Translations under genes and position numbers: made by a program | Notes under the pieces: generated by a model | Told to the model about the DNA's origin: nothing | Databases searched by the model: none | The model's input: the letters and a program-made list of their open reading frames with translations, nothing else | Part shown: in pieces, positions 1-64,000 of the stretch | How positions within the stretch are numbered: position 1 is the stretch's first letter | How the letters are laid out: each line of letters begins with the position of its first letter | From: an uncultured cyanobacterium | Lineage (GTDB): Bacteria > Cyanobacteriota > Cyanobacteriia > Cyanobacteriales > Nostocaceae | Assembly (NCBI GenBank): GCA_963706595.1 | Contig: OY970166.1 | Location: forward strand, 448,001 to 512,000 | Length of the DNA: 64,000 bases | Reading direction: 5' to 3'

Positions 1-1
1 T

Positions 2-454
2 TATCAGCAATTGAGCGCTGGTCAATGGCGACCATCAACTACAGTCCCTGCTATTGGTTGGGATTATGGCACAGTGAATGTGGGATCTACTGTGGACTAT
101 GCTTTAGATAAACCTTTAAAACAAGGAAGTTATGCGAGTATTACTTTGAGTTGGAATCGGTTGGTTGAGCTAAATGATGCTAATAAAAACCAACTATATG
201 ATGTGAGTGAAACTTTTAGCGATCGCGGATTGAATAACCTCGATTTATACTTAATGAAGACAGACGCTCAAAATTCCGATGCTGGTGTTGCTTGTGCCTC
301 ATTCAGTGACATTGACAGTGTAGAGCATATATTCTGTCCCGTTCCGGCTTCTGGCAATTATAAAATCCGTGTCCAATTTCGCCAACAGGTCAACGAAGCC
401 ACTCAGCCTTATGCTTTAGCTTGGTGGAGTGTAGCCACATCTGCCTCACATTAA
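2..454 (+). CDS. C-terminal part of a probable S8 (subtilase) family peptidase; begins before the window
   Basis: Frame is open from the window edge; NNLDLYL...SVEHIF...YALAWW resembles the C-terminal beta-domain of cyanobacterial subtilases; catalytic triad is not in the window. Confidence 0.6.
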   Translation, partial: YQQLSAGQWRPSTTVPAIGWDYGTVNVGSTVDYALDKPLKQGSYASITLSWNRLVELNDANKNQLYDVSETFSDRGLNNLDLYLMKTDAQNSDAGVACASFSDIDSVEHIFCPVPASGNYKIRVQFRQQVNEATQPYALAWWSVATSASH

Positions 455-752
455 AATGGGACTAATGTCAGTAGTGGACTGACACAGCTAATTTTGTGCA
501 TGATTGCGGGATTCTAGGCAGCCCAGCACTGGGAACATCTTTATGTACTATTTTAGTCTGGTCAGACTACTACTGACTACCGGGTAAGGTTTGGCGTGAT
601 GAGATCATTTGTGTCTACAGGGTAGCTCTGACACAAGCAGAGTACAGTTTTAATGGCTACTAAGCACAGTGCATTATTTATAACTAAGGTCAGTTCATAA
701 ACTGTCACGAAGAAAATGTTCGATTTTATCCTAGAGGAGCTACTATTGATAT

Positions 753-918
753 AGTGCAAGGAGTGTCTACCACTTCATACACTGTTTGTTACAAGTAATT
801 CTGGCAATGCTGATCGTCAAAAAATCTTGCCGTTTTCCAATGTGGCATCAAACAAGTGAAGTGGTATATACTTTTACAAGAAAGTACTTGAGCAATTCAA
901 ATTCTCAAGTGCTTTTTT
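753..918 (+). ncRNA. Candidate structured small RNA (long irregular hairpin followed by terminator)
   Basis: -10-like TACTAT 741-746; GAGTGTCTACCACTTCA..TGTTTG pairs with CAAACA..TGAAGTGGTATATACTT; inner GGCAA/TTGCC stem; no credible ORF. Confidence 0.45.
881..918 (+). terminator. Rho-independent terminator
   Basis: AAAGTACTTGAG-loop-CTCAAGTGCTTT followed by a T run. Confidence 0.7.
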
Positions 919-1049
919 GTGTATAAAAACTCAAATAAAAACATTTGTTATTGTTTGTAGGTGGCTTTTATATCCACTGTTTCAACGCAAACCAAGTATT
1001 GCGAAAAAACCCATTTGACCGGGAATAATGGGATACAAGCCCCGTCCTT

Positions 1050-1448
1050 CTAGGACGGCTTTTCTTGATTTCTGATATATTCTTTCAAAACATCTAATGG
1101 CGCACCTCCAACAGATACAGCGAAATAACTGGGACTCCACAAAGATTCCTTATGGGGCTTTTTGTATCCAGCTTGCCCATATCGACGACTAGAAACACCT
1201 TTCAAGATATTAACAATTTGGGAAATGGACAACTTAGGAGGATATTCAATAAGTGCGTGAACATGATTATTCTCGCCATTGAATTCAATTATTTCAAAAT
1301 CCATTTTTCTGGCTACTTCTCTAAAGGTTTTATCAACCAGTTCAAGGCTCTCCTTTGTGAATACAGACCTGCGGTATTTGGTAACGCAGACCAAATGAAT
1401 TTTTAAGTCTGTAACACTATGTCTCTGTTTGCGAAACTGGCTTGTCAT
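1050..1448 (-). CDS. tnpA: IS200-type Y1 (HUH) transposase
   Basis: HLVCVTKYRR, HVH (HUH motif), LWSPSYF, catalytic Tyr in EYIRNQ. Confidence 0.95.
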   Translation of the reverse strand: MTSQFRKQRHSVTDLKIHLVCVTKYRRSVFTKESLELVDKTFREVARKMDFEIIEFNGENNHVHALIEYPPKLSISQIVNILKGVSSRRYGQAGYKKPHKESLWSPSYFAVSVGGAPLDVLKEYIRNQEKPS

Positions 1449-1499
1449 TTTCTGTAGACCAATGTATAGTTTTAATTACAGACCAATTATACATTGTCG

Positions 1500-2717
1500 A
1501 TGAAAGCTAGGTATCAATTTCGTTTCTACCCAACAGACCAGCAGCAACAGCTTTTAGCTCAATTGTTTGGCTGTGTGCGAGTAGTTTGGAATGATGCACT
1601 CGCTATTTGCAAGCAATCTGTTAGCGTAGCGGGCGAGGGTACCCGCTCGACGAAACTGCCAAGTAATAATGACTTGCAAAAGTTAGTGATTACACAAGCT
1701 AAAAAGACTGATGAGCGTTCATGGTTGTCTGATGTTTCCAATATTCCATTGCAACAATCTGTTGCTGATTTAGGAGTTGCCTATAAAAACTTTTTTGATT
1801 CTCTCAAGGGTAAGCGAAAAGGTAAGAAGGTAAATAGTCCTAAGTTTAAGAGAAAGACTTCTCGACAATCAGCACGGTTTAGAATCGGCGGATTTTCAAT
1901 CAAAGGAGATGAGGTATATCTAGCTAAAATAGGCAATGTTAAGCCCATTTGGTCTAGAGGTTTACCGTCATCTCCGTCAAGTGTAACGGTCATCAAAGAC
2001 TGTGCTAATCGTTATTCCCTCAGCTTTGTTGTGGAAATTGAACCTATCCAAATTGATGCGAAAAACCAAAGCATCGGTATTGATATGGGGTTAAAAACTT
2101 TTGCTGTAATGAGTAATGGTGATCAAGCTATTAGTCCTAATTACTCAATATTAGCTCAACGAATTCGGCGAAAACAGCGCCAACTGGCTCGACAGCAGAA
2201 GGAATCAAAGCGTAGAGATAAAACACGTCTTCAAATTGCTAAACTGCATAACCAAATCGCAGATACTCGGAAAGACTTTCTGCACAAACTATCAACTAAA
2301 GTAGTTAGCGAAAACCAAGTAATTGTTTTAGAAGATTTGAATGTCTCCGGCATGGTCAAAAATCGTAAACTAGCAAGAGCAATTAGTTTGCAGGGATGGC
2401 GAGAATTCCGGGTATTTTGCGAGGCTAAATCTGAAAAACTTCATCGTGATTTCAGAGTCATTAGCCGATGGGAACCCACAAGCCAAGTTTGTTCCTGTTG
2501 TGGGTATAGGTGGGGCAAGGTGGATCTTTCTATTCGTTCAGTGCTGTGTCTAAATTGCAATACTGAACACGACAGAGATCAAAATGCTTCTAAGAATATA
2601 GAAATGGTCGGCATGGGGCATCGGCACGACCTTAAACGGACGAGGAGCGACTGTCAGACTACCCCGGTAGCTAGTTGCAGTGAGTCGTCAAGAATCACCG
2701 ACGTTCTACGTCGGTGA
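1500..2717 (+). CDS. tnpB: RNA-guided endonuclease TnpB
   Basis: HTH_OrfB N-terminus; RuvC residues GIDMG / LEDL / DRDQNA; CxxC..CxxC zinc finger; ATG 1500 preferred to TTG 1494. Confidence 0.95.
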   Translation: MKARYQFRFYPTDQQQQLLAQLFGCVRVVWNDALAICKQSVSVAGEGTRSTKLPSNNDLQKLVITQAKKTDERSWLSDVSNIPLQQSVADLGVAYKNFFDSLKGKRKGKKVNSPKFKRKTSRQSARFRIGGFSIKGDEVYLAKIGNVKPIWSRGLPSSPSSVTVIKDCANRYSLSFVVEIEPIQIDAKNQSIGIDMGLKTFAVMSNGDQAISPNYSILAQRIRRKQRQLARQQKESKRRDKTRLQIAKLHNQIADTRKDFLHKLSTKVVSENQVIVLEDLNVSGMVKNRKLARAISLQGWREFRVFCEAKSEKLHRDFRVISRWEPTSQVCSCCGYRWGKVDLSIRSVLCLNCNTEHDRDQNASKNIEMVGMGHRHDLKRTRSDCQTTPVASCSESSRITDVLRR

Positions 2718-2781
2718 GTATGTCAAATCCAATATCATTCCAACGTCAGCGTACTAATATATTTAAACTAATTTAAAAAAC

Positions 2782-3411
2782 ATGGGTGGCAAATTAATTG
2801 TATTTGAAGGGGTGGAAGGCTGCGGAAAAACTAGCCAAATGCAGCTTTGTTGTGAATGGTTGCAAAATTTAGGTGTCTCCGTGGTGATGACGCGTGAACC
2901 GGGGGGAACAGAGTTAGGCTTACATCTGCGCCGTCTTTTATTAGATAAGGTCGAAAATGAACCAATTGCTGAGGTGACAGAATTATTATTGTATGCTGCT
3001 GACCGGGCGCACCACGTGGAACAAGAACTTAAACCCAATTTAGCAGATGGAAAATATATATTGTGCGATCGCTACACTGATTCTACCACTGCCTACCAAG
3101 GTTACGGTCGGGGTTTGAACATGAACTTAATCGAACAACTCAATTATATTGCCACGGCTGGGTTAGAAAGCGACTTAACCATTTGGCTAGATGTGGATGT
3201 GGAAGTGGGACTAGCCAGAAAACAAGGCGATGGAGTAGGATTTGACCGCATTGAGCAAGAAACAATCGCTTTTCATCGGCGTGTTCAGCAAGGTTACTCA
3301 GAGTTAGCCACATCTTACCCATCTCGAATTGTGCGGGTAGATGGTAGCTTCACTCAAGCAGCAGTGCAAGAAATTATTCAGGAAATTCTGCGGGAAAAGT
3401 TGGAATTATGA
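2782..3411 (+). CDS. tmk: Thymidylate kinase
   Basis: FEGVEGCGKTS P-loop, TREPGG, LCDRY..ST.AYQG. Confidence 0.97.
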   Translation: MGGKLIVFEGVEGCGKTSQMQLCCEWLQNLGVSVVMTREPGGTELGLHLRRLLLDKVENEPIAEVTELLLYAADRAHHVEQELKPNLADGKYILCDRYTDSTTAYQGYGRGLNMNLIEQLNYIATAGLESDLTIWLDVDVEVGLARKQGDGVGFDRIEQETIAFHRRVQQGYSELATSYPSRIVRVDGSFTQAAVQEIIQEILREKLEL

Positions 3412-3464
3412 GTTGATATCACGCACCAGGCGCAGAGGCGCACCAGAGGAAGAGGTGAGGAGAT

Positions 3465-4934
3465 TTAACAGCGCTGTAATTGTGTTAGTAAAACGACAAT
3501 TTCATCCATTGATTGGCGGATAACTCTCGCGGGTTGTTCAGAATAATTGACAATTATACTAAAAGCTAAGGGCTGATAATTAGGGGAATTTACATATCCT
3601 GAGAGGGAAACTACACCTGTCATCGTGCCTGTTTTTGCTTGGACAATTCCCTCCGCAGACGTATCACGCAAGCGATTTCTGAGAGTTCCACTTACACCCG
3701 CAACAGGTAAAGAAGCCCGAAAAAGTTGAGCTTGTGGTGATTTTGTCATGGCTTCTAAAGTTTGTACCAAAGCTTGGGGACTAATTAAGTTTTTGCGAGA
3801 TAACCCAGAAGCATCTACTAATATGTAACTCGTGGGATCTACTCCTAATTGAGTTAAAGTAGTCTTGACAACTTCTAAACCTGCATCAGCTGTAGTTTGA
3901 TGATTTTTTACTGGTTGTTTAATCGCTAAACTTCTCAATAAAGCTTCAGCATACAAATTATTACTATTAATATTTGTCTCTTTTAACAACTCAGATAAAG
4001 GCGGTGATTCAATTGCTGCAAGTTCTGTTTCATTTTTTTCACTAGCACCGTATGACATCTGACTCACAGAAATTCCTGATTTCACCAAAGTTTGGCGGAA
4101 GTGACGCAAGAAATTTTGAACGGGGTCAAAAACAGCTATGGCGGTAATATTAGGGGTGGAATTTACAGCCATCTGTCCTTGAATTTGCAGCACTGGCCCT
4201 TTTAAACCACGGCTAACTCCAACAAAACCCGATTCATCTTTTTGAGTAGTTACAGAATTATTTTCCACTAGCCACTGATAGGCTTCCACCGGTTCATTCC
4301 ATGTCAGTTGTAATGGTTTTCCTATAGTTTGGGGGGAAACTGTAAATAGAGAAGCATTTTCATTGACAATTAAACTGTTAACTGGTGCGCCATAATAAGC
4401 GGCTAAGTCTTCCCATTCCCAACTGGGATGAACAATATCTCCTTGAAAATAACTATCATCCGCAATTAACTGGTTAATTTGCGTAATTCCTTGTTGCTGT
4501 AATTGCTGGGCTAATTCTTGCAGTTGTGGTACTTTTAAACTGGGGTCTCCCCTACCGACTACCCGCAAAACACCATCACCATCTTGATAAACAGAAGTAC
4601 GAATGCGAAAATCTGCACCCAATTGTTGTAAAGCTGCGGCTGTTGTCAATAATTTGGTGTTAGAAGCTGGATTAAAGTATTTTTCAGCATCTCTATCATA
4701 AAGAGTTTGTTCATCAGCCAGATTTTTGACTAAAATCCCCCAACGCATCCGACTAAATTCCGGACTATTTGTGATGCTGTCCACTGCTGACTTGAGTTGG
4801 GCGGGACAAATTGTTTTTGTGGTGGTTGTCGGTGTGACTGGTGTTTGTATTTGTGCTTTGGCTGTTTGTTGAGTGACCGCAATTTGAGTACTCAGAAATA
4901 GCGACAATAAGCCAATGGTAATTTTTTTAGACAT
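3465..4934 (-). CDS. dacB: D-alanyl-D-alanine carboxypeptidase/endopeptidase (PBP4, peptidase S13)
   Basis: Signal peptide; PASNTK (SxxK), SNN, KTGT motifs; DASGLSR. Confidence 0.93.
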   Translation of the reverse strand: MSKKITIGLLSLFLSTQIAVTQQTAKAQIQTPVTPTTTTKTICPAQLKSAVDSITNSPEFSRMRWGILVKNLADEQTLYDRDAEKYFNPASNTKLLTTAAALQQLGADFRIRTSVYQDGDGVLRVVGRGDPSLKVPQLQELAQQLQQQGITQINQLIADDSYFQGDIVHPSWEWEDLAAYYGAPVNSLIVNENASLFTVSPQTIGKPLQLTWNEPVEAYQWLVENNSVTTQKDESGFVGVSRGLKGPVLQIQGQMAVNSTPNITAIAVFDPVQNFLRHFRQTLVKSGISVSQMSYGASEKNETELAAIESPPLSELLKETNINSNNLYAEALLRSLAIKQPVKNHQTTADAGLEVVKTTLTQLGVDPTSYILVDASGLSRKNLISPQALVQTLEAMTKSPQAQLFRASLPVAGVSGTLRNRLRDTSAEGIVQAKTGTMTGVVSLSGYVNSPNYQPLAFSIIVNYSEQPARVIRQSMDEIVVLLTQLQRC

Positions 4935-4996
4935 TAATTTAATTCGTAATTCGTAATATGATGTCAGGTTAATTAGTGGCGATTACTATAATCATT

Positions 4997-5035
4997 GAAC
5001 CCCACCCCCAACCCCTCCCCGCAAGCGAGGAGGGG
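4997..5035. repeat. Dispersed hairpin repeat (second copy 29342-29380; related element about 42572-42636)
   Basis: GAACCCCACCCCCAACCCCTCCCCGCA(A/G)GCGAGGAGGGG is near-identical at two loci. Confidence 0.8.
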
Positions 5036-5137
5036 AGTAAAGTACAGGTTTCGCAGGTCTCCGGGTTTAATAAATTGTAATTTTTTCCTATGACAAAAAA
5101 GTAGAATATTTGTTCCTATGCTGATATCTTTATAGAT

Positions 5138-5170
5138 AGATCCCCGACTTCTCTAAGAAGTCGGGGATCT
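5138..5170. repeat. Palindromic dispersed repeat (copies 23314-23346, 54011-54043); possible terminator
   Basis: AGATCCCCGACTTCT-N3-AGAAGTCGGGGATCT in three copies, two of them just 3' of genes. Confidence 0.85.
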
Positions 5171-5202
5171 GAACCTCTGCTCAATTATTTTCTGGAAATC
5201 CC

Positions 5203-7107
5203 CTACAACTTAGTTCCACACTCAGAACAGAAGTTGTGTGTAGGAGGGTTTGTTGTCCCGCAATGGCTGCAAGAAACTGGTTCGACTACGGCTTTTGGTG
5301 GCTGTATCGGCAAACCAATCATTTGAGCATTGCTTTTGCCTGGGGCTACCATTGGGTAACAGTTTTCGTCTTTGGTGACTCGGACATCAACCACAACTGG
5401 TCCATTATGTGCTAGCATTTCGGCGATCGCACCTTGTAATTCCTCACGAGTCCGAACTACCATGCCCTTAATGCCGTAGGCTTTTGTCAAATGCTCAATG
5501 TCTGGCATCCCTACTTCCATATTTGAGGATGAATAACGCTCACCATAAAAGGCTTGTTGCCACTGGCGCACCATTCCCTGCCAGCCGTTATTCATAATTA
5601 CGGTCTTGACATTAATGCCATATTGTGCAAGCGTTCCCAATTCTTGCAAACACATCTGGAAACTAGCATCACCACTGATACAGATAACTTCCTCATCAGG
5701 GAAGGCTACTTTTGCACCCATCGCCGCCGGGACACCAAAACCCATTGTTCCTAAACCAGCACTAGAAATCCAGCGTCTGGGTCCATTTTTCAGGAATTGT
5801 GCCGCCCACATTTGATGTTGACCCACGTCTGTAGTGTAAAAAGCGTGGGGGGCTTGGCGACCAACTTCCACAATTACCTCTTGGGGTGAAATGCTGTCAG
5901 CATAGTGAGGCACTTCTAAGGGGTAGTCTTGTCGCCAACGGTTAATTAAATGCAACCACTCTTGATTTTTGTGTGGGATGTTTTTAATGCCTGTTTCCTG
6001 ACAGCGACGCAACAAGTCAACTAACACCTGACGCACATCACCAACGATGGGAACTTCAGGAACTCGGTTTTTACCAACTTCTGCGGGGTCGATGTCGATG
6101 TGAATTACTTTAGCATGAGAAGCGAATTCATCTAATTTACCAGTTACGCGATCGTCAAATCTCGCCCCAACGCAGATTAATAAATCGCAATCTGTCACCG
6201 CAAAGTTAGCGTAAGCAGTACCGTGCATTCCCAACATTCCTACAGACAGGGGATGATGTTCGTCGAATGCACCGATACCCATTAAGGTTGTGGTGACGGG
6301 GATATTAAATAACTCAGCTAGTTCTTTAACTTCTGCGTGGGCGTTAGATGCGATCGCCCCACCACCGACATACAATAAAGGACGGCTACTGTTACGAATT
6401 AACTTCATTGCGGCGTTGATTTGCCGAGGATTTCCCTTAACAGTGGGACGATAACCCCTTAATTTCACACTTCCCGGTGCAACCGGTACATAGTCACATT
6501 CTTCTAAAGCCACATCTTTAGGCACATCAATCAAAACTGGCCCTGGTCGTCCAGTGCTGGCAATGTGGAAAGCTTCAGCCACAATGCGCGCCATGTCTTT
6601 GGGGTCGCGCACTACATAAGAGTGTTTGACTATTGGTAGGGTAATTCCGTAAATATCGGTTTCTTGAAACGCATCCGTACCAATCGAAGCCCGTGGCACT
6701 TGTCCTGTCACCACAATCATGGGAATTGAGTCCATGTAGGCTGTAGCGATGCCTGTGACTAAATTCGTTGCCCCAGGGCCGGAAGTGCCAAAGCACACTC
6801 CTACCTTGCCAGTAGCACGAGCATAGCCATCGGCGGCGTGAGCTGCGCCTTGTTCGTGCCGGACTAAAATGTGTTTAATAGCACCAGTTGATTCTACCTT
6901 GTAGAGGTCATCGTAAATTGGCAGGATTGCCCCACCAGGATAACCAAAAATATATTCAACTTCATGGCGTACAAGACTGTCAAGCAGGGCAAAACCACCA
7001 GTTTCACGCTTGGGCGCGACGACTGGCGATTGAGTGACACCAGACTGATTGTGATTCTCGGTATGTGGGGGACTAGTTATGGATGGCAAGCGCACGGTCA
7101 CGGTCAA
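5203..7107 (-). CDS. ilvB: Acetolactate synthase large subunit with C-terminal zinc ribbon
   Basis: [31 protein letters not shown] ThDP motif; CSHC..CSEC tail. Confidence 0.97.
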
Positions 7108-7260
7108 ACCTCAGACGATAGCTAAGTTAACGCGTCAATTCTGTATTTAGTATTCCATTTTAATGGAAAAATTGAATTTAATTCCGCTATTAAAATATAA
7201 AGTTTGACATAAACAAAGAATTGCTGTGATTTCGCAATGCAATTGCCTAAGAAAACCAAG

Positions 7261-7356
7261 TTACAGCACTTTTCATGTATTTGAAGCACATCTGTCGTAG
7301 GGGCGCAAGGCCTTGCGCCCCTACAGCGTGGTCTATTTGCCTGAAAATAGCTGTAA
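7261..7356. mobile_element. MITE carrying a GTAG-type REP hairpin
   Basis: TIR TTACAGCACTTTTCA / TGAAAATAGCTGTAA; central GTAGGGGCGCAAGGCCTTGCGCCCCTAC. Confidence 0.7.
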
Positions 7357-7380
7357 TCCAATCATAGCTAATTATCATCC

Positions 7381-8241
7381 ATGTCTTTCGACAATCTTTG
7401 CAAGCTGCTATCAGAAAAACATCCTGAAACATTTGCCAGTTGGGTATTAGGGACACCGCAAACAGGTGCTACAGCCCTGAAAACCGAATTGAGTATTGAA
7501 CCCATCCGCGCCGATTACGTCACCTTTTTACAACTAGAAGGCAGGATTTTACACTTAGAATTTCAAACCAAATTAGAATCCACACCACCCCTACCTCTGC
7601 GAATGTTAGATTATTGGGTGCGGTTGTATCGGTTGTATCGTTTACCAATCACACAAGTGGTAGTTTTACTACTCCCACCCAAAGATGACATTGAAATTGC
7701 TACAGCCTTTACAGTGGAAAACACTAGACACGAATATCGGGTAATTAAGATGTGGGAGGAAAACCCCGAACCGTTTCTCCAGGATTCAGCATTATTACCT
7801 CTAGCATCGTTAACAGCCACCAATCAACCCCCAGTCTTGCTAGAACAAATTGTGCAGCGAGTCAACCAAGTGGAGACAACACAACGACCGGAAATTTCCG
7901 CTTACACCCAAATCTTGGCAGGGTTAAAATTTAAGAAGGATTTAATTAGAAGATTATTTCGGGAGGGTATGATGCGCGAGTCAGTAATTTACCAAGAAAT
8001 TCTCGAAGAAGGCGAACAGCGAGGGGAACAACGAGGACGACAAGAAGGGCGACAAGAAGGGCGACAAGAAGGGGAACGAAGTCTGGTTTTGCGTCTACTC
8101 ACTCGCAAAGTAGGAGAATTACCCCCAGGGATGCGTGAACAATTGGAAACTCTGTCGTTGGAACAATTAGAAAATCTGGGTGAGGCTTTATTGGACTTTA
8201 ACACTTTGTTGGATTTGGAGGCATGGTTAACCAATAAGTAG
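7381..8241 (+). CDS. Rpn-family PD-(D/E)xK nuclease with C-terminal DUF4351-like domain (copy 1)
   Basis: RADYV..HLEFQ, PLRMLDY, EGRQ repeats, LEQLENLGEALLDF..LEAWL. Confidence 0.88.
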   Translation: MSFDNLCKLLSEKHPETFASWVLGTPQTGATALKTELSIEPIRADYVTFLQLEGRILHLEFQTKLESTPPLPLRMLDYWVRLYRLYRLPITQVVVLLLPPKDDIEIATAFTVENTRHEYRVIKMWEENPEPFLQDSALLPLASLTATNQPPVLLEQIVQRVNQVETTQRPEISAYTQILAGLKFKKDLIRRLFREGMMRESVIYQEILEEGEQRGEQRGRQEGRQEGRQEGERSLVLRLLTRKVGELPPGMREQLETLSLEQLENLGEALLDFNTLLDLEAWLTNK

Positions 8242-8411
8242 AAATCCAACCCCAGGAGAAGCAAGGATTCTTGGGGTTCAAACAGTAATTGAGCATAAAA
8301 TTTTGTATAAAGGACGACAATAAGGTTATAAAGCCAGCGCGCTGCTCCCTTGCTTATATATTAAAGATGTACCCAAAAAAGGTAAGATAAAGTAACTAAA
8401 ATGTACCTATC

Positions 8412-10559
8412 ATGCCAAAACGTCTTTTAGTAGTTGAATCCCCCGGTAAAGTCAAGAAACTCAGTCAGATTTTGGGTACGGATTGGATTGTTCGTGCTAG
8501 TTGCGGTCACATCCGCGAACTGAGTAATGAGGGTGATGATTCTCTGGGATTCAATATTGATGGCGGCGTGGTAAAGTGTCATTATGTGCCGCGTGATCAA
8601 CGGGCAAAAGAAACTATCCAAAAACTTAAGTCTGCGGTCAAACAGGTTGATGAGGTGATTCTAGCAACTGACCCAGATAGAGAGGGAGAAACCATTGCTT
8701 GGCATCTCAAAGAAGTGCTGGGATTGAAAGAACCCAAACGTGTGGTTTATACAGAGATTACGGCATCGGCGGTGAAAAGTGCGATCGCTCATTCTAGAAA
8801 ACTTGATTTGAACTTGATAGGTGCGGGATTATGCAGAGATTGTCTAGATAAATTGGTGGGTTACAAAGGCAGTCCTCTGGTTTGGGCATTAAATAACGGT
8901 GCTAAAAGTGTTGGGAGAGTCCAAAGCGCTACATTACATTTAATTTGTCAACGAGAAAGGGAAATTCAAGCTTTTGTTCCCCAGGACTACTGGAATGTTT
9001 GGGTAGATTACGCAGAAGGATTTCGGGCTTTTTACAAAGGTACGGCTAATTCTCCCTCAGAGGTTCCACAGCCAGAAACAGAAACTAATGATGATGCAGC
9101 TACGGCTAATAGCAAAGAAAAACCAGAATCTAAACGTGTTTTATCGGAAGCTGAAGCGACACGATTAGTTGAAGAAGCCCGGCTTTATCCGCACAAAATT
9201 ATTCAGGTGGAAGGAAAAACCGTCAATCGTCAACCACCTCCCCCTTTTATTACTTCCACACTCCAACAAGCTGCCGGTTCCAAGCTGCGGTTGTCTCCAG
9301 ATAAAACGATGCAGGTTGCCCAAAAGCTTTATGAAGCTGGGTTAATCACATATATGCGAACCGATTCGGTGATGTTGAGTCCGGAATTTTGCGCTAGTGC
9401 GCGTCAATGGTTAGAGCAAAATGACCCGCAGAATGTCCCGCAGCAACTAGCCAAACATCGGAGTAGTAAATCGGCTCAAGAAGCCCATGAAGCTATCCGT
9501 CCTACAGATGTTTTTCGCCCCTCAGTGGAATTGCGCGCAGAATTGCCATCTGATGAGTTTAACTTGTATGTGATGATTTGGAAACGGGCGATCGCATCTC
9601 AATGTAAAGCCGCCCAACTCCGCAAAACTCAAATCATTACCCAGTCAGGAAACCTGTTATGGCAAGCTAGAGGACAGGTAATTGAGTTCTACGGTTACGC
9701 TCGTTACTGGAACAATCTCAGTAAAGATTCAGATTTACCTGCGGTAAAACAGGGACAGGTGCTGACGCTAGAAAATGCTGGACATGAGCAAAAGCAAACT
9801 CAGCCACCACCACGCTACAGCGAACCCAAGCTAGTACAGGTAATGGAACGCAAAGGTATTGGTCGCCCCAGTACCTACGCCCCCACTGTCGCCACGCTCA
9901 AAAAACGGGATTATGTGCAGTTAATCAAAGACAACCTACAGCCGACAGCTTTGGGGTTAGAGGTTGATGATTTTTTACAAAAGGCTTTACCCGATTTACT
10001 AGAGGCAGAATTTACAGCTAAGATGGAAGATGCTTTAGATGCGATCGCTGATGGAAAACAAGGTTGGCAGCAATATCTCAGTGGTTGGAATCAGGATTAT
10101 TTTATACCCGCATTATCCAAAGCCAAGACTCTGATTACAGGTGCATCAAATAATAAAGCGTTTCCCCAGCGTCAGTTTGAAGTTTCTAGAACTCGTTGCC
10201 CTGAGTGCAACAATTGTATGTCGAAAATTCCTAGCACTAAGGTAAAGAAGAAATATTTTCTTAAGTGTACCAGTGGCTGTGAAAATGTGGTCATGTTTTG
10301 GAGCGATCGCTCTAAATCTTGGTCAGCACCCTGCAATCAAGATAGTGAACAAAAGCCGCCAGCCAAGATAAGTTCACATCCCTGCCCTGTATGTAAAAAG
10401 CCTTTGGAAGAATACAGTTATACAAAGGATGGACAACAGAAAACAATGCTGCGATGTTCAAATCCTCAATCTCGCCAGGATAACAAACATAAGGATGTAG
10501 CTTACTTTAACACAGCCAAAGGGTGGTGGAGTCCAAAGTTCGGCGACTTAAAAAGCTAG
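8412..10559 (+). CDS. topA: Type IA DNA topoisomerase, probably an accessory paralog, with zinc-ribbon C-terminus
   Basis: VESPGK, ATDPDREGE (TOPRIM), GRVQS, ITYMRTDS (catalytic Tyr), AHEAIRP, GIGRPSTY; CPEC and CPVC ribbons. Confidence 0.92.
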   Translation: MPKRLLVVESPGKVKKLSQILGTDWIVRASCGHIRELSNEGDDSLGFNIDGGVVKCHYVPRDQRAKETIQKLKSAVKQVDEVILATDPDREGETIAWHLKEVLGLKEPKRVVYTEITASAVKSAIAHSRKLDLNLIGAGLCRDCLDKLVGYKGSPLVWALNNGAKSVGRVQSATLHLICQREREIQAFVPQDYWNVWVDYAEGFRAFYKGTANSPSEVPQPETETNDDAATANSKEKPESKRVLSEAEATRLVEEARLYPHKIIQVEGKTVNRQPPPPFITSTLQQAAGSKLRLSPDKTMQVAQKLYEAGLITYMRTDSVMLSPEFCASARQWLEQNDPQNVPQQLAKHRSSKSAQEAHEAIRPTDVFRPSVELRAELPSDEFNLYVMIWKRAIASQCKAAQLRKTQIITQSGNLLWQARGQVIEFYGYARYWNNLSKDSDLPAVKQGQVLTLENAGHEQKQTQPPPRYSEPKLVQVMERKGIGRPSTYAPTVATLKKRDYVQLIKDNLQPTALGLEVDDFLQKALPDLLEAEFTAKMEDALDAIADGKQGWQQYLSGWNQDYFIPALSKAKTLITGASNNKAFPQRQFEVSRTRCPECNNCMSKIPSTKVKKKYFLKCTSGCENVVMFWSDRSKSWSAPCNQDSEQKPPAKISSHPCPVCKKPLEEYSYTKDGQQKTMLRCSNPQSRQDNKHKDVAYFNTAKGWWSPKFGDLKS

Positions 10560-10648
10560 ATATATAGAAAATAGTTGCTGAGAGTAATTATATTTATGAC
10601 TCTCTACGAGATAATAACAATGCTTAATGAAATAGCGATGTATTATCC

Positions 10649-11470
10649 ATGTCCTTCGACAATCTCTGCAAGCTGCTATCAGAAAAACACCCTGAAAAAT
10701 TCGCCAGTTGGGTATTAGGGACACCCCAAACAAGTGCTACAGTCCTAAAAACCGAATTGAGTATTGAACCCATCCGCGCCGATTACGTCACCTTTTTACA
10801 ACTAGAAGGCAGGATTTTACATTTAGAATTTCAAACCAAATTGGAATCTACACCACCCCTTCCTCTGCGAATGTTAGATTATTGGGTGCGGTTGTATCGG
10901 TTGTATCGCTTACCAATCACACAAGTGGTAGTCTTATTACTGCCCCCCAAAGATGATATTGAAATTCCTACAGCCTTTACAGTGGAAAATACTCGTCACG
11001 AATATCGGGTAATTAAGATGTGGGAGGAAAACCCGGAACCGTTTCTTCAAGACTCAGCCTTGTTACCTCTAGCATCGTTAACAGCCACAAATCAACCCCA
11101 AACCTTGCTAGAACAAATTGTGCAACGAGTCAACCAAGTGGAGACAACACAACGACCGGAAATTTCCGCTTACACCCAAATCTTGGCAGGGTTAAAATTT
11201 AAGAAGGATTTAATTAGAAGATTATTTCGGGAGGGTATGATGCGCGAGTCAGTAATTTACCAAGAAATTCTCGAAGAAGGCGAACAGCGTGGGGAACAGC
11301 GAGGACGAAATCTGGTTTTGCGTCAACTCACTCGCAAAGTGGGAGAATTACCCCCAGGGATGCGTAAACAATTTGAAACTCTGACTTTGGAACAATTGGA
11401 AAATCTGGGTGAGGCTTTATTGGACTTTACCAGTTTGTTAGATTTGGAGGCATGGTTAGTCAATAAATAA
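10649..11470 (+). CDS. Rpn-family nuclease with DUF4351-like domain (copy 2, near-identical to 7381-8241)
   Basis: Same motifs; 13 aa shorter in the repeat linker. Confidence 0.88.
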   Translation: MSFDNLCKLLSEKHPEKFASWVLGTPQTSATVLKTELSIEPIRADYVTFLQLEGRILHLEFQTKLESTPPLPLRMLDYWVRLYRLYRLPITQVVVLLLPPKDDIEIPTAFTVENTRHEYRVIKMWEENPEPFLQDSALLPLASLTATNQPQTLLEQIVQRVNQVETTQRPEISAYTQILAGLKFKKDLIRRLFREGMMRESVIYQEILEEGEQRGEQRGRNLVLRQLTRKVGELPPGMRKQFETLTLEQLENLGEALLDFTSLLDLEAWLVNK

Positions 11471-11473
11471 TTT

Positions 11474-11527
11474 GGTGTTGCTGAATTAAGTGATGAATTT
11501 ACCGATTCAAAAAAATTCAGCAACGCT
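11474..11527. repeat. Short TIR element / bidirectional hairpin (same TIR family as 26519-26629)
   Basis: GGTGTTGCTGAAT ... ATTCAGCAACGC between convergent genes. Confidence 0.6.
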
Positions 11528-11538
11528 GATAATTTTGG

Positions 11539-12807
11539 CTAAATCAGGTCTTGGAGAACTCCGCGAGTGTTTTTCCAAGCCCAAATACCAACAGTTGCTA
11601 CTACTATACTCATTCCTACCAAAACAGTTCGTAAGCCGAGAACATCTGTTAAAGGACCAGTAATCGCCAAGGGTGCAGATAAGGCAATATTGACGATATG
11701 ATTTTGAAAGCCAAATACTTTCCCGTGCATGGCGGGTGGTGTGTGCTGTTGAATTAAAGTTTGCATGGGTACGCCAATTAAAGCCGCACCTATGCCTAAA
11801 AAGGCACTTAGTCCTAAAGCTAGAATGAGATTATGGGTGAAAGTGAACACTCCTAAAACTAGGGACATAATTAAAAATCCCATCAGGGGTAAAGGCTTGT
11901 GATGCAATTTATCTCCCCAGTGTCCCAAAATTGCTGCCCCAAATACCATCCCTACTCCAGCTGCGGCTAAGAAAAAGCCAAATTGTTTTTCTTTTAAACC
12001 AAAGTCTGCGGCTAATCTAATCGTCAACACCATCAAGGCGGCAAACACACAGTATAAAGTGGTGAGTTGCAACATGGCATTTAATATCAAACGATTTTTA
12101 GTGAGGTAGCGCAAGCCTGCTTTAAAGTCAATCCAAGGATTAATTCTTGGACAGGAATCATCGCCAGATAATTTGTTTTCAGTACCGAAGTTAATCGGCT
12201 GTACGGCTAATCCAGAGAATAGGTATAGTACACCAACCACCACTTCTTGACCATAACCTGCTCCTAACCAAGATTTTGCTAAACTTAATATTGGCTCTCC
12301 AATGGCAAAACCGACAATTAACGCGCCCATCATTGTACTGCTATACACCGCATTAGCTGCCATAAAATTCTCTCGTTTCACTAAAACGGGAATAGCAGCC
12401 TGTTGAGCCGGAGTAAAAAACTGGGCTAAGGTGGAAATACCAAAAGTCAGCACCAATAACATGAAAAAATCCCTGGGTAAAAATGCCAGCAAGAGCATTA
12501 ATACAGTTTGAATGTAGTTGGAAACAGTTAAAACCAACTTTTTAGAGAAGCGGTCAACAAATATACCACCCGCAGAACCGAACAAAATTGCCGGTAATGT
12601 GAAAGACAGCATCAAAATTGAGTACATGGAGTTTTGAGCTAACCCCGCAGGCGGTTGATAATTCTCCAGTAGAGCAACCATTAACACAAAGAAAATTTTA
12701 TCTCCCAACTGGGAGAACAGCTGCCCAATCCACAGGAGCATAAAGCCACGATTTTTTAGCAGGGCGCTAAATCCGTTATTGACAGCAGCTGGTTCAGTGG
12801 GAAACAT
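11539..12807 (-). CDS. MFS transporter
   Basis: About 12 hydrophobic segments; GIFVDRFSKK motif A; PPAMHGKVFG. Confidence 0.9.
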   Translation of the reverse strand: MFPTEPAAVNNGFSALLKNRGFMLLWIGQLFSQLGDKIFFVLMVALLENYQPPAGLAQNSMYSILMLSFTLPAILFGSAGGIFVDRFSKKLVLTVSNYIQTVLMLLLAFLPRDFFMLLVLTFGISTLAQFFTPAQQAAIPVLVKRENFMAANAVYSSTMMGALIVGFAIGEPILSLAKSWLGAGYGQEVVVGVLYLFSGLAVQPINFGTENKLSGDDSCPRINPWIDFKAGLRYLTKNRLILNAMLQLTTLYCVFAALMVLTIRLAADFGLKEKQFGFFLAAAGVGMVFGAAILGHWGDKLHHKPLPLMGFLIMSLVLGVFTFTHNLILALGLSAFLGIGAALIGVPMQTLIQQHTPPAMHGKVFGFQNHIVNIALSAPLAITGPLTDVLGLRTVLVGMSIVVATVGIWAWKNTRGVLQDLI

Positions 12808-12815
12808 TTAGATAC

Positions 12816-12935
<120 letters not shown>

Positions 12936-13047
12936 AAGGAAATTAATATTTTCTCTGATCCTCCTCATCTTCTGATGTTCATAATTTGGAATTTGGAATT
13001 TTGAATTGTTTAATCTTCACTCCTGCTGACTGATTCTGTTTTCCGGA

Positions 13048-13620
13048 CTAATTTTGTTCATAACGTTTTAGTAGTAGATGCAAAAATTCGGTTGCAGTCA
13101 GGCGAACTGGAGGTTGAGAAACTTCTACAGATGGATCTACCCACCAACCTTTGACTGTTTGGGGCGATCGCCATATTGATAAATGCTCAACTGCTGGTTC
13201 TGCGTAAAAATTATCATCTCCACCACCCAACAAGGAAGAACTCCAATGGGTGAAATAATCATGACTCATGCGATGTATGGGAAAGTTTCCCGCCAGTGGT
13301 ACTCCCCAGCCATCGATCGCAATAAAGGCTTTAATATTACCTCCTAAAAGTTGCCAGGAACAGGCTGCACCGATTGCGCCGACGACACCAGCACTAAAGC
13401 TAATGAATATCACTGGCGATTTTAGATCATTTTGCAAGCGATCGCTTAAAAACTGCAAAATATGAAGTGATGATAAAGCCAATAAACTGTCACCGGGAAA
13501 AATCAGGATTTCGCCCCAACTGTGGGCATTTAAGTTCTCAAACCCTGGAGATAAGCATTCTGATCTAAAGCTTTCAGTTAGCGCTGACTCATGAATTCCA
13601 GGACAAATAATTATACTCAT
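13048..13620 (-). CDS. Hypothetical protein, alpha/beta-hydrolase-like
   Basis: SFSAGVVGA nucleophile-elbow-like motif; ICPGIH N-terminus. Confidence 0.6.
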   Translation of the reverse strand: MSIIICPGIHESALTESFRSECLSPGFENLNAHSWGEILIFPGDSLLALSSLHILQFLSDRLQNDLKSPVIFISFSAGVVGAIGAACSWQLLGGNIKAFIAIDGWGVPLAGNFPIHRMSHDYFTHWSSSLLGGGDDNFYAEPAVEHLSIWRSPQTVKGWWVDPSVEVSQPPVRLTATEFLHLLLKRYEQN

Positions 13621-13999
13621 TAGTTTTCAGGACTAACAGTTTTCCCTTGTTCTATAACAACTTTTGTATTTAATCAGACATGGTTAACAGTAATTTAGAG
13701 TAAATACAGTGCCAACATAAATTTACTCAATTACTCAACCCTGCCTTATAGGATATATGAAAATTTCCCCGCAACACAAATTAAGATGTAAAATCCAAAT
13801 TACTCTCCAATTAATTTTTCAATACTCAGTAGCGAGTAATAACCCCAGTATGCCTTTTGATATATTATTGTTAATTTCGTAACGAACCTATCCCCCTGGA
13901 TGGGATAATAAACTACGAGTTAGCAGACAAATTGAGTTATTCCTTAACTTAATTAGTTCTCAACTCTGGTTTATATAGATTTATATTGAGGAAATCATT

Positions 14000-15118
14000 G
14001 TGGTTGCCACCCCAGAAAAACAGCAACACACTCACGAGCAGTTATCAGGTAAAGACAGAGTTGCCGTCTTGCTGATGGGCTACGGTGAAGTCGAAAGCTA
14101 TGAAGATTTTGCTAACTATAACGAACAGGCTTTAAATTTACTGACTGCCAAATTCGCACCAGTACCAACCTGGATTTATCCCCCTTTAGCAAAGCTATTG
14201 GCGTTATTTGACCGCCATGAATGGGGACATACGCACCATGATTTTATTTCCCCACACAATGCCATCTTTGAACAGCAACGCGCTGGTATAGAAAAGAACT
14301 TGCAAGCCAAATGGGGCGATCGCATCCAAGTATTCAAAGCCTTTAACTTCTGTGCGCCTTACCTACCGGATCAAGTTTTAGCAGAAATTAAAAACCAAGG
14401 CTTCGAGAAAATCCTGATTTACCCCTTATTGGTAGTTGATTCCATCTTTACCAGTGGAATTGCCGTTGAGCAAGTTAATAATGCTTTAGCTGAGATTCCT
14501 GATGGAGAAGAACATTGGGTAAAAGCACAGCGTTACATCCCCTCGTTCTATAACGAACCAGCCTACATTAATTTGATGGCTAATCTCGTTGAGGAGAAGA
14601 TTAGCGCCGAGATAGGTGCAGCATACCTACCTTCTCAAATCGGCATTATCTTGATGAATCATGGCTGTCCCCACAAAGCCAAAGGATTCACCTCTGGAAT
14701 TACCGAAAGTCAGACACTATATGATTTAGTCCGGGATAAGTTAATTAATCGTTATCCTTTAATTTCCGTGGGTTGGCTGAACCACGACACACCTTTAATT
14801 GAATGGACATTGCCAAACGCCGAACAAGCTGCTAATAACTTGATTCAATTGGGTGCAAAAGCCATCATCTTTATGCCCATTGGCTTTGCGACAGAAAACC
14901 ACGAAACTCTATTAGATGTACACCACATCATTCATGATTTGGCGAAAAAGCATCCCAATGTGAGTTATGTGCAAATGGCTTGTGTTAACGACAATCCAGA
15001 ATTTCTGGAAATGGCTGCTGAATGGGCAAATGATCATATTGCTAAGTTAATGAATCAGGAAGCTATGGCGGTTAATCCCCAGTTGGCGGGACATCACCAT
15101 CACCATCACCATCATTAG
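14000..15118 (+). CDS. Ferrochelatase-family chelatase with His8 tail
   Basis: VLLMGYG, LIYPL, MNHGCP, GFATENHETLLD correspond to HemH motifs; no C-terminal CAB helix. Confidence 0.8.
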   Translation: MVATPEKQQHTHEQLSGKDRVAVLLMGYGEVESYEDFANYNEQALNLLTAKFAPVPTWIYPPLAKLLALFDRHEWGHTHHDFISPHNAIFEQQRAGIEKNLQAKWGDRIQVFKAFNFCAPYLPDQVLAEIKNQGFEKILIYPLLVVDSIFTSGIAVEQVNNALAEIPDGEEHWVKAQRYIPSFYNEPAYINLMANLVEEKISAEIGAAYLPSQIGIILMNHGCPHKAKGFTSGITESQTLYDLVRDKLINRYPLISVGWLNHDTPLIEWTLPNAEQAANNLIQLGAKAIIFMPIGFATENHETLLDVHHIIHDLAKKHPNVSYVQMACVNDNPEFLEMAAEWANDHIAKLMNQEAMAVNPQLAGHHHHHHHH

Positions 15119-15304
15119 GGAACACCAGAAAATAAATTATTCCATCTAGTGGGATGGGCATTCTGCCCGTCCTTGCTAAACTGTGTAGAGACGTTGTAAC
15201 GCCGCTACATTTTTTTTCACCAGATGTCTATTAGCTAACTTTCGTTTAGTGATCAGAAACCATTTTTTGATAAAGTGATGCTTTGTCGATCGCTGTTCAT
15301 CTCT

Positions 15305-16324
15305 ATGTCCCTGGTATCACTGCCTCAATCGCTGCAAAAAGACCTACCCCTCACCGCTCTTGCGCCCATGCAGGATGTGACAAATCTCTGGTTTATGAAG
15401 GTTATTGCCCACTACGGCAGTCCTGACTACTTTTTCACGGAGTATTTCCGCGTCAATGATACCTCACGGCTCAATCGTAGCATTCTGTCAGCAATCACCG
15501 AAAACGACACTGGTCGCCCCGTTTTTGCTCAAATGATTGGCGAAAGCATTCCAGATTTAGTCAGAACAGCACAGGAACTCTGCGGCTATAATATTGCTGG
15601 AGTTGACTTGAACATGGGGTGTCCAGCACCGAGAATCTATCGCAAAAATGTTGGGGGTGGATTGCTGCTTTCACCAGAAAAAGTAGATCGGATTTTGGCA
15701 GAACTGCGACAGGTAGTCAATGATCGACCTTTGACTGTTAAGATGCGCTTAGGCTTTGAAAATACAGATACCTTTTACGAAATTCTAGATGTGATCAATC
15801 GCCACAGTATTGATTTGCTGAGTGTGCATGGTCGCACGGTCAAAGATATGTACCACGGGACAGTGAAATATGATTTGATTGCTCAAGCAGTCAGACGGGT
15901 CGATTGTCCAGTGCTGGCCAATGGCAATATCTACTCAGCGAAAACTGCTCTAGAAGTGCTTTCTCAAACGGGCGCGGCGGGTGTGATGGTGGGACGCTGG
16001 GCGATTGGGAATCCTTGGCTTTTTCATCAAATTCGGCAAGCTTTGCGCTTCGAGCCGATTACGCCGGTTCCTTTAGTGGAGGTACGCAACTATATTGATC
16101 GTTTATGGCAAACCCCAGCTGCCGCAACTATGCCTTCGCGAGCGCGCATCGGCTACCTCAAAAGATTCCTCAACTACATTGCTCTGAGTGTGGACGCTGA
16201 AGGTGAGTTTCTGCGACAGATGCGACAGACGCAAACCGAGGTAGAGCTGCTTAACCTGTGCGATCGCGTTCTCCTTGCTGAAGAAACAAAAACTTTAGCC
16301 CTCACACCCTACTCAGGCGTATAA
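15305..16324 (+). CDS. tRNA-dihydrouridine synthase family protein
   Basis: LAPMQD, DLNMGCP, SVHGRT, ANGNI, GVMVGR..GNPWLF; start uncertain (15275-15305). Confidence 0.92.
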   Translation: MSLVSLPQSLQKDLPLTALAPMQDVTNLWFMKVIAHYGSPDYFFTEYFRVNDTSRLNRSILSAITENDTGRPVFAQMIGESIPDLVRTAQELCGYNIAGVDLNMGCPAPRIYRKNVGGGLLLSPEKVDRILAELRQVVNDRPLTVKMRLGFENTDTFYEILDVINRHSIDLLSVHGRTVKDMYHGTVKYDLIAQAVRRVDCPVLANGNIYSAKTALEVLSQTGAAGVMVGRWAIGNPWLFHQIRQALRFEPITPVPLVEVRNYIDRLWQTPAAATMPSRARIGYLKRFLNYIALSVDAEGEFLRQMRQTQTEVELLNLCDRVLLAEETKTLALTPYSGV

Positions 16325-16396
16325 CTAGCTTCTGGCTTGACATCAGGTTTTCAGTCTGAGCGTAACTATCTCTACGATTGCTGATCAAACCTGACT

Positions 16397-16534
16397 GGAT
16401 TTCCTGGGACGCATTCTCAAGGTGAGACTTTGGATGAATTGCAGCAAAATTTACGTGAAGTTATTTAAATATTGCTTGAAGATACGGGATCTATTTTTGA
16501 GACAGAGTTTAGAGAAGTTGCTGAATTTTATTGA
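16397..16534 (+). pseudogene. HicB-family antitoxin remnant
   Basis: Translates to GFPGTHSQGETLDELQQNLREVI*ILLED; no start codon; in-frame TAA at 16466. Confidence 0.75.
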
Positions 16535-16724
16535 CTGCATTGATAATCAGAGAAGATGTCTTTTCTATTTCTGCTTTGCTTGTAAATTTACCAATACCAA
16601 TTCTTAACGATCCTTCAATCAGATTTTGAGAAAGATTCATCGCTTGTAAAACGTGAGATGGCTCCCAAAAATCAAAACAAGACTATCCATGAGAGTTACA
16701 CTACATAGGTCTGTACCAAAAGCA

Positions 16725-16976
16725 TTACTTGTTTTTTAACTTACGCTTCATTTCTAAGTATTGCTGGAACGTGGAATCAGAAATGCACTCATCAATAAAC
16801 TTCTCCAGTTCATTCCTCATTGTGCTGTCAATAAATTGACAGTAATCCTTAAACAGTTCCCTCTTACCCTCTGGAAGATAGAAACCAAGATATTCTTGTC
16901 CTTGACGCTTCTCTGTCACAAACAAATTTTGCACATCATCAATACCCATCATAAAACGTGAAGTTTCACTATACAT
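16725..16976 (-). CDS. Small ribbon-helix-helix-like protein
   Basis: YLGFYL strand, PEGKRELFKDYC helix, STMRNELEKFI helix; start taken at ATG 16976. Confidence 0.5.
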   Translation of the reverse strand: MYSETSRFMMGIDDVQNLFVTEKRQGQEYLGFYLPEGKRELFKDYCQFIDSTMRNELEKFIDECISDSTFQQYLEMKRKLKNK

Positions 16977-17470
16977 ATTGTACCGTACATAATTGCGTAT
17001 GGTACAATGGGATATAAAATGAATTAATCCGACTTGACAATATTGAATTAGGTGAATTATGAATGACACGCTTTATACATGACAAATTTGCTAAAGACTA
17101 TCTCGAAGAAATACTCAAAGATTATGGAGAAGTCAAGTCATCAGAAAAAGTCTCAGGAGAGATTAAGGAAATAGATGTTTTATTCACTCCTGACAAACAG
17201 GAAAATTCTAATTTACAAATACTGGGTTTACTAGGAAGATTTGCTCAAAATCCTGCAATATTGGAACCATTTCGCAATCCAGCCTCTAACGATGAAATCT
17301 GCGACTGTATTCTCAAATTATTAGAAATCAAGGCTTGTTTGCGGCGAGAAGCTAAAGCAAATAAAACCAAACTTCAAGACTCAGAAATTCCCCAATTGTG
17401 GGTTCTGACACCTACCGTATCTGAAACTAGATTGTCTAGCTTTGGAACAAGGCAAAAAGAAGGTTGGTTA

Positions 17471-19054
17471 GGGACTTCCAAATAATAAATTACCCAAAAA
17501 ACTTAAGAGAAAATGTTTTTTGGAGAATGATAATCATTGCTAGGGGAAGAGAAAGTGCTTGCCGTCGGCAAGCACTTTCTCTGAAAAAATCAGCATGAAA
17601 AATATCTACACTCTAAGGGCTGTAGGGTGCAGTGAAAATCAATTTATCAAAGTAATAATTTAACTATTCCTTGACCAACATTAAGTTGGCGCGCAACAGA
17701 TATCAATAAACCACTTACCTAAATTCGGGAAGTGTTCAGAGTTAGAATTGGTGAGTCGCTCGATTTGTTTCTCAATTTCTGACATAGCTTGTTTAGTAAG
17801 CTTAACTCCGTTTTCGTAAGTTCGAGTTACTAATTTAACAAGAGGATGCTTACCTTTCCATGTCATATTTTGAGCAAAATTTAACGCCGTTTCTACTTCA
17901 TCCAAAATACTACCATTCCAATAGTTCTCTAGGACTGCCCAAGTTCTTTCAATTGGATTGTACTTACTATGATAGGGTGGATAATAAGCTAAACGTATGT
18001 TTAACTGATATTCCTGAGCAAACTCAATTATACGTTTCATGAACTGGGTACGTCGAGAACTGTTCTCTCCACCGTTATCTTGATTAAGAATAAGTGTTTT
18101 AATTAGAGGAAATCGCTTACTCTGTGTTTTCCAAAAGTCTACTAATACATCAACAATAAAATCACTCGTTACTTTGGATTCGGTAAAATATAAAAATAGC
18201 TCATCTAGTTCTGGAAGGAATATCCCATAAGGAGTCACAGTTGTTTTCGGATGATAATCATGGTCTTCAGTTTCAGTTGGAGTCCTGTTTTTACCACCTC
18301 GGTCAAAAGCGCCAATATTGACACGAGCTTTGGCATCAAGACTTAAACGTAAAATGCTCTTGTCATTCAAAGCCGATTGATTAACTATTGCTAATTGCTC
18401 AAAAATTGCATCCGTTTCGGGGATTTTTTTTGAGGAAGTACTTTTGCTACCCGTTTAAGTCGATAACCTAAATAATTCAATTTGATGCGAATTGTTTCTG
18501 ATGTGGGTAATTCTTCATCACTATAACTAAATTTCTCTATCAACAGCTTTCTTACTTGACTTGCTGTGAGGCGTGTATATAGTCTTTGGCTTTTAAAACT
18601 TGGGTCAGTTTGGCTTTGGGAATCAACTAATTTTTTGATATCCTCTAAAAGGTTTGGTAAATGTTCTTCTGCTTTGTAACGCCCTTTCGCCGAATAATTA
18701 TCGATACAGGTCATCCCACTAGTTAATTCTTTAATACCTTTGCGAATAGTTTTTCTATCCCATCCTAATTCTTTTTGAGCTAGTAGTTGTCCTCCGTAGC
18801 CTAAAGACATCACAGTTTGCGCTTGGAAACGCCGTCTGGCTGCACCTTTCAATTGAGTTGCTGTTTCTTTAAGCAAACTTGAGAGCGAATCAGTTAATTC
18901 AATTGACACTCTTAGCTCCTCGAAAAATTGTACCTAACATCATTGAATTTACTACAAAAAGGGAAGTCAGGGCTACCGAACGGTAGCCCTGACTTCTCCC
19001 CTCTACAATGATTATCATTATTAGTAGTTGGGGATTTTATTCCTTGGAAGTCCC
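17471..19054 (-). mobile_element. ISAzo13-family insertion sequence
   Basis: TIR GGGACTTCCAA / TTGGAAGTCCC; TTA target duplication; strong internal palindromes near 17550-17582 and 18961-19000. Confidence 0.92.
17681..18909 (-). CDS. ISAzo13 transposase, two ORFs joined by a predicted -1 frameshift
   Basis: A8 run at 18424-18431; the -1 frame reads KKIPETDAIFEQL; SLDAK, DNGGEN, YPPYHSKYNPIE. Confidence 0.88.
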
Positions 19055-19737
19055 TTATCGGGAGTACATTTTCTACCAGATGCTTTGCGAACAGCAATTG
19101 TGGCGATACATCAACTACCGCAAACGCCGGAAACATTATGGTTAAGACTTTTGGGTAGAGGAAATGTACAATCACAAGCGATTATAGAGTTGCAGGCGTT
19201 ACCATTAAATCATCCATACCAGAAAGCAACTTTAGAATTAGTTTACAACTTGCGTGAAAACTTGAAAGTAAATCAAGAATTAGAAGCAGATGATAGGGAG
19301 TTAGTTATGCGATTAGAACCACTGTATCAAAGAGACAGAGAACAAGCTGTACAGTCAGGAGAACAACGTTTAGTTCTACGCTTACTCAATCGCCGTATTG
19401 GGGAAATTAATGAATCATTAATCGAGAAAATTAAAGGATTATCCATTGAACAATTAGAAAATCTAGGAGAAGCTTTACTAGATTTTTCTAGTGTGGGTGA
19501 TTTAGAAACTTGGTTAAACCAACAACAAAGATAAAACTTAATCAGGAGAGTAATTCATAACCTAGTCGGGGATCAATTCTCCGACTATTTTAAACAAATT
19601 GTGTTAGTATGATTTTGTTGTTAATCATACCAAAATAATCTAAATGCTAGTTTGTTATCACAGCATTTCTATGGACTAAAATAATTCAACCCGATTAAAG
19701 CAGTAATAAGATTTATTCTTAGAGGAAAATTACCATA

Positions 19738-22700
19738 ATGAATCCCCAAAATTCTCATAGTCAAGAATTAATTCATCAGCTAGAAAAACTTCGACAAGAT
19801 TCTAGATTAACTAGAGTTATCAGTAATGATACAAATAATCATTGTTCTCTTAATTTATGGCTTCTTGAAATAACACAATCCAATTTAACAGAATATAGAT
19901 TGCTATACGGATTGATTATTGCTTCTACTTATTATGATCCCGATAAATGGTCTTGTGCTGATGGAAGTAAAACAACAAAGCCATTCGGAAAAGGAGAGAA
20001 ACAAAATCCCTACAAAGTTCGTATAGCTAAATTAACTCTTTACCATAACAGTGATGTGATTTTTTGTCTTATTAAAGAATTGTGTCAAGGTTTAACCTTA
20101 GCACAAGCTTGTCAAAAGATTAATATAGTTACTCCCACACATAAAAATGATTATGGGAGACTAGAACTTGCTTTAAACCAACAAATTTTAAGTAAGAATT
20201 TTGCTATTCGACCTACAATTTTATTAGAAACTCGAAATAGCAATATAAAGCTATTTCAAGAATTAAAACCTATCACCAGTCCTCTTGATCAAATATCGGG
20301 ATTTTCAGCTTCTCTATGGAATTGTGATAAGCTATCTTTATTTAACCAGCAAAATCAAAATGCTTATTTATCTGATACTGAATTAATTAAACATTGCTTA
20401 TCTCATTTAACACAAGAAACTGGATTAGACTTTTGTCAGGTAGATAGTAAGCGTTTAGGAAATATTGAATGGTTGTGCTTTCCTCTTACAGATGATTATG
20501 AACAAGAAAAAGTTAGCTTTGAGCTAGTAGATAATCATACTATTAAGTTAAAGATATTAACAGATACTTTTAACCCTAATACTGATTTATTAATACGTTG
20601 TCGCTGCTGGAATCAAGAAGAGGTTATTTTAGATAAGTGTAAAAATAGTCATGTTGATACTCAGCAATTAATAGAATTAGACTTTACTAGTAATCAAAAA
20701 TTAGAAGCAGTTATGATAATTGTTTGGGTTAGAGTAGAAGAAAAAGAATTGTGGGAAATTGTTTATGAAAATTTCATCAGTTTAGTAAATGAAATAAATA
20801 CAAGTATAGGTGTAGAAAATCCTAAGATTCAATTACCATTTCCTTCGTTAAAAAGATGGAAGACGGGTAATGTAAAAGCAATCATTGAGAAGAATGAATT
20901 GATTCAACCAGTATATTATGAAAATGTAACTATTAATCAAAACCAACTTTCTCCTTGGAAATCAGCCAATCAAGATATTCGTCAATTAACCAGTAAACTT
21001 TATCCTCAGTCTTCTGGAGGTCAATTTTTTCAAAAAGGTTGGAAAGGAAAAGATTCAAATAGTGATCCAGGTCGGTTAAGCTTTTTAGAATGGCTTAAAT
21101 CTATCACTAAAAATCCTCAATTCAGCAAAGTGTTATTTCTTGATCCTTATTTCGATGCTACTGATATTTTTGAAGTAATCGCCAGAGCAGAAGCCATTCA
21201 AACAGAATATGTAGTTGTTACGAATACACAACATATCTCACAAGACAAATCTTTAGAATTAAAAGCAGCTTGTGAAAAAAATTCACTTTTATTAAAAAAT
21301 TTGAAATTTAAATTATTGGATATCAGAAGTAAGAAAGGAGAAACAGGAAAAAGCAAACAACTATTCCATGATCGTTATATTTTAATTTTTGATCAACAAG
21401 GTAAAGTCAAAACGGGTTATCATCTATCCAACTCTCTTCAAGGTGCAACCAAGGATCATCCTTTACTGATTACTCCAATACCTGATGACATTATCAATAA
21501 TGTTGAATTATATGTTGCTGATTTACTTGAAGAGAATGACCAGCGAGAGGTGAAAACTCTTTTTTCATCTGTTGAACATCAACAAATATCTCGTTCAGCA
21601 CCAAGATCAACTGGACTATCTGCTATTCCTTACAATAATTTATTCTTTGCCGCATTACTGAATGAACATAGTTTGGTTTATCTTAGTCAATCAGATTTAA
21701 TGAATCAACTTCAAAGCAAAGGCATTTTAAAAGAAGATGATAGTTTTATAACTACCCAAGAGATTAATAGTAATATTAATTATTTTAGTCAGTTTATCAA
21801 TCAAGCTAGTCACGAGAATTTCACAAAATTATGGATATCTTTATCATCATTTTTATCAACATTTGATAATGTAGAATACTTGAATGATTTAGTAAGTCAA
21901 CTCAATACAAATCTTTATGTAAAAATTAAAGATTTTTTATTATATTCCTCAAGTTTAGCTCATGAAGAAGTAATTAATACATTAGAATTATCTCAAAATG
22001 GATATGTGAGAGAAGCTATAAATTTAGTTGACAAAGATTTTAAAGATGTACTTAAATATACAAAAATATTTATACAACAATGTGGAACTAACAAGTACAG
22101 TTCTCCTAATAATTGGAGTATCCAATATGGGGGTAAAGTTTTAATTGAAAATTCTCCTCAAGATTTTCTAGACGTGATATCTCATCTATATACGAATTTA
22201 AAAGCTGATCATGAAATCAATTGGCTGAATGCAAGTATTTTATTTTATCTCATCAAACAGTTAGTACAAGAGATTACATACATTTCTATTGGAAATAATA
22301 GAAATGAAAGATTATTAAATTTATTACCTACCAGCAACATTCCCTTAATTAGAGCAATGGGTACACAAAGCTTATGGTTTTCTTTAAACTATAAAAAGAT
22401 TAATTTAAAATTCGCATTGTCTATTGTTAGTCAATTACGGAGTATAGAAGAACAAGTATATTCTTTAGCTGAATGGGTTTACGATTTAAGAATTCAACTT
22501 AATCAAAATTACCCTTTGGAAAAATCTGCCCCAGAAATACTAGGAAAACAGATTTTTGCTCATATTTGTCAATTATGGCAATCTGATTTTTCGCAAACAA
22601 CTTTGCGTAATATTATTGCTCGGTTAAGTGGTCCTATAGACGGTAGTTCGGCTGTTTCTAATAACCGGGACTTCTTATTACCTTTACTCAATGCAGAAAA

Positions 22701-23160
22701 ATTAAATCTCGATAATATTTTGGAATTGTGGTTTGAAATATTATTAGAGCGTTTAAAAATTAATCTAGGTCAAAAAAGCTCAATAGATATTCAACCCTTG
22801 ATTTATCCATACGATTTAGAAATGATAGAAGTTTGTAGTTGGGCGCTTATAAATACCAATGCTGAGAATAGAGATAAATATTTAAAAAATATAACTAAAA
22901 TTTTTAAAGAATGTAAGCATATTTTACAAAAACCTTTTTCCCGTTCTCATAATTATGGTGCTTGGTTTGACGCTTTTGTGCTTATATTGTGGCTTGGTAT
23001 TTTTTATAAATTATGTTTAAAAAATAGTGATTTTGGAGCAGATAATGAATTAAAACAAAATATTCAATATATTGACAACTCAATTGAAAAGATAAATCCT
23101 CATGCAATTAATCCTAACGATTTAACTCAAGATATCCAAAATTATTATTTAATGATGTAG
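19738..23160 (+). CDS. Large protein with a central PLD-like domain (VPA1262-like); candidate defence gene
   Basis: FLDPYF...FHDRY...GYHLSNSLQG motifs; visibly AT-rich; no HIP1 site seen. Confidence 0.6.
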   Translation: MNPQNSHSQELIHQLEKLRQDSRLTRVISNDTNNHCSLNLWLLEITQSNLTEYRLLYGLIIASTYYDPDKWSCADGSKTTKPFGKGEKQNPYKVRIAKLTLYHNSDVIFCLIKELCQGLTLAQACQKINIVTPTHKNDYGRLELALNQQILSKNFAIRPTILLETRNSNIKLFQELKPITSPLDQISGFSASLWNCDKLSLFNQQNQNAYLSDTELIKHCLSHLTQETGLDFCQVDSKRLGNIEWLCFPLTDDYEQEKVSFELVDNHTIKLKILTDTFNPNTDLLIRCRCWNQEEVILDKCKNSHVDTQQLIELDFTSNQKLEAVMIIVWVRVEEKELWEIVYENFISLVNEINTSIGVENPKIQLPFPSLKRWKTGNVKAIIEKNELIQPVYYENVTINQNQLSPWKSANQDIRQLTSKLYPQSSGGQFFQKGWKGKDSNSDPGRLSFLEWLKSITKNPQFSKVLFLDPYFDATDIFEVIARAEAIQTEYVVVTNTQHISQDKSLELKAACEKNSLLLKNLKFKLLDIRSKKGETGKSKQLFHDRYILIFDQQGKVKTGYHLSNSLQGATKDHPLLITPIPDDIINNVELYVADLLEENDQREVKTLFSSVEHQQISRSAPRSTGLSAIPYNNLFFAALLNEHSLVYLSQSDLMNQLQSKGILKEDDSFITTQEINSNINYFSQFINQASHENFTKLWISLSSFLSTFDNVEYLNDLVSQLNTNLYVKIKDFLLYSSSLAHEEVINTLELSQNGYVREAINLVDKDFKDVLKYTKIFIQQCGTNKYSSPNNWSIQYGGKVLIENSPQDFLDVISHLYTNLKADHEINWLNASILFYLIKQLVQEITYISIGNNRNERLLNLLPTSNIPLIRAMGTQSLWFSLNYKKINLKFALSIVSQLRSIEEQVYSLAEWVYDLRIQLNQNYPLEKSAPEILGKQIFAHICQLWQSDFSQTTLRNIIARLSGPIDGSSAVSNNRDFLLPLLNAEKLNLDNILELWFEILLERLKINLGQKSSIDIQPLIYPYDLEMIEVCSWALINTNAENRDKYLKNITKIFKECKHILQKPFSRSHNYGAWFDAFVLILWLGIFYKLCLKNSDFGADNELKQNIQYIDNSIEKINPHAINPNDLTQDIQNYYLMM

Positions 23161-23369
23161 GCACGAATAGACCTAACAATGACGAAACTACAGTTCGATA
23201 TGAGTTTGATAATTGGACATATTTCCTTAAATTCGTAAAAAACTGTAGGCTAAGTACGCGAAATATCTAAATTTAAATATAGTGATACTAAATTGAGTTA
23301 CGAACCCAAATAAAGATCCCCGACTTCTTCAAGAAATCGGGGATTTGAGTCTCTCGGTGTTGACAGTAT

Positions 23370-23915
23370 CTAATCAACTCCGCGCAATTTACGAGTATTG
23401 TCTACTAAACTCTGAGCAAAATTATCAAACCTTTCCGAGAGCTTTTCATCTAGCAACTTCCCTTCAGGACTAAAAGCACTCCAGGCTTTTCCAATAGCAA
23501 TTTGCTCTGGTATGACCCAGCCATGTACCGCTCTGACAATGATCCGCAGGTCATTGAGTGCATTACTATTAGACTGACCTCCCAATATACTAATCAGTCC
23601 GGTGACTTTATCAGAGAGTTCATCAAAACTCATCAAATCCAAAGTATTTTTTAAAACACCACTCACACCGCCATGATATTCTGGTGTCGCTAAAATTAAC
23701 CCATCAGCATTACTCACGGTATCACGCAACCGTTGAACGTCTGGGTATGCTGAATAATCTTTTCCACCATGACACAATGGTAAATTCAATTGGCGCAAAT
23801 CTAAAATTTCTACTTCTGCACCCAGGGCTTCTACCCGTTGTGCTGCTACTTTTAAAGCTATTTGGGTGTAGGAATCAGGTCTTAAACTACCACCAAGTCC
23901 AACAATTTTTACCAT
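23370..23915 (-). CDS. NADPH-dependent FMN reductase
   Basis: GSLRPDSYT, ATPEYHGGVSGVLKN. Confidence 0.93.
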   Translation of the reverse strand: MVKIVGLGGSLRPDSYTQIALKVAAQRVEALGAEVEILDLRQLNLPLCHGGKDYSAYPDVQRLRDTVSNADGLILATPEYHGGVSGVLKNTLDLMSFDELSDKVTGLISILGGQSNSNALNDLRIIVRAVHGWVIPEQIAIGKAWSAFSPEGKLLDEKLSERFDNFAQSLVDNTRKLRGVD

Positions 23916-24132
23916 AATTCACCCATCAACTCAATATTTTGTTACACCACCAGGATATTTAAAAGGCGGAGTCATTACGATTTTATATTAGCGAGTTATA
24001 TTTTTATCGTCAATCAAGATTATTATCTGTAGTTGTGTATCTTAGCACTTAATCTCCCCATCTCCCCTCTCTCTTGGCGATCTACGGTGTACACACAAGT
24101 TGGAAAATATGACCTGCACTCATTTTCTTTTG

Positions 24133-24212
24133 GTAGGGTGCGTTATGGACTTTAGTCCTAACGCACCGAAAATCTGGGATGGTGCGTTAGCCTTTGGCAT
24201 AACACACCCTAC
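24133..24212. repeat. REPIN-like doublet of GTAG REP hairpins
   Basis: GTAGGGTGCGTTATG ... CATAACACACCCTAC with internal palindromes. Confidence 0.75.
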
Positions 24213-24423
24213 TAGCGTGGCAAGCTTAAAATAGTGCATTAGGAAAAAGCCGAAAACATTGATTTATCTGAATTTTCTCAAAAATCTATTGCAACATTTT
24301 AGCCTTGCCACGCTACTACTGGACTGACAAGCTTAAAATAGTGCATTAGATAAAAGCAGAAAACATTGATTTATCTCAATTTTGTCAAAAATCTATTGCA
24401 ACATTTTAGCCTTGTCACCCCAC
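24212..24423 (+). mobile_element. Two tandem 105-bp IS630-derived MITEs (24212-24316, 24319-24423)
   Basis: Ends match the adjacent IS630 (CAAGCTTAAAATAGTGCATTAG / TGCAACATTTTA); separated by TA. Confidence 0.85.
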
Positions 24424-24425
24424 TA

Positions 24426-25674
24426 CTGGCATGGCAAGCTTAAAATAGTGCATTAGAATGGAGGAAAAAAAAGGAGAAATTGATGGGGAGAGGTCGTAGA
24501 GATAAAGTCATATTAGATACAGAGAAAAGAAAAAGATTAGAAGCGATCGCTCGCAACGGACAGGCCCCAGCCAAAAAAATATTGCACGCACAGGTGTTGT
24601 TAATGTGCGATGAGGGAGAGGGTGCAAGGAAAAAATGGACAGATGAAGAAATAAGTATAGGGTTAAGGGTTCATCGCAATACGGTGGCAAGAATCAGGAA
24701 GAGGTTCCTCGAACAGGGAGAAGAACCTGCCTTAAATCGTCATCAGAGGTTAAAACCACCAAATGTCAGCAAGATAGATGGTCAGACTGAAGCCCAAATC
24801 ATTGCATTATGTTGTTCTGAACCTCCCACGGGGCAAGCACACTGGAGTCTCAGATTACTGACGCAAGAAATTCAAAACCGAAAAATTATCATAGAAATTT
24901 CTAGGGAGACGATTAGAAAGACATTAAAAAAAACAAATTACGCCCCTGGAAAACAGAAAGATTTTGTATTCCCGAACGGGATATAGCACGTTTTGTCTCT
25001 CAAATGGAAGTAGTTTTAGACCTCTACAGCCAAGAACATAGTGATTTGGAACCTTTAATCTGTATGGATGAAGCTTCTAGACAATTAACAGGGCATCTTT
25101 ATGAGCCAAAACCAATGGAACCGGGTGAAGATGCAAAAGAAGATTATCACTATACTCGCGAAGGAGTCCAAGCTTTGTTCATGTTTTTTGACCCGATCAG
25201 AGGTTGGCGACGTGTCAGCAATCGCGCTCATCGGACTCGTGTTGATTGGGCCGAAGAAGTCCGTCAACTATTAGATGAAGACTATCCCCAAGCCACCAAG
25301 GTCAAATTGCTATGTGACAACCTCAACACTCATAGCATTACATCACTTTACGAAGCTTTTCCCGCACCAGAAGCTCACCGCTTGGCTAGGAGACTGGAGA
25401 TTTATTACACTCCTCGCAATGGAAGCTGGCTCAACGTTGCCGAAATTGAATTAAGCGTTTTAAGCCAACAGTGCCTAGACCGACGAATTCCTAGTATTTG
25501 TCAACTATCTAGAGAATTGACCGCTTGGCAAAACGAACGTAACCGCACCGCAGGTAAAGTTATTTGGCGTTTTACTACTGATGATGCTCGTATCAAACTT
25601 AAACATCTTTACCCAGTGTTTGAAACTCACAAAATCGTTGATTCTAATGCAACATTTTAAGCTTGTCACGCCAC
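24426..25674 (+). mobile_element. IS630-family insertion sequence
   Basis: TIR CTGGCATGGCAAGCTTAAAAT / ATTTTAAGCTTGTCACGCCAC, flanked by TA. Confidence 0.9.
24483..25660 (+). CDS. IS630 transposase, predicted -1 frameshift fusion
   Basis: A8 run 24926-24933 gives LKKNKLRPW..FVSQMEVVLD; DDE residues CMDE / CDNL / SWLNVAEIE. Confidence 0.9.
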
Positions 25675-25676
25675 TA

Positions 25677-25830
25677 CTGGCGTGACAAGCTTAAAATGTT
25701 GCAAAAAATTGTAGGTTGGGTTGACGTAAGGAAACCCAACATCATTGGTCGCGTTGGGTTGCGCTACGCTTAACCCAACCTACGTTTAATGCACTACGTT
25801 TAATGCACTATTTTAGCCTTGCCACGCTAC
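25677..25830 (-). mobile_element. Inverted IS630-end MITE carrying a REPIN
   Basis: IS630 ends in reverse order around GTAGGTTGGGTT..AACCCAACCTAC. Confidence 0.75.
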
Positions 25831-26032
25831 GGATATTTGATTTTTTCAGAGTGAGTTAAGTAAACAAATGCGTATCCCGAAATACAAGGATAATTTTGAG
25901 GTAAAAAATTCATCTTAAATTCATATTTTTAGGCAAATTGTTATTATTTAGTAAAGGACATTCCCTTGATACAGTAATATTACAGTCACTGTGATATTTG
26001 TTGATTGCTATCTCGCAATCATCATGGGTTGA

Positions 26033-26506
26033 ATGTTTCACCGTTTATTAATTACCTCTTCTTTGCTCTTCACCAGTACCTTCAGTTTTCTCCCATCTGC
26101 ATTAGCTCAAAGCGTTGATATTATCTTCAGTGGTGTTGTTCAAGATTACGCTGTTTTCAGTCCTCCCAGTTGGGGAAAAATAGAAGAATTTGCCTCTACT
26201 AGTCACAAAAGTACAAGAGATTCTAGGACAGTAATTACCGCAGGTTTAAGTATCCAGTCAAGTACATCTACTAATATCACAGTTTCCTCTCTTCAGCCCA
26301 TCTCTGAATCTAAAACTCAAACTAAGTCTTTGGGGACTAGAGATACAGCAGCTTTCAGATTAGGTTCGACTGTAGACAGGAGTGAGTATATCAGCTTAAC
26401 TGCGGGTAAATCTAATTTAGAGATGGATATGTTGATAGAAAAATTAGACGAGTTAAAGGTTGGGGTTGAAACTTATTTAGTCACCGTCACCATCACTGCT
26501 GAATAA
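26033..26506 (+). CDS. Putative chaperone-usher pilin-like subunit (minor)
   Basis: Signal peptide ALA|Q; mature N-terminus QSVDIIFSGVV; C-terminal strand GVETYLVTVTIT. Confidence 0.6.
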   Translation: MFHRLLITSSLLFTSTFSFLPSALAQSVDIIFSGVVQDYAVFSPPSWGKIEEFASTSHKSTRDSRTVITAGLSIQSSTSTNITVSSLQPISESKTQTKSLGTRDTAAFRLGSTVDRSEYISLTAGKSNLEMDMLIEKLDELKVGVETYLVTVTITAE

Positions 26507-26518
26507 CATAAACATTCT

Positions 26519-26629
26519 GGCATTGCTGAAACCAAGTATAAATTTAAATGTAGAGACGTTCCATGGAACGTCTCTACAGGGGTTTTGACATCATCATAAA
26601 TCGTGTTCATACTTCAAATCAGCAACGCC
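26519..26629. mobile_element. MITE with central REP palindrome
   Basis: TIR GGCATTGCTGA / TCAGCAACGCC; TGTAGAGACGTTCCATGGAACGTCTCTACA. Confidence 0.7.
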
Positions 26630-27212
26630 AACATTCGTAATTTGTCCTTTGAACTACAAATTACGAATTACAAACTCGTGAAAAACCTTATGGTTATCAT
26701 TGTATATATTAATATACGGTTTTTTTATCCGTAGGATCAAGTGTTTTATCATATAAGTGCAATTGGACTATCAGAAATTACTAACGCTTTTATCGGGTTT
26801 TTAGTCATACGGCTAGCATTGTAAGTAGCTTTTATTACGAAAAAATCTTTTTCCCCTAGCTTCCAGCACTTTTCATTAGCCTAAAATAGTTAAGTGTTGA
26901 TACTGAGGTAATTGTATTTTTTGCTGGTTATTGTGTATGGAGGTTAGTCGTTCAACCAGTGTGTGTCGCTGATTATTTGGTAATTCAAACTAATTCAACA
27001 CATTGCATAGATTAATTTCATTGATTACTCAATCTGAGAAATTAATTGAAAATGCACATTTGCTGTTTTGGCAACAGCAAATGCACGTATAAAATACAGG
27101 TTGCGTGTAGAAGTGGATAGCTACACGTTGATCTCAATTTGGCTATTGAAACCTAACCTGTTTACTTTTTCGGTTTTTACTACAAAACCATCTACTTTGT
27201 AAGGATATCACT

Positions 27213-27689
27213 ATGTTGCGTCGTTCTTTGTGCGTTTCTGCTTTGATTTTGGCTGGTACTTTGGGTTTTGCTTCTAGCGCTAAAGCACAAACTGCTGATG
27301 TCCCCTTTGCTGGGATTGTCGGTACTTCATGTATTTTAATTCCTACGCCAGGTGTTTTGGTTCCTAATGCAGGCGACACTGCTCTCAGCTCTAGTGAAGG
27401 TACTGGTGCTACTAGTGGTACAGTCACTATTAATTGCAGTGGTAATACTGATGTTAGTGTTGCTCAACCTGTTATCGTTACTGTTCCCACAGACGCAGAT
27501 AGTGCAGTATTAGCGTCAACATTAACAGTTGGCGGTAACAGTATTTCCGGTATTGCTGCTGACATTCTGACATTAGTCTTTCCTGGCTTACCAGTAGTCG
27601 CTGATGTAGATATGACAGCAACTCTTGCAGGCGGCTTGCCAGCTGGTGCTTACAGTTATTCTGTGACTGTAACTGCTGTACCCGATTAG
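27213..27689 (+). CDS. Putative major pilin of a chaperone-usher pilus
   Basis: SD AAGGA; signal peptide AKA|Q; QTADVPFAGIV donor-strand pattern; Cys pair; GAYSYSVTVTA C-terminus. Confidence 0.7.
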   Translation: MLRRSLCVSALILAGTLGFASSAKAQTADVPFAGIVGTSCILIPTPGVLVPNAGDTALSSSEGTGATSGTVTINCSGNTDVSVAQPVIVTVPTDADSAVLASTLTVGGNSISGIAADILTLVFPGLPVVADVDMTATLAGGLPAGAYSYSVTVTAVPD

Positions 27690-27728
27690 AATCTTACTCT
27701 GAGGTAAGTTCAAGAATATTCCCTGATC

Positions 27729-27762
27729 TCTTGCCGCTATCATATCTCATCTGGCGGCAAGA
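27729..27762 (+). terminator. Stem-loop after the major pilin gene
   Basis: TCTTGCCGC ... GCGGCAAGA followed by AATTTT. Confidence 0.5.
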
Positions 27763-27849
27763 AATTTTCCCCCTGTGGTAATAGAGAAGATTAATTACCA
27801 GATACCCCACCTACACTTCTTTATCTGGGCAATATTGAAAATTTTGCAT

Positions 27850-28004
27850 GGGAGTATCCCAAATGTGCAAGTTTAATTTATGGGATTTTGGCTGACAGAA
27901 GAATGAAAAAACGAACCGCCAAGACGCAAAGAACGCCAAGGAAAGAGGATTTAATCGGTTTTTTGCCTCGGTTTTCTATATTTTTACCAAATTGGAATGC
28001 CCCC
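27850..28004. mobile_element. Degenerate MITE
   Basis: Imperfect TIR GGGAGTATCCCAAA / ATTGGAATGCCCCC; internal CGCCAAG repeat core shared with 45630-45655. Confidence 0.5.
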
Positions 28005-28049
28005 GATAGCAGTAATCTATTTAGCAAAAACATTAATAATGGTCATGTC

Positions 28050-28484
28050 TTGCACAGATTAGGCAAAATGCTATTAGTTACCGGGGGAATTTTAGCAGCT
28101 AATCTGATTTTAGCTCCCCGTGCGTTAGCAGCTTGCACTTTTGAAGAATTTAACTCTGGTCAATTAGTCAGCGTCGGCTCACCTCTAGCAACAAGTTTAG
28201 TCAGTTCTGGGGAGTCTGGAAGTTCTTCTGTGGAGGTTGCTGTTAACTGTGATATTTTGGGCGGTCAATTAACCGTTTTACCTCCAATTCAAAATGAAGG
28301 AATTACCACTGTACCTGCTTTAGCAACTGTCACAAATTTATCTAATGGTCAATCTACTACTAATCTCGTTCCTTTGATTTTGTCTCCTGGTAAAACGGTG
28401 CTTAAGGTTGATATGTCTGTAAATAACGTTGTTCCTTTGAGAGCAGGTACTTATAAATATACTGTTCGACTACAAATACTTTAG
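28050..28484 (+). CDS. Putative pilin-like subunit lacking a donor strand (tip candidate)
   Basis: Signal peptide ALA|AC; Cys pair; GTYKYTVRL C-terminus; start is TTG 28050 or ATG 28068. Confidence 0.6.
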   Translation: MHRLGKMLLVTGGILAANLILAPRALAACTFEEFNSGQLVSVGSPLATSLVSSGESGSSSVEVAVNCDILGGQLTVLPPIQNEGITTVPALATVTNLSNGQSTTNLVPLILSPGKTVLKVDMSVNNVVPLRAGTYKYTVRLQIL

Positions 28485-28494
28485 TTCACTAAAA

Positions 28495-29322
28495 ATGAAT
28501 TTATTAAAGAAGAGAGTTAATCAAGTTTCTGGCGTTTCACAAGCTGCTTTTGGCTTGGCTTTATCGGCGTTGTTGTTATTTCCTAGTGTTGCAAAAGCAC
28601 AAGTAAAGGTTTCACCGTTAGTCATTGAAACTCAAGCACAACGGGGACAAGCTCAAGGTATGGTTTCTATTACTAATATGAGTGATAGTCCATCTCGTGT
28701 TCGTGTTTATGCTGAACCTTTCACTTACAACCCTAATACAGGTTTTGAAACTTTACCTGCTGATACTCCCAATAACCTCACGCCATATCTGCAATTCTCG
28801 CCTCGTGAGTTAACTATTCAACCCAGACAAACTCGACGGGTGCGGATAATTTCTCGCTTGGCTCCTAATTTACCCGATGGTGAATATCGGGCAGCTGTAT
28901 TTAATGAAACTTTAACTGAACAAAAAGATAGTAGTGGCGCAACGGTTACTTTAGCAACTCGTGTGGGTGTAACTGTTTACGTAACTAAAGGTAATGCGTC
29001 TCCTAAGTTAACGGTGGATAATGCTAGTTTTGACTCGAAGCAAGAGATGGTGACACTCAATATTCGTAATACTGGTAAAGCATCGGCTCGTCCTAGTGTT
29101 TCTTGGAAGTTGCAGCGTGGAAATACGGTGGTGAAAACGGGAGAAATAGAATCTATTTCTATTATTGCAGAAAATGAACGTAATTTGTCATTAGATTATC
29201 GCAGTAAAGATGATGCATCTCTGATTCCTGGTAATTATCAACTGAGTGGTGAATTGGTTTGGGATGAAGGTAAAAGTAGAAGTCAATTGCCTTTTAAGTT
29301 AAATTTTACCGTTCCTCGATAA
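28495..29322 (+). CDS. PapD-like periplasmic pilus chaperone
   Basis: Signal peptide; VSPLVI, FSPRELTIQP.QTRRVRI, GEYRA, RNTGKA motifs. Confidence 0.8.
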   Translation: MNLLKKRVNQVSGVSQAAFGLALSALLLFPSVAKAQVKVSPLVIETQAQRGQAQGMVSITNMSDSPSRVRVYAEPFTYNPNTGFETLPADTPNNLTPYLQFSPRELTIQPRQTRRVRIISRLAPNLPDGEYRAAVFNETLTEQKDSSGATVTLATRVGVTVYVTKGNASPKLTVDNASFDSKQEMVTLNIRNTGKASARPSVSWKLQRGNTVVKTGEIESISIIAENERNLSLDYRSKDDASLIPGNYQLSGELVWDEGKSRSQLPFKLNFTVPR

Positions 29323-29588
29323 ATGGTCTAAATAAAGTTTAGAACCCCACCCCCAACCCCTCCCCGCAGGCGAGGAGGGGGTATGATATGGCTGATAGAA
29401 TTAGAAAATTTATAGTAACCGTCAATCAGTTGCTAATCCCAAAATACTTTAATTTTACCAGGAATTAGGAATATACATTTATCAATTTTTAGAGTCAATG
29501 TTATTAATATAATTTTTGTTTTAAAAATTGTATTTTTATAGTTATTTAGAAAAAATAGATATTTAAATTTTTGCACCTTTGTAGCAAT

Positions 29589-32216
29589 ATGAAAAACAAA
29601 ATATGCCAAATCGGCGGCTATTTTCTAATAGCGATCGCCTACATTTGTCCAATTAGCATAAACCCAGTCAATGCTAATAGTAACCCAACAGACATTACTG
29701 CCCAATTGCCTGAGAAATTTGAGGAATTTACGACATTTCCTGTGGGGATAAATGTCGGTAATCGTAATGTTATTTCTGGGGTTTTAGTTCGGGGCAAAGA
29801 AGATGGTTCTCAGGCGATTAATTTTGAAAATTGGCTATTACCTTACGATACAGTTATTCAGGTTTTAAGATTAAATGTTACGACTTTAGCTGATGGTCAA
29901 TTAGAAGTGCGATCGCCTGGAATTGTTACGCGCATAAATCCCCAAACATTGCTGAATGATCCTGAATTAGGTTTAGTCTTTTCTGTTGCTGATTTACGAA
30001 ATTTATTTGGGGTAGATGCCACTTTTGATATTGTTGAATATGCGGTTGTTTTAGAAGTTCCCTGGTTAAACTTCTCTAGGCGGAATATTGGCGACTCAGA
30101 ACTACCTTTAATCTTCGATGGGTTAACAGAAATCAACCCAGAAAAATTCAATATTGCAGCAGCAGAACAAAGAATATTTGCTAGTGGTTCCGCCAACACA
30201 TCCACAGATTTTTCCGGGGATTTTTTGGCTGTGGGGACGATTTTTGATGGTTCTTGGTTTATTCGCACAAATCAACCACAACTTGGTAGTTTTGAGCAAT
30301 GGAGCATTTCCGAGGCGCAGTTTCTCCGACAAACTAATCAAGCTGATTTATTTCTGGGTTCACAACCGACTTTTTGGCAAAGTTCAGGAACCAGTGACTA
30401 TTGGGGATTCACCTACATTCAACGCCAAGGTTTTACACCACCACAAAACTTTTATGCTGGAAGTTCTGACCCGCGCCAAAGGTTACAATCATCCCAAATT
30501 GGGCGGACAATTACCGGGAGAACTGAACCAGGTAGTTTAGTACAATTACTCCAAGGTTTTGGTAATAGAATTCTTGGCGAAATTTTTGTTGATTCTTCGG
30601 GAATTTACCGCTTTGAAGATGTTAAAAATAATGACATTTCTTTTAACTCTAATTACCAAGTTTTGATTTATCCTGAAGGCAGATTGACAGCAGCACCAGA
30701 AATTCGTGATGCTAGTTTTTCCACAGTACCGGGACAAATTCCGGCTGGTGCTTCTGCTTGGATTGTTTCTGGTGGTTTGCGGCGCGAAGTTACTAGTGCT
30801 TTAAATACCAGTTTATTGGGTGATTTTTCGGAATTTCGCGGTGGTGTAGCCGGACGTTGGGGTTTATCAGAAAACCTGACATTGGGTTTGGGTGGTGTGT
30901 ATGATGAATCGTTTCAAGGTTTAGCAGAATTATTCTATCGTCCCGATAATTTTCCCTTAGAGGTTGCTGTTTCCGCCCTCGGTGGTGAGGATTTAGATTT
31001 AATTGCTAATATTCGTTATGAACCCACTAAAAATTTAAGAGCGACATTTAGCAGTGACCGCTTTTCTAATCGTTTTAATGTTAACTGGAATGTTGTCCGT
31101 GGTTTGAGCTTATTTGCAACTACTGACAGTCGTAACCCCACATCTGCGGGTTTTCAAGCTAATTATAGTCGGAGAAATTTCTTTGCCTTCGTTCGTGCTA
31201 GTCTAGATACTGAAAGTAATTTTCGCTGGAATTTACTGCAACGTTTCGGTCAACTGGAACTGAACCAGCGAGGTAATGAGGTTGGGACTTTTTCCGAACT
31301 GAGTTATAACTTGTCTCGGAGCAGGTTCTTTAATTTGGGACATTCGTTGTTGTTAAATTACGAAACCCGCGCTCAAAATAGCGGTGACAATTTATTAACT
31401 ATGGGTTGGCGATATCGTTCTGATGATAGAGCTAGTGATGGTAACTATTTCTGGGAAGCACAAGCAGGTTACGGTATGGGTTCACAGGGTAACGGCTTAG
31501 TGGCTTCTTTGGGAACGACAGTCATACCGGGTGTGTTATTACGGGGACGTTATCAGGGCGTATCGTTAACTTCTGATGAATCCAGTTTCAGTATTGATTT
31601 GGTTTCTAGTTTAAACTTTCAAGGGGGTATTAGTCCAGGCGATCGCCGTTCTAATTATTTACGTACCCAAGGCGGTTTATTAATTAAGACATTTCTGGAT
31701 AAAAATAACAACGGTAAACAGGACCCAGGGGAAGAATATTATACAGACCCAGAAGGGGCAATGGTGTCAGTCAATAACCAACCTGTTAAAAGTTTACGGG
31801 CAGAAGTGGGAAGCGATCGCACTAAATTACGCCTGACCCCAGGAAAATATCGTATTGACATTGACCCGGCTGGTTTTCCTCCCGACTGGCGCGCCGAAAC
31901 TGATGCTTTTGCAGTCAATGTAGTGGCTGGTAGTTATACTCGTGTAATGATACCCTTAACTCAGTCTTACAGTTTTTCTGGTGTAGCGACAGATGCTGAA
32001 GGTAAGGCTCTAGCAGGAGCAAGAGTAGAAGCCATATCAACAGGTACAGGCAAACGCAGTTTTTCTGTAACCAACACCGCCGGGGTATATTATTTAGAAG
32101 GCTTGCAACAAGGTGAATACACGTTGCTGGTCAATGGCAAATCCATTCAGATGATTCAACTAGATACAAACTCGCCACCTTATCAAGAAATGCAAATTCA
32201 GCAGCCTAGTAACTAA
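29589..32216 (+). CDS. Putative outer-membrane usher-like protein with C-terminal Ig-like (SdrD-B / carboxypeptidase-regulatory) domains
   Basis: Signal peptide; long amphipathic beta-strand region; WGLSENLTLG; DKNNNGKQDPGE; TNTAGVYYLEGLQQGEYTL; follows the chaperone gene. Confidence 0.7.
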   Translation: MKNKICQIGGYFLIAIAYICPISINPVNANSNPTDITAQLPEKFEEFTTFPVGINVGNRNVISGVLVRGKEDGSQAINFENWLLPYDTVIQVLRLNVTTLADGQLEVRSPGIVTRINPQTLLNDPELGLVFSVADLRNLFGVDATFDIVEYAVVLEVPWLNFSRRNIGDSELPLIFDGLTEINPEKFNIAAAEQRIFASGSANTSTDFSGDFLAVGTIFDGSWFIRTNQPQLGSFEQWSISEAQFLRQTNQADLFLGSQPTFWQSSGTSDYWGFTYIQRQGFTPPQNFYAGSSDPRQRLQSSQIGRTITGRTEPGSLVQLLQGFGNRILGEIFVDSSGIYRFEDVKNNDISFNSNYQVLIYPEGRLTAAPEIRDASFSTVPGQIPAGASAWIVSGGLRREVTSALNTSLLGDFSEFRGGVAGRWGLSENLTLGLGGVYDESFQGLAELFYRPDNFPLEVAVSALGGEDLDLIANIRYEPTKNLRATFSSDRFSNRFNVNWNVVRGLSLFATTDSRNPTSAGFQANYSRRNFFAFVRASLDTESNFRWNLLQRFGQLELNQRGNEVGTFSELSYNLSRSRFFNLGHSLLLNYETRAQNSGDNLLTMGWRYRSDDRASDGNYFWEAQAGYGMGSQGNGLVASLGTTVIPGVLLRGRYQGVSLTSDESSFSIDLVSSLNFQGGISPGDRRSNYLRTQGGLLIKTFLDKNNNGKQDPGEEYYTDPEGAMVSVNNQPVKSLRAEVGSDRTKLRLTPGKYRIDIDPAGFPPDWRAETDAFAVNVVAGSYTRVMIPLTQSYSFSGVATDAEGKALAGARVEAISTGTGKRSFSVTNTAGVYYLEGLQQGEYTLLVNGKSIQMIQLDTNSPPYQEMQIQQPSN

Positions 32217-32264
32217 ACCATACAAAATAGCGTCTAGAGATTTTGCTAGTTCAAACTATTTTTT

Positions 32265-32525
32265 ATGTCCCAGTCTACGCTTACGGTTAAAATCAAGTTA
32301 TTTGCTGCGTACCAAGAAGCATATCAGGTGTCAGAACTGATACGGGAATTTCCTCATGGTACGCCAGTAAAGGCAGTGTGCGATCGCTTGATTACAGAAC
32401 ACCCAGAACTCAGCCAATGGCGTGACATCACCCGTTTCGGCATTAATTTAATATTTGTTGAACCAGATAGCCTACTGCAAAACGGCGATGAAGTTGTGCT
32501 AATTCCGCCGGTGAGTGGCGGCTAA
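32265..32525 (+). CDS. moaD: MoaD-family sulfur carrier (molybdopterin synthase small subunit)
   Basis: KLFAAYQE, GDEVVLIPPVSGG. Confidence 0.85.
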   Translation: MSQSTLTVKIKLFAAYQEAYQVSELIREFPHGTPVKAVCDRLITEHPELSQWRDITRFGINLIFVEPDSLLQNGDEVVLIPPVSGG

Positions 32526-32598
32526 AAAAGTTCGTAGTCGGGCTAAAGCCCTGAAAAACTGGTAACAGAGCAATTAATAGCCCACTACGAACAAAATG

Positions 32599-34245
32599 CT
32601 ATTTTTCATTTAAAGCCTTACCCAGACGAGTTAAACCTTGAGAACAATCAAACCTGTCAAAGTGAATTTCAATAAAAGAAACACAGTGAATATTAGCTTT
32701 TGCTTGGGATAAAGCTGCTTCTAATTCGCCTTCTGTCGCCACTTCACAACTCCAACTTTCCCCAAAAATTTGGGGAAGTTGATGATATTTCCAAGGTTGA
32801 ATATCATTATAAGGTCCATCTTGAATCACCCGCTCAATGGTATAGCCATCATTATTAATTAAGAAAATAATCGGGTTCAATTTGTATTTGATAATGGTGG
32901 ATAATTCTTGAGCAGTCATTTGAAAAGCGCCATCTCCCACAAAAATCATCAGGCGGCGATGGCTATCAGCCATGGCTGCACCCAAACAGGCGGGAATAGA
33001 ATAACCAATGGATAAGTAAAAAGCTTGTCCAATAAAATCGGTTTTTTGAGGCATTAATAAATCCATTGTGGAGATAATTGCATCTCCAGTATCAGCAATC
33101 ACAATAAAACCATCTTCTAGAAAATGGTTCATGCGTTCATAAAAGCGCCGATTTGTCAATTTGTTTTCAGGTTGGGGAATAAAACTTTTATAAAGTACAT
33201 CCGAAGCCGGGGTAATTTGCAAAGTTTCCGCCTCTTTTTTCCGCAACTTGGCAATTAAACCATCAATGAAATCTCCCAAATAAACAGGTTGATAAAAATG
33301 ATGTTTAATCTTGACTTTCTCTGAGTTAGCATTAATTAACTTGCGCTCATCCAGGTTAGCGGTATATCCTCCCAAATTCATATCAGACATAATCGCACCC
33401 AGACACAAAATACAGTCAGCCGTTTCGATGCGTTGACAGACATCATCTCGACTCAAAGCCCCTACATAGTTACCAATAAATTGCGGGTGCATCTCGGAAA
33501 TACAAGATTTACCCAGCATCGTTGTAGCTAGGGGATAACCAGTAGTTTCTAAAAGTTGCAACAGTTTATTTTGTAACCGAAAGCGATTAAATTCAACCCC
33601 GGCTAAAATGACGGGACGCTGTGCTTTTTCTAATAATTCAACTGCTTCTTCTACAGCTTCTTCTAAGGCTTCTGGTAATGTTTCTGGATTTGTTAATTTG
33701 AATGGCGAAGGTAATTGAGTTTCAGGCAGAGTGCAAGATTGATGCACCAAATCTAAGGGAATTTCAATATAAACAGGTCGTTTGTAATGCAGACAAGCCG
33801 CCAGAGTTTGATCAATTTGGCTCGCTGCTTGACTGGCTTTAGTCAGGTTGACGGCAGCAACTGTAATTTTTTCCATAATGGCAAGCTGGAGGTTATAGTC
33901 TCCTGTGGTGTGGTGTAGCAGCAAGTTACTTTTTCTCACCGAACTGTTAGGCGCACCACTAATTACTACCAGGGGAACTCGTTCTGCATAAGCTCCAACT
34001 ACAGCATTAACTAAACTAAAGCCACCCACACCATAGGTAATACAAACAGCACCTAAACCCCTGACCCGTGCATAGGCATCTGCTGCATAGCCAGCATTCA
34101 ATTCATTACAATTACAAATTAAATTAATGGCAGTTTTGTTTAAAACATCCATTAAATCTAGTACATAATCTCCGGGGACACCAAATATATGTTGGACACC
34201 TAAGCTTTCTAATCGGTGAAATAAATATTCGCTAACTGTAGTCAT
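32599..34245 (-). CDS. ThDP-dependent alpha-keto acid decarboxylase (pyruvate/indolepyruvate decarboxylase family)
   Basis: FGVPGDY, NELNAGYAADAYAR, LLHHT, GDGAFQMT..NNDGYTIER. Confidence 0.93.
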   Translation of the reverse strand: MTTVSEYLFHRLESLGVQHIFGVPGDYVLDLMDVLNKTAINLICNCNELNAGYAADAYARVRGLGAVCITYGVGGFSLVNAVVGAYAERVPLVVISGAPNSSVRKSNLLLHHTTGDYNLQLAIMEKITVAAVNLTKASQAASQIDQTLAACLHYKRPVYIEIPLDLVHQSCTLPETQLPSPFKLTNPETLPEALEEAVEEAVELLEKAQRPVILAGVEFNRFRLQNKLLQLLETTGYPLATTMLGKSCISEMHPQFIGNYVGALSRDDVCQRIETADCILCLGAIMSDMNLGGYTANLDERKLINANSEKVKIKHHFYQPVYLGDFIDGLIAKLRKKEAETLQITPASDVLYKSFIPQPENKLTNRRFYERMNHFLEDGFIVIADTGDAIISTMDLLMPQKTDFIGQAFYLSIGYSIPACLGAAMADSHRRLMIFVGDGAFQMTAQELSTIIKYKLNPIIFLINNDGYTIERVIQDGPYNDIQPWKYHQLPQIFGESWSCEVATEGELEAALSQAKANIHCVSFIEIHFDRFDCSQGLTRLGKALNEK

Positions 34246-34348
34246 GAGAGTTAGAGTGAGTTGACAAATTATATCCACAATTTTAGCGACATTAAAAAGC
34301 AGTTGGTTCAATGTACCAACCGCTTTTTTACCAATTTAGCTCTAAGTA

Positions 34349-35077
34349 TTAAGCTGAAGTGGCAGGTTTTTCATACAAGCGTAGGAGACTACTATTCACC
34401 ATAGATGCTGCGTCAGAAGCCAGCCAAGCTGTAAATTCGCCAATATCATCAGCAGTAATCCAGGTAGGTTGACTGCGGTCTTTGCTGGTGCGAGTTGCGA
34501 CCCAGCTATGAACAATAACTTCGTTAATTCGCACAGCTTTACCCTTATTTTCCGCCATCAACACCTGAGCCAGCATCAGCTGTCCAGCCGCAGGAATGCT
34601 CACAGGGCTGACATTGGCAATGGGGACTTCGGCTGCGGCTCCTCCAATCAAGGTGTAGCTAGCACCCTGACGTTCTTGAAGCATAGGTAGAAATGTTCGG
34701 GCGGCGATGAAGTGACTGGTTAAATTACTATCTAAATATTGTTGCCATTCTGCGATTGAGACTTCAGTTATGGGTTTGTTGCCAAACCACCAACCACCAA
34801 GGGACGCAACTACAGCATCAATCTGACCAAATTGTTTCAGCAGTTGATCGCGAATGCTCTCGGCACTATTAATTTGCCCAATTTCTCCGACAATGGGAAT
34901 AAAGCGCTCTCCATCAGCCAGTTTACCTAAATAACTGCGTAGTTCTTCGAGTTTTTCGGCTTGGCGCGACGGTACTACTACGATGGCTCCTGCTTTCAGA
35001 AATGCCCTCACAATCCCTTCTCCCACATTGCCGGCACCACCAATAATTAATGCAACTTTGTTCTCTAGTTGATTCAT
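34349..35077 (-). CDS. Atypical SDR oxidoreductase
   Basis: GGAGNVG Rossmann motif; no canonical YxxxK. Confidence 0.8.
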   Translation of the reverse strand: MNQLENKVALIIGGAGNVGEGIVRAFLKAGAIVVVPSRQAEKLEELRSYLGKLADGERFIPIVGEIGQINSAESIRDQLLKQFGQIDAVVASLGGWWFGNKPITEVSIAEWQQYLDSNLTSHFIAARTFLPMLQERQGASYTLIGGAAAEVPIANVSPVSIPAAGQLMLAQVLMAENKGKAVRINEVIVHSWVATRTSKDRSQPTWITADDIGEFTAWLASDAASMVNSSLLRLYEKPATSA

Positions 35078-35134
35078 GATTGCTCCCGAATTTATTTTTT
35101 TACGAAAACCCAGATTGAGAAAAAAAAGCAGTGA

Positions 35135-35890
35135 TCACGCCGCCAGTACCCCGCCATCGACAGCTAGGGTATGTCCGTTGACAAAATCGGTAGCATCAGA
35201 ACACAACCAAATCACAGCATTAGCAATGTCATCAGGTTTGCCCAAACGTCCGGCGGGAACAAAATTCTCAAAAGCTTTGGTATTACCGCCAGTTGCTTGA
35301 CTGAGCATTTCCGTTTCAATTGGCCCTGGTGCGATCGCATTTATCCGAATTTTTTGGGAGGCATATTCTAGTGCGGCGGCTTTTGTCAGCATCACTACAG
35401 CAGTTTTTGAGGCATCGTAAATCGATAAGCCAGGTGCTAAAGGACGAAAACCATTAATAGAAGATGTGTTGACAATTGCGCCGCCATTGCCTTGAGCCAA
35501 CATCTGGGAAATTTCGTGCTTCATGCAAAGAAAAACTCCCTTGACATTGACTCCAAAAACTCTGTCATAAGTTTGCTCTGTTTGCTCTGCCAGCAAGGCA
35601 TTTTCACCCAGCATCCCGGCATTATTAAAGGCGATATCCAGCCTACCAAACTTATTGACAACGGCAGCAATGGTTGCTTTTATGTCGGCTTCTTGAGAGA
35701 CATCGGCTTTCACAAAGAAACCTTCACTTCCTACCTGATGAATCAAGTTGACGGTTTCACTGCCTTCTTCTTCCCGCCGTCCGACTACAACAACTTTGGC
35801 CCCAGCATCAGCTAAAGCGATCGCAGTAGTACGCCCAATGCCAGAAGTACCACCAGTCACCAGGGCAACTTTGTTTTCTAACGGTTTCAT
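35135..35890 (-). CDS. Classical SDR oxidoreductase
   Basis: TGGTSGIG, NNAG, YDASK. Confidence 0.93.
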   Translation of the reverse strand: MKPLENKVALVTGGTSGIGRTTAIALADAGAKVVVVGRREEEGSETVNLIHQVGSEGFFVKADVSQEADIKATIAAVVNKFGRLDIAFNNAGMLGENALLAEQTEQTYDRVFGVNVKGVFLCMKHEISQMLAQGNGGAIVNTSSINGFRPLAPGLSIYDASKTAVVMLTKAAALEYASQKIRINAIAPGPIETEMLSQATGGNTKAFENFVPAGRLGKPDDIANAVIWLCSDATDFVNGHTLAVDGGVLAA

Positions 35891-35980
35891 CCAAATCGCT
35901 CCATTTTCACTAACTAGAGCAGTGTGCCTGATTTGGATTCTTCTTTACAAGAAGGAACTTCCAGGTGATATAGTTACCTC

Positions 35981-36352
35981 ATGGTTCCTAACAATCGGCA
36001 AATACTCCTAAGCGCAGACTGCCCTGTGCGGCAAATGCTTGATTTAGTCGGAGATAAATGGACACCGCCAGTACTGTATCTCCTATCTTCTGGTACTAAG
36101 CGATATACTGAGTTTCAACGTCAAATTCCTAAAATATCCAAAAAAATGCTGACACAAACCCTGAGAAGGTTGGAGTCAGCTGGTGTTGTTAATCGCACCG
36201 TATACCCGATTGTGCCGCCCAAGGTGGAATATGACCTCACGCCCTTTGGGGAAAAATTGATTGAACCAATTGCTGGGTTGGCAGCATGGGCTTGGCAGCA
36301 CCAAGAAGAATTAAAACTGGTATCCGAACGTCAGCAGAAATCAGAAGTTTAA
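35981..36352 (+). CDS. HxlR-family winged-helix regulator
   Basis: CPV..LDLVGDKW, SKKMLTQTLRRLE, PPKVEY.LT; divergent from the SDR genes. Confidence 0.92.
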   Translation: MVPNNRQILLSADCPVRQMLDLVGDKWTPPVLYLLSSGTKRYTEFQRQIPKISKKMLTQTLRRLESAGVVNRTVYPIVPPKVEYDLTPFGEKLIEPIAGLAAWAWQHQEELKLVSERQQKSEV

Positions 36353-36792
36353 GCTCGGACTTCTTCAGGCCAGAGTTCTCGCAACGCCGGCGGTAACATA
36401 TTAATCACATCATCAATTTCTCCTCTGGTAACCCGTTGGGCCAGTAGCTGGAATACCGCACGCACAACCCGCTCGGCATCAACTTCGGGGTCAATGTTGC
36501 GAAAATAATCACGGATATGCTGTAAAAATGCTTCTTTATTCCTTTCCTTGGTAGGGGTAGCTCCAGGTCGCCAGTTTTCGTAATAAAATCCCCCTAAGAG
36601 AATGGGTAATTGCGCTCCTAAATGTGCGGCTTCTGCGACCGTCAGGCGATCGCGCAGGGCGTGTAATGTGGCACGTAATGCCTGAAAGACTTGGTGCTTA
36701 CTTTCCCAGCCCAGCTGATTACACAAGTCATTTACCCAAGGAATTGTCGTCTGAATTGTGGTATCAAAAATATCCAGTCCTGTCATGGTCAT
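36349..36792 (-). CDS. DUF2267-like protein
   Basis: LRATLHALRDRL..EAAHLGAQLP..YYENW; SD CAGGAG before ATG 36792. Confidence 0.85.
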   Translation of the reverse strand: MTMTGLDIFDTTIQTTIPWVNDLCNQLGWESKHQVFQALRATLHALRDRLTVAEAAHLGAQLPILLGGFYYENWRPGATPTKERNKEAFLQHIRDYFRNIDPEVDAERVVRAVFQLLAQRVTRGEIDDVINMLPPALRELWPEEVRA

Positions 36793-37009
36793 AGCGATCG
36801 CTCCTGTCAAGTGCCTTGAATTAGCAAGGTTGAGACGCACCGAATCAGTCCCGACTCTTAAGGTTTCAAGGCTTTTCATGTCCTCAAGTCCATCCTAAGA
36901 ACTCAGAAGTCGCTTCTCCTCTGACTAATGGTGTGTGATACCTGATTTACGGCTCTGTCTAAGGGATTGAGTCCCTGTTAAACCTAACTGTGAGATTAAT
37001 TACACCCCA

Positions 37010-37065
37010 ATACCCGACAAAAATAGTCGGGTATGTTTGACGAGTATTTTGACTCATGTTAGTAT
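37010..37065 (+). promoter_or_regulatory. IscR/Rrf2-type palindromic operator next to a sigma70-type promoter
   Basis: ATACCCGAC-AAAAATA-GTCGGGTAT (37010-37034); TTGACG-17 bp-TAGTAT with TG extension. Confidence 0.7.
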
Positions 37066-37105
37066 CAGGCGATAGTTGACTGACAAAACAGGGAAGGCTT
37101 CATTT

Positions 37106-38411
37106 ATGACTCAGGCAATCACCAAAGATACCCAATCAACAACTTCGACTTTAAAAGCTTTAAAGTGTAAAGAATGTGGTACTGAATACGAACTTAAAGC
37201 CAGTCATGTCTGTGAGTTATGCTTTGGTCCACTGGAAGTTAAATATGATTTCAGTGAGTTACGCCTGACGATTACGCGTGAAAAAATTGCCGCCGGTCCC
37301 AATTCAATTTGGCGCTACCGTCCCTTTCTGCCCGTCGCAACTGATAATGTAATTGATGTGGGAACAGGGATGACTCCCCTAGTCCGTTCTCATCGCCTGG
37401 CTCGTCGCCTGGGTTTAAATAAGCTTTATATTAAAAATGATGCTGTAAATATGCCCACCCTGAGCTTTAAAGATCGGGTGGTGTCAGTGGCTCTCAGCCG
37501 AGCGCGTGAATTAGGTTTTACCACTGTTTCCTGTGCTAGCACTGGTAACTTGGCAAATTCTACAGTCTGCGATCGCAGCTCATGCCGGTTTAGATTGTTG
37601 TGTATTCATCCCCGCAGATTTAGAAGCAGGTAAAATCCTGGGTAGCTTAATCTACAGTCCTACACTGATGGCAGTTAAGGGCAACTACGACCAGGTAAAT
37701 CGTCTCTGCTCGGAAGTCGCTAATACACACGGCTGGGGTTTTGTCAATATTAATTTACGCCCTTATTATTCTGAAGGTTCCAAAACTCTAGGCTTTGAAG
37801 TTGCAGAACAACTCGGTTGGGAACTACCAGATCATGTAGTTGCTCCTCTCGCCTCTGGTTCACTATTCACCAAAATTTATAAAGGTTTCCAAGAATTTGT
37901 GGAAGTCGGTTTGGTGGAAGGTAAAGATGTCCGCTTCAGTGGCGCTCAACCCGAAGGTTGTTCACCCATCGCCCAAGCATTTAAAGAAGGGCGTGACTTT
38001 ATTAAACCAGTGAAACCGAATACAATTGCTAAATCACTGGCAATTGGCAATCCCGCAGATGGTATTTATGCTGTTGAGCTAGCCAAGAAAACTGGCGGTA
38101 ATATTGAATCAGTCAATGATGCTGAAATTATTGACGGCATCAAGCTACTAGCAGAAACCGAAGGCATTTTCACAGAAACAGCAGGTGGTACAACCATTGC
38201 TGTGCTGAAAAAATTAGTCGAAGCCGGCAAGATTGACCCAGATGAAACTACAGTAGTTTACATCACTGGTAATGGTTTAAAAACCCAAGAAGCAGTCCAA
38301 GGCTACGTCGGCGAACCTTTGACAATTGATGCTAAACTAGATAGCTTTGAACGTGCCTTAGAGCGCTCTCGTACACTTGACCGCTTGGAATGGCAACAAG
38401 TTCTCGTTTAG
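37106..38411 (+). pseudogene. thrC: Threonine synthase-family PLP enzyme with a +1 frameshift (real lesion or sequencing error)
   Basis: N-terminal CKEC/CELC; PTLSFKDR; ASTGNLA; deleting T37566 restores NSTAAIAAHAG and joins the two ORFs. Confidence 0.85.
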
Positions 38412-38502
38412 TTAGAAGTTGTGAGTTAAGAGATTTATTCCTAACTTTCAACTCCTAACTGTACTCTTAACTCTCCCCTTTCACTCTTAAATTTCTACTT
38501 CT

Positions 38503-38778
38503 ATGGCTGTTAAAGTTTTAGTTCCCACTGCACTGCAAAAATTTACAAATAACCAAGCTACCCTGACCTGTAGTGGTAGTAATGTTTCTGAATTATTCGA
38601 TTCTCTAGAGCAAAACTGCCCTGGAATCAAAGCCCGGTTATGTGACGAAAAAGGACAAGCCCGGCGATTTTTAAACTTCTATGTGAATAGTGAAGATATC
38701 CGCTTTTTAGATGGGATAGAGACACCATTAAAAGATGGTGATGAAGTCAGTATTGTCCCAGCTGTAGCTGGTGGTTGA
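38503..38778 (+). CDS. MoaD/ThiS (CysO-like) sulfur-carrier protein
   Basis: [28 protein letters not shown]. Confidence 0.88.
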
Positions 38779-38869
38779 TACAGAATAAGGGTTTTGTAGC
38801 ACGAAGCAGTTTTGACTTGAGATTCAGGCGATCGCACTCTTTGATTTAGGGGTGCATCGCATACAGTAT

Positions 38870-39082
38870 TTATCGGAGTTGGTTAAACTCTTCCTCAGTA
38901 ATACCCAACTGTTTAAGAATTTCATAAAACAACCATTTACCAATTTCAGCATTGCCATGAATAGGAATTGTGGTTGATCTTCCATCTGGATGTTGCCAAC
39001 GAGCATGACTGCCTTTCTGTCGCACTTTTTCAAAACCGAGTTTGCGTGCCGTCCGTTCTAATTCACTGGCTTTAGCTGGCAT
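38870..39082 (-). CDS. hicA: HicA-family mRNase toxin
   Basis: LGFEKVRQKGSH, TIPIHG, ILKQLG. Confidence 0.9.
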   Translation of the reverse strand: MPAKASELERTARKLGFEKVRQKGSHARWQHPDGRSTTIPIHGNAEIGKWLFYEILKQLGITEEEFNQLR

Positions 39083-39293
39083 TTGCAATCACCAGTTCAA
39101 CATCTTGAGGCAAAGAACGCCCTTGTTCTTCGTATTCTTCCTGAATCATTTCAAACACATAAACGAGTTCAGTACGGGCGGCCTCTGGTGTTTGTCCCCA
39201 AGCGTGACAACCAACAATCGCTGGCACATAAGCCACAAATGTGCCATTGTCATCGGGACGAATCACAATGGTGTAGTCTTGCAAAGGCTTCAT
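39072..39293 (-). CDS. hicB: HicB-family antitoxin (short, no DNA-binding domain)
   Basis: YTIVI..DDNGTFVAYVPAIVGCHAWGQTPEAA; overlaps the hicA start. Confidence 0.88.
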   Translation of the reverse strand: MKPLQDYTIVIRPDDNGTFVAYVPAIVGCHAWGQTPEAARTELVYVFEMIQEEYEEQGRSLPQDVELVIANAS

Positions 39294-39402
39294 GGGATCG
39301 AAGTTTTAGTTACACTTTATAGTTTACAGCGATCGCCAAGCTCTCCTATGTCAAAATGAAGGTAAAATCGCTCCCAAAGCTAGACAAAGGATTGACCTGA
39401 GC

Positions 39403-40032
39403 ATGGCAGAAGAAAAAAATCACAATCAAGCCGGAGAAGTGGCTCCCAGCACTGTTGACAAACAGGCTCCCACTGTCGCCGAAGAAAATGCTCCCAGCAC
39501 TGACGAACCAGTAGCAACAAACCTCCCTACTGCCAACACGCCAGATCCCAAAGCAGCGAACCCAGAAGTTAACCCCAACGCCGCTACAACAAAAACAGCC
39601 CCACCCAAGGCAGAAAAGCCCCCAGCCGCAGCTAAAGCCGCAAAAAAGGAAAAACCGCCAGCGTTGGAAGATAAGCCCTTTGTAGAGTTTATGGAGCAAT
39701 ATTACCTGCCAACTTTACAAAAGGCGATCGCGGATCAAGGTGTAGAAGATTTGCAGCTGGCTTTTGCGAAACAGAAACTTCCCATATCGGGGTTTCAGTC
39801 AGCCGAAGAATGCTGGCAAGTTATTGGCAGTTGGCAAAATGGTCAGCGCCAGTTTAACGTGTATTTCCCAGACGAAAGTATTACCGGGCAGAAGGGCTTT
39901 TCTTGTAACGAAGGTAAAAAACCTAGCACACTTGAGTCATTCTTAATTGATGAGCGCAAAATTACACTAGACCTTTTAGTATTTGGTATAGTGCAGCGTT
40001 TGAATGGTCAAAAGTGGCTAGGTAGAAATTAG
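39403..40032 (+). CDS. DUF2996-like protein
   Basis: Ala/Pro/Lys-rich N-terminus; KPPALEDKPF, ESFLIDERKITL..RLNGQKWL. Confidence 0.85.
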   Translation: MAEEKNHNQAGEVAPSTVDKQAPTVAEENAPSTDEPVATNLPTANTPDPKAANPEVNPNAATTKTAPPKAEKPPAAAKAAKKEKPPALEDKPFVEFMEQYYLPTLQKAIADQGVEDLQLAFAKQKLPISGFQSAEECWQVIGSWQNGQRQFNVYFPDESITGQKGFSCNEGKKPSTLESFLIDERKITLDLLVFGIVQRLNGQKWLGRN

Positions 40033-40529
40033 TTAAGTTCGTCAAAGCAGTAAATAACGGCTCCAGTAATGGGGTCGTTATCTATTCTGACATAGCCTGA
40101 TTTCAACATTTCTTTGAGTATAGCTTCCACTTCTGCAAAGCCTGCGCCTGTGGCACTCACACCTTGAGTCACCGTCAAACTCCCGCCCTTCCTTTCTGCC
40201 GCTTGCAGCAGTTCCATCATCAATTTGTTACCAGTTGGGCGGTAGACTTGAGAAGCGATCGCCTGTTGATTCACAGGTACACCCAAAGGAGATAAACCAG
40301 CTTTAATTCTGAGGTTTTCTTCGTAGTCATTAACCATATTTGGGATCAGCAACAAATCCACACACTGCCCTATACCAAACATACCAAAAGTAAATAACCA
40401 CAAAAGACCAGTTCCGATTTTGCCATTATATAAACGATGTAGCCCTCCTAATCCGACGAAAAAAAACGCTCCACTCAAAATATAAGAAACAAGAAGACGG
40501 TCTTTGTGCTGCTTGTTGTCAGGATTCAT
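40029..40529 (-). CDS. TM2/NINE-domain membrane protein
   Basis: GLHRLYNGKIGTGLLWLFTFG.FGIGQ..DLLLIP; start uncertain. Confidence 0.85.
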   Translation of the reverse strand: MNPDNKQHKDRLLVSYILSGAFFFVGLGGLHRLYNGKIGTGLLWLFTFGMFGIGQCVDLLLIPNMVNDYEENLRIKAGLSPLGVPVNQQAIASQVYRPTGNKLMMELLQAAERKGGSLTVTQGVSATGAGFAEVEAILKEMLKSGYVRIDNDPITGAVIYCFDELN

Positions 40530-40752
40530 CTTGTTTTCAACCCTTTGGATTTTCTCTTGTTGTTGAAGATGGATTGTTGATGCTATTTTCTTGTAAATCA
40601 GCGTCATCAGCTAGAGCAATTTAATTATGAAAAATCACTTGCTTCTATTGTAATAAAAACCACAATTGATGACATAAATAGGCGTATTTTGTGAATATTG
40701 ACCAAAAGAGGCAGGGGAGCATCGGAGCAAGGGGAAGTTAGAAATTACTTTA

Positions 40753-40897
40753 GGGACTTCCAAGAAATAAATTATCCAAATAAACGTTAGCGTAGCTTGC
40801 CGAAGGCTACCACTCCAAACACAGAGGACACAGAGTTATGAGACTTTGAGAGGTTTTTTGCGTTAGGTGATTGAGTATTTTTTTATTTGGAAGTCCC
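40753..40897. mobile_element. 145-bp MITE with ISAzo13 ends
   Basis: Same TIR (GGGACTTCCAA / TTGGAAGTCCC) and TTA duplication as the IS at 17471. Confidence 0.88.
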
Positions 40898-41317
40898 TTA
40901 AACTTCCTTACTTAACAACCGTTTCTCTTCTCCCCTGCACCCGGCCCCCTGCCCCCTTTCCTCTTCTTTGACCGCTAACCAGACTCTAACAAACTTATTC
41001 ACCAAAATCCTCGCGTGATTCTTGATCTGACTAGCGATTCTGGATTTTTGGTTCCTTCCAGGTTGAGATATTGTTGCAACTCTTAACTTTTTCTATACTA
41101 AATTCTAGGCTGCATATTGGTAGACTGAGTTTTATACAAATCAATTATTCTCGTCTGCCGCGCCTTGTCAGAGCATTACCCTCATACTCGTGGGGAAACA
41201 GAATGGCACAGAGACAATCAGGGCGAAACCTTGATGGAATCTGACTTTGTGAACTACGAATTGGTATTAGCTCTGTTGGTGTAATCAAGATCATAAAGAC
41301 AAAAGAGCAATTAAGAC

Positions 41318-42394
41318 ATGGTAGATTCCCTCAAAAAACCAGGCTTTGAAGAAATGCGGCCAGGTGTGAAAACCCCGGCTAAAGAAACCCTGTTAACACC
41401 CCGGTTCTACACCACCGATTTTGACGAAATGGCACGGATGGATATATCCGTCAACGAAGAAGAGTTGCAAGCCATTCTCGAAGAGTTCCGTGTTGACTAC
41501 AACCGCCATCACTTCGTGAGAGATGCCGAGTTTGAGCAATCCTGGGATCACATTGATGGAGAAACTCGCCAGTTATTTGTAGAATTCCTCGAACGTTCTT
41601 GCACAGCCGAATTTTCCGGATTTTTGCTGTATAAAGAACTGGGTCGTCGTTTGAAGGGAAACAGCCCATTATTAGCTGAATGCTTCAACCTCATGTCACG
41701 AGATGAAGCTCGTCATGCAGGCTTTTTGAACAAAGCGATGTCAGACTTCAATCTGTCGCTAGATTTAGGCTTTTTGACCAAGAGTCGCTCCTATACCTTC
41801 TTTAAGCCAAAATTCATCTTCTACGCTACTTATCTTTCAGAAAAAATTGGTTATTGGCGCTACATCACCATTTATCGTCATTTAGAAGCACATCCTGAAG
41901 ATAGAATTTACCCAATTTTCCGGTTCTTTGAAAACTGGTGTCAAGATGAAAACCGTCATGGAGATTTCTTTGACGCGATTATGAGATCCCAGCCACAAAT
42001 GTTGAATGATTGGAAGGCAAAACTTTGGAGTCGCTTCTTCCTGTTGTCAGTATTTGCCACAATGTATCTCAATGACATCCAGCGTAAAGATTTTTATGCT
42101 TCCCTGGGATTAGATGCGCGAGAATACGACATCCATGTAATTAAAAAGACTAATGAAAATGCGGGTAGAGTCTTTCCTTTGATGCTGGATGTAGAAAATC
42201 CTGAATTTTATCAGCGTTTAGATACTTGTATTCAGAATAACGAAAAATTGGCTGCGATCGCCAACTCTAAAACTCCCAAATTCCTGCAATTCTTCCAAAA
42301 AGCGCCAATTTATCTCTCTCATGCTTGGCAGTTCCTGCGGTTGTACTTAATGAAACCCATTGATACTGTTGCTACTCATGGCGGAGTGCGCTAA
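41318..42394 (+). CDS. acsF: Mg-protoporphyrin IX monomethyl ester oxidative cyclase
   Basis: [39 protein letters not shown] di-iron motifs. Confidence 0.98.
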
Positions 42395-42808
42395 CACCGC
42401 AAGGCGGAAGTCAAAAAGTTTATTCTATAAGCTTTTTATTGACTGGAAATAATGGACTTATTTACGCCGTGCTGTGCTAAGTTAGACAAATAATTTTTTG
42501 TAAGCGTGAGTGGTTCTGTATATAACAGAGCCACTTTTTTTATCTCATCCCGCCTTTGAGTTGTGCCAAAATCTCCCCTCTCCTTGCTTTCGCGTAGCGT
42601 CTCCCTTTGGGAGAAGGAGAGGGGCTGGGGGTGAGGTTCTATATTTTATTAAATCCCCATTTCTAAGTATAAATTGGGAGCAAATTTGGGAACATCAGCG
42701 TCAAGACTGATGGAAGCAATTGAGGTTTACCCTGATGCACAGAAGTTTTAGGCGTAAGCTGACACTTTTACTCACATTCAGCCTATTTACTACCTTGTTA
42801 CCTGCCGT

Positions 42809-43987
42809 TCATAATTTACTAACGTTTGCTAACAAACTGAAATCTTCTTGCTTCATCCTGGCAGTGTCGGCACTCACCAGTCCACAAGCTGACACGGCGT
42901 GACTCGCCGCGTTTTTGAGATTAATTGCCGCGTTTAGATCCCTGTCACATTCAAACCCGCAATGTTCACACTTGAATACACGTTCTTTGAGTGATAGAGA
43001 TTCTTTCTTGACTCCACAGTGGGAGCAAGTTTTGCTGCTGGGATACCATCTATCAACTACTACCAACTCACTGCCATAGAGTTTAGTTTTGTACTCTAAC
43101 TGATGACGAAACTCATAAAATCCCATGTCAGCGATGGCCTTAGCTAGTTTCCTGTTCGCCATCATCCCAGACACATTTAGATCCTCAATTACTACAGTGC
43201 CGTGGTTCTTGGCTAGATAAGTAGTGAGTTTATGTAATGTATCTTTGCGGATATTAGCAATGCGTTGGTGTAGTCGTGCAATTTTAGATTGCGCTTTTTT
43301 CCAGTTAGCGGAACCTTTAACCTTATGGCGGTTTATCCATTGCAGTCTAGATAGTTTGGTCTCTAAAGTGCGGTATGATTTCGCGCCTTCAAACACTTCT
43401 CCAGTCGATAACGTAGCAAGATATTTAACACCCAAGTCAACGCCTACAACGTCAACTAGCGAATGCGTGTCTGTCGGCTCTACCTCAATCCGAAACGAGA
43501 TATACCAACGGTCAGCAGTGCGACTAATGGTCACGGACTTAGGCTGAACCTGGGGCAATCTCTCGTATGTTTTCAGTACGCCTAACTTGGGAACTTGGAT
43601 TTTGTGAGTACCACGAATTTTAATTGTTCCGTCTAACTCAAATGAGTCAGATTTTCCTTTCTTCTTGAACTTGGGAGCGCCTGATACTTTTTTAAAGCAT
43701 CTATCCCAGGCTGTTTTGAGCCTACGCAGTGCATATTGCGGCGCACACTTTGATACTTCAAAGTACCAAGGGTTCTCAGGCTTTACCAATGCTACCAACC
43801 ACTTATGCAAGTCAATCGCAGAGGGAAATTTAATTTTCTCCTCTGGATTGGCTTTATTGTGGTCGAGTATTTGCTTGGTTAAAGCTAGTCCCCAGTTCCA
43901 AGCGTGACGAGCTACGCCACAGTGTTTCAATAGTTCAGTGCGGTGATTATTGTTTAATTTGAGTTCTGTCTTAAATCCTAGTATCAT
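42809..43987 (-). CDS. tnpB: RNA-guided endonuclease TnpB
   Basis: GFKTEL..ARHAWNWGL; GVDLG / IEDL / DRDLNAA; CSHC..CEHC. Confidence 0.95.
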   Translation of the reverse strand: MILGFKTELKLNNNHRTELLKHCGVARHAWNWGLALTKQILDHNKANPEEKIKFPSAIDLHKWLVALVKPENPWYFEVSKCAPQYALRRLKTAWDRCFKKVSGAPKFKKKGKSDSFELDGTIKIRGTHKIQVPKLGVLKTYERLPQVQPKSVTISRTADRWYISFRIEVEPTDTHSLVDVVGVDLGVKYLATLSTGEVFEGAKSYRTLETKLSRLQWINRHKVKGSANWKKAQSKIARLHQRIANIRKDTLHKLTTYLAKNHGTVVIEDLNVSGMMANRKLAKAIADMGFYEFRHQLEYKTKLYGSELVVVDRWYPSSKTCSHCGVKKESLSLKERVFKCEHCGFECDRDLNAAINLKNAASHAVSACGLVSADTARMKQEDFSLLANVSKL

Positions 43988-44016
43988 CTACTTATTGTAC
44001 AGCATATTAGCAGACG

Positions 44017-44166
44017 ATGAAAGACGAAAGACGAATAACAATCAGGATTCCACAACAAGAACTAGATTGGCTGGAGGCGTACTGTGAGCAGGTGGCAAGA
44101 ACTAAAACTGATGTAATGCGTGAGCTTATTCGCGGCTTGTCAAGGAAAGTGAGGAAAAGTGAGTAA
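44017..44166 (+). CDS. 49-aa ribbon-helix-helix (CopG-like) protein, below the ORF-track cutoff
   Basis: MKDERRITIRIPQQELDWLEAYCEQVARTKTDVMRELIRGL; divergent from tnpB, 29 bp apart. Confidence 0.8.
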   Translation: MKDERRITIRIPQQELDWLEAYCEQVARTKTDVMRELIRGLSRKVRKSE

Positions 44167-44923
44167 TTGTTAGCTTATTGAGTGCTATTGATTAACCCTT
44201 AGCAGCCGATAATCCAACTGTGAAATTACCAATTTCTCAACTGGTAGGTCAACAATTCAACCTTTCCAAAAACAAGTGGAACCTCCGCCGGGGGGCAAAT
44301 TCTCTACTAGCTCCAGGTTCTGTAATTGCCGATGAGTACCGAGAATTTGCACAACGCCTGGAAAAAACCTTTCAATTAGTTTGGCAAGAACAACAACCCA
44401 TTGCTAGTTTTAACAATCAATCTGTAAGCGCAAGTTTAACTGACAGTGAACGAGTAGAAGTTACCTTTGCTGATGATTTATGGGTTGAAGGTAGTTCTAA
44501 CACTGAAGCTAACTTCACCACATTTACTGTTAATCATGCCATTTCCCAAAAAGATGTAACGCGATTAGCAGTAGCAGAGTTTGCCGAGGCTGGGGAAAAC
44601 CTCAAATTAAATATTGTCGATTTGGCAGCGAAATCAGCAACAATTCAAACTCAATTCCAGGTAAAATTCCGGGCGCAAGATAGATTTGGTGAATATTACA
44701 AAACCGTATACGAAGGAAATATTCCCAATCAACTTGTCACCCGTGACCATAACCGTTTTATCTTAGCTTTGGGGCAGCTAAAAATTCCTAATGATGCCCT
44801 ACGCCCTGGGGTAAAAGTTGATATTGAGGTGGTAGCTACCCGCACTTTGGGAGAACGTTCCGCAAAACAAACAATTAACTGGCGGGGTGCTATCCGCAAT
44901 CCTAGATGATATCTACCAAAAAT

Positions 44924-45499
44924 TTAGGAAGGTTTTTTGCCATCTGAAACAATCTGCGACAGTAGATTTCCTGTAAAATCTAGTAACTGATCCAGCAACA
45001 AACCAATAATCCCAATGTAAAGTACCACTTCAATGAGGGAATTAGCATTGCCAGCTTTATAAGCACTCCAAATTACAAATCCTAATCCTTTGGGTCCGAT
45101 CAACATTTCGGTAGCAATTACTGTAAACCATGCGATCCAAATGCCAACTTTCCAAGCATGAAATAGATGAAATATAGCGGCTCGAAAATTGTTTCTTTGT
45201 CTGCGAAAATGTTGCATACCTATGGCGGTATGAATAATCATCGACCAGAGAGTGCCAAAAAAAACGATAACTATAGTTGCTGGTTCAGTGTTATCTTCAA
45301 AGATTACGAGGGCAATAGGTAGCAAGGCTATAGGAGGGATACTATGGGGTATCTGAAATAACCGCTTTAATATTTGATAAATTGGGGTATTTATCCCTAT
45401 CAAATATCCCAATAAACTACCTAAAACTGCGGCGGGAATGTAACCTACAAACAATTTTTGCAGGCTGGCTAAAACATCTAAAAATATACTAGATTCCAT
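44924..45499 (-). CDS. ABC permease of the NrtB/SsuC type (orphan, short)
   Basis: IPPIALLP, WFTVIATEML..GLGFVIW, IGIIGLLLD. Confidence 0.8.
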   Translation of the reverse strand: MESSIFLDVLASLQKLFVGYIPAAVLGSLLGYLIGINTPIYQILKRLFQIPHSIPPIALLPIALVIFEDNTEPATIVIVFFGTLWSMIIHTAIGMQHFRRQRNNFRAAIFHLFHAWKVGIWIAWFTVIATEMLIGPKGLGFVIWSAYKAGNANSLIEVVLYIGIIGLLLDQLLDFTGNLLSQIVSDGKKPS

Positions 45500-45880
45500 G
45501 CCTCAGTGCTTATTTGTAACGTCTAGAAAATACTGCGGCAATCACAAAAAATAGCGGGTAGACAAACAGAAAGAAGATATTAAAGTCTACTTATATAGGA
45601 CTCCTATTTGAGTTATGAATTTATCCAACCGCCAAGTCGCCAAGCTCGCCAAGAGAAGAAGGAAAGAAGTTCACAAGTGAATTAGGACTGCTATAGTAAG
45701 TTTATCAGTAAACAAAAGCTGAGTTAAGAAATTAAATAAAATTTCTATAATTTATATGTGAGATTTTCTTAATGTGAAATGCCAAAAAATAATCTTAAAA
45801 ATAGGTTAAATATAATTTAATTCGATTGTGTAATAGCTCATCAGTGAACTGATTAATGTTCACTGATAACGACACCCAAA

Positions 45881-46456
45881 TCATTTTCCCAAATTACGCT
45901 TCATTTGTTCCAACTCATCTTGAGTTTCCCAACGGCGAAATTTTTCTTCCAAATCGTCCAATCCACTGGTATAACTGCTAGTGGGATTCCACCAGCCATC
46001 TGTTTCTATGCGCTGCTGAGTTTGGGCTTGAGTGCGGGCTGTCTGGGCTTCTGTGGCTTTGGCTTGCACTTCTTGTCGCCGCACTTGAATTTTTCGCAGC
46101 AGTTCTTGAGATTGGGCTATGCGTTCTTTTAAGCCCTGCATTTGTCCCCAACGCTTGTTTCCTTCGCGCAATAGGGCGGCTTCTCTATCCTGTGCGGCGG
46201 CGGCTAAATCCTGTCTACCAGCATTTTGGGCTTTTTGAACCCGAATATGCCAAAGCTGAATCTCTTGCGCCGTAGAGAGAATTTCGTCTTGCGATCGCTT
46301 CTCCTGTAATTTTAACTCTGCAATCAATTTTAAAGTATCTTCTTCTTGCTGCCGCAGCTGTTCTAAGAGCGCTTCTAACTCCAAATGTGGATTATTACGC
46401 AAGAATTCTTCTAAACGATTTTCTAGAAACCGACTTAAATCATCAAATAATCCCAC
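45881..46456 (-). CDS. TIGR04376-like (PspA-like coiled-coil) protein
   Basis: MGLFDDLSRFLE.RLEEFLRNNPHLEL; LEEKFRRWE. Confidence 0.8.
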   Translation of the reverse strand: MGLFDDLSRFLENRLEEFLRNNPHLELEALLEQLRQQEEDTLKLIAELKLQEKRSQDEILSTAQEIQLWHIRVQKAQNAGRQDLAAAAQDREAALLREGNKRWGQMQGLKERIAQSQELLRKIQVRRQEVQAKATEAQTARTQAQTQQRIETDGWWNPTSSYTSGLDDLEEKFRRWETQDELEQMKRNLGK

Positions 46457-46665
46457 GAATAGAACTCCAGAAGTTGAGTATTTAACTATTGTATTGTAAT
46501 AAACTTATCGGTGTACACTTGGCATTCTCATCGATTAGCTACTAAAGTGTCTAAATCAATGTTTATCTGTGGTGCCTGATTTTTTTGTCTCAACCCAATT
46601 GTAAAATGTTATTTTTTTAAGTCTAGTCGGCAAACAAAAGTTCAGGTAAGTTAATTAAGTAATTT

Positions 46666-47289
46666 ATGGCTAGACTATCCCACGAGTTACAACGCTATTT
46701 TTTTGACGAAGAACGCACCGCACACGTAACTTTAGCAGAGATTCTCCTCCTAGCCCAGGAACGAGTTTTTGGGTTTTTGCTGGTGATTTTGTCTCTTCCC
46801 TCAGCTTTACCGGTTCCTGCGCCTGGTTACTCGACTCCTTTCGGTGTGCTGATTTTTTTGCTGGCTATACAGATGATTTTCGGGGCAAAAATCCCCTGGC
46901 TACCCCAAAAAATGCTTAATCATCCCATTAAACTGGAAACAGTCCAGAAGTTTTTGCAGGCGGGAAATCCTTGGTTGCAAAAGATTGAAGCGATCGCTCG
47001 GCCGCGTTTGACCTATATTTGTACTACTTTACCAGGTAAAGTCACCATTGGCATGGCGATCGCCTTAATGGCCATTTCCATGATTATTCCCATTCCCGGA
47101 ACCAATACCCTCCCAGCCATCGGAGTTTTCGTGACTAGCTTTGGTTTACTTGAAGATGATGGTGCGATTAGCTTAGGAGGTTTAGTTATCTGTCTCATCG
47201 GGGGAATTTCCAGCATTTCAATTTTGATTGCAGTGGTTTGGGGTGGTTCTAGTCTTCTAGATATCATCAAAACTTGGTTGGGGCGTTAA
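46666..47289 (+). CDS. ExoD-family exopolysaccharide synthesis protein
   Basis: LSLPSALPVP, PWLP, PIPGTNTLPA, EDDG. Confidence 0.9.
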   Translation: MARLSHELQRYFFDEERTAHVTLAEILLLAQERVFGFLLVILSLPSALPVPAPGYSTPFGVLIFLLAIQMIFGAKIPWLPQKMLNHPIKLETVQKFLQAGNPWLQKIEAIARPRLTYICTTLPGKVTIGMAIALMAISMIIPIPGTNTLPAIGVFVTSFGLLEDDGAISLGGLVICLIGGISSISILIAVVWGGSSLLDIIKTWLGR

Positions 47290-47349
47290 TCTGCGAAAAT
47301 ACCACTAGAGGGGTATGGCATCAGATTACTAAACGTAGATAATATTGCC

Positions 47350-47889
47350 ATGACTGCCTTAAACATTAACCTCCACTTATTTCTGGAAAACCTGTTGTTT
47401 TTCCTCTGTGCGACCTCTTTTTTGATTGTTGTGGGTTGGGCGTGGAAACACGCAAAACCCTACAGAATTCCCGAACCGCTTCCGAGATGGTTTCAAGTCT
47501 GGTTTAGCACAGTACAAATACTGGGAGTATTGCTACCTTTGGTGGTAATGGTATTATGGGGTGTATTGTGGGGCTATACTTCCTTATTATCAGTAATTAC
47601 TTGGTATTTTGTGATGTTAGGGTTACAAATCCTCTCGGAAAGCATCTCATTAAAACTGTTTCACAACGTAGTTTGGGTAATGGTTCCCTACTTGTATGTG
47701 CCTTACCGCATCTGGCAAATGTACGAAGGTTGCACACTATTGGGTTCTGCAAGTCAACTCTGGTGGATACAAAGTTTGTTAATTTTAGAAATTCTACTCT
47801 GGACTGGTAACTATGCGTTAAATGTGTCACAACTCCCAAGATTGTTGGGCTGGGAATTCAAGCAAAACTCAGACCTTAGCCTCAATTAA
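47350..47889 (+). CDS. Hypothetical membrane protein
   Basis: 179-aa ORF with several hydrophobic segments. Confidence 0.7.
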   Translation: MTALNINLHLFLENLLFFLCATSFLIVVGWAWKHAKPYRIPEPLPRWFQVWFSTVQILGVLLPLVVMVLWGVLWGYTSLLSVITWYFVMLGLQILSESISLKLFHNVVWVMVPYLYVPYRIWQMYEGCTLLGSASQLWWIQSLLILEILLWTGNYALNVSQLPRLLGWEFKQNSDLSLN

Positions 47890-48323
47890 CCGGAAAAAAC
47901 TCGCTCAGTATTGCTGATATAGTCATAAATTTATGAAGTGAAATTGTATTCCAATTATCCAAATTTGAACATCCCTATATATAACATTGGAACTTTCGAT
48001 ACTTGTGATCATAAATCTGACCTTAACTCAATGCTAATTAACCTAAAACTGCCCCAAAATTGCAGAAAAAACAAAAATTAACCAAAGTGGTAAAAATGAA
48101 AAAATACTTGCATTTTGCATTTAATTCAGTTACAGTAAATTTATTAGTCTAAGAAACCTTTGCATATATCTAAGTGTCAGCGCTTTAGATGAGGTAAAAG
48201 GGCAAAATCAGCCTTATAAACGAGAACAATGCTGGTCATGTTTTGTTACTCAACCTGCTGATAACATTCATCTGCCGGAAGTAATCATACTTTTAGCTTG
48301 GTGTCTTATTTTTTTCCTTATTA

Positions 48324-48342
48324 ATTGAGAATTATTTGCAAT
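48324..48342. promoter_or_regulatory. Possible Fur box
   Basis: ATTGAGAAT-T-ATTTGCAAT, an imperfect 9-1-9 palindrome upstream of the sucrase-ferredoxin gene. Confidence 0.4.
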
Positions 48343-48758
48343 ATGTATTTCTTTTTTGATATATTAAAAATAAGTAGTGTCATAGAAACCTGGAACAGCC
48401 ATTGGACTAACAAAGCCATTTTCGTAGATGGTCATCGGCAAAAACAAACAATCTCTCTGATGAAGCACTTGCTGCATTTAAGATTAGTCATTTATTTCTA
48501 TGAAAATAAGTTCAGACAAACTAAATCTCAGCAAGTACAATTTTTTGTCCTCCTAGATAAAAAACAATACAAAACTCTGTTTCAAGTCACTGTAATATCT
48601 CTCTTAAGGTTAGTGAACTCTAATCTGGAGATTTTATTAATGAGAAAGAAATTTACTAAAAATGATGTTATAACGTGGCTACTTATTTTCACAGGTAAAT
48701 GCAGATTATTCTCGTTTATTTCTCTCTGTCCATAAAATTCACTAATGAGTAAATTTCA

Positions 48759-49736
48759 ATGAATACTTTTTTTTGTTCTGACCATGCACGAGAAGCAGGA
48801 GAAGATATTATTAGTAGTGCGACCAATTACGACACATATATTTTGGTTGAATGTCCTCAACCCTGGGCTTATGATGCTTTGCAATCTAAATGGGTCCCAA
48901 ATAATTTACAACTGCTAGTAGAGGAAGTCCGCCGGGCTAAATTATCCGTGAGATTTCTGTTAATTGCTAACAATTATTCACACAAAGTAGACTACACAAC
49001 CCTGCTGATATATCAAAAACGAGAGGGGTTGAGTCATGGATACCAAAAACATGAGTTCAAGTTACCACACATTGAACAAGTAGCGGGGGTGGTAAGAAAA
49101 TGTTTATCGAACAAAATCCCCGACCATAAAATAGAGACAGATATCACCAGAGATATTTTAGTATGTACCCACGGTAGCCATGATCAGTGTTGTGCGAGAT
49201 ATGGTAGTCCGTTTTATTTCCAAGCTAGTGCGATTATTGCTGACTTAGAATTGGATAATGTGCGAATTTGGAAATCAACCCATTTTGGTGGACATAGATT
49301 TGCACCAACAGCAATAGATTTGCCAGATGGCAGATATTATGGTGTTCTCAATCAAGAATCATTTCGGTCAATTTTGACCCGGACAGGTGATATCCAAAGC
49401 CTGAGAAAAGTGTATAGAGGCTGGGGAATTCTCCCAACTTGCGTGCAAATATTAGAAAGAGAACTAATGCTGCACCACGGCTGGAACTGGTTTAATTACA
49501 AAGTGTCGGGAAAAATTCTTCAGCAAAGTTTAGATAACAATACAATATTAGCTGAATTAAGTGTGGAAGAACCCTGTGGTTCTCTGTCTATTTATCAAGC
49601 AAAACTCGTTAAAGATACCACCAAGACACTAGAAATCAAAGGTTCTTGTAGTTCCAAAGAAAATTCCGTATTTGTCAAATATGCTGTAGAGAGTATCGGG
49701 CTTGTCTGTAAGAAAGTAGCAACTTGCAGTAACTAA
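48759..49736 (+). CDS. Sucrase/ferredoxin-like (thioredoxin-fold Fe-S) protein
   Basis: LVCTHGSHDQCCA..G, STHFGGHRFAPT. Confidence 0.9.
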   Translation: MNTFFCSDHAREAGEDIISSATNYDTYILVECPQPWAYDALQSKWVPNNLQLLVEEVRRAKLSVRFLLIANNYSHKVDYTTLLIYQKREGLSHGYQKHEFKLPHIEQVAGVVRKCLSNKIPDHKIETDITRDILVCTHGSHDQCCARYGSPFYFQASAIIADLELDNVRIWKSTHFGGHRFAPTAIDLPDGRYYGVLNQESFRSILTRTGDIQSLRKVYRGWGILPTCVQILERELMLHHGWNWFNYKVSGKILQQSLDNNTILAELSVEEPCGSLSIYQAKLVKDTTKTLEIKGSCSSKENSVFVKYAVESIGLVCKKVATCSN

Positions 49737-49826
49737 AAAGCCATTACAAAACAAGCCCAAAATCATGCCAAACTTTACTCAAAAAACCTCAGCGTTACTT
49801 AGCGTTACCTCAGCGCCCCTCTGGGT

Positions 49827-51707
49827 TTAAGAACCCAACATTTGCAAATTGTGTAAAGTTGCATATAGTCCCCCTTTTTCTAACAATTGTTCATGACTTC
49901 CTGCTTCGATTAATTCACCTCGTTTCAACACAAAAATTCGATTTACATTGCGAATTGTAGACAAGCGGTGAGCGATAATAATGGCAGTACGTTTCACTAA
50001 AAGTTGATTTAATGCTTCTTGTACTAAAGTTTCTGTACTCACATCTAAACTAGCAGTAGCTTCATCTAGCACTAAAATTTGCGGATTGCGAATTGCGGCA
50101 CGGGCAAAGGCTAAAAGTTGCTTTTGTCCACTAGAAATATTTGTACCTCGTTGTCGCAGTTGAGTATCATAGCCTTGGGGTAAATTTTCAATAAACTCAC
50201 CCACATTTGTTTTATTAGCAGCTTGTTGAATTTCCTCAAGGGTGTAATGGTCGCCTAAAGTAATATTGCTTTTGACATCACCAGCAAACAAAAAGCCTTC
50301 TTGCAAAATTACTGCCATATAGCGGCGTAAGTCTGCTTGTGGTAACTCCCGGATATCTATACCATCTACTAAAATGCGTCCTTGAGTGGGTTCATAAAGA
50401 CGACATAAAAGCCGAATAATCGAACTTTTTCCCGCACCTGTGGGACCGACTAAGGCGATTTTTTCCCCAGGATGAATCACGAAGTCTAAGTCTTTAATCA
50501 CATAATCATCGTCTTTGTAGGCAAACCAGACGTGTTCAAACCGAATTTCTCCTAATTCTGGAGTCGGATCGAAATCTTGGGATTCCATACTATTAACTAT
50601 TTCGTCTATGTAGCCGAAATTGGAATCAAAGATGGAAAAGCGAGGATTAGTACCATCACGGATTTCTATGGGTTCATCGAGAATGTCGGTAATCCGTTCA
50701 ATGGCAGTAAAACCAGCTTGAATGACGGTGAATTTTTCGGCAAAATCCCTTAAAGGGTCAAATAATCGCTGGGCATATAAAATAAATGCAGCTAATACCC
50801 CAAAGGTGAGGGCTTGATCTAAAAGTAACCAACCACCTAGTAAAAGTACGCCGGCGATCGCCACTAGCCCGATCCATTCCAGAGTGGCTGAAACAGCCGA
50901 ATCATAAACAATAGTTTGATCTACTTGCTTGGTGTAACGTTCGTTAGCGTGGCGAAACAAGTTAGCATTAAAACTTTCTCGTCGGAATAACTGTACGATG
51001 TTCATCCCCACGACATTTTCTTGTAACTGTGAATTTAAGCCAGAAAGTTCTTCCCGTGCTTTGTAATTGGCTTTGCGGTACTGTTGCTGAAAGTAAATAA
51101 TCAACCAAGTAATTGGCAGCAGCATCACTAGCAGCAAGCAAGCGAGTTTCCATTCAATGGAAAGCATGATCCCGATGATCACCAGCATGGTCAAGACATT
51201 GGAAATAATGCCAATCGCCCCAGTAGAAAATACATCTCCCAAGACTTCCACATCGCTGGTGAGTCGAGTAATTAATTTACCTATGGGTGTGCGGTCAAAA
51301 AAACGCACCGCTAAAGATGTGACATGATGAAATAAATCCTGGCGAATTGCTGCTGTGATTTTCTGCCCTAGCTTCTGTAGTAGATAACCCTGAACACCAG
51401 TTAATATCAGTCGGATCACAATGGCAATCAAGATTAATACTTGCAGGATATTTAACCCTTGCCATAAGGGACGATTCCTGAGAAATTCATAAGTGTTGGG
51501 TTCATTGCGAATCAGAGAAATCGCCTGTCCAATCAGCAATGGTTGGATGGCGTTGGCTAATGCTATCGGTATAAGTAGCACTAATGCCATTGTCAGCAGT
51601 TTGCCACTGCGACGGGCGTAAGGCAGTAGACGTAAAAATAACCGCCAGTCGCTGCTATTCGCGCGGTTGTTGGTATCGGATTTGTTTAAAGATTGGTAGC
51701 TGCTCAT
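49827..51707 (-). CDS. ABC transporter, fused permease and ATPase (MdlB-like)
   Basis: TM domain; GPTGAGKSS, ISSGQKQ, LDEATA, IAHRLST. Confidence 0.95.
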   Translation of the reverse strand: MSSYQSLNKSDTNNRANSSDWRLFLRLLPYARRSGKLLTMALVLLIPIALANAIQPLLIGQAISLIRNEPNTYEFLRNRPLWQGLNILQVLILIAIVIRLILTGVQGYLLQKLGQKITAAIRQDLFHHVTSLAVRFFDRTPIGKLITRLTSDVEVLGDVFSTGAIGIISNVLTMLVIIGIMLSIEWKLACLLLVMLLPITWLIIYFQQQYRKANYKAREELSGLNSQLQENVVGMNIVQLFRRESFNANLFRHANERYTKQVDQTIVYDSAVSATLEWIGLVAIAGVLLLGGWLLLDQALTFGVLAAFILYAQRLFDPLRDFAEKFTVIQAGFTAIERITDILDEPIEIRDGTNPRFSIFDSNFGYIDEIVNSMESQDFDPTPELGEIRFEHVWFAYKDDDYVIKDLDFVIHPGEKIALVGPTGAGKSSIIRLLCRLYEPTQGRILVDGIDIRELPQADLRRYMAVILQEGFLFAGDVKSNITLGDHYTLEEIQQAANKTNVGEFIENLPQGYDTQLRQRGTNISSGQKQLLAFARAAIRNPQILVLDEATASLDVSTETLVQEALNQLLVKRTAIIIAHRLSTIRNVNRIFVLKRGELIEAGSHEQLLEKGGLYATLHNLQMLGS

Positions 51708-51764
51708 AATAAGAGCATTATATTAATTTTTTCAACAGGAGAAACACGTTTTTTAATGTAGCAA

Positions 51765-51844
51765 AGTGGGGAGTAGGGAGTAGGGAATGGGGAGTGGGGA
51801 GTGGGGAATGGGGAGTGGTGAGTAGGGAGTAGGGAATGGGGAAT
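51765..51844. repeat. STRR heptamer array
   Basis: About 11 units of GGGGA(G/A)T variants. Confidence 0.92.
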
Positions 51845-51845
51845 A

Positions 51846-53249
51846 TTAAAGGCTACAACCTAAACTATCGCTAATTTCTGCAAAACTGATGAGTTTTAAA
51901 TGGTCAGGGTTAGCCATGAACTCTTTGGCGGCGATTAATCCGGCGATACTCCAAGTTTGATACAGTCGGGCTTCTCTGCCAATCAGACGACCATTTTTAC
52001 CATCGTAATATTCGGGGAATTTATCGTTAATTAACCTTTTTTCCACAATAGCGATCGCCTTTTCGGCCAGTTCTGGGCGACCGATTTTTTGAGCCGCTGC
52101 CACAAATAACCACAGCAAAACCGGCCAGTTACCGCCATTATGATAAGACCAAGCGGTATTTTTGGGGTCACAGCCGGTAGTCATGCGCCACTCTAAACCT
52201 TCTAAAGCCGGATAACAGATTTTAACAGGCATATAACCCATTAAATCGTGCCAGCGTTCAGCAAATAAATTCATGATGCTTTCAGATTCAGCATCGCTGG
52301 CTAAGGAAGACAAAATGGCCATGAGATTTCCTAAAGCAAAAAAGCGAAAATCCATCCTTCCAGGTCCAAGATTCCCCGCTAAATAGCCTCCTTCTTCAGG
52401 TAGCCACTCGGTTAACCAATGGGGAATTGATTCTGGGTAAATATTGAACTTGTTGGCGACTTCTTTACCAAACTCGTCACCTTTATAGCGATAAATTTCG
52501 CTCAATCGCTGGAGGTCGATCCAATAATAGTTGCGGACGTGATATTTCAATGCGCCTAATCGCCCATTCACCTTAGTGATGTAAGTAGCACTATCTTCAT
52601 TTGGTAACAACAATTCACGGGAGGCAATGAGAGCAGCATAAAATAGTACTTGTATTTCTAGTGGATGTTCGTAGACTCCCATGCGGCGATCAATCATAAA
52701 CGCGCCATCGGGAACCAAGATTGTCGGGTACATGGAAAACCGATGCACCAAACAAAGATCCAGAATTAACTTGATTCCCACTTGAAATTCTGGCTGACGC
52801 GCCAGTTCCACATCGCCTGTAGCTTTTTCATAAGCCCGGAGGAGGATAATCCACCACATACAAGAGTCTATAGGAGGAACGCGAGCGATCGCCTGTTCTC
52901 CAAAATCAGCTACTAAAAATTCTTCATCGCCATTGTGTTCTACTTTAAAACTAGCAGGCATTAATCCTGCACCGGGTTCAAAGCAGTCCATTTGCTTTTC
53001 ATGACTTTGTAATTTCAGTGTTTCTACTAAGAAGTTACGGACGATATCTGGTTTACCCGCGATCAGAAACACCAAAGCCGAAGGCACAAAATCACGGAAA
53101 AAGCACTGATCATAATTGAGTGCGTCTAATTCTGGATCATGGGCGGCTATTGTACCAATGGGTTGACCTTGGTAATAAATTATGGATTCTTCCAGCAGCT
53201 TCCAGGCTTGTGTATCTAGCTGGCCGTTCTTGTCAATTGCGCGAGTCAT
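51846..53249 (-). CDS. invA: Alkaline/neutral invertase (GH100)
   Basis: [41 protein letters not shown]; start set at ATG 53249. Confidence 0.9.
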
Positions 53250-53373
53250 ACAATTTTGGATTTGGGATGTTAGATTTTGGATTGACCCGACGGATAAATC
53301 CATACATCAGCAGTCGAGGAAACGCTATCAAGAGCGATCGCAGTTCCTATCCAGGATATCACTACAAAAATTC

Positions 53374-53922
53374 CTAGAGATTTGAGCAGAAAGCAAATTC
53401 TGTTTTGATATTCCAACGCTGACCGTCATGTAGCAGCAGCGTTAACTTCTCAGCAGTAAAATCAAAATTTAACGAACGTTGGACAAATTCCGGCCAAGCA
53501 AGTCTAAAATTCTGCTTTGTTAAATCCCGAAAAGCCACAGTTAAATGGGGTGTAAAAGGGCGAGTTTGAGATGTTTTATCGACAATTTCTAAGTGATTTT
53601 CTACATAACCCATTAAATCAGCTTGCAAGGTCAAAAGTGCTTGACTTTTAACAACATTTATGTATATAACACGGGGAGGAAAGGCTGCATAACCGTTGAG
53701 TGTAATTGGTATTGGCTGTTGTGTGCTAGCAAACTCTTTCAGGGATGCTTCTAGCTGTGGAACATGAGCATCTGACCATTCAAAAGGGGGTTGCAAGGTA
53801 ATATGAGGCGGTGACTTTTGCGCCCCACGACTGGCATAATGGTCAGCGAAGTGCTGTTTAATCTCGTTAGCGTAGTCCTGAATCTGCTGTGGTGGTAAAA
53901 GGGCGATAAAAAAACGGCTCAT
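53374..53922 (-). CDS. 2H phosphoesterase (2'-5' RNA ligase family)
   Basis: Two HxT motifs: PHITL and PHLTV. Confidence 0.9.
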   Translation of the reverse strand: MSRFFIALLPPQQIQDYANEIKQHFADHYASRGAQKSPPHITLQPPFEWSDAHVPQLEASLKEFASTQQPIPITLNGYAAFPPRVIYINVVKSQALLTLQADLMGYVENHLEIVDKTSQTRPFTPHLTVAFRDLTKQNFRLAWPEFVQRSLNFDFTAEKLTLLLHDGQRWNIKTEFAFCSNL

Positions 53923-53980
53923 CTGAGTTTATGTTGAACAGCGAAACCTCAAGAGTATTACAAATATATATGTATAGTTA

Positions 53981-54082
53981 AGTAGCTCAAACTTAAAAAA
54001 CGTAATATCCAGATCCCCGACTTCTCAAAGAAGTCGGGGATCTATAGCGTCAAGGTTTTATGTTTAATTAGGTTGACCTACT
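53981..54082. mobile_element. 102-bp MITE carrying the AGATCCCCGAC palindrome
   Basis: TIR AGTAGCTCAA / TTGACCTACT with TA on both flanks. Confidence 0.65.
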
Positions 54083-54084
54083 TA

Positions 54085-54555
54085 GTGACATACTCCTACA
54101 CTGATGCAAGCATACAGTGTAGGCTTCTCAGCGACTCTTCTATGAAGACATTGACTGAGCTTTGTTTTAAGTCCACGAGAAGCCCCTCCGCAGACTATGC
54201 AATTTCTTACCTTGTACCCTACAAATTTTACTGTCCTGGATGAGATGCTGGCTTATTCGCGCTATAGGACAAACCCGGAGGTGATCTGTATTAATCAAGA
54301 TGTGCCTACTTGCTTCTATGCTGTGCAACGGAGTCGCTTACCAATAATCGTAATGCTATTGGACAGAGGCTTATCAGACACCAATATGGGTGAAGTCAAC
54401 CAAATCTATTATACCAAATTTAAAATATTTTGCTCGTTTCCTCCGTGTCTCCCTTCCTCGCTGTCGCATTGGTCGGGAGACTGTCGTCAATTCACGCGCA
54501 ATTCATCTCATCACTTCCGCTATCGTGTTAAGTGAGAGGCTTCTTGCTGTTTAAG
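54085..54555 (-). mobile_element. Protein-less IS200/IS605 derivative with internal promoter and structured RNA
   Basis: Right end GAAG-hairpin-GAGTATGTCAC parallels the IS605 end at 2691-2726; left end follows TTAG with guide AAAC; TGGTATAAT at 54416-54408. Confidence 0.75.
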
Positions 54556-54580
54556 CTAAAAATTGAGAGGTTGCGAGGAA

Positions 54581-54847
54581 ATGCCCTTATTTGTGAAAAT
54601 TGAAGCAGGTAAAGTCGATAAACCGATTTTTGACCAATACGTACCCGCCCACAAAGCCTATGTGGAAGATTTGATTGCCAAAGGACACAAAGCCAGAACA
54701 GGCTATTGGGCAGGAGATATGGGCGGAATGTTGATATTTGAGGCGGCTTCTATGGATGAAGCCCAAGCAATTGTGGCTCTTGATCCATTGGTACAGAACG
54801 ATTGTGTGAGTTATCAGCTTTATGAATGGAAAATTGTTGTGGAGTAA
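54581..54847 (+). CDS. YciI-family protein
   Basis: VPAHKAY, GGMLIFEA.S.DEA......DPL. Confidence 0.85.
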   Translation: MPLFVKIEAGKVDKPIFDQYVPAHKAYVEDLIAKGHKARTGYWAGDMGGMLIFEAASMDEAQAIVALDPLVQNDCVSYQLYEWKIVVE

Positions 54848-54885
54848 CACACACTTACCGAGTTTTCATGTTATACTGATTTTTA

Positions 54886-54979
54886 GACCTGGATCTACGC
54901 GGCTGTAACGCCCAAATCTTGTCAGAACCGGAAGGTGGCAGCAATACGGGATGCTTATAGTAGGCGTAGTCTCCGGGTC
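54886..54979 (+). ncRNA. ffs: Signal recognition particle RNA (4.5S)
   Basis: Domain IV GTCAGAACCGGAAGGTGGCAGC; terminal stem GACCTGGA/TCCGGGTC; extended -10 TGTTATACT 54869-54877. Confidence 0.93.
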
Positions 54980-55009
54980 GCCCTATTTTGTTAGGAGCGG
55001 TCAGCAGCA

Positions 55010-55411
55010 ATGCCTGGTTTAGGAGATTTTGTTCAAAAAGCTTTTTACCTCGGTGTCGGGTTAGCTTCTTACGCAGGTGAGAAAGCAGGAGGGAAGTTGG
55101 GCGAACTGCGATCGCAAGTCCAAAAACTAGCGGATGAAATGGTGGCAAAGGGCGAAATGAACACAGAAGAAGCCCGCCGTTTCGTCGAGGATATGATGAA
55201 GCAAGCTCAACAGCCGCCAAAACCCAGTGAAACCCCAGAGAAATCACCAACTTCTGAACCTCGCCGCATTGAAATTTTAGAAGAAGATGAAACGGGAACT
55301 GTCAAAGATTCCCCCAAGTCACAAGATTCATCAAAAGATAATGTTGATCACTTGCGCGAACAAGTGCTACAACTGCAAAAAGAGTTACAAGACCTGCAAC
55401 ACGATAAGTAA
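55010..55411 (+). CDS. Phasin-like family protein
   Basis: KAFYLGVGLA, ADEMVAKGEM..EEARRFVE. Confidence 0.75.
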   Translation: MPGLGDFVQKAFYLGVGLASYAGEKAGGKLGELRSQVQKLADEMVAKGEMNTEEARRFVEDMMKQAQQPPKPSETPEKSPTSEPRRIEILEEDETGTVKDSPKSQDSSKDNVDHLREQVLQLQKELQDLQHDK

Positions 55412-55567
55412 AAAGTAAATTTTCACCTTGTGTTTGTGCATTCAGCCGCATATAGGTATACTGTTATGTGCAGAAAGTTGATAAAATACATTGCCTGGGA
55501 TGTAGTATAGTGCTGCAAGCCTGATAGCACTAAGCGTCCTGTTTATATCCAGTAAGGGCGTAGGTTT

Positions 55568-55981
55568 ATGGAACAATGGCAAAAAGATTTAGCGGAAATG
55601 GTCGAAACCGTAGCTGATGAAGTAGAACGCTTTTTCTTAGGAATGAGTGAAATGGTAGATGTATTTTTTGAACTAACGGAAGAATTTTCCGATCAAGTCC
55701 AAAATTCTATAGTCACTGAAATTGACCAGTATTTACAGGAACTAACCGACGACACAATTTTGGAAGTTTACTGGGAACTGGAAGATTTTGTGGGAGATTC
55801 AGATCCTGGTTTTCCTTACGGGGTTGAACCGACTTTAGAAAAAAATGCTGCTTGTGTAGGTTGTCATCACTACCACGGTCAAGTGTATGGTGGTAATCTG
55901 TTAGTCTGTGGTATGCATCCTCATGGGTGGGATGATAAAAATTGTCCTGATTGGGAACAGGAAGAAGAGGAGAGGTTTTAA
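55568..55981 (+). CDS. Hypothetical protein with C-terminal Cys/His metal-binding motif
   Basis: CVGCHHYHG...CGMHP.G....CPDW. Confidence 0.75.
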   Translation: MEQWQKDLAEMVETVADEVERFFLGMSEMVDVFFELTEEFSDQVQNSIVTEIDQYLQELTDDTILEVYWELEDFVGDSDPGFPYGVEPTLEKNAACVGCHHYHGQVYGGNLLVCGMHPHGWDDKNCPDWEQEEEERF

Positions 55982-56057
55982 ACGCAGAGGGGCGCTAAGG
56001 TTAACGCCAAGGTACGCAGAGTTTTTTGGATTTAAAAAGTTATATATTTAAGTAAGT

Positions 56058-56444
56058 ATGAGCGATTCTTCTCCTGAGATGAAGTATGGTGAACGTGAGA
56101 TTACAGAGGGTAAGTTAATTACTTTTCCTAATCCGCGTGTGGGTAGGCGATATGATGTGAGTATTTCTTTACCGGAATTTACTTGTAAGTGTCCATTTTC
56201 TGGTTATCCTGATTTTGCGACGATTTATATTACCTATATGCCTGATCAGCGTGTGGTAGAATTGAAGGCTTTGAAGCTGTATATTAATAGTTATCGCGAT
56301 CGCTATATTTCTCATGAAGAATCTGCAAATCAAATTTTAGATGATTTTGTGGCTGCTTGTGACCCCTTAGAAGTCACAGTCAAGGCAGATTTTACTCCCC
56401 GTGGTAATGTCCATACTGTAGTAGAAGTGCGTCATCAGAAATAG
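56058..56444 (+). CDS. queF: preQ1 synthase (7-cyano-7-deazaguanine reductase)
   Basis: PEFTCKCPFSGYPDFA, VELKALKLY, SHEE, FTPRG. Confidence 0.97.
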   Translation: MSDSSPEMKYGEREITEGKLITFPNPRVGRRYDVSISLPEFTCKCPFSGYPDFATIYITYMPDQRVVELKALKLYINSYRDRYISHEESANQILDDFVAACDPLEVTVKADFTPRGNVHTVVEVRHQK

Positions 56445-56495
56445 ATGTAGACGCAGAGGAAAAACTCTCTGCGTACCTCTGCGCTAACCTTCGCG

Positions 56496-57869
56496 TTAAA
56501 CTCCAGATTCAGAACTCAGGTTATCTAATATCTCTAATACTTCTTGTTCAAATGCGACTTGGGCGCGGTTAGTCTTACCACCAATATACAAGCGATCGCC
56601 TGTTTTTAACGCCCAAATTTGGGAGTGAGAGAAATAACTCATGGTTGCGCCTAACATTAATAAGGCGAATCCTGTGTAAACTAGGGGGATACCTGGGTCA
56701 GATTTGATTTGTAAGCCAGTGCTTCCCAGAACATCGACAATTTTCAGATTTACGCCATTGACTTTGGCTGACATTCCCGTGCGTACTGTGTCTACTAATT
56801 TCCCGGTGGAATCATATATTAATACCATTCCTTGCAAATCTTTGGCAATCACAGAAACGCCATCACTCAAATCTGGTTTAGTGGGTATCCAACTTCCCCA
56901 AAGTCGTCCTTTACCGTTGGTGTCTAATGCCGCCATTGGTAACTGAAATATGGGACTATTATTAAATTGAATCTGAACTGCGGAAATTCCCCAATCAGTT
57001 TGATAGAAAGTTACGCCATGATAACGCAGGGGTTGGTTAACGAAAATCTTTTTATGGTCAACTTCTTCTCCCTGTTTATCCAAGACTGACATATCTGAAT
57101 AAAATTGGTCAATTTCACCAGTGGGAGTGTAATCAATCCAAAAACGATTCACACGCACAGACCAATCTTTGAGAATTTGGAAATTTGCCCAGGGACCAGC
57201 ATCTATAATATTCTTGACTTGAAATGTATTACCACTTGATATCATTTCTTGAGCCATAAATCCAGTCATCGCGCCGAGAATTCCCCCCAGGAGGATAGTC
57301 ACAATCCCCACATGGACAACAATCGGTCCGATACGTCCAATTATTCCCTTACGCGCGTAGAGAATATTGTCTTTTTCTGGTTCTTGAAATATCTGATAAC
57401 GGCGATTTTTTAAGATTTCATTTAAAGAATTGAGGGAACCAGTATCTAGTTCTGCACTCAAAGCTAATTTTTGGAATTTCCGGGGTTCTTCGTAATATTT
57501 CCAGCGTTGGGCGGTTTTTAAAGCTGGTAACTGACGGGTAAATGTACAAGCTGTGAGACTCGTACCAAATAAAATTAATAAACCAAGAAACCACCAAGTC
57601 CGATATACATGGTCTAACCCAATTACTTGAATTACCTTCCAAGTTAGGAAACCAAATAATGCTGGACTTTCGGGGTAGTTCGACTGATAATATGCAGGTG
57701 ACTGACCTTGCTCAATCACTGTGCCACTGATGCTAAAAAGAGCGATAATTAATAAGAGTGCGATCGCTAGTCGTAAATTAGTCAGTACAGGTAAAATCTC
57801 CCTGCGTAAGAATCGCCCAGGTACTAACCACCAATTTAATTCTGTGGACGCTGAATTTTCTACAGTCAT
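56496..57869 (-). CDS. ccs1: Cytochrome c biogenesis protein Ccs1/ResB
   Basis: [42 protein letters not shown]. Confidence 0.95.
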
Positions 57870-57939
57870 ACAATTTTGGATTTTAGATTTTAGATTTTAG
57901 ATTTTAGATTTATTTCACAGATGAATCTAGGGACTTGTA
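57869..57939. repeat. TACAA..TTGTA-bounded element with TTTTAGA heptamers (related partial copy 53249-53300)
   Basis: Shared GTCATACAATTTTGGATTT at both loci. Confidence 0.6.
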
Positions 57940-57954
57940 ACACTAAGGAAGTAT

Positions 57955-58045
57955 AGGACTTACCCACAAATTACGGAATAACGAACCACAGAGACGCAGA
58001 GGACACAGAGGAATAAGGGTTTGAGAGGATTTTTGCGTAAGTCCT
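57955..58045. mobile_element. 91-bp MITE with 7-bp target duplication
   Basis: TIR AGGACTTAC / GTAAGTCCT flanked by GAAGTAT direct repeats. Confidence 0.85.
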
Positions 58046-58054
58046 GAAGTATTG

Positions 58055-58795
58055 TTAAAAACTTCCCAAAGGGAATCGAGAAATTAAGGAAAATACACCA
58101 AATGCTACTAATAGCACACCGCTAACTGGATTAATCCAACCAGACCAGCGTCGCAGTTCTAGCAGCTTTTTAATCGAAGCGGTAAAAGTACCTGCTAAAA
58201 TCAACGGTGCTACATAACCTGCCGTATAGGATAGTAACAAAATAGCGCCCAGAATTAAATCTTGTGTACTCGCAACCCAACCCAGTAAGCTGGCTAAAAC
58301 CGGTGTACTACAAGGAGACGCGACCAAGCCGAAAGTTAACCCCAGGGAATAAGAACGCACACCCGGCGGTAAATCTTGGGAAATCCAATTGGTTTCGCCC
58401 AGGGAAGGAAATTGTATCGGTAGGGCTTCTAGCAAGTTCAACCCCATAAGAATAGCGATAATACTCACGATAATTGGTAAGCCGATTCCCACTTGACCAT
58501 AGACTTTTCCCACAAAAGCTGCTATGATTCCCAGCCCCGCTAGAGTCGTTGCTAAACCTAAAGCAAACCATGTCGATTGTGCGGCTGCTTGGAGGCGACC
58601 TTTGGCTTCATAACCCCCGATGTACCCAATAGTAATTGGTAGCATGGACAGCATACAAGGGGTAAGACTGGTGAGTAAGCCGGCTGTGAAAATAATGCCA
58701 ATACTGAGTAAGCTGAGGTGCGTTAGTTGGTTAGATACTAAGGTGTTGGCAAATTGTTCTAGTTCGTAAAGTCGTGTTTGTAGTGTCTCCAGCAT
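58055..58795 (-). CDS. ccdA: Cytochrome c biogenesis protein CcdA
   Basis: SLTPCMLSMLPI, ASPCSTPVL. Confidence 0.95.
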   Translation of the reverse strand: MLETLQTRLYELEQFANTLVSNQLTHLSLLSIGIIFTAGLLTSLTPCMLSMLPITIGYIGGYEAKGRLQAAAQSTWFALGLATTLAGLGIIAAFVGKVYGQVGIGLPIIVSIIAILMGLNLLEALPIQFPSLGETNWISQDLPPGVRSYSLGLTFGLVASPCSTPVLASLLGWVASTQDLILGAILLLSYTAGYVAPLILAGTFTASIKKLLELRRWSGWINPVSGVLLVAFGVFSLISRFPLGSF

Positions 58796-59026
58796 GGGAA
58801 TTTTTAAGCGGCAAATGCTTGTTATATTTAAAATTCTAACGTATTTTTGGGAGATATTTAAACAGGATGGGAATACAATATCAAGCATAATTGAACGCAG
58901 ATGGACGCAGATTAACGCAGATGAAGATGGATTAATCAATAAATTTCAGGATTATGTGCAGCCTCACATATAATTGCTATTATATGGAAAGTCTCTACAA
59001 CATAAATTCTTTTTCATTTGCTTGAA

Positions 59027-59431
59027 TCACTCTTGTAACCAATCCTCTAATTTTAAATCTGGTATTCTTAATAAATCCGAATCATGAGAAACTAAAATAA
59101 GATTATTAATAATAGCTGTAGCTGCTATAAATACATCTGCATCTTGGATTGGTAAACCTCTGATTTTCAAATCAGCATGAATTTCGGTGGCTTTTTGGAA
59201 AATTGCCATATCATCTAATAGTAAAACAGGGTATTCATCGCATAACTTCTCGAAATCAATTAACTTTCTACTAGCTTTTATCGCTAAATATCCCCTTTTG
59301 ATTTCATAGTAAGTCATTCCGCTTATGAAAAATTTTTTACCTTGAACACGTATTCTATCTAGCGGTTTAATGACTTTGGGATTGTTTTTTAAAATAGCCG
59401 ACACAATGTTAGTATCTAGGAGATAATTCAT
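59027..59431 (-). CDS. PIN-domain (VapC-like) toxin
   Basis: YLLDTN, YEI, DADVFIAATA, VSHDSD. Confidence 0.92.
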   Translation of the reverse strand: MNYLLDTNIVSAILKNNPKVIKPLDRIRVQGKKFFISGMTYYEIKRGYLAIKASRKLIDFEKLCDEYPVLLLDDMAIFQKATEIHADLKIRGLPIQDADVFIAATAIINNLILVSHDSDLLRIPDLKLEDWLQE

Positions 59432-59434
59432 CTT

Positions 59435-59719
59435 TTATCTACCTACGGCTTCATCAAATATTGCCATTTCTTCCGGTGTTAAATCATTTAGAGTTCCGGC
59501 TAAAGCATGGAGAACTAAAATACCATTAATTCTCTTAGTCAACTCCTCCTGATTAATTTTGTCTATATCTGGTGATGTATCGGCTTGACTAAACAAGTCA
59601 AAAATATAATTAATCATCTGCTGTTTATCTAATCTTTCCTGATACAAATCGTCATGAGCAATCAAATCTTCTATAATTGCTGAAATACGTTTAAAGGCTG
59701 GTTCTTTTGGCAAAGACAT
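59435..59719 (-). CDS. Putative antitoxin upstream of the PIN gene
   Basis: 3-bp gap to the PIN gene; acidic C-terminus LNDLTPEEMAIFDEAV; start uncertain. Confidence 0.6.
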   Translation of the reverse strand: MSLPKEPAFKRISAIIEDLIAHDDLYQERLDKQQMINYIFDLFSQADTSPDIDKINQEELTKRINGILVLHALAGTLNDLTPEEMAIFDEAVGR

Positions 59720-59847
59720 GAAATTTATGTAGTTTTTATTCATATTTTTACTTCCATATTTTTTGAGGGTATATACCATTTTAGCAAAAATCGGTATTTT
59801 TGAGGTTTATGCTAATTTGACTATTGTCCTGAAACTGCTGTTTAATT

Positions 59848-60288
59848 ATGAGTAGAATCCCCAAAATTGACCGTCAACGCGAACATCAAGCCAACGAGAG
59901 AACTTTTTTAGCATGGCTACGGACATCCATCTCATTGATTGGTTTTGGGTTTGCGATCGCGCGATTCGGTTTATTTATGCGACAATTAAATGTTGCCCTT
60001 ACACAACAAGAGCCTTCCGTCAACCCCATATTTAACTCAGAAAACCTGGGAATTGTGTTTGTAATATTTGGAATTGTAGCGATCGCCTTAGCTGCATGGC
60101 GGTACAATCAAGTATTCTGGGAAATTGAACGCGCCGATTATCGACCGCACCGTTTACCAGTGTGGATTATGACCGGAGTAGTGATAATTCTCGGTATTCT
60201 CAGCCTACCCTTACTCTTATTACGAAATTCAATATCTCCACCTCCCTCCTCAGCACCCAGTCAGCCACAATCGCGCCATCTTCGTTAA
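59848..60288 (+). CDS. YidH/DUF202 membrane protein
   Basis: REHQANERTFLAWLRT. Confidence 0.92.
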   Translation: MSRIPKIDRQREHQANERTFLAWLRTSISLIGFGFAIARFGLFMRQLNVALTQQEPSVNPIFNSENLGIVFVIFGIVAIALAAWRYNQVFWEIERADYRPHRLPVWIMTGVVIILGILSLPLLLLRNSISPPPSSAPSQPQSRHLR

Positions 60289-60391
60289 AGCCTAAAAGTT
60301 TATTAATACAATTGATATAATTACAACTAATCAATAAGCCTCTCTTGATTTAACTGTTAGTCATTGTCAGAAAATACAACAATTTATTTGT

Positions 60392-60982
60392 ATGACTCTT
60401 AGCCAATTTCAATCCTATCTTTCACCAGAAGAATATCTAGAAATTGAAAAATCTAGCCCAATTAAACATGAATATATCCAAGGGCAGATTTATGCAATGG
60501 CAGGCGCAAGTGATGCTCATGTAACAATTACTGCTAACTTAGTCACCCTGCTGAGAAATCACATTCGCGGGACTGGGTGTCGTCTTTATGTTGCTGACAT
60601 GAAAGTACGCATCGAATCTCTGAATATTTTTTACTATCCAGATATCATGGTGACTTGTGACCAACGAGATACAAGTTTTGAATATTTTAAACGCTATCCC
60701 AGCTTAATAATTGAAGTTTTATCACCCTCCACTGAAGCTTTAGACAGAGGTGATAAATTTAGTGACTATCAAGAATTAGAAACATTGCAAGAATATGTTT
60801 TAATCAGTCAAAACCGTCGGCGTGTTGATTGTTTTCGGCGTAATACAGAAGGTAGATGGGAGCTTTATAGCTACAGAGGAAATCAAGAATTACAGTTAAA
60901 CACCCTGAATTTTTCTGGTTCCTTAACTGATGTTTATGAAGATGTCTCCCTCCCCGGAACTTTTAACCCTACTTCTGGCTAA
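60392..60982 (+). CDS. Uma2-family (DUF820) endonuclease-like protein
   Basis: HEYIQG..YAMAG, YYPD, IEVLSPST...DRGDK, EYVLI. Confidence 0.92.
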   Translation: MTLSQFQSYLSPEEYLEIEKSSPIKHEYIQGQIYAMAGASDAHVTITANLVTLLRNHIRGTGCRLYVADMKVRIESLNIFYYPDIMVTCDQRDTSFEYFKRYPSLIIEVLSPSTEALDRGDKFSDYQELETLQEYVLISQNRRRVDCFRRNTEGRWELYSYRGNQELQLNTLNFSGSLTDVYEDVSLPGTFNPTSG

Positions 60983-61328
60983 TGAATCTTTAACTATCGT
61001 TCAAAAAATCGTAAATTATGACAACTTCCTCCCTCCTTAAGTAGGTGGGTAGGAAAACTTATACCTCAAACAACTCAAAAATCCTCCGCGTATCTTTGCG
61101 CTTACCTTAGCGAACCTCTGCGTTTAAAAAACACTCATCCCCCCACCCCATAAACCAGAAAAAAACAGCTCAAACCCGCATCAACAAAAGCCCAAAAATA
61201 CTGAGTACATAACTAATATTAAATAGATAGAAAAACCCCTCAGACATAAAATATAAAAACTGCCTACTAACTAATATATTTAATTTTATTGTAACCAAGC
61301 GACCGCTACAAACAAAAACCCCAAAAAC

Positions 61329-64000
61329 ATGAACAAAACCTTTGCAACCATTGACGGAAACGAAGCTGTAGCCCGTGTTGCTTACAAATTAAACGAAGTA
61401 ATTGCCATATATCCTATCACCCCCTCCTCAGCAATGGGTGAATGGGCAGATACTTGGTCAGCCGCAAACCAGCCCAACCTGTGGAATACTATACCCAGCG
61501 TGGTGCAGATGCAGAGTGAAGGAGGCGCTGCTGCTGCGGTACATGGCGCATTACAAACCGGTTCCCTGAGTACGACCTTCACAGCGTCCCAGGGGTTGTT
61601 ATTAATGATTCCCAACCTCTACAAAATCGCCGGTGAACTAACTAGCGCTGTGGTTCATGTCGCCGCCCGTTCCCTCGCCACTCACGCCTTATCTATTTTC
61701 GGTGATCATAGTGATGTTATGGCATCCCGTGCTACAGGGTTCGCCTTGCTGTGTTCCGCTTCAGTCCAGGAAAGCCATGATTTTGCGCTGATTTCTCAAG
61801 CTGCTACCTTAGAAACGCGTGTATCATTTATGCACTTCTTTGATGGTTTCCGCACATCACATGAAGTCCAAAAAATCAAGTTATTGTCAGATGAGCAATT
61901 GCGATCGCTTATCGATGAGAATCTAATTTTAGCTCATCGCGATCGCGCCCTCACCCCAGACCGTCCCCTATTGCGAGGAACAGCCCAAAATCCTGATGTA
62001 TTTTTCCAAGGACGTGAAGCTGCAAACCCCTACTACAAAGCCACTCCCGCCATCGTCCAACGCCTCATGGATGAATTTGCAGAAGTCACAGGGAGACATT
62101 ACCAAATCTATGAATACCACGGCGCGAGTGATGCGGAAAGGGTAATTATTCTCATGGGTTCCGGTTGTGAAACAGTCCATGAAACAGTCGATTATCTCAA
62201 CACCCAAGGGGAAAAAGTGGGCGTGGTGAAAGTGCGACTTTATCGCCCCTTTGATGTAGACAGATTTATTGCAGTATTACCAAACAGTGTACAGGCGATC
62301 GCAGTCCTTGACCGCACCAAAGAACCAGGTAGCATCGGCGAACCCTTGTATTTAGATGTAGTCGCTGCTATTCATGAAGCAAATCCCAAATCCCAAATCC
62401 CAAATCTAAAATCGATTATTGGTGGGCGTTATGGTCTTTCCTCCAAGGAATTTACCCCAGCAATGGTAAAAAGCATCTTTGATCATCTTGCCGAACCACA
62501 ACCGCGAAATCACTTAACTGTGGGTATTAATGACGACATTACTCACACATCCCTCAAATTTGACCCCAACTTTTCCACCGAACCAGATAACGTAATTCGC
62601 GCCATGTTCTATGGCTTAGGTTCCGATGGGACAGTGGGTGCTAATAAAAACTCTATCAAAATTATAGGGGAAGAAACAGACAACTACGCCCAAGGTTATT
62701 TTGTCTACGACTCCAAAAAATCCGGTTCAATGACAGTTTCTCACCTGCGTTTTGGTCCCCAGCCAATTCGCTCAACTTACCTCATAAATCAAGCTAACTT
62801 CATTGGTTGTCATCACTGGGGATTCCTAGAACGCATAGATATTTTGAAATCGGCGATTTCTGGGGCAACTTTGCTGTTAAATAGTCCTCATGATGCGGAT
62901 ACTGTTTGGGAATATTTACCACCAAAAGTACAGCAGCAAATTATTGATAAACAGCTAAAATTCTTTGTAATTAATGCTAACCAAGTCGCCCGTGAAAGTG
63001 GTATGGGTGGCAGAATTAACACTATTATGCAGGTGTGCTTTTTTGCCTTAGCAGGTGTTTTACCCGAAGCCGAAGCCATTAGCAAAATTAAAAAAGCCAT
63101 TGAAAAGACTTATGGTAAAAAAGGTGCAGAAGTTGTCCAGAAAAACTTGCAAGCAGTAGACAACACCCTGACTAACTTACATAAAGTAGATATCCGTCAT
63201 TCTTCCCCCACTCCCCACTCCCCACTCCCCACTCCCCACCTCTTAGATAGTGCGCCGGAATTTGTGCGGGATGTTCTAGGTGAAATTATGACATGGCATG
63301 GTGATGATTTACCAGTCAGTGCATTACCAGCCGATGGGACATTTCCCACAGGTACAGCGAAATGGGAAAAACGTAATGTTGCAGAAGAGATACCTGTGTG
63401 GGAACCGGATGTCTGCGTTCAGTGTGGTAAGTGCGTTATGGTTTGTCCCCACGCTGCTATCCGCGCTAAGGCTTATCAACCCGATGAGTTAATTAATGCA
63501 CCGAGTAGCTTTAAATCAATTAATGCTAAAGACAAGAGTTTTAGCAATCAAAAATTTACGATTCAAGTCGCCCCAGAAGATTGTACAGGATGCGCCATCT
63601 GTGTAGATATTTGCCCGGCTAAAAATAAATCTCAGCCATCCCAGAAAGCGATTAATATGGCGCAGCAACTACCTTTGCGGGAACAAGAACGCCACAACTG
63701 GGATTTCTTCTTAAGTTTACCCAATCCTGACCGCAGACAGCTAAAAGTTAACCAAATTCGCCAACAACAACTGCAAGAACCTTTATTTGAATTTTCCGGT
63801 GCTTGTGCTGGTTGTGGAGAAACACCTTATTTAAAATTATTAACACAATTGTTTGGCGATCGCTCTGTAATTGCCAATGCTACAGGTTGTTCTTCAATTT
63901 ACGGCGGAAACCTCCCCACCACTCCTTGGACAACCAACGCCGAAGGACGTGGCCCCGCATGGTCAAATAGCTTATTTGAAGATAACGCCGAATTTGGTTT
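61329..64000 (+). CDS. nifJ: Pyruvate:flavodoxin/ferredoxin oxidoreductase; runs off the window, absent from the ORF track
   Basis: IDGNEAVA, YPITPSS, MQSEGGAA, GLGSDGTVGANK, CVQCGKCVMVCP, CTGCAICVDICP, FSGACAGCGETPY. Confidence 0.97.
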   Translation, partial: MNKTFATIDGNEAVARVAYKLNEVIAIYPITPSSAMGEWADTWSAANQPNLWNTIPSVVQMQSEGGAAAAVHGALQTGSLSTTFTASQGLLLMIPNLYKIAGELTSAVVHVAARSLATHALSIFGDHSDVMASRATGFALLCSASVQESHDFALISQAATLETRVSFMHFFDGFRTSHEVQKIKLLSDEQLRSLIDENLILAHRDRALTPDRPLLRGTAQNPDVFFQGREAANPYYKATPAIVQRLMDEFAEVTGRHYQIYEYHGASDAERVIILMGSGCETVHETVDYLNTQGEKVGVVKVRLYRPFDVDRFIAVLPNSVQAIAVLDRTKEPGSIGEPLYLDVVAAIHEANPKSQIPNLKSIIGGRYGLSSKEFTPAMVKSIFDHLAEPQPRNHLTVGINDDITHTSLKFDPNFSTEPDNVIRAMFYGLGSDGTVGANKNSIKIIGEETDNYAQGYFVYDSKKSGSMTVSHLRFGPQPIRSTYLINQANFIGCHHWGFLERIDILKSAISGATLLLNSPHDADTVWEYLPPKVQQQIIDKQLKFFVINANQVARESGMGGRINTIMQVCFFALAGVLPEAEAISKIKKAIEKTYGKKGAEVVQKNLQAVDNTLTNLHKVDIRHSSPTPHSPLPTPHLLDSAPEFVRDVLGEIMTWHGDDLPVSALPADGTFPTGTAKWEKRNVAEEIPVWEPDVCVQCGKCVMVCPHAAIRAKAYQPDELINAPSSFKSINAKDKSFSNQKFTIQVAPEDCTGCAICVDICPAKNKSQPSQKAINMAQQLPLREQERHNWDFFLSLPNPDRRQLKVNQIRQQQLQEPLFEFSGACAGCGETPYLKLLTQLFGDRSVIANATGCSSIYGGNLPTTPWTTNAEGRGPAWSNSLFEDNAEFG

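Follow-up and report, generated by a model that had tools for sequence, protein, structure and literature searches.

Chaperone-usher systems have been published for cyanobacteria as CccS/CccP/Slr0019 of Synechocystis and SCPU-PapD-FimD of Nodularia (PMC4390875, 10.1101/130278, PMC5853447), and a non-type-IV tubular (CT) pilus has been solved for Microcystis (PMC12397347). Cyanobacterial appendages besides type IV pili mostly lack assigned genes (PMC4390875). A first-pass annotation of the locus described here had proposed an uncharacterised non-type-IV pathway with putative roles in adhesion, aggregation or symbiosis; the premise of novelty falls given that cyanobacterial chaperone-usher systems are in print, the CT pilus is solved and homologues of the chaperone are already named "P pilus assembly protein, chaperone PapD" by database pipelines.

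The locus lies in a stretch of 64,000 nucleotides from a Nostocaceae cyanobacterium (the window) and encodes three pilus subunits (A, B and C), a chaperone and an usher (Table 1). It has host group and gene order in common with both published systems, which are defined by PF00577 (Usher), PF00345 (PapD_N) and PF05229 (SCPU), whereas none of these families matches the window proteins. Homology was found between the window usher and cyanobacterial ushers that match PF00577 (hhalign 95%, E 3e-8, 306 columns) and between the window chaperone and their chaperones (profile E 1e-15 to 3e-5), the comparison loci being picked by Pfam content and standing in for the Synechocystis proteins. The CT pilus, too, is a cyanobacterial pilus outside the type IV group, and Nostocales carry homologues of it; identity with it was rejected on its unrelated fold (beta-hairpins plus helix-turn-helix) and its cluster, which holds O-GlcNAc transferase and FkbM and no chaperone-usher pair.

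The locus is a non-classical chaperone-usher system on the evidence of the usher model, the incomplete Ig pilin, the complex geometry, the Pro/Arg signature and co-conservation. Our main reading, to which we assign a probability of roughly 0.68, is a complete, divergent machine of this type that likely assembles a thin adhesive surface fibre.

Table 1. Features of the locus, in window positions
Feature	Position	Strand	Description
Subunit A	26033-26506	+	ORF, 157 aa; pilin-like, secreted
Subunit B	27213-27689	+	ORF, 158 aa; likely major pilin
RNA stem-loop, 11-bp	27729-27762	+	behind major pilin gene B
Subunit C	ATG 28050-28484	+	ORF, 144 aa; pilin class without donor strand
Chaperone	28495-29322	+	ORF, 275 aa; periplasmic, two-domain, non-classical type
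Usher	ATG 29589-32216	+	ORF, 875 aa; outer-membrane
Four HIP1 octamers	29631, 29909, 31639, 31813 (span 29631..31820)	.	all inside usher gene

Locus layout

The five genes are co-oriented as first annotated, and the N-termini of all five proteins, read by eye, carry a basic/hydrophobic stretch with A-x-A at its end; these apparent signal peptides suggest Sec export of all five. A, B and C all contain the G-x(1-3)-Y-x-x-(T/V)-V strand ascribed to the small subunits, and they are homologous to each other when phmmer is run among the five locus proteins (A-B E 2e-9 to 5e-9; B-C E 5e-5 to 2e-4). The mechanical ORF of subunit C runs from TTG 27888 (198 aa), and the usher ORF would have 881 aa if started at TTG 29571. 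Owing to the long gaps between the genes (706 nt between A and B, 360 nt between B and C, 10 nt between C and the chaperone, 266 nt between chaperone and usher), one transcript is not claimed; a promoter/terminator scan was at chance level (16 vs 15.7; 4 vs 5.3). The four HIP1 positions in the usher gene are real, while their interpretation as a sign of long cyanobacterial residence was not borne out: the density is merely average (4 sites per 6184 bases vs 4.8 expected at the genome density of 0.78/kb) and the A, B, C and chaperone genes hold none, so that the usher gene can be called "host-like" and little more.

A plugged usher with candidate extra strands

AF2 models cover the usher, subunit B alone and subunit B paired with the chaperone. 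The usher model (pLDDT 92.6, pTM 0.84) comprises an N-terminal periplasmic domain, a barrel (about 30147-31616) whose plug sandwich (about 30504-30716) follows strand 6, and two C-terminal Ig/prealbumin-like domains. FimD (E 6.7e-26) and PapC (2.3e-20) fill the best 15 Foldseek rows listed for this model and the top 8 rows of VIA (Z 13.8), so the expectation that the large protein would model as an usher with plug held. The overall plan matches that of FimD/PapC, with the plug after the sixth strand and two C-terminal domains, at 13% identity, TM 0.45-0.57 and a barrel-only rmsd of 4.6-4.7 Å over about 335 residues. FimD and PapC have a helix between strands 13 and 14, which the window usher model lacks. 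By DSSP, the model has 6 + 20 = 26 candidate barrel strands with consistent in/out topology, as against 24 strands in Fim/Usher barrels (10.64898/2026.03.07.710327), and a pore wider than in known examples is predicted from the model.

PF00577 matched 0/43 usher family members (window protein included; some are fragments) while the positive controls L127, L129 and L132 did match. Nor did the usher show itself to be of the CooC/CfaC/EcpC/TcfC type found in alternative pili: PF17271 and PF16967 gave no match in the same 43. CooC_C was sub-threshold in 3/43, with E 0.013 for the last domain of the window usher. A profile search of the PDB with the usher returned C-terminal Ig-like matches only, single-sequence PDB searches with chaperone and usher returned nothing, and an NCBIfam search nothing relevant. 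For the usher profile hhalign gave 12% against two sigma-type ushers, and no alignment with EcpC (3%, against a single-sequence template of low sensitivity).

Chaperone signature and predicted complex with pilin B

The chaperone, first annotated as PapD-like, passes as a member of the PapD superfamily; PapD_N is matched by 6/89 of its homologues and not by the window protein. Its profile finds EcpB in the PDB (5dfk, E 0.006), and hhalign gives 88% for EcpB vs 0.6% for FimC. Strands F1-G1 can be matched to EcpB position by position (Pro68=Pro60, Arg97=Arg89, V116/L118/T120/V122=A111/A113/A115/I117) and share the R-V/I-G motif; the G1 donor strand V116-L118-T120-V122 is encoded at 28942-28968, and the D1 proline Pro68, a hallmark of chaperone-usher chaperones, and Arg97 (codon 28888-28890) are invariant (89/89 rows each). 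An invariant F1 arginine (CsuC/EcpB Arg89) and a P0 donor register form the non-classical chaperone signature (PMC4654587), and both the arginine and a donor residue at register P0 are present here. Classical chaperones carry Arg8, whereas the corresponding FimC Arg8 column reads V 61, I 18, R 6 and T 2 of 89, the window chaperone being among those without arginine, and no Arg8/Lys112-type carboxylate anchor was found in domain 1. Non-classical chaperones have a second anchor (Tyr, Arg) in domain 2 that touches the C-terminus of the subunit. Domain 2 conserves Arg194 (88/89) and Tyr213 (89/89) here, although Tyr213 could simply be an Ig tyrosine corner; Arg97, Arg194 and Tyr213 are absent from the contacts listed for the predicted complex.

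The predicted chaperone-B complex scored 0.85 vs 0.01 for the best of 3 controls, at a mark reached by 116/157 solved pairs and 2/215 mismatched pairs, and since it resembles solved chaperone-pilin structures, the predictor may be reproducing these and the score speaks for likeness. Contacts were at least 86% alike between runs, with a partner pLDDT of at least 86. The chaperone:pilin pairs 118:126, 119:127, 120:128, 122:130 and 123:131 run parallel; V/I122, aligned with EcpB Ile117, has pilin residue 130 as its nearest neighbour, and pilin residues 1-8 lie outside the listed interface. The predicted complex thus shows donor-strand geometry with parallel G1-F pairing.

Three single-domain subunit classes

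Subunit B (signal peptide 1-25, one Cys pair) was the subunit folded. Its model (pLDDT 91.6) stops at strand F and leaves residues 1-14 outside any strand, and the donor strand D-V-x-F-x-G-x-V (27288-27323) has alternating hydrophobic residues; as modelled, subunit B has the incomplete Ig pilin fold that had been anticipated, and its N-terminal donor strand is free. Chaperone-usher pilins make up 15 of its first 16 Foldseek rows (E 1.5e-3 and weaker), and its best structural matches in Foldseek and VIA belong to CFA/I-class pili (CfaB, CfaE, CS17), with CS17/CfaE ranked first by VIA (Z 7.1-7.2, 122-124 residues aligned) and Csu and CupE pilins at Foldseek ranks 14-16. Taken one by one these matches are weak, none having E <1e-3 in Foldseek or reaching Z 8 in VIA. 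A profile search of the PDB with the pilins gave unrelated beta proteins only, and no alignment to EcpA was obtained with it (0.2%). Class B is the sole class ever found alone (23/55 loci), and subunit B is likely the major pilin, or fibre shaft.

Subunit A has an N-terminal donor-type strand and lacks the conserved cysteine pair, as do 28/129 aligned subunits (class A); it is likely a minor subunit, adaptor or terminator. Subunit C keeps the Cys pair and lacks the donor strand, its mature chain beginning A-C-T-F. Class C comprises about 23/129 aligned subunits, the regex classifier having wrongly put 2 donor-bearing subunits into it (L069:5465, L125:4804), and where present it is the last gene ahead of the chaperone. 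Because a subunit without donor strand could only begin a fibre, C is a candidate single-domain tip cap. A natural two-domain gene (L125:5491-6345) places a cap-type domain directly before a donor-type strand and Cys pilin, an order that is a cis-complementation layout and was counted for the donor-strand reading.

This make-up of three single-domain classes (Cys-less, major, and cap without donor strand) is unusual. No two-domain tip adhesin of CfaE/EcpD type was found in the window, and the + strand ORFs of 80 loci yielded one pilin-pilin tandem only; one ORF >215 aa with a pilin-profile match was found among the ORFs of the 80 loci. In the host genome (94% complete), the pilin profile gave no match beyond the locus, though an adhesin encoded elsewhere is conceivable. 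Alternative (alpha) pili, among them the E. coli common pilus (EcpA/EcpB/EcpC) and the CFA/I-class pili, have such an adhesin, and the window chaperone, which is without cysteine, falls in a separate tree clade from alternative chaperones. Archaic (sigma) Csu of Acinetobacter and CupE of Pseudomonas, whose clade also takes in CccS/CccP/Slr0019, share the non-classical arginine signature, pilins in which a Cys pair comes after the donor strand, and a row of small subunit genes ahead of the chaperone gene; their CsuE/CupE6-like adhesin has no counterpart here. What looked like an ECF-sigma-pilin fusion in L029 was set aside as probably two genes in one frame, since a signal peptide begins inside it at Met474.

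A separate and frequently lost clade

The presumed co-conservation was confirmed by frame-fragment comparison: a chaperone lies at most 3.5 kb upstream of the usher in 61/71 informative loci, and pilin genes are also present in 57/59 chaperone-bearing loci with enough sequence. The chaperone is not near the usher in the other 10/71, and two relatives (G007, G024) have internally deleted clusters, from which we conclude that the system is often lost. The family occurs in 30/301 sampled genomes vs 17 with the known PF00577 type, and in 19/37 vs 7/37 within the host's family; a homologue is present in Nostoc punctiforme PCC 73102 (ACC82682.1). Both types occur together in 6/17 PF00577-positive genomes and are thus paralogous systems. 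Across the host genome (G000), PF00577 and PF00345 gave no match with working controls, and the PF05229 search, silent in control genomes too, says nothing on absence; SCPU matched 0/3 window subunits and 1/46 aligned subunits, weakly (E 8e-4). In the chaperone tree this clade and the PF00577-type clade are distinct with full support; clades I and II join at 85/69 and FimC sits on a long branch, which is too little to order the clades. A plasmid collection gave no usher match, and its two chaperone matches, from actinomycete records, were weak. Judged by sequence, the clade is separate from the published cyanobacterial type and common in filamentous species.

Proposed mechanism and alternative products

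In the main reading, Sec would export all five proteins, and the chaperone would bind each subunit by lending it strand G1, which would run parallel to the final strand of that subunit, Arg97 likely anchoring the subunit C-terminus as EcpB/CsuC Arg89 does, to judge by its conservation. The folds suggest that complexes would then dock on the usher periplasmic domains, the plug would shift aside, and donor-strand exchange would let the D-V-x-F-x-G-x-V strand fill the preceding subunit's groove. C would form the tip, B likely the shaft and A, without disulfide, an adaptor or terminator. By analogy with Synechocystis adhesion, the fibre would likely serve surface attachment or filament aggregation; fibre and function are both deduced here from genes and models.

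The same machinery might instead make no long pilus, its product being short oligomers, an amorphous coat (sheath, hormogonium, akinete) or an exported type IV pilus-tuning factor of the kind proposed for Synechocystis CccS/CccP/Slr0019, a reading that we consider unlikely while giving it real weight. Chaperone-usher pathways also make non-fimbrial structures (PMC4390875), and work on Synechocystis reports that cccS/cccP mutants keep thin pili and lose thick ones, that an usher mutant has altered type IV pilus shape and adhesion, and that the related system acts on type IV pili rather than forming its own filament (10.1101/130278; PMC4390875); the lack of a two-domain adhesin agrees with this. 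An abundant polymer is nevertheless what the dedicated cap class, the high dN of B at a low dS, the presence of up to five class-B copies within one locus (L091) and the hairpin behind class-B genes would fit. The window stem-loop (-17.2 kcal/mol, region z -2.6; 2/200 shuffles equally good) likely stabilises or terminates the pilin message, and hairpins of -15 or lower stand behind 39/70 class-B genes, as compared with 4/27 for class A, 0/24 for class C and 17/61 chaperones.

Silence or decay of an accessory locus left intact by chance is quite improbable. Only 5/10 same-genus genomes have the system, deleted forms exist, an IS630 element lies 370 nt upstream of A, and dN/dS of B against G003 is 1.15, a value near 1 (one genome pair, few changes) that could reflect relaxed selection. 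Against decay, all five frames are open, the signature residues are all retained, and usher (0.20) and chaperone (0.32) are under purifying selection, with other ORF pairs at ≤0.34 in 33/40. The highest values fall in the subunits (A 0.70, C 0.44 besides B), a pattern that surface antigens would show and that counts for the main reading. In metatranscriptome run X1 (share 0.06), contigs match parts of A, B, C-chaperone and usher at ~85-95% identity; these stem from a relative and are not counted as expression evidence. An usher-derived pore exporting Ig-like proteins without donor-strand polymerisation, as stand-alone barrel relatives of 460-660 aa lacking chaperone or pilin (L136-L138) and the missing Pfam matches might suggest, is highly implausible beside the incomplete Ig subunit, its free alternating-hydrophobic donor strand, the parallel G1-F pairing and the gene order.

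Implications

The clade is undescribed in the literature searched, which was mainly open-access; Fig. 2 of PMC4390875 and Fig. S2f of 10.1101/130278 could include such loci. We tentatively propose, at somewhat less than even odds, an undescribed major clade that constitutes the commonest chaperone-usher pili of heterocyst-formers, with an usher of 26 strands that exceeds all solved ones in width, no lectin adhesin, three single-domain subunit classes and a shaft pilin under diversifying selection, and that may account for unexplained non-type-IV filaments of Nostocales. The mechanism is the known chaperone-usher one, with no new principle; the branch joins alternative-type chaperone and pilin features to an usher nearer other cyanobacterial ushers, which, if the model holds, would be the first 26-stranded usher. 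A second, more frequent chaperone-usher clade supplies named genes for questions of mat formation, aggregation and host attachment in Nostocales.

A five-gene locus missed by standard family models

The first-pass annotation had described five co-oriented genes as a chaperone-usher-like pilus system, and these were recovered as described (see table), each product opening with a stretch judged by eye to be signal-peptide-like. The C-terminal motif claimed for the small subunits was found in A, B and C, which are homologues of one another. Each of the five genes occurs once in the genome, and the closest named homologues, at 84% (B) and 88% (chaperone), come from Nodularia sphaerocarpa. The HIP1 sites that had been read as a sign of long residence in cyanobacteria are present, their density being simply the genome's own (4 seen against 4.8 expected; GC 39.5% against 41.3%). 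Compared with the related genome G003, dN/dS was 0.70 for A, 1.15 for B, 0.44 for C, 0.32 for the chaperone and 0.20 for the usher, values that come from one pair with few sites and are suggestive only; 33 of 40 other ORF pairs gave at most 0.34, and six of the seven above it overlap an opposite-strand ORF.

Judging by sequence searches, the standard families miss this system. The one Pfam match above cut-off, CarboxypepD_reg, falls at the large protein's end, and Ig-like matches were sub-threshold; A, B and C had no Pfam match, and a genome search with working controls returned neither PF00577 nor PF00345. Across this clade, the chaperone-usher branch of the window's genes, PF00577 matched 0 of 43 ushers scanned, PapD_N 6 of 89 chaperone homologues and SCPU one of 46 subunits, weakly. 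Many chaperone homologues bear the database name 'P pilus assembly protein, chaperone PapD'.

Directly upstream lies an IS630-family element with 70-nt terminal inverted repeats and a transposase in two frames. The VPA1262-family protein, whose family possibly has a defence function, is encoded in an island of 29-31% GC that was probably acquired. The threonine-synthase-like gene, split into two overlapping frames vs one ORF in G003, reflects a frameshift or assembly error.

Coordinates of genes and features (window positions, or positions within the DNA of a homologous locus, L)
Feature	Coordinates	Strand	Details
Subunit A	26033-26506	+	157 aa
Subunit B	27213-27689	+	158 aa
Subunit C	28050-28484	+	144 aa; ATG 28050
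Chaperone	28495-29322	+	275 aa
Usher	29589-32216	+	875 aa
VPA1262-family gene	19738-23160		1140 aa; NCBIfam NF040699, E 1e-215
IS630-family element	24390-25710		
Transposase frame, HTH	24480-24986		
Transposase frame, DDE_3	25004-25660		
Extra IS630 end-repeat copies	24210-24464; 25643-25830		
Threonine-synthase-like gene	37076-38411		frames 37076-37633, 37533-38411
Tandem subunit	L125:5491-6345		
Collapsed clusters	L023:51-2152; L040:7806-8415		genomes G007; G024
ECF-type sigma factor genes upstream of paralogous clusters	L029:4150-6093; L031:6755-7858		genomes G003; G001
Truncated usher relatives	L136:5674-7068; L137:2617-3987; L138:2243-4207		456-654 aa
SCPU pilin gene	L032:1344-1886		PF05229 E 8.5e-22

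Predicted structures of the usher and subunit B

The large protein, proposed from its sequence to be a beta-barrel of usher type, models as an usher (AlphaFold2, 133 rows; pLDDT 92.6, pTM 0.84). From its N-terminus the model runs through an alpha/beta domain, six long strands (158-251), a sandwich of six strands (277-347), a further twenty strands (360-647) and two beta domains (666-838). FimD and PapC make up the top 15 among the Foldseek matches listed (best E 6.7e-26; TM 0.47-0.57, identity 13%), and in VIA structural comparisons they reached Z 13.3-13.8 across 548-666 residues, vs at most 13.1 across about 200-240 residues for unrelated barrels. The barrel starts and stops where the translocation domains of FimD and PapC do (model 159-646 against FimD 139-656, rmsd 4.6 A over 336 residues). 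We counted 26 candidate strands in the predicted barrel; turns on the periplasmic side are short, polarity mostly alternates, and the barrel begins and finishes on that same side. Fim/Usher barrels are listed with 24 (or 16) strands (10.64898/2026.03.07.710327), and the 26-stranded barrel is a prediction of the model. Profile comparison shows the usher to be homologous to one PF00577-positive cyanobacterial usher group (95%, E 3e-8) and barely to a second (12%), while homology to EcpC and FimD, with single sequences as templates, was undetectable.

Modelling likewise identifies subunit B as a pilin. The incomplete fold anticipated for the small proteins was borne out in the model of B (46 rows, pLDDT 91.6), in which F is the last strand and residues 1-14 lie free of the sandwich. 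Chaperone-usher pilins fill 15 of the first 16 Foldseek rows, led by CfaB, CfaE and CS17, with no match reaching E 1e-3; an independent wide search with VIA likewise put CS17 first (Z 7.2 and rmsd 11.7 over 122 aligned residues) together with CfaE (Z 7.1-7.2 and rmsd 3.5 over 124), at middling Z. The donor strand consensus, D-V-x-F-x-G-x-V, was drawn from 69 subunits selected on three of its positions; of the positions not used to select, D occurs in 41 of the 69 and the first V in 57.

A non-classical chaperone

Sequence evidence assigns the chaperone to the non-classical type. Its profile matched EcpB at E 0.006 (hhalign 88% vs 0.6% for FimC), V116, L118, T120 and V122 are in register with the EcpB donor residues, P0 included, and classical chaperones have an Arg8 that this chaperone lacks. 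Pro68 and Arg97, invariant across 89 rows, align to EcpB Pro60 and Arg89, of which the Pro60-type residue is described as invariant in the chaperone superfamily and Arg89 as a hallmark of archaic and alternative chaperones (PMC4654587).

The predicted chaperone-B complex scored 0.85 against 0.01 for the best control. The mark for this score was reached by 116 of the 157 solved pairs and by 2 of the 215 mismatched ones; runs shared at least 86% of their contacts, and partner pLDDT was 86 or higher. A parallel pairing joins chaperone residues 117-123 to pilin residues 124-132, and the interface takes in chaperone 1-10 and pilin 9-26, with pilin 1-8 unlisted. The predicted geometry is that of donor-strand complementation and, because similar complexes have already been solved, it speaks for likeness rather than binding.

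Subunit classes

Sorting 129 subunits by donor strand and Cys pair gave 28 of class A (donor strand, no Cys pair), 71 of class B (both), 25 of class C (Cys pair, no donor strand; 2 misfiled) and 5 with neither. The commonest patterns in 55 loci were B (23), AB (12), ABC (5) and BC (5), and class C, where present, is always last, adjoining the chaperone. Strong hairpins lie 3' of 39/70 class B, 4/27 class A and 0/24 class C genes; the window has one behind A and one behind B.

Afa/Saf-type fibres have single-domain caps without a donor strand. No lectin-pilin adhesin was seen among the subunits of the examined loci. The L125 product is a natural tandem in which a Cys-less cap-type domain precedes a pilin with donor strand and Cys pair, a possible model for the origin of two-domain tip adhesins. 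Orphan gene pairs (a short-donor-strand subunit plus class C) lie 2-6 kb downstream of the usher in L055, L060, L062, L063, L067, L074, L078 and L085, which suggests alternative tips.

Distribution and phylogeny

The usher is present in 15 of 41 related genomes (5/10 within the genus) and, with distant paralogues and fragments counted, in 30/301 genomes of the phylum sample and 19/37 of the family; the PF00577 type occurs in 17/301 and 7/37, and six genomes have both. The co-conservation expected of a single system was observed: in the best 80 of 149 confirmed genome loci, nine of which had too little upstream DNA, the chaperone lies within 3.5 kb of the usher in 61 of 71 informative loci, and pilin genes accompany it in 57 of 59 chaperone-bearing loci with enough room.

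In a chaperone tree of 32 rows this clade forms a separate group (14 rows, support 99/99). The other groups are another divergent clade of cyanobacteria (7 rows; here the second divergent clade), two cyanobacterial groups that are Pfam-positive, and EcpB/EcpE; no branching order among all these groups was obtained. Language-model neighbours in other phyla (Fusobacteriota, Gemmatimonadota, Pseudomonadota, Bacteroidota) are a lead only. The second divergent clade (L033-L038, L135) has an usher about 26% identical, subunits of 190-200 aa and up to six subunit genes; upstream in four of its seven loci is a candidate adhesin of 680-910 aa with PPC domains and ELW-type repeats.

Several loci depart from the common layout. 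In two collapsed clusters, internal deletion has fused a pilin gene start to the usher rear. An ECF-type sigma factor gene, possibly a dedicated regulator, stands just upstream of two paralogous clusters, and in L029 its frame continues into a pilin with its own signal peptide at Met474. The truncated usher relatives stand alone, neither a chaperone nor a pilin gene being close by; the two that were scanned gave no Pfam match, and these relatives are possibly repurposed barrels. A conserved 420-530 aa gene without a family name separates chaperone and usher in L089, L092 and L104, and in L032 a true SCPU pilin gene faces the end of an usher of this clade.

Relation to published systems

CccS/CccP/Slr0019 have been described and cyanobacterial operons defined via PF05229, PF00345 and PF00577 (PMC4390875), and mutants in the Synechocystis system are reported to adhere less and to have altered type IV pili (10.1101/130278). 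A SCPU-PapD-FimD cluster is reported in Nodularia (PMC5853447), a CUP gene pair is mentioned for Limnospira (10.64898/2026.10.22.760931), cyanobacteria are listed as hosts of archaic pili (PMC10104325), and PMC12397347 covers a tubular pilus unrelated to the chaperone-usher locus. No description of this clade was found in the text of the literature searched.

The locus is a real, intact, non-classical chaperone-usher system, within the chaperone-usher superfamily yet outside every named clade. Its chaperone and pilin stand closer to the alternative than to the archaic class, and the Pfam families that define each of those two clades do not match here. Its machinery very likely works like ECP/CFA/Csu (probability about 0.9), and its product is probably a true adhesive fibre.
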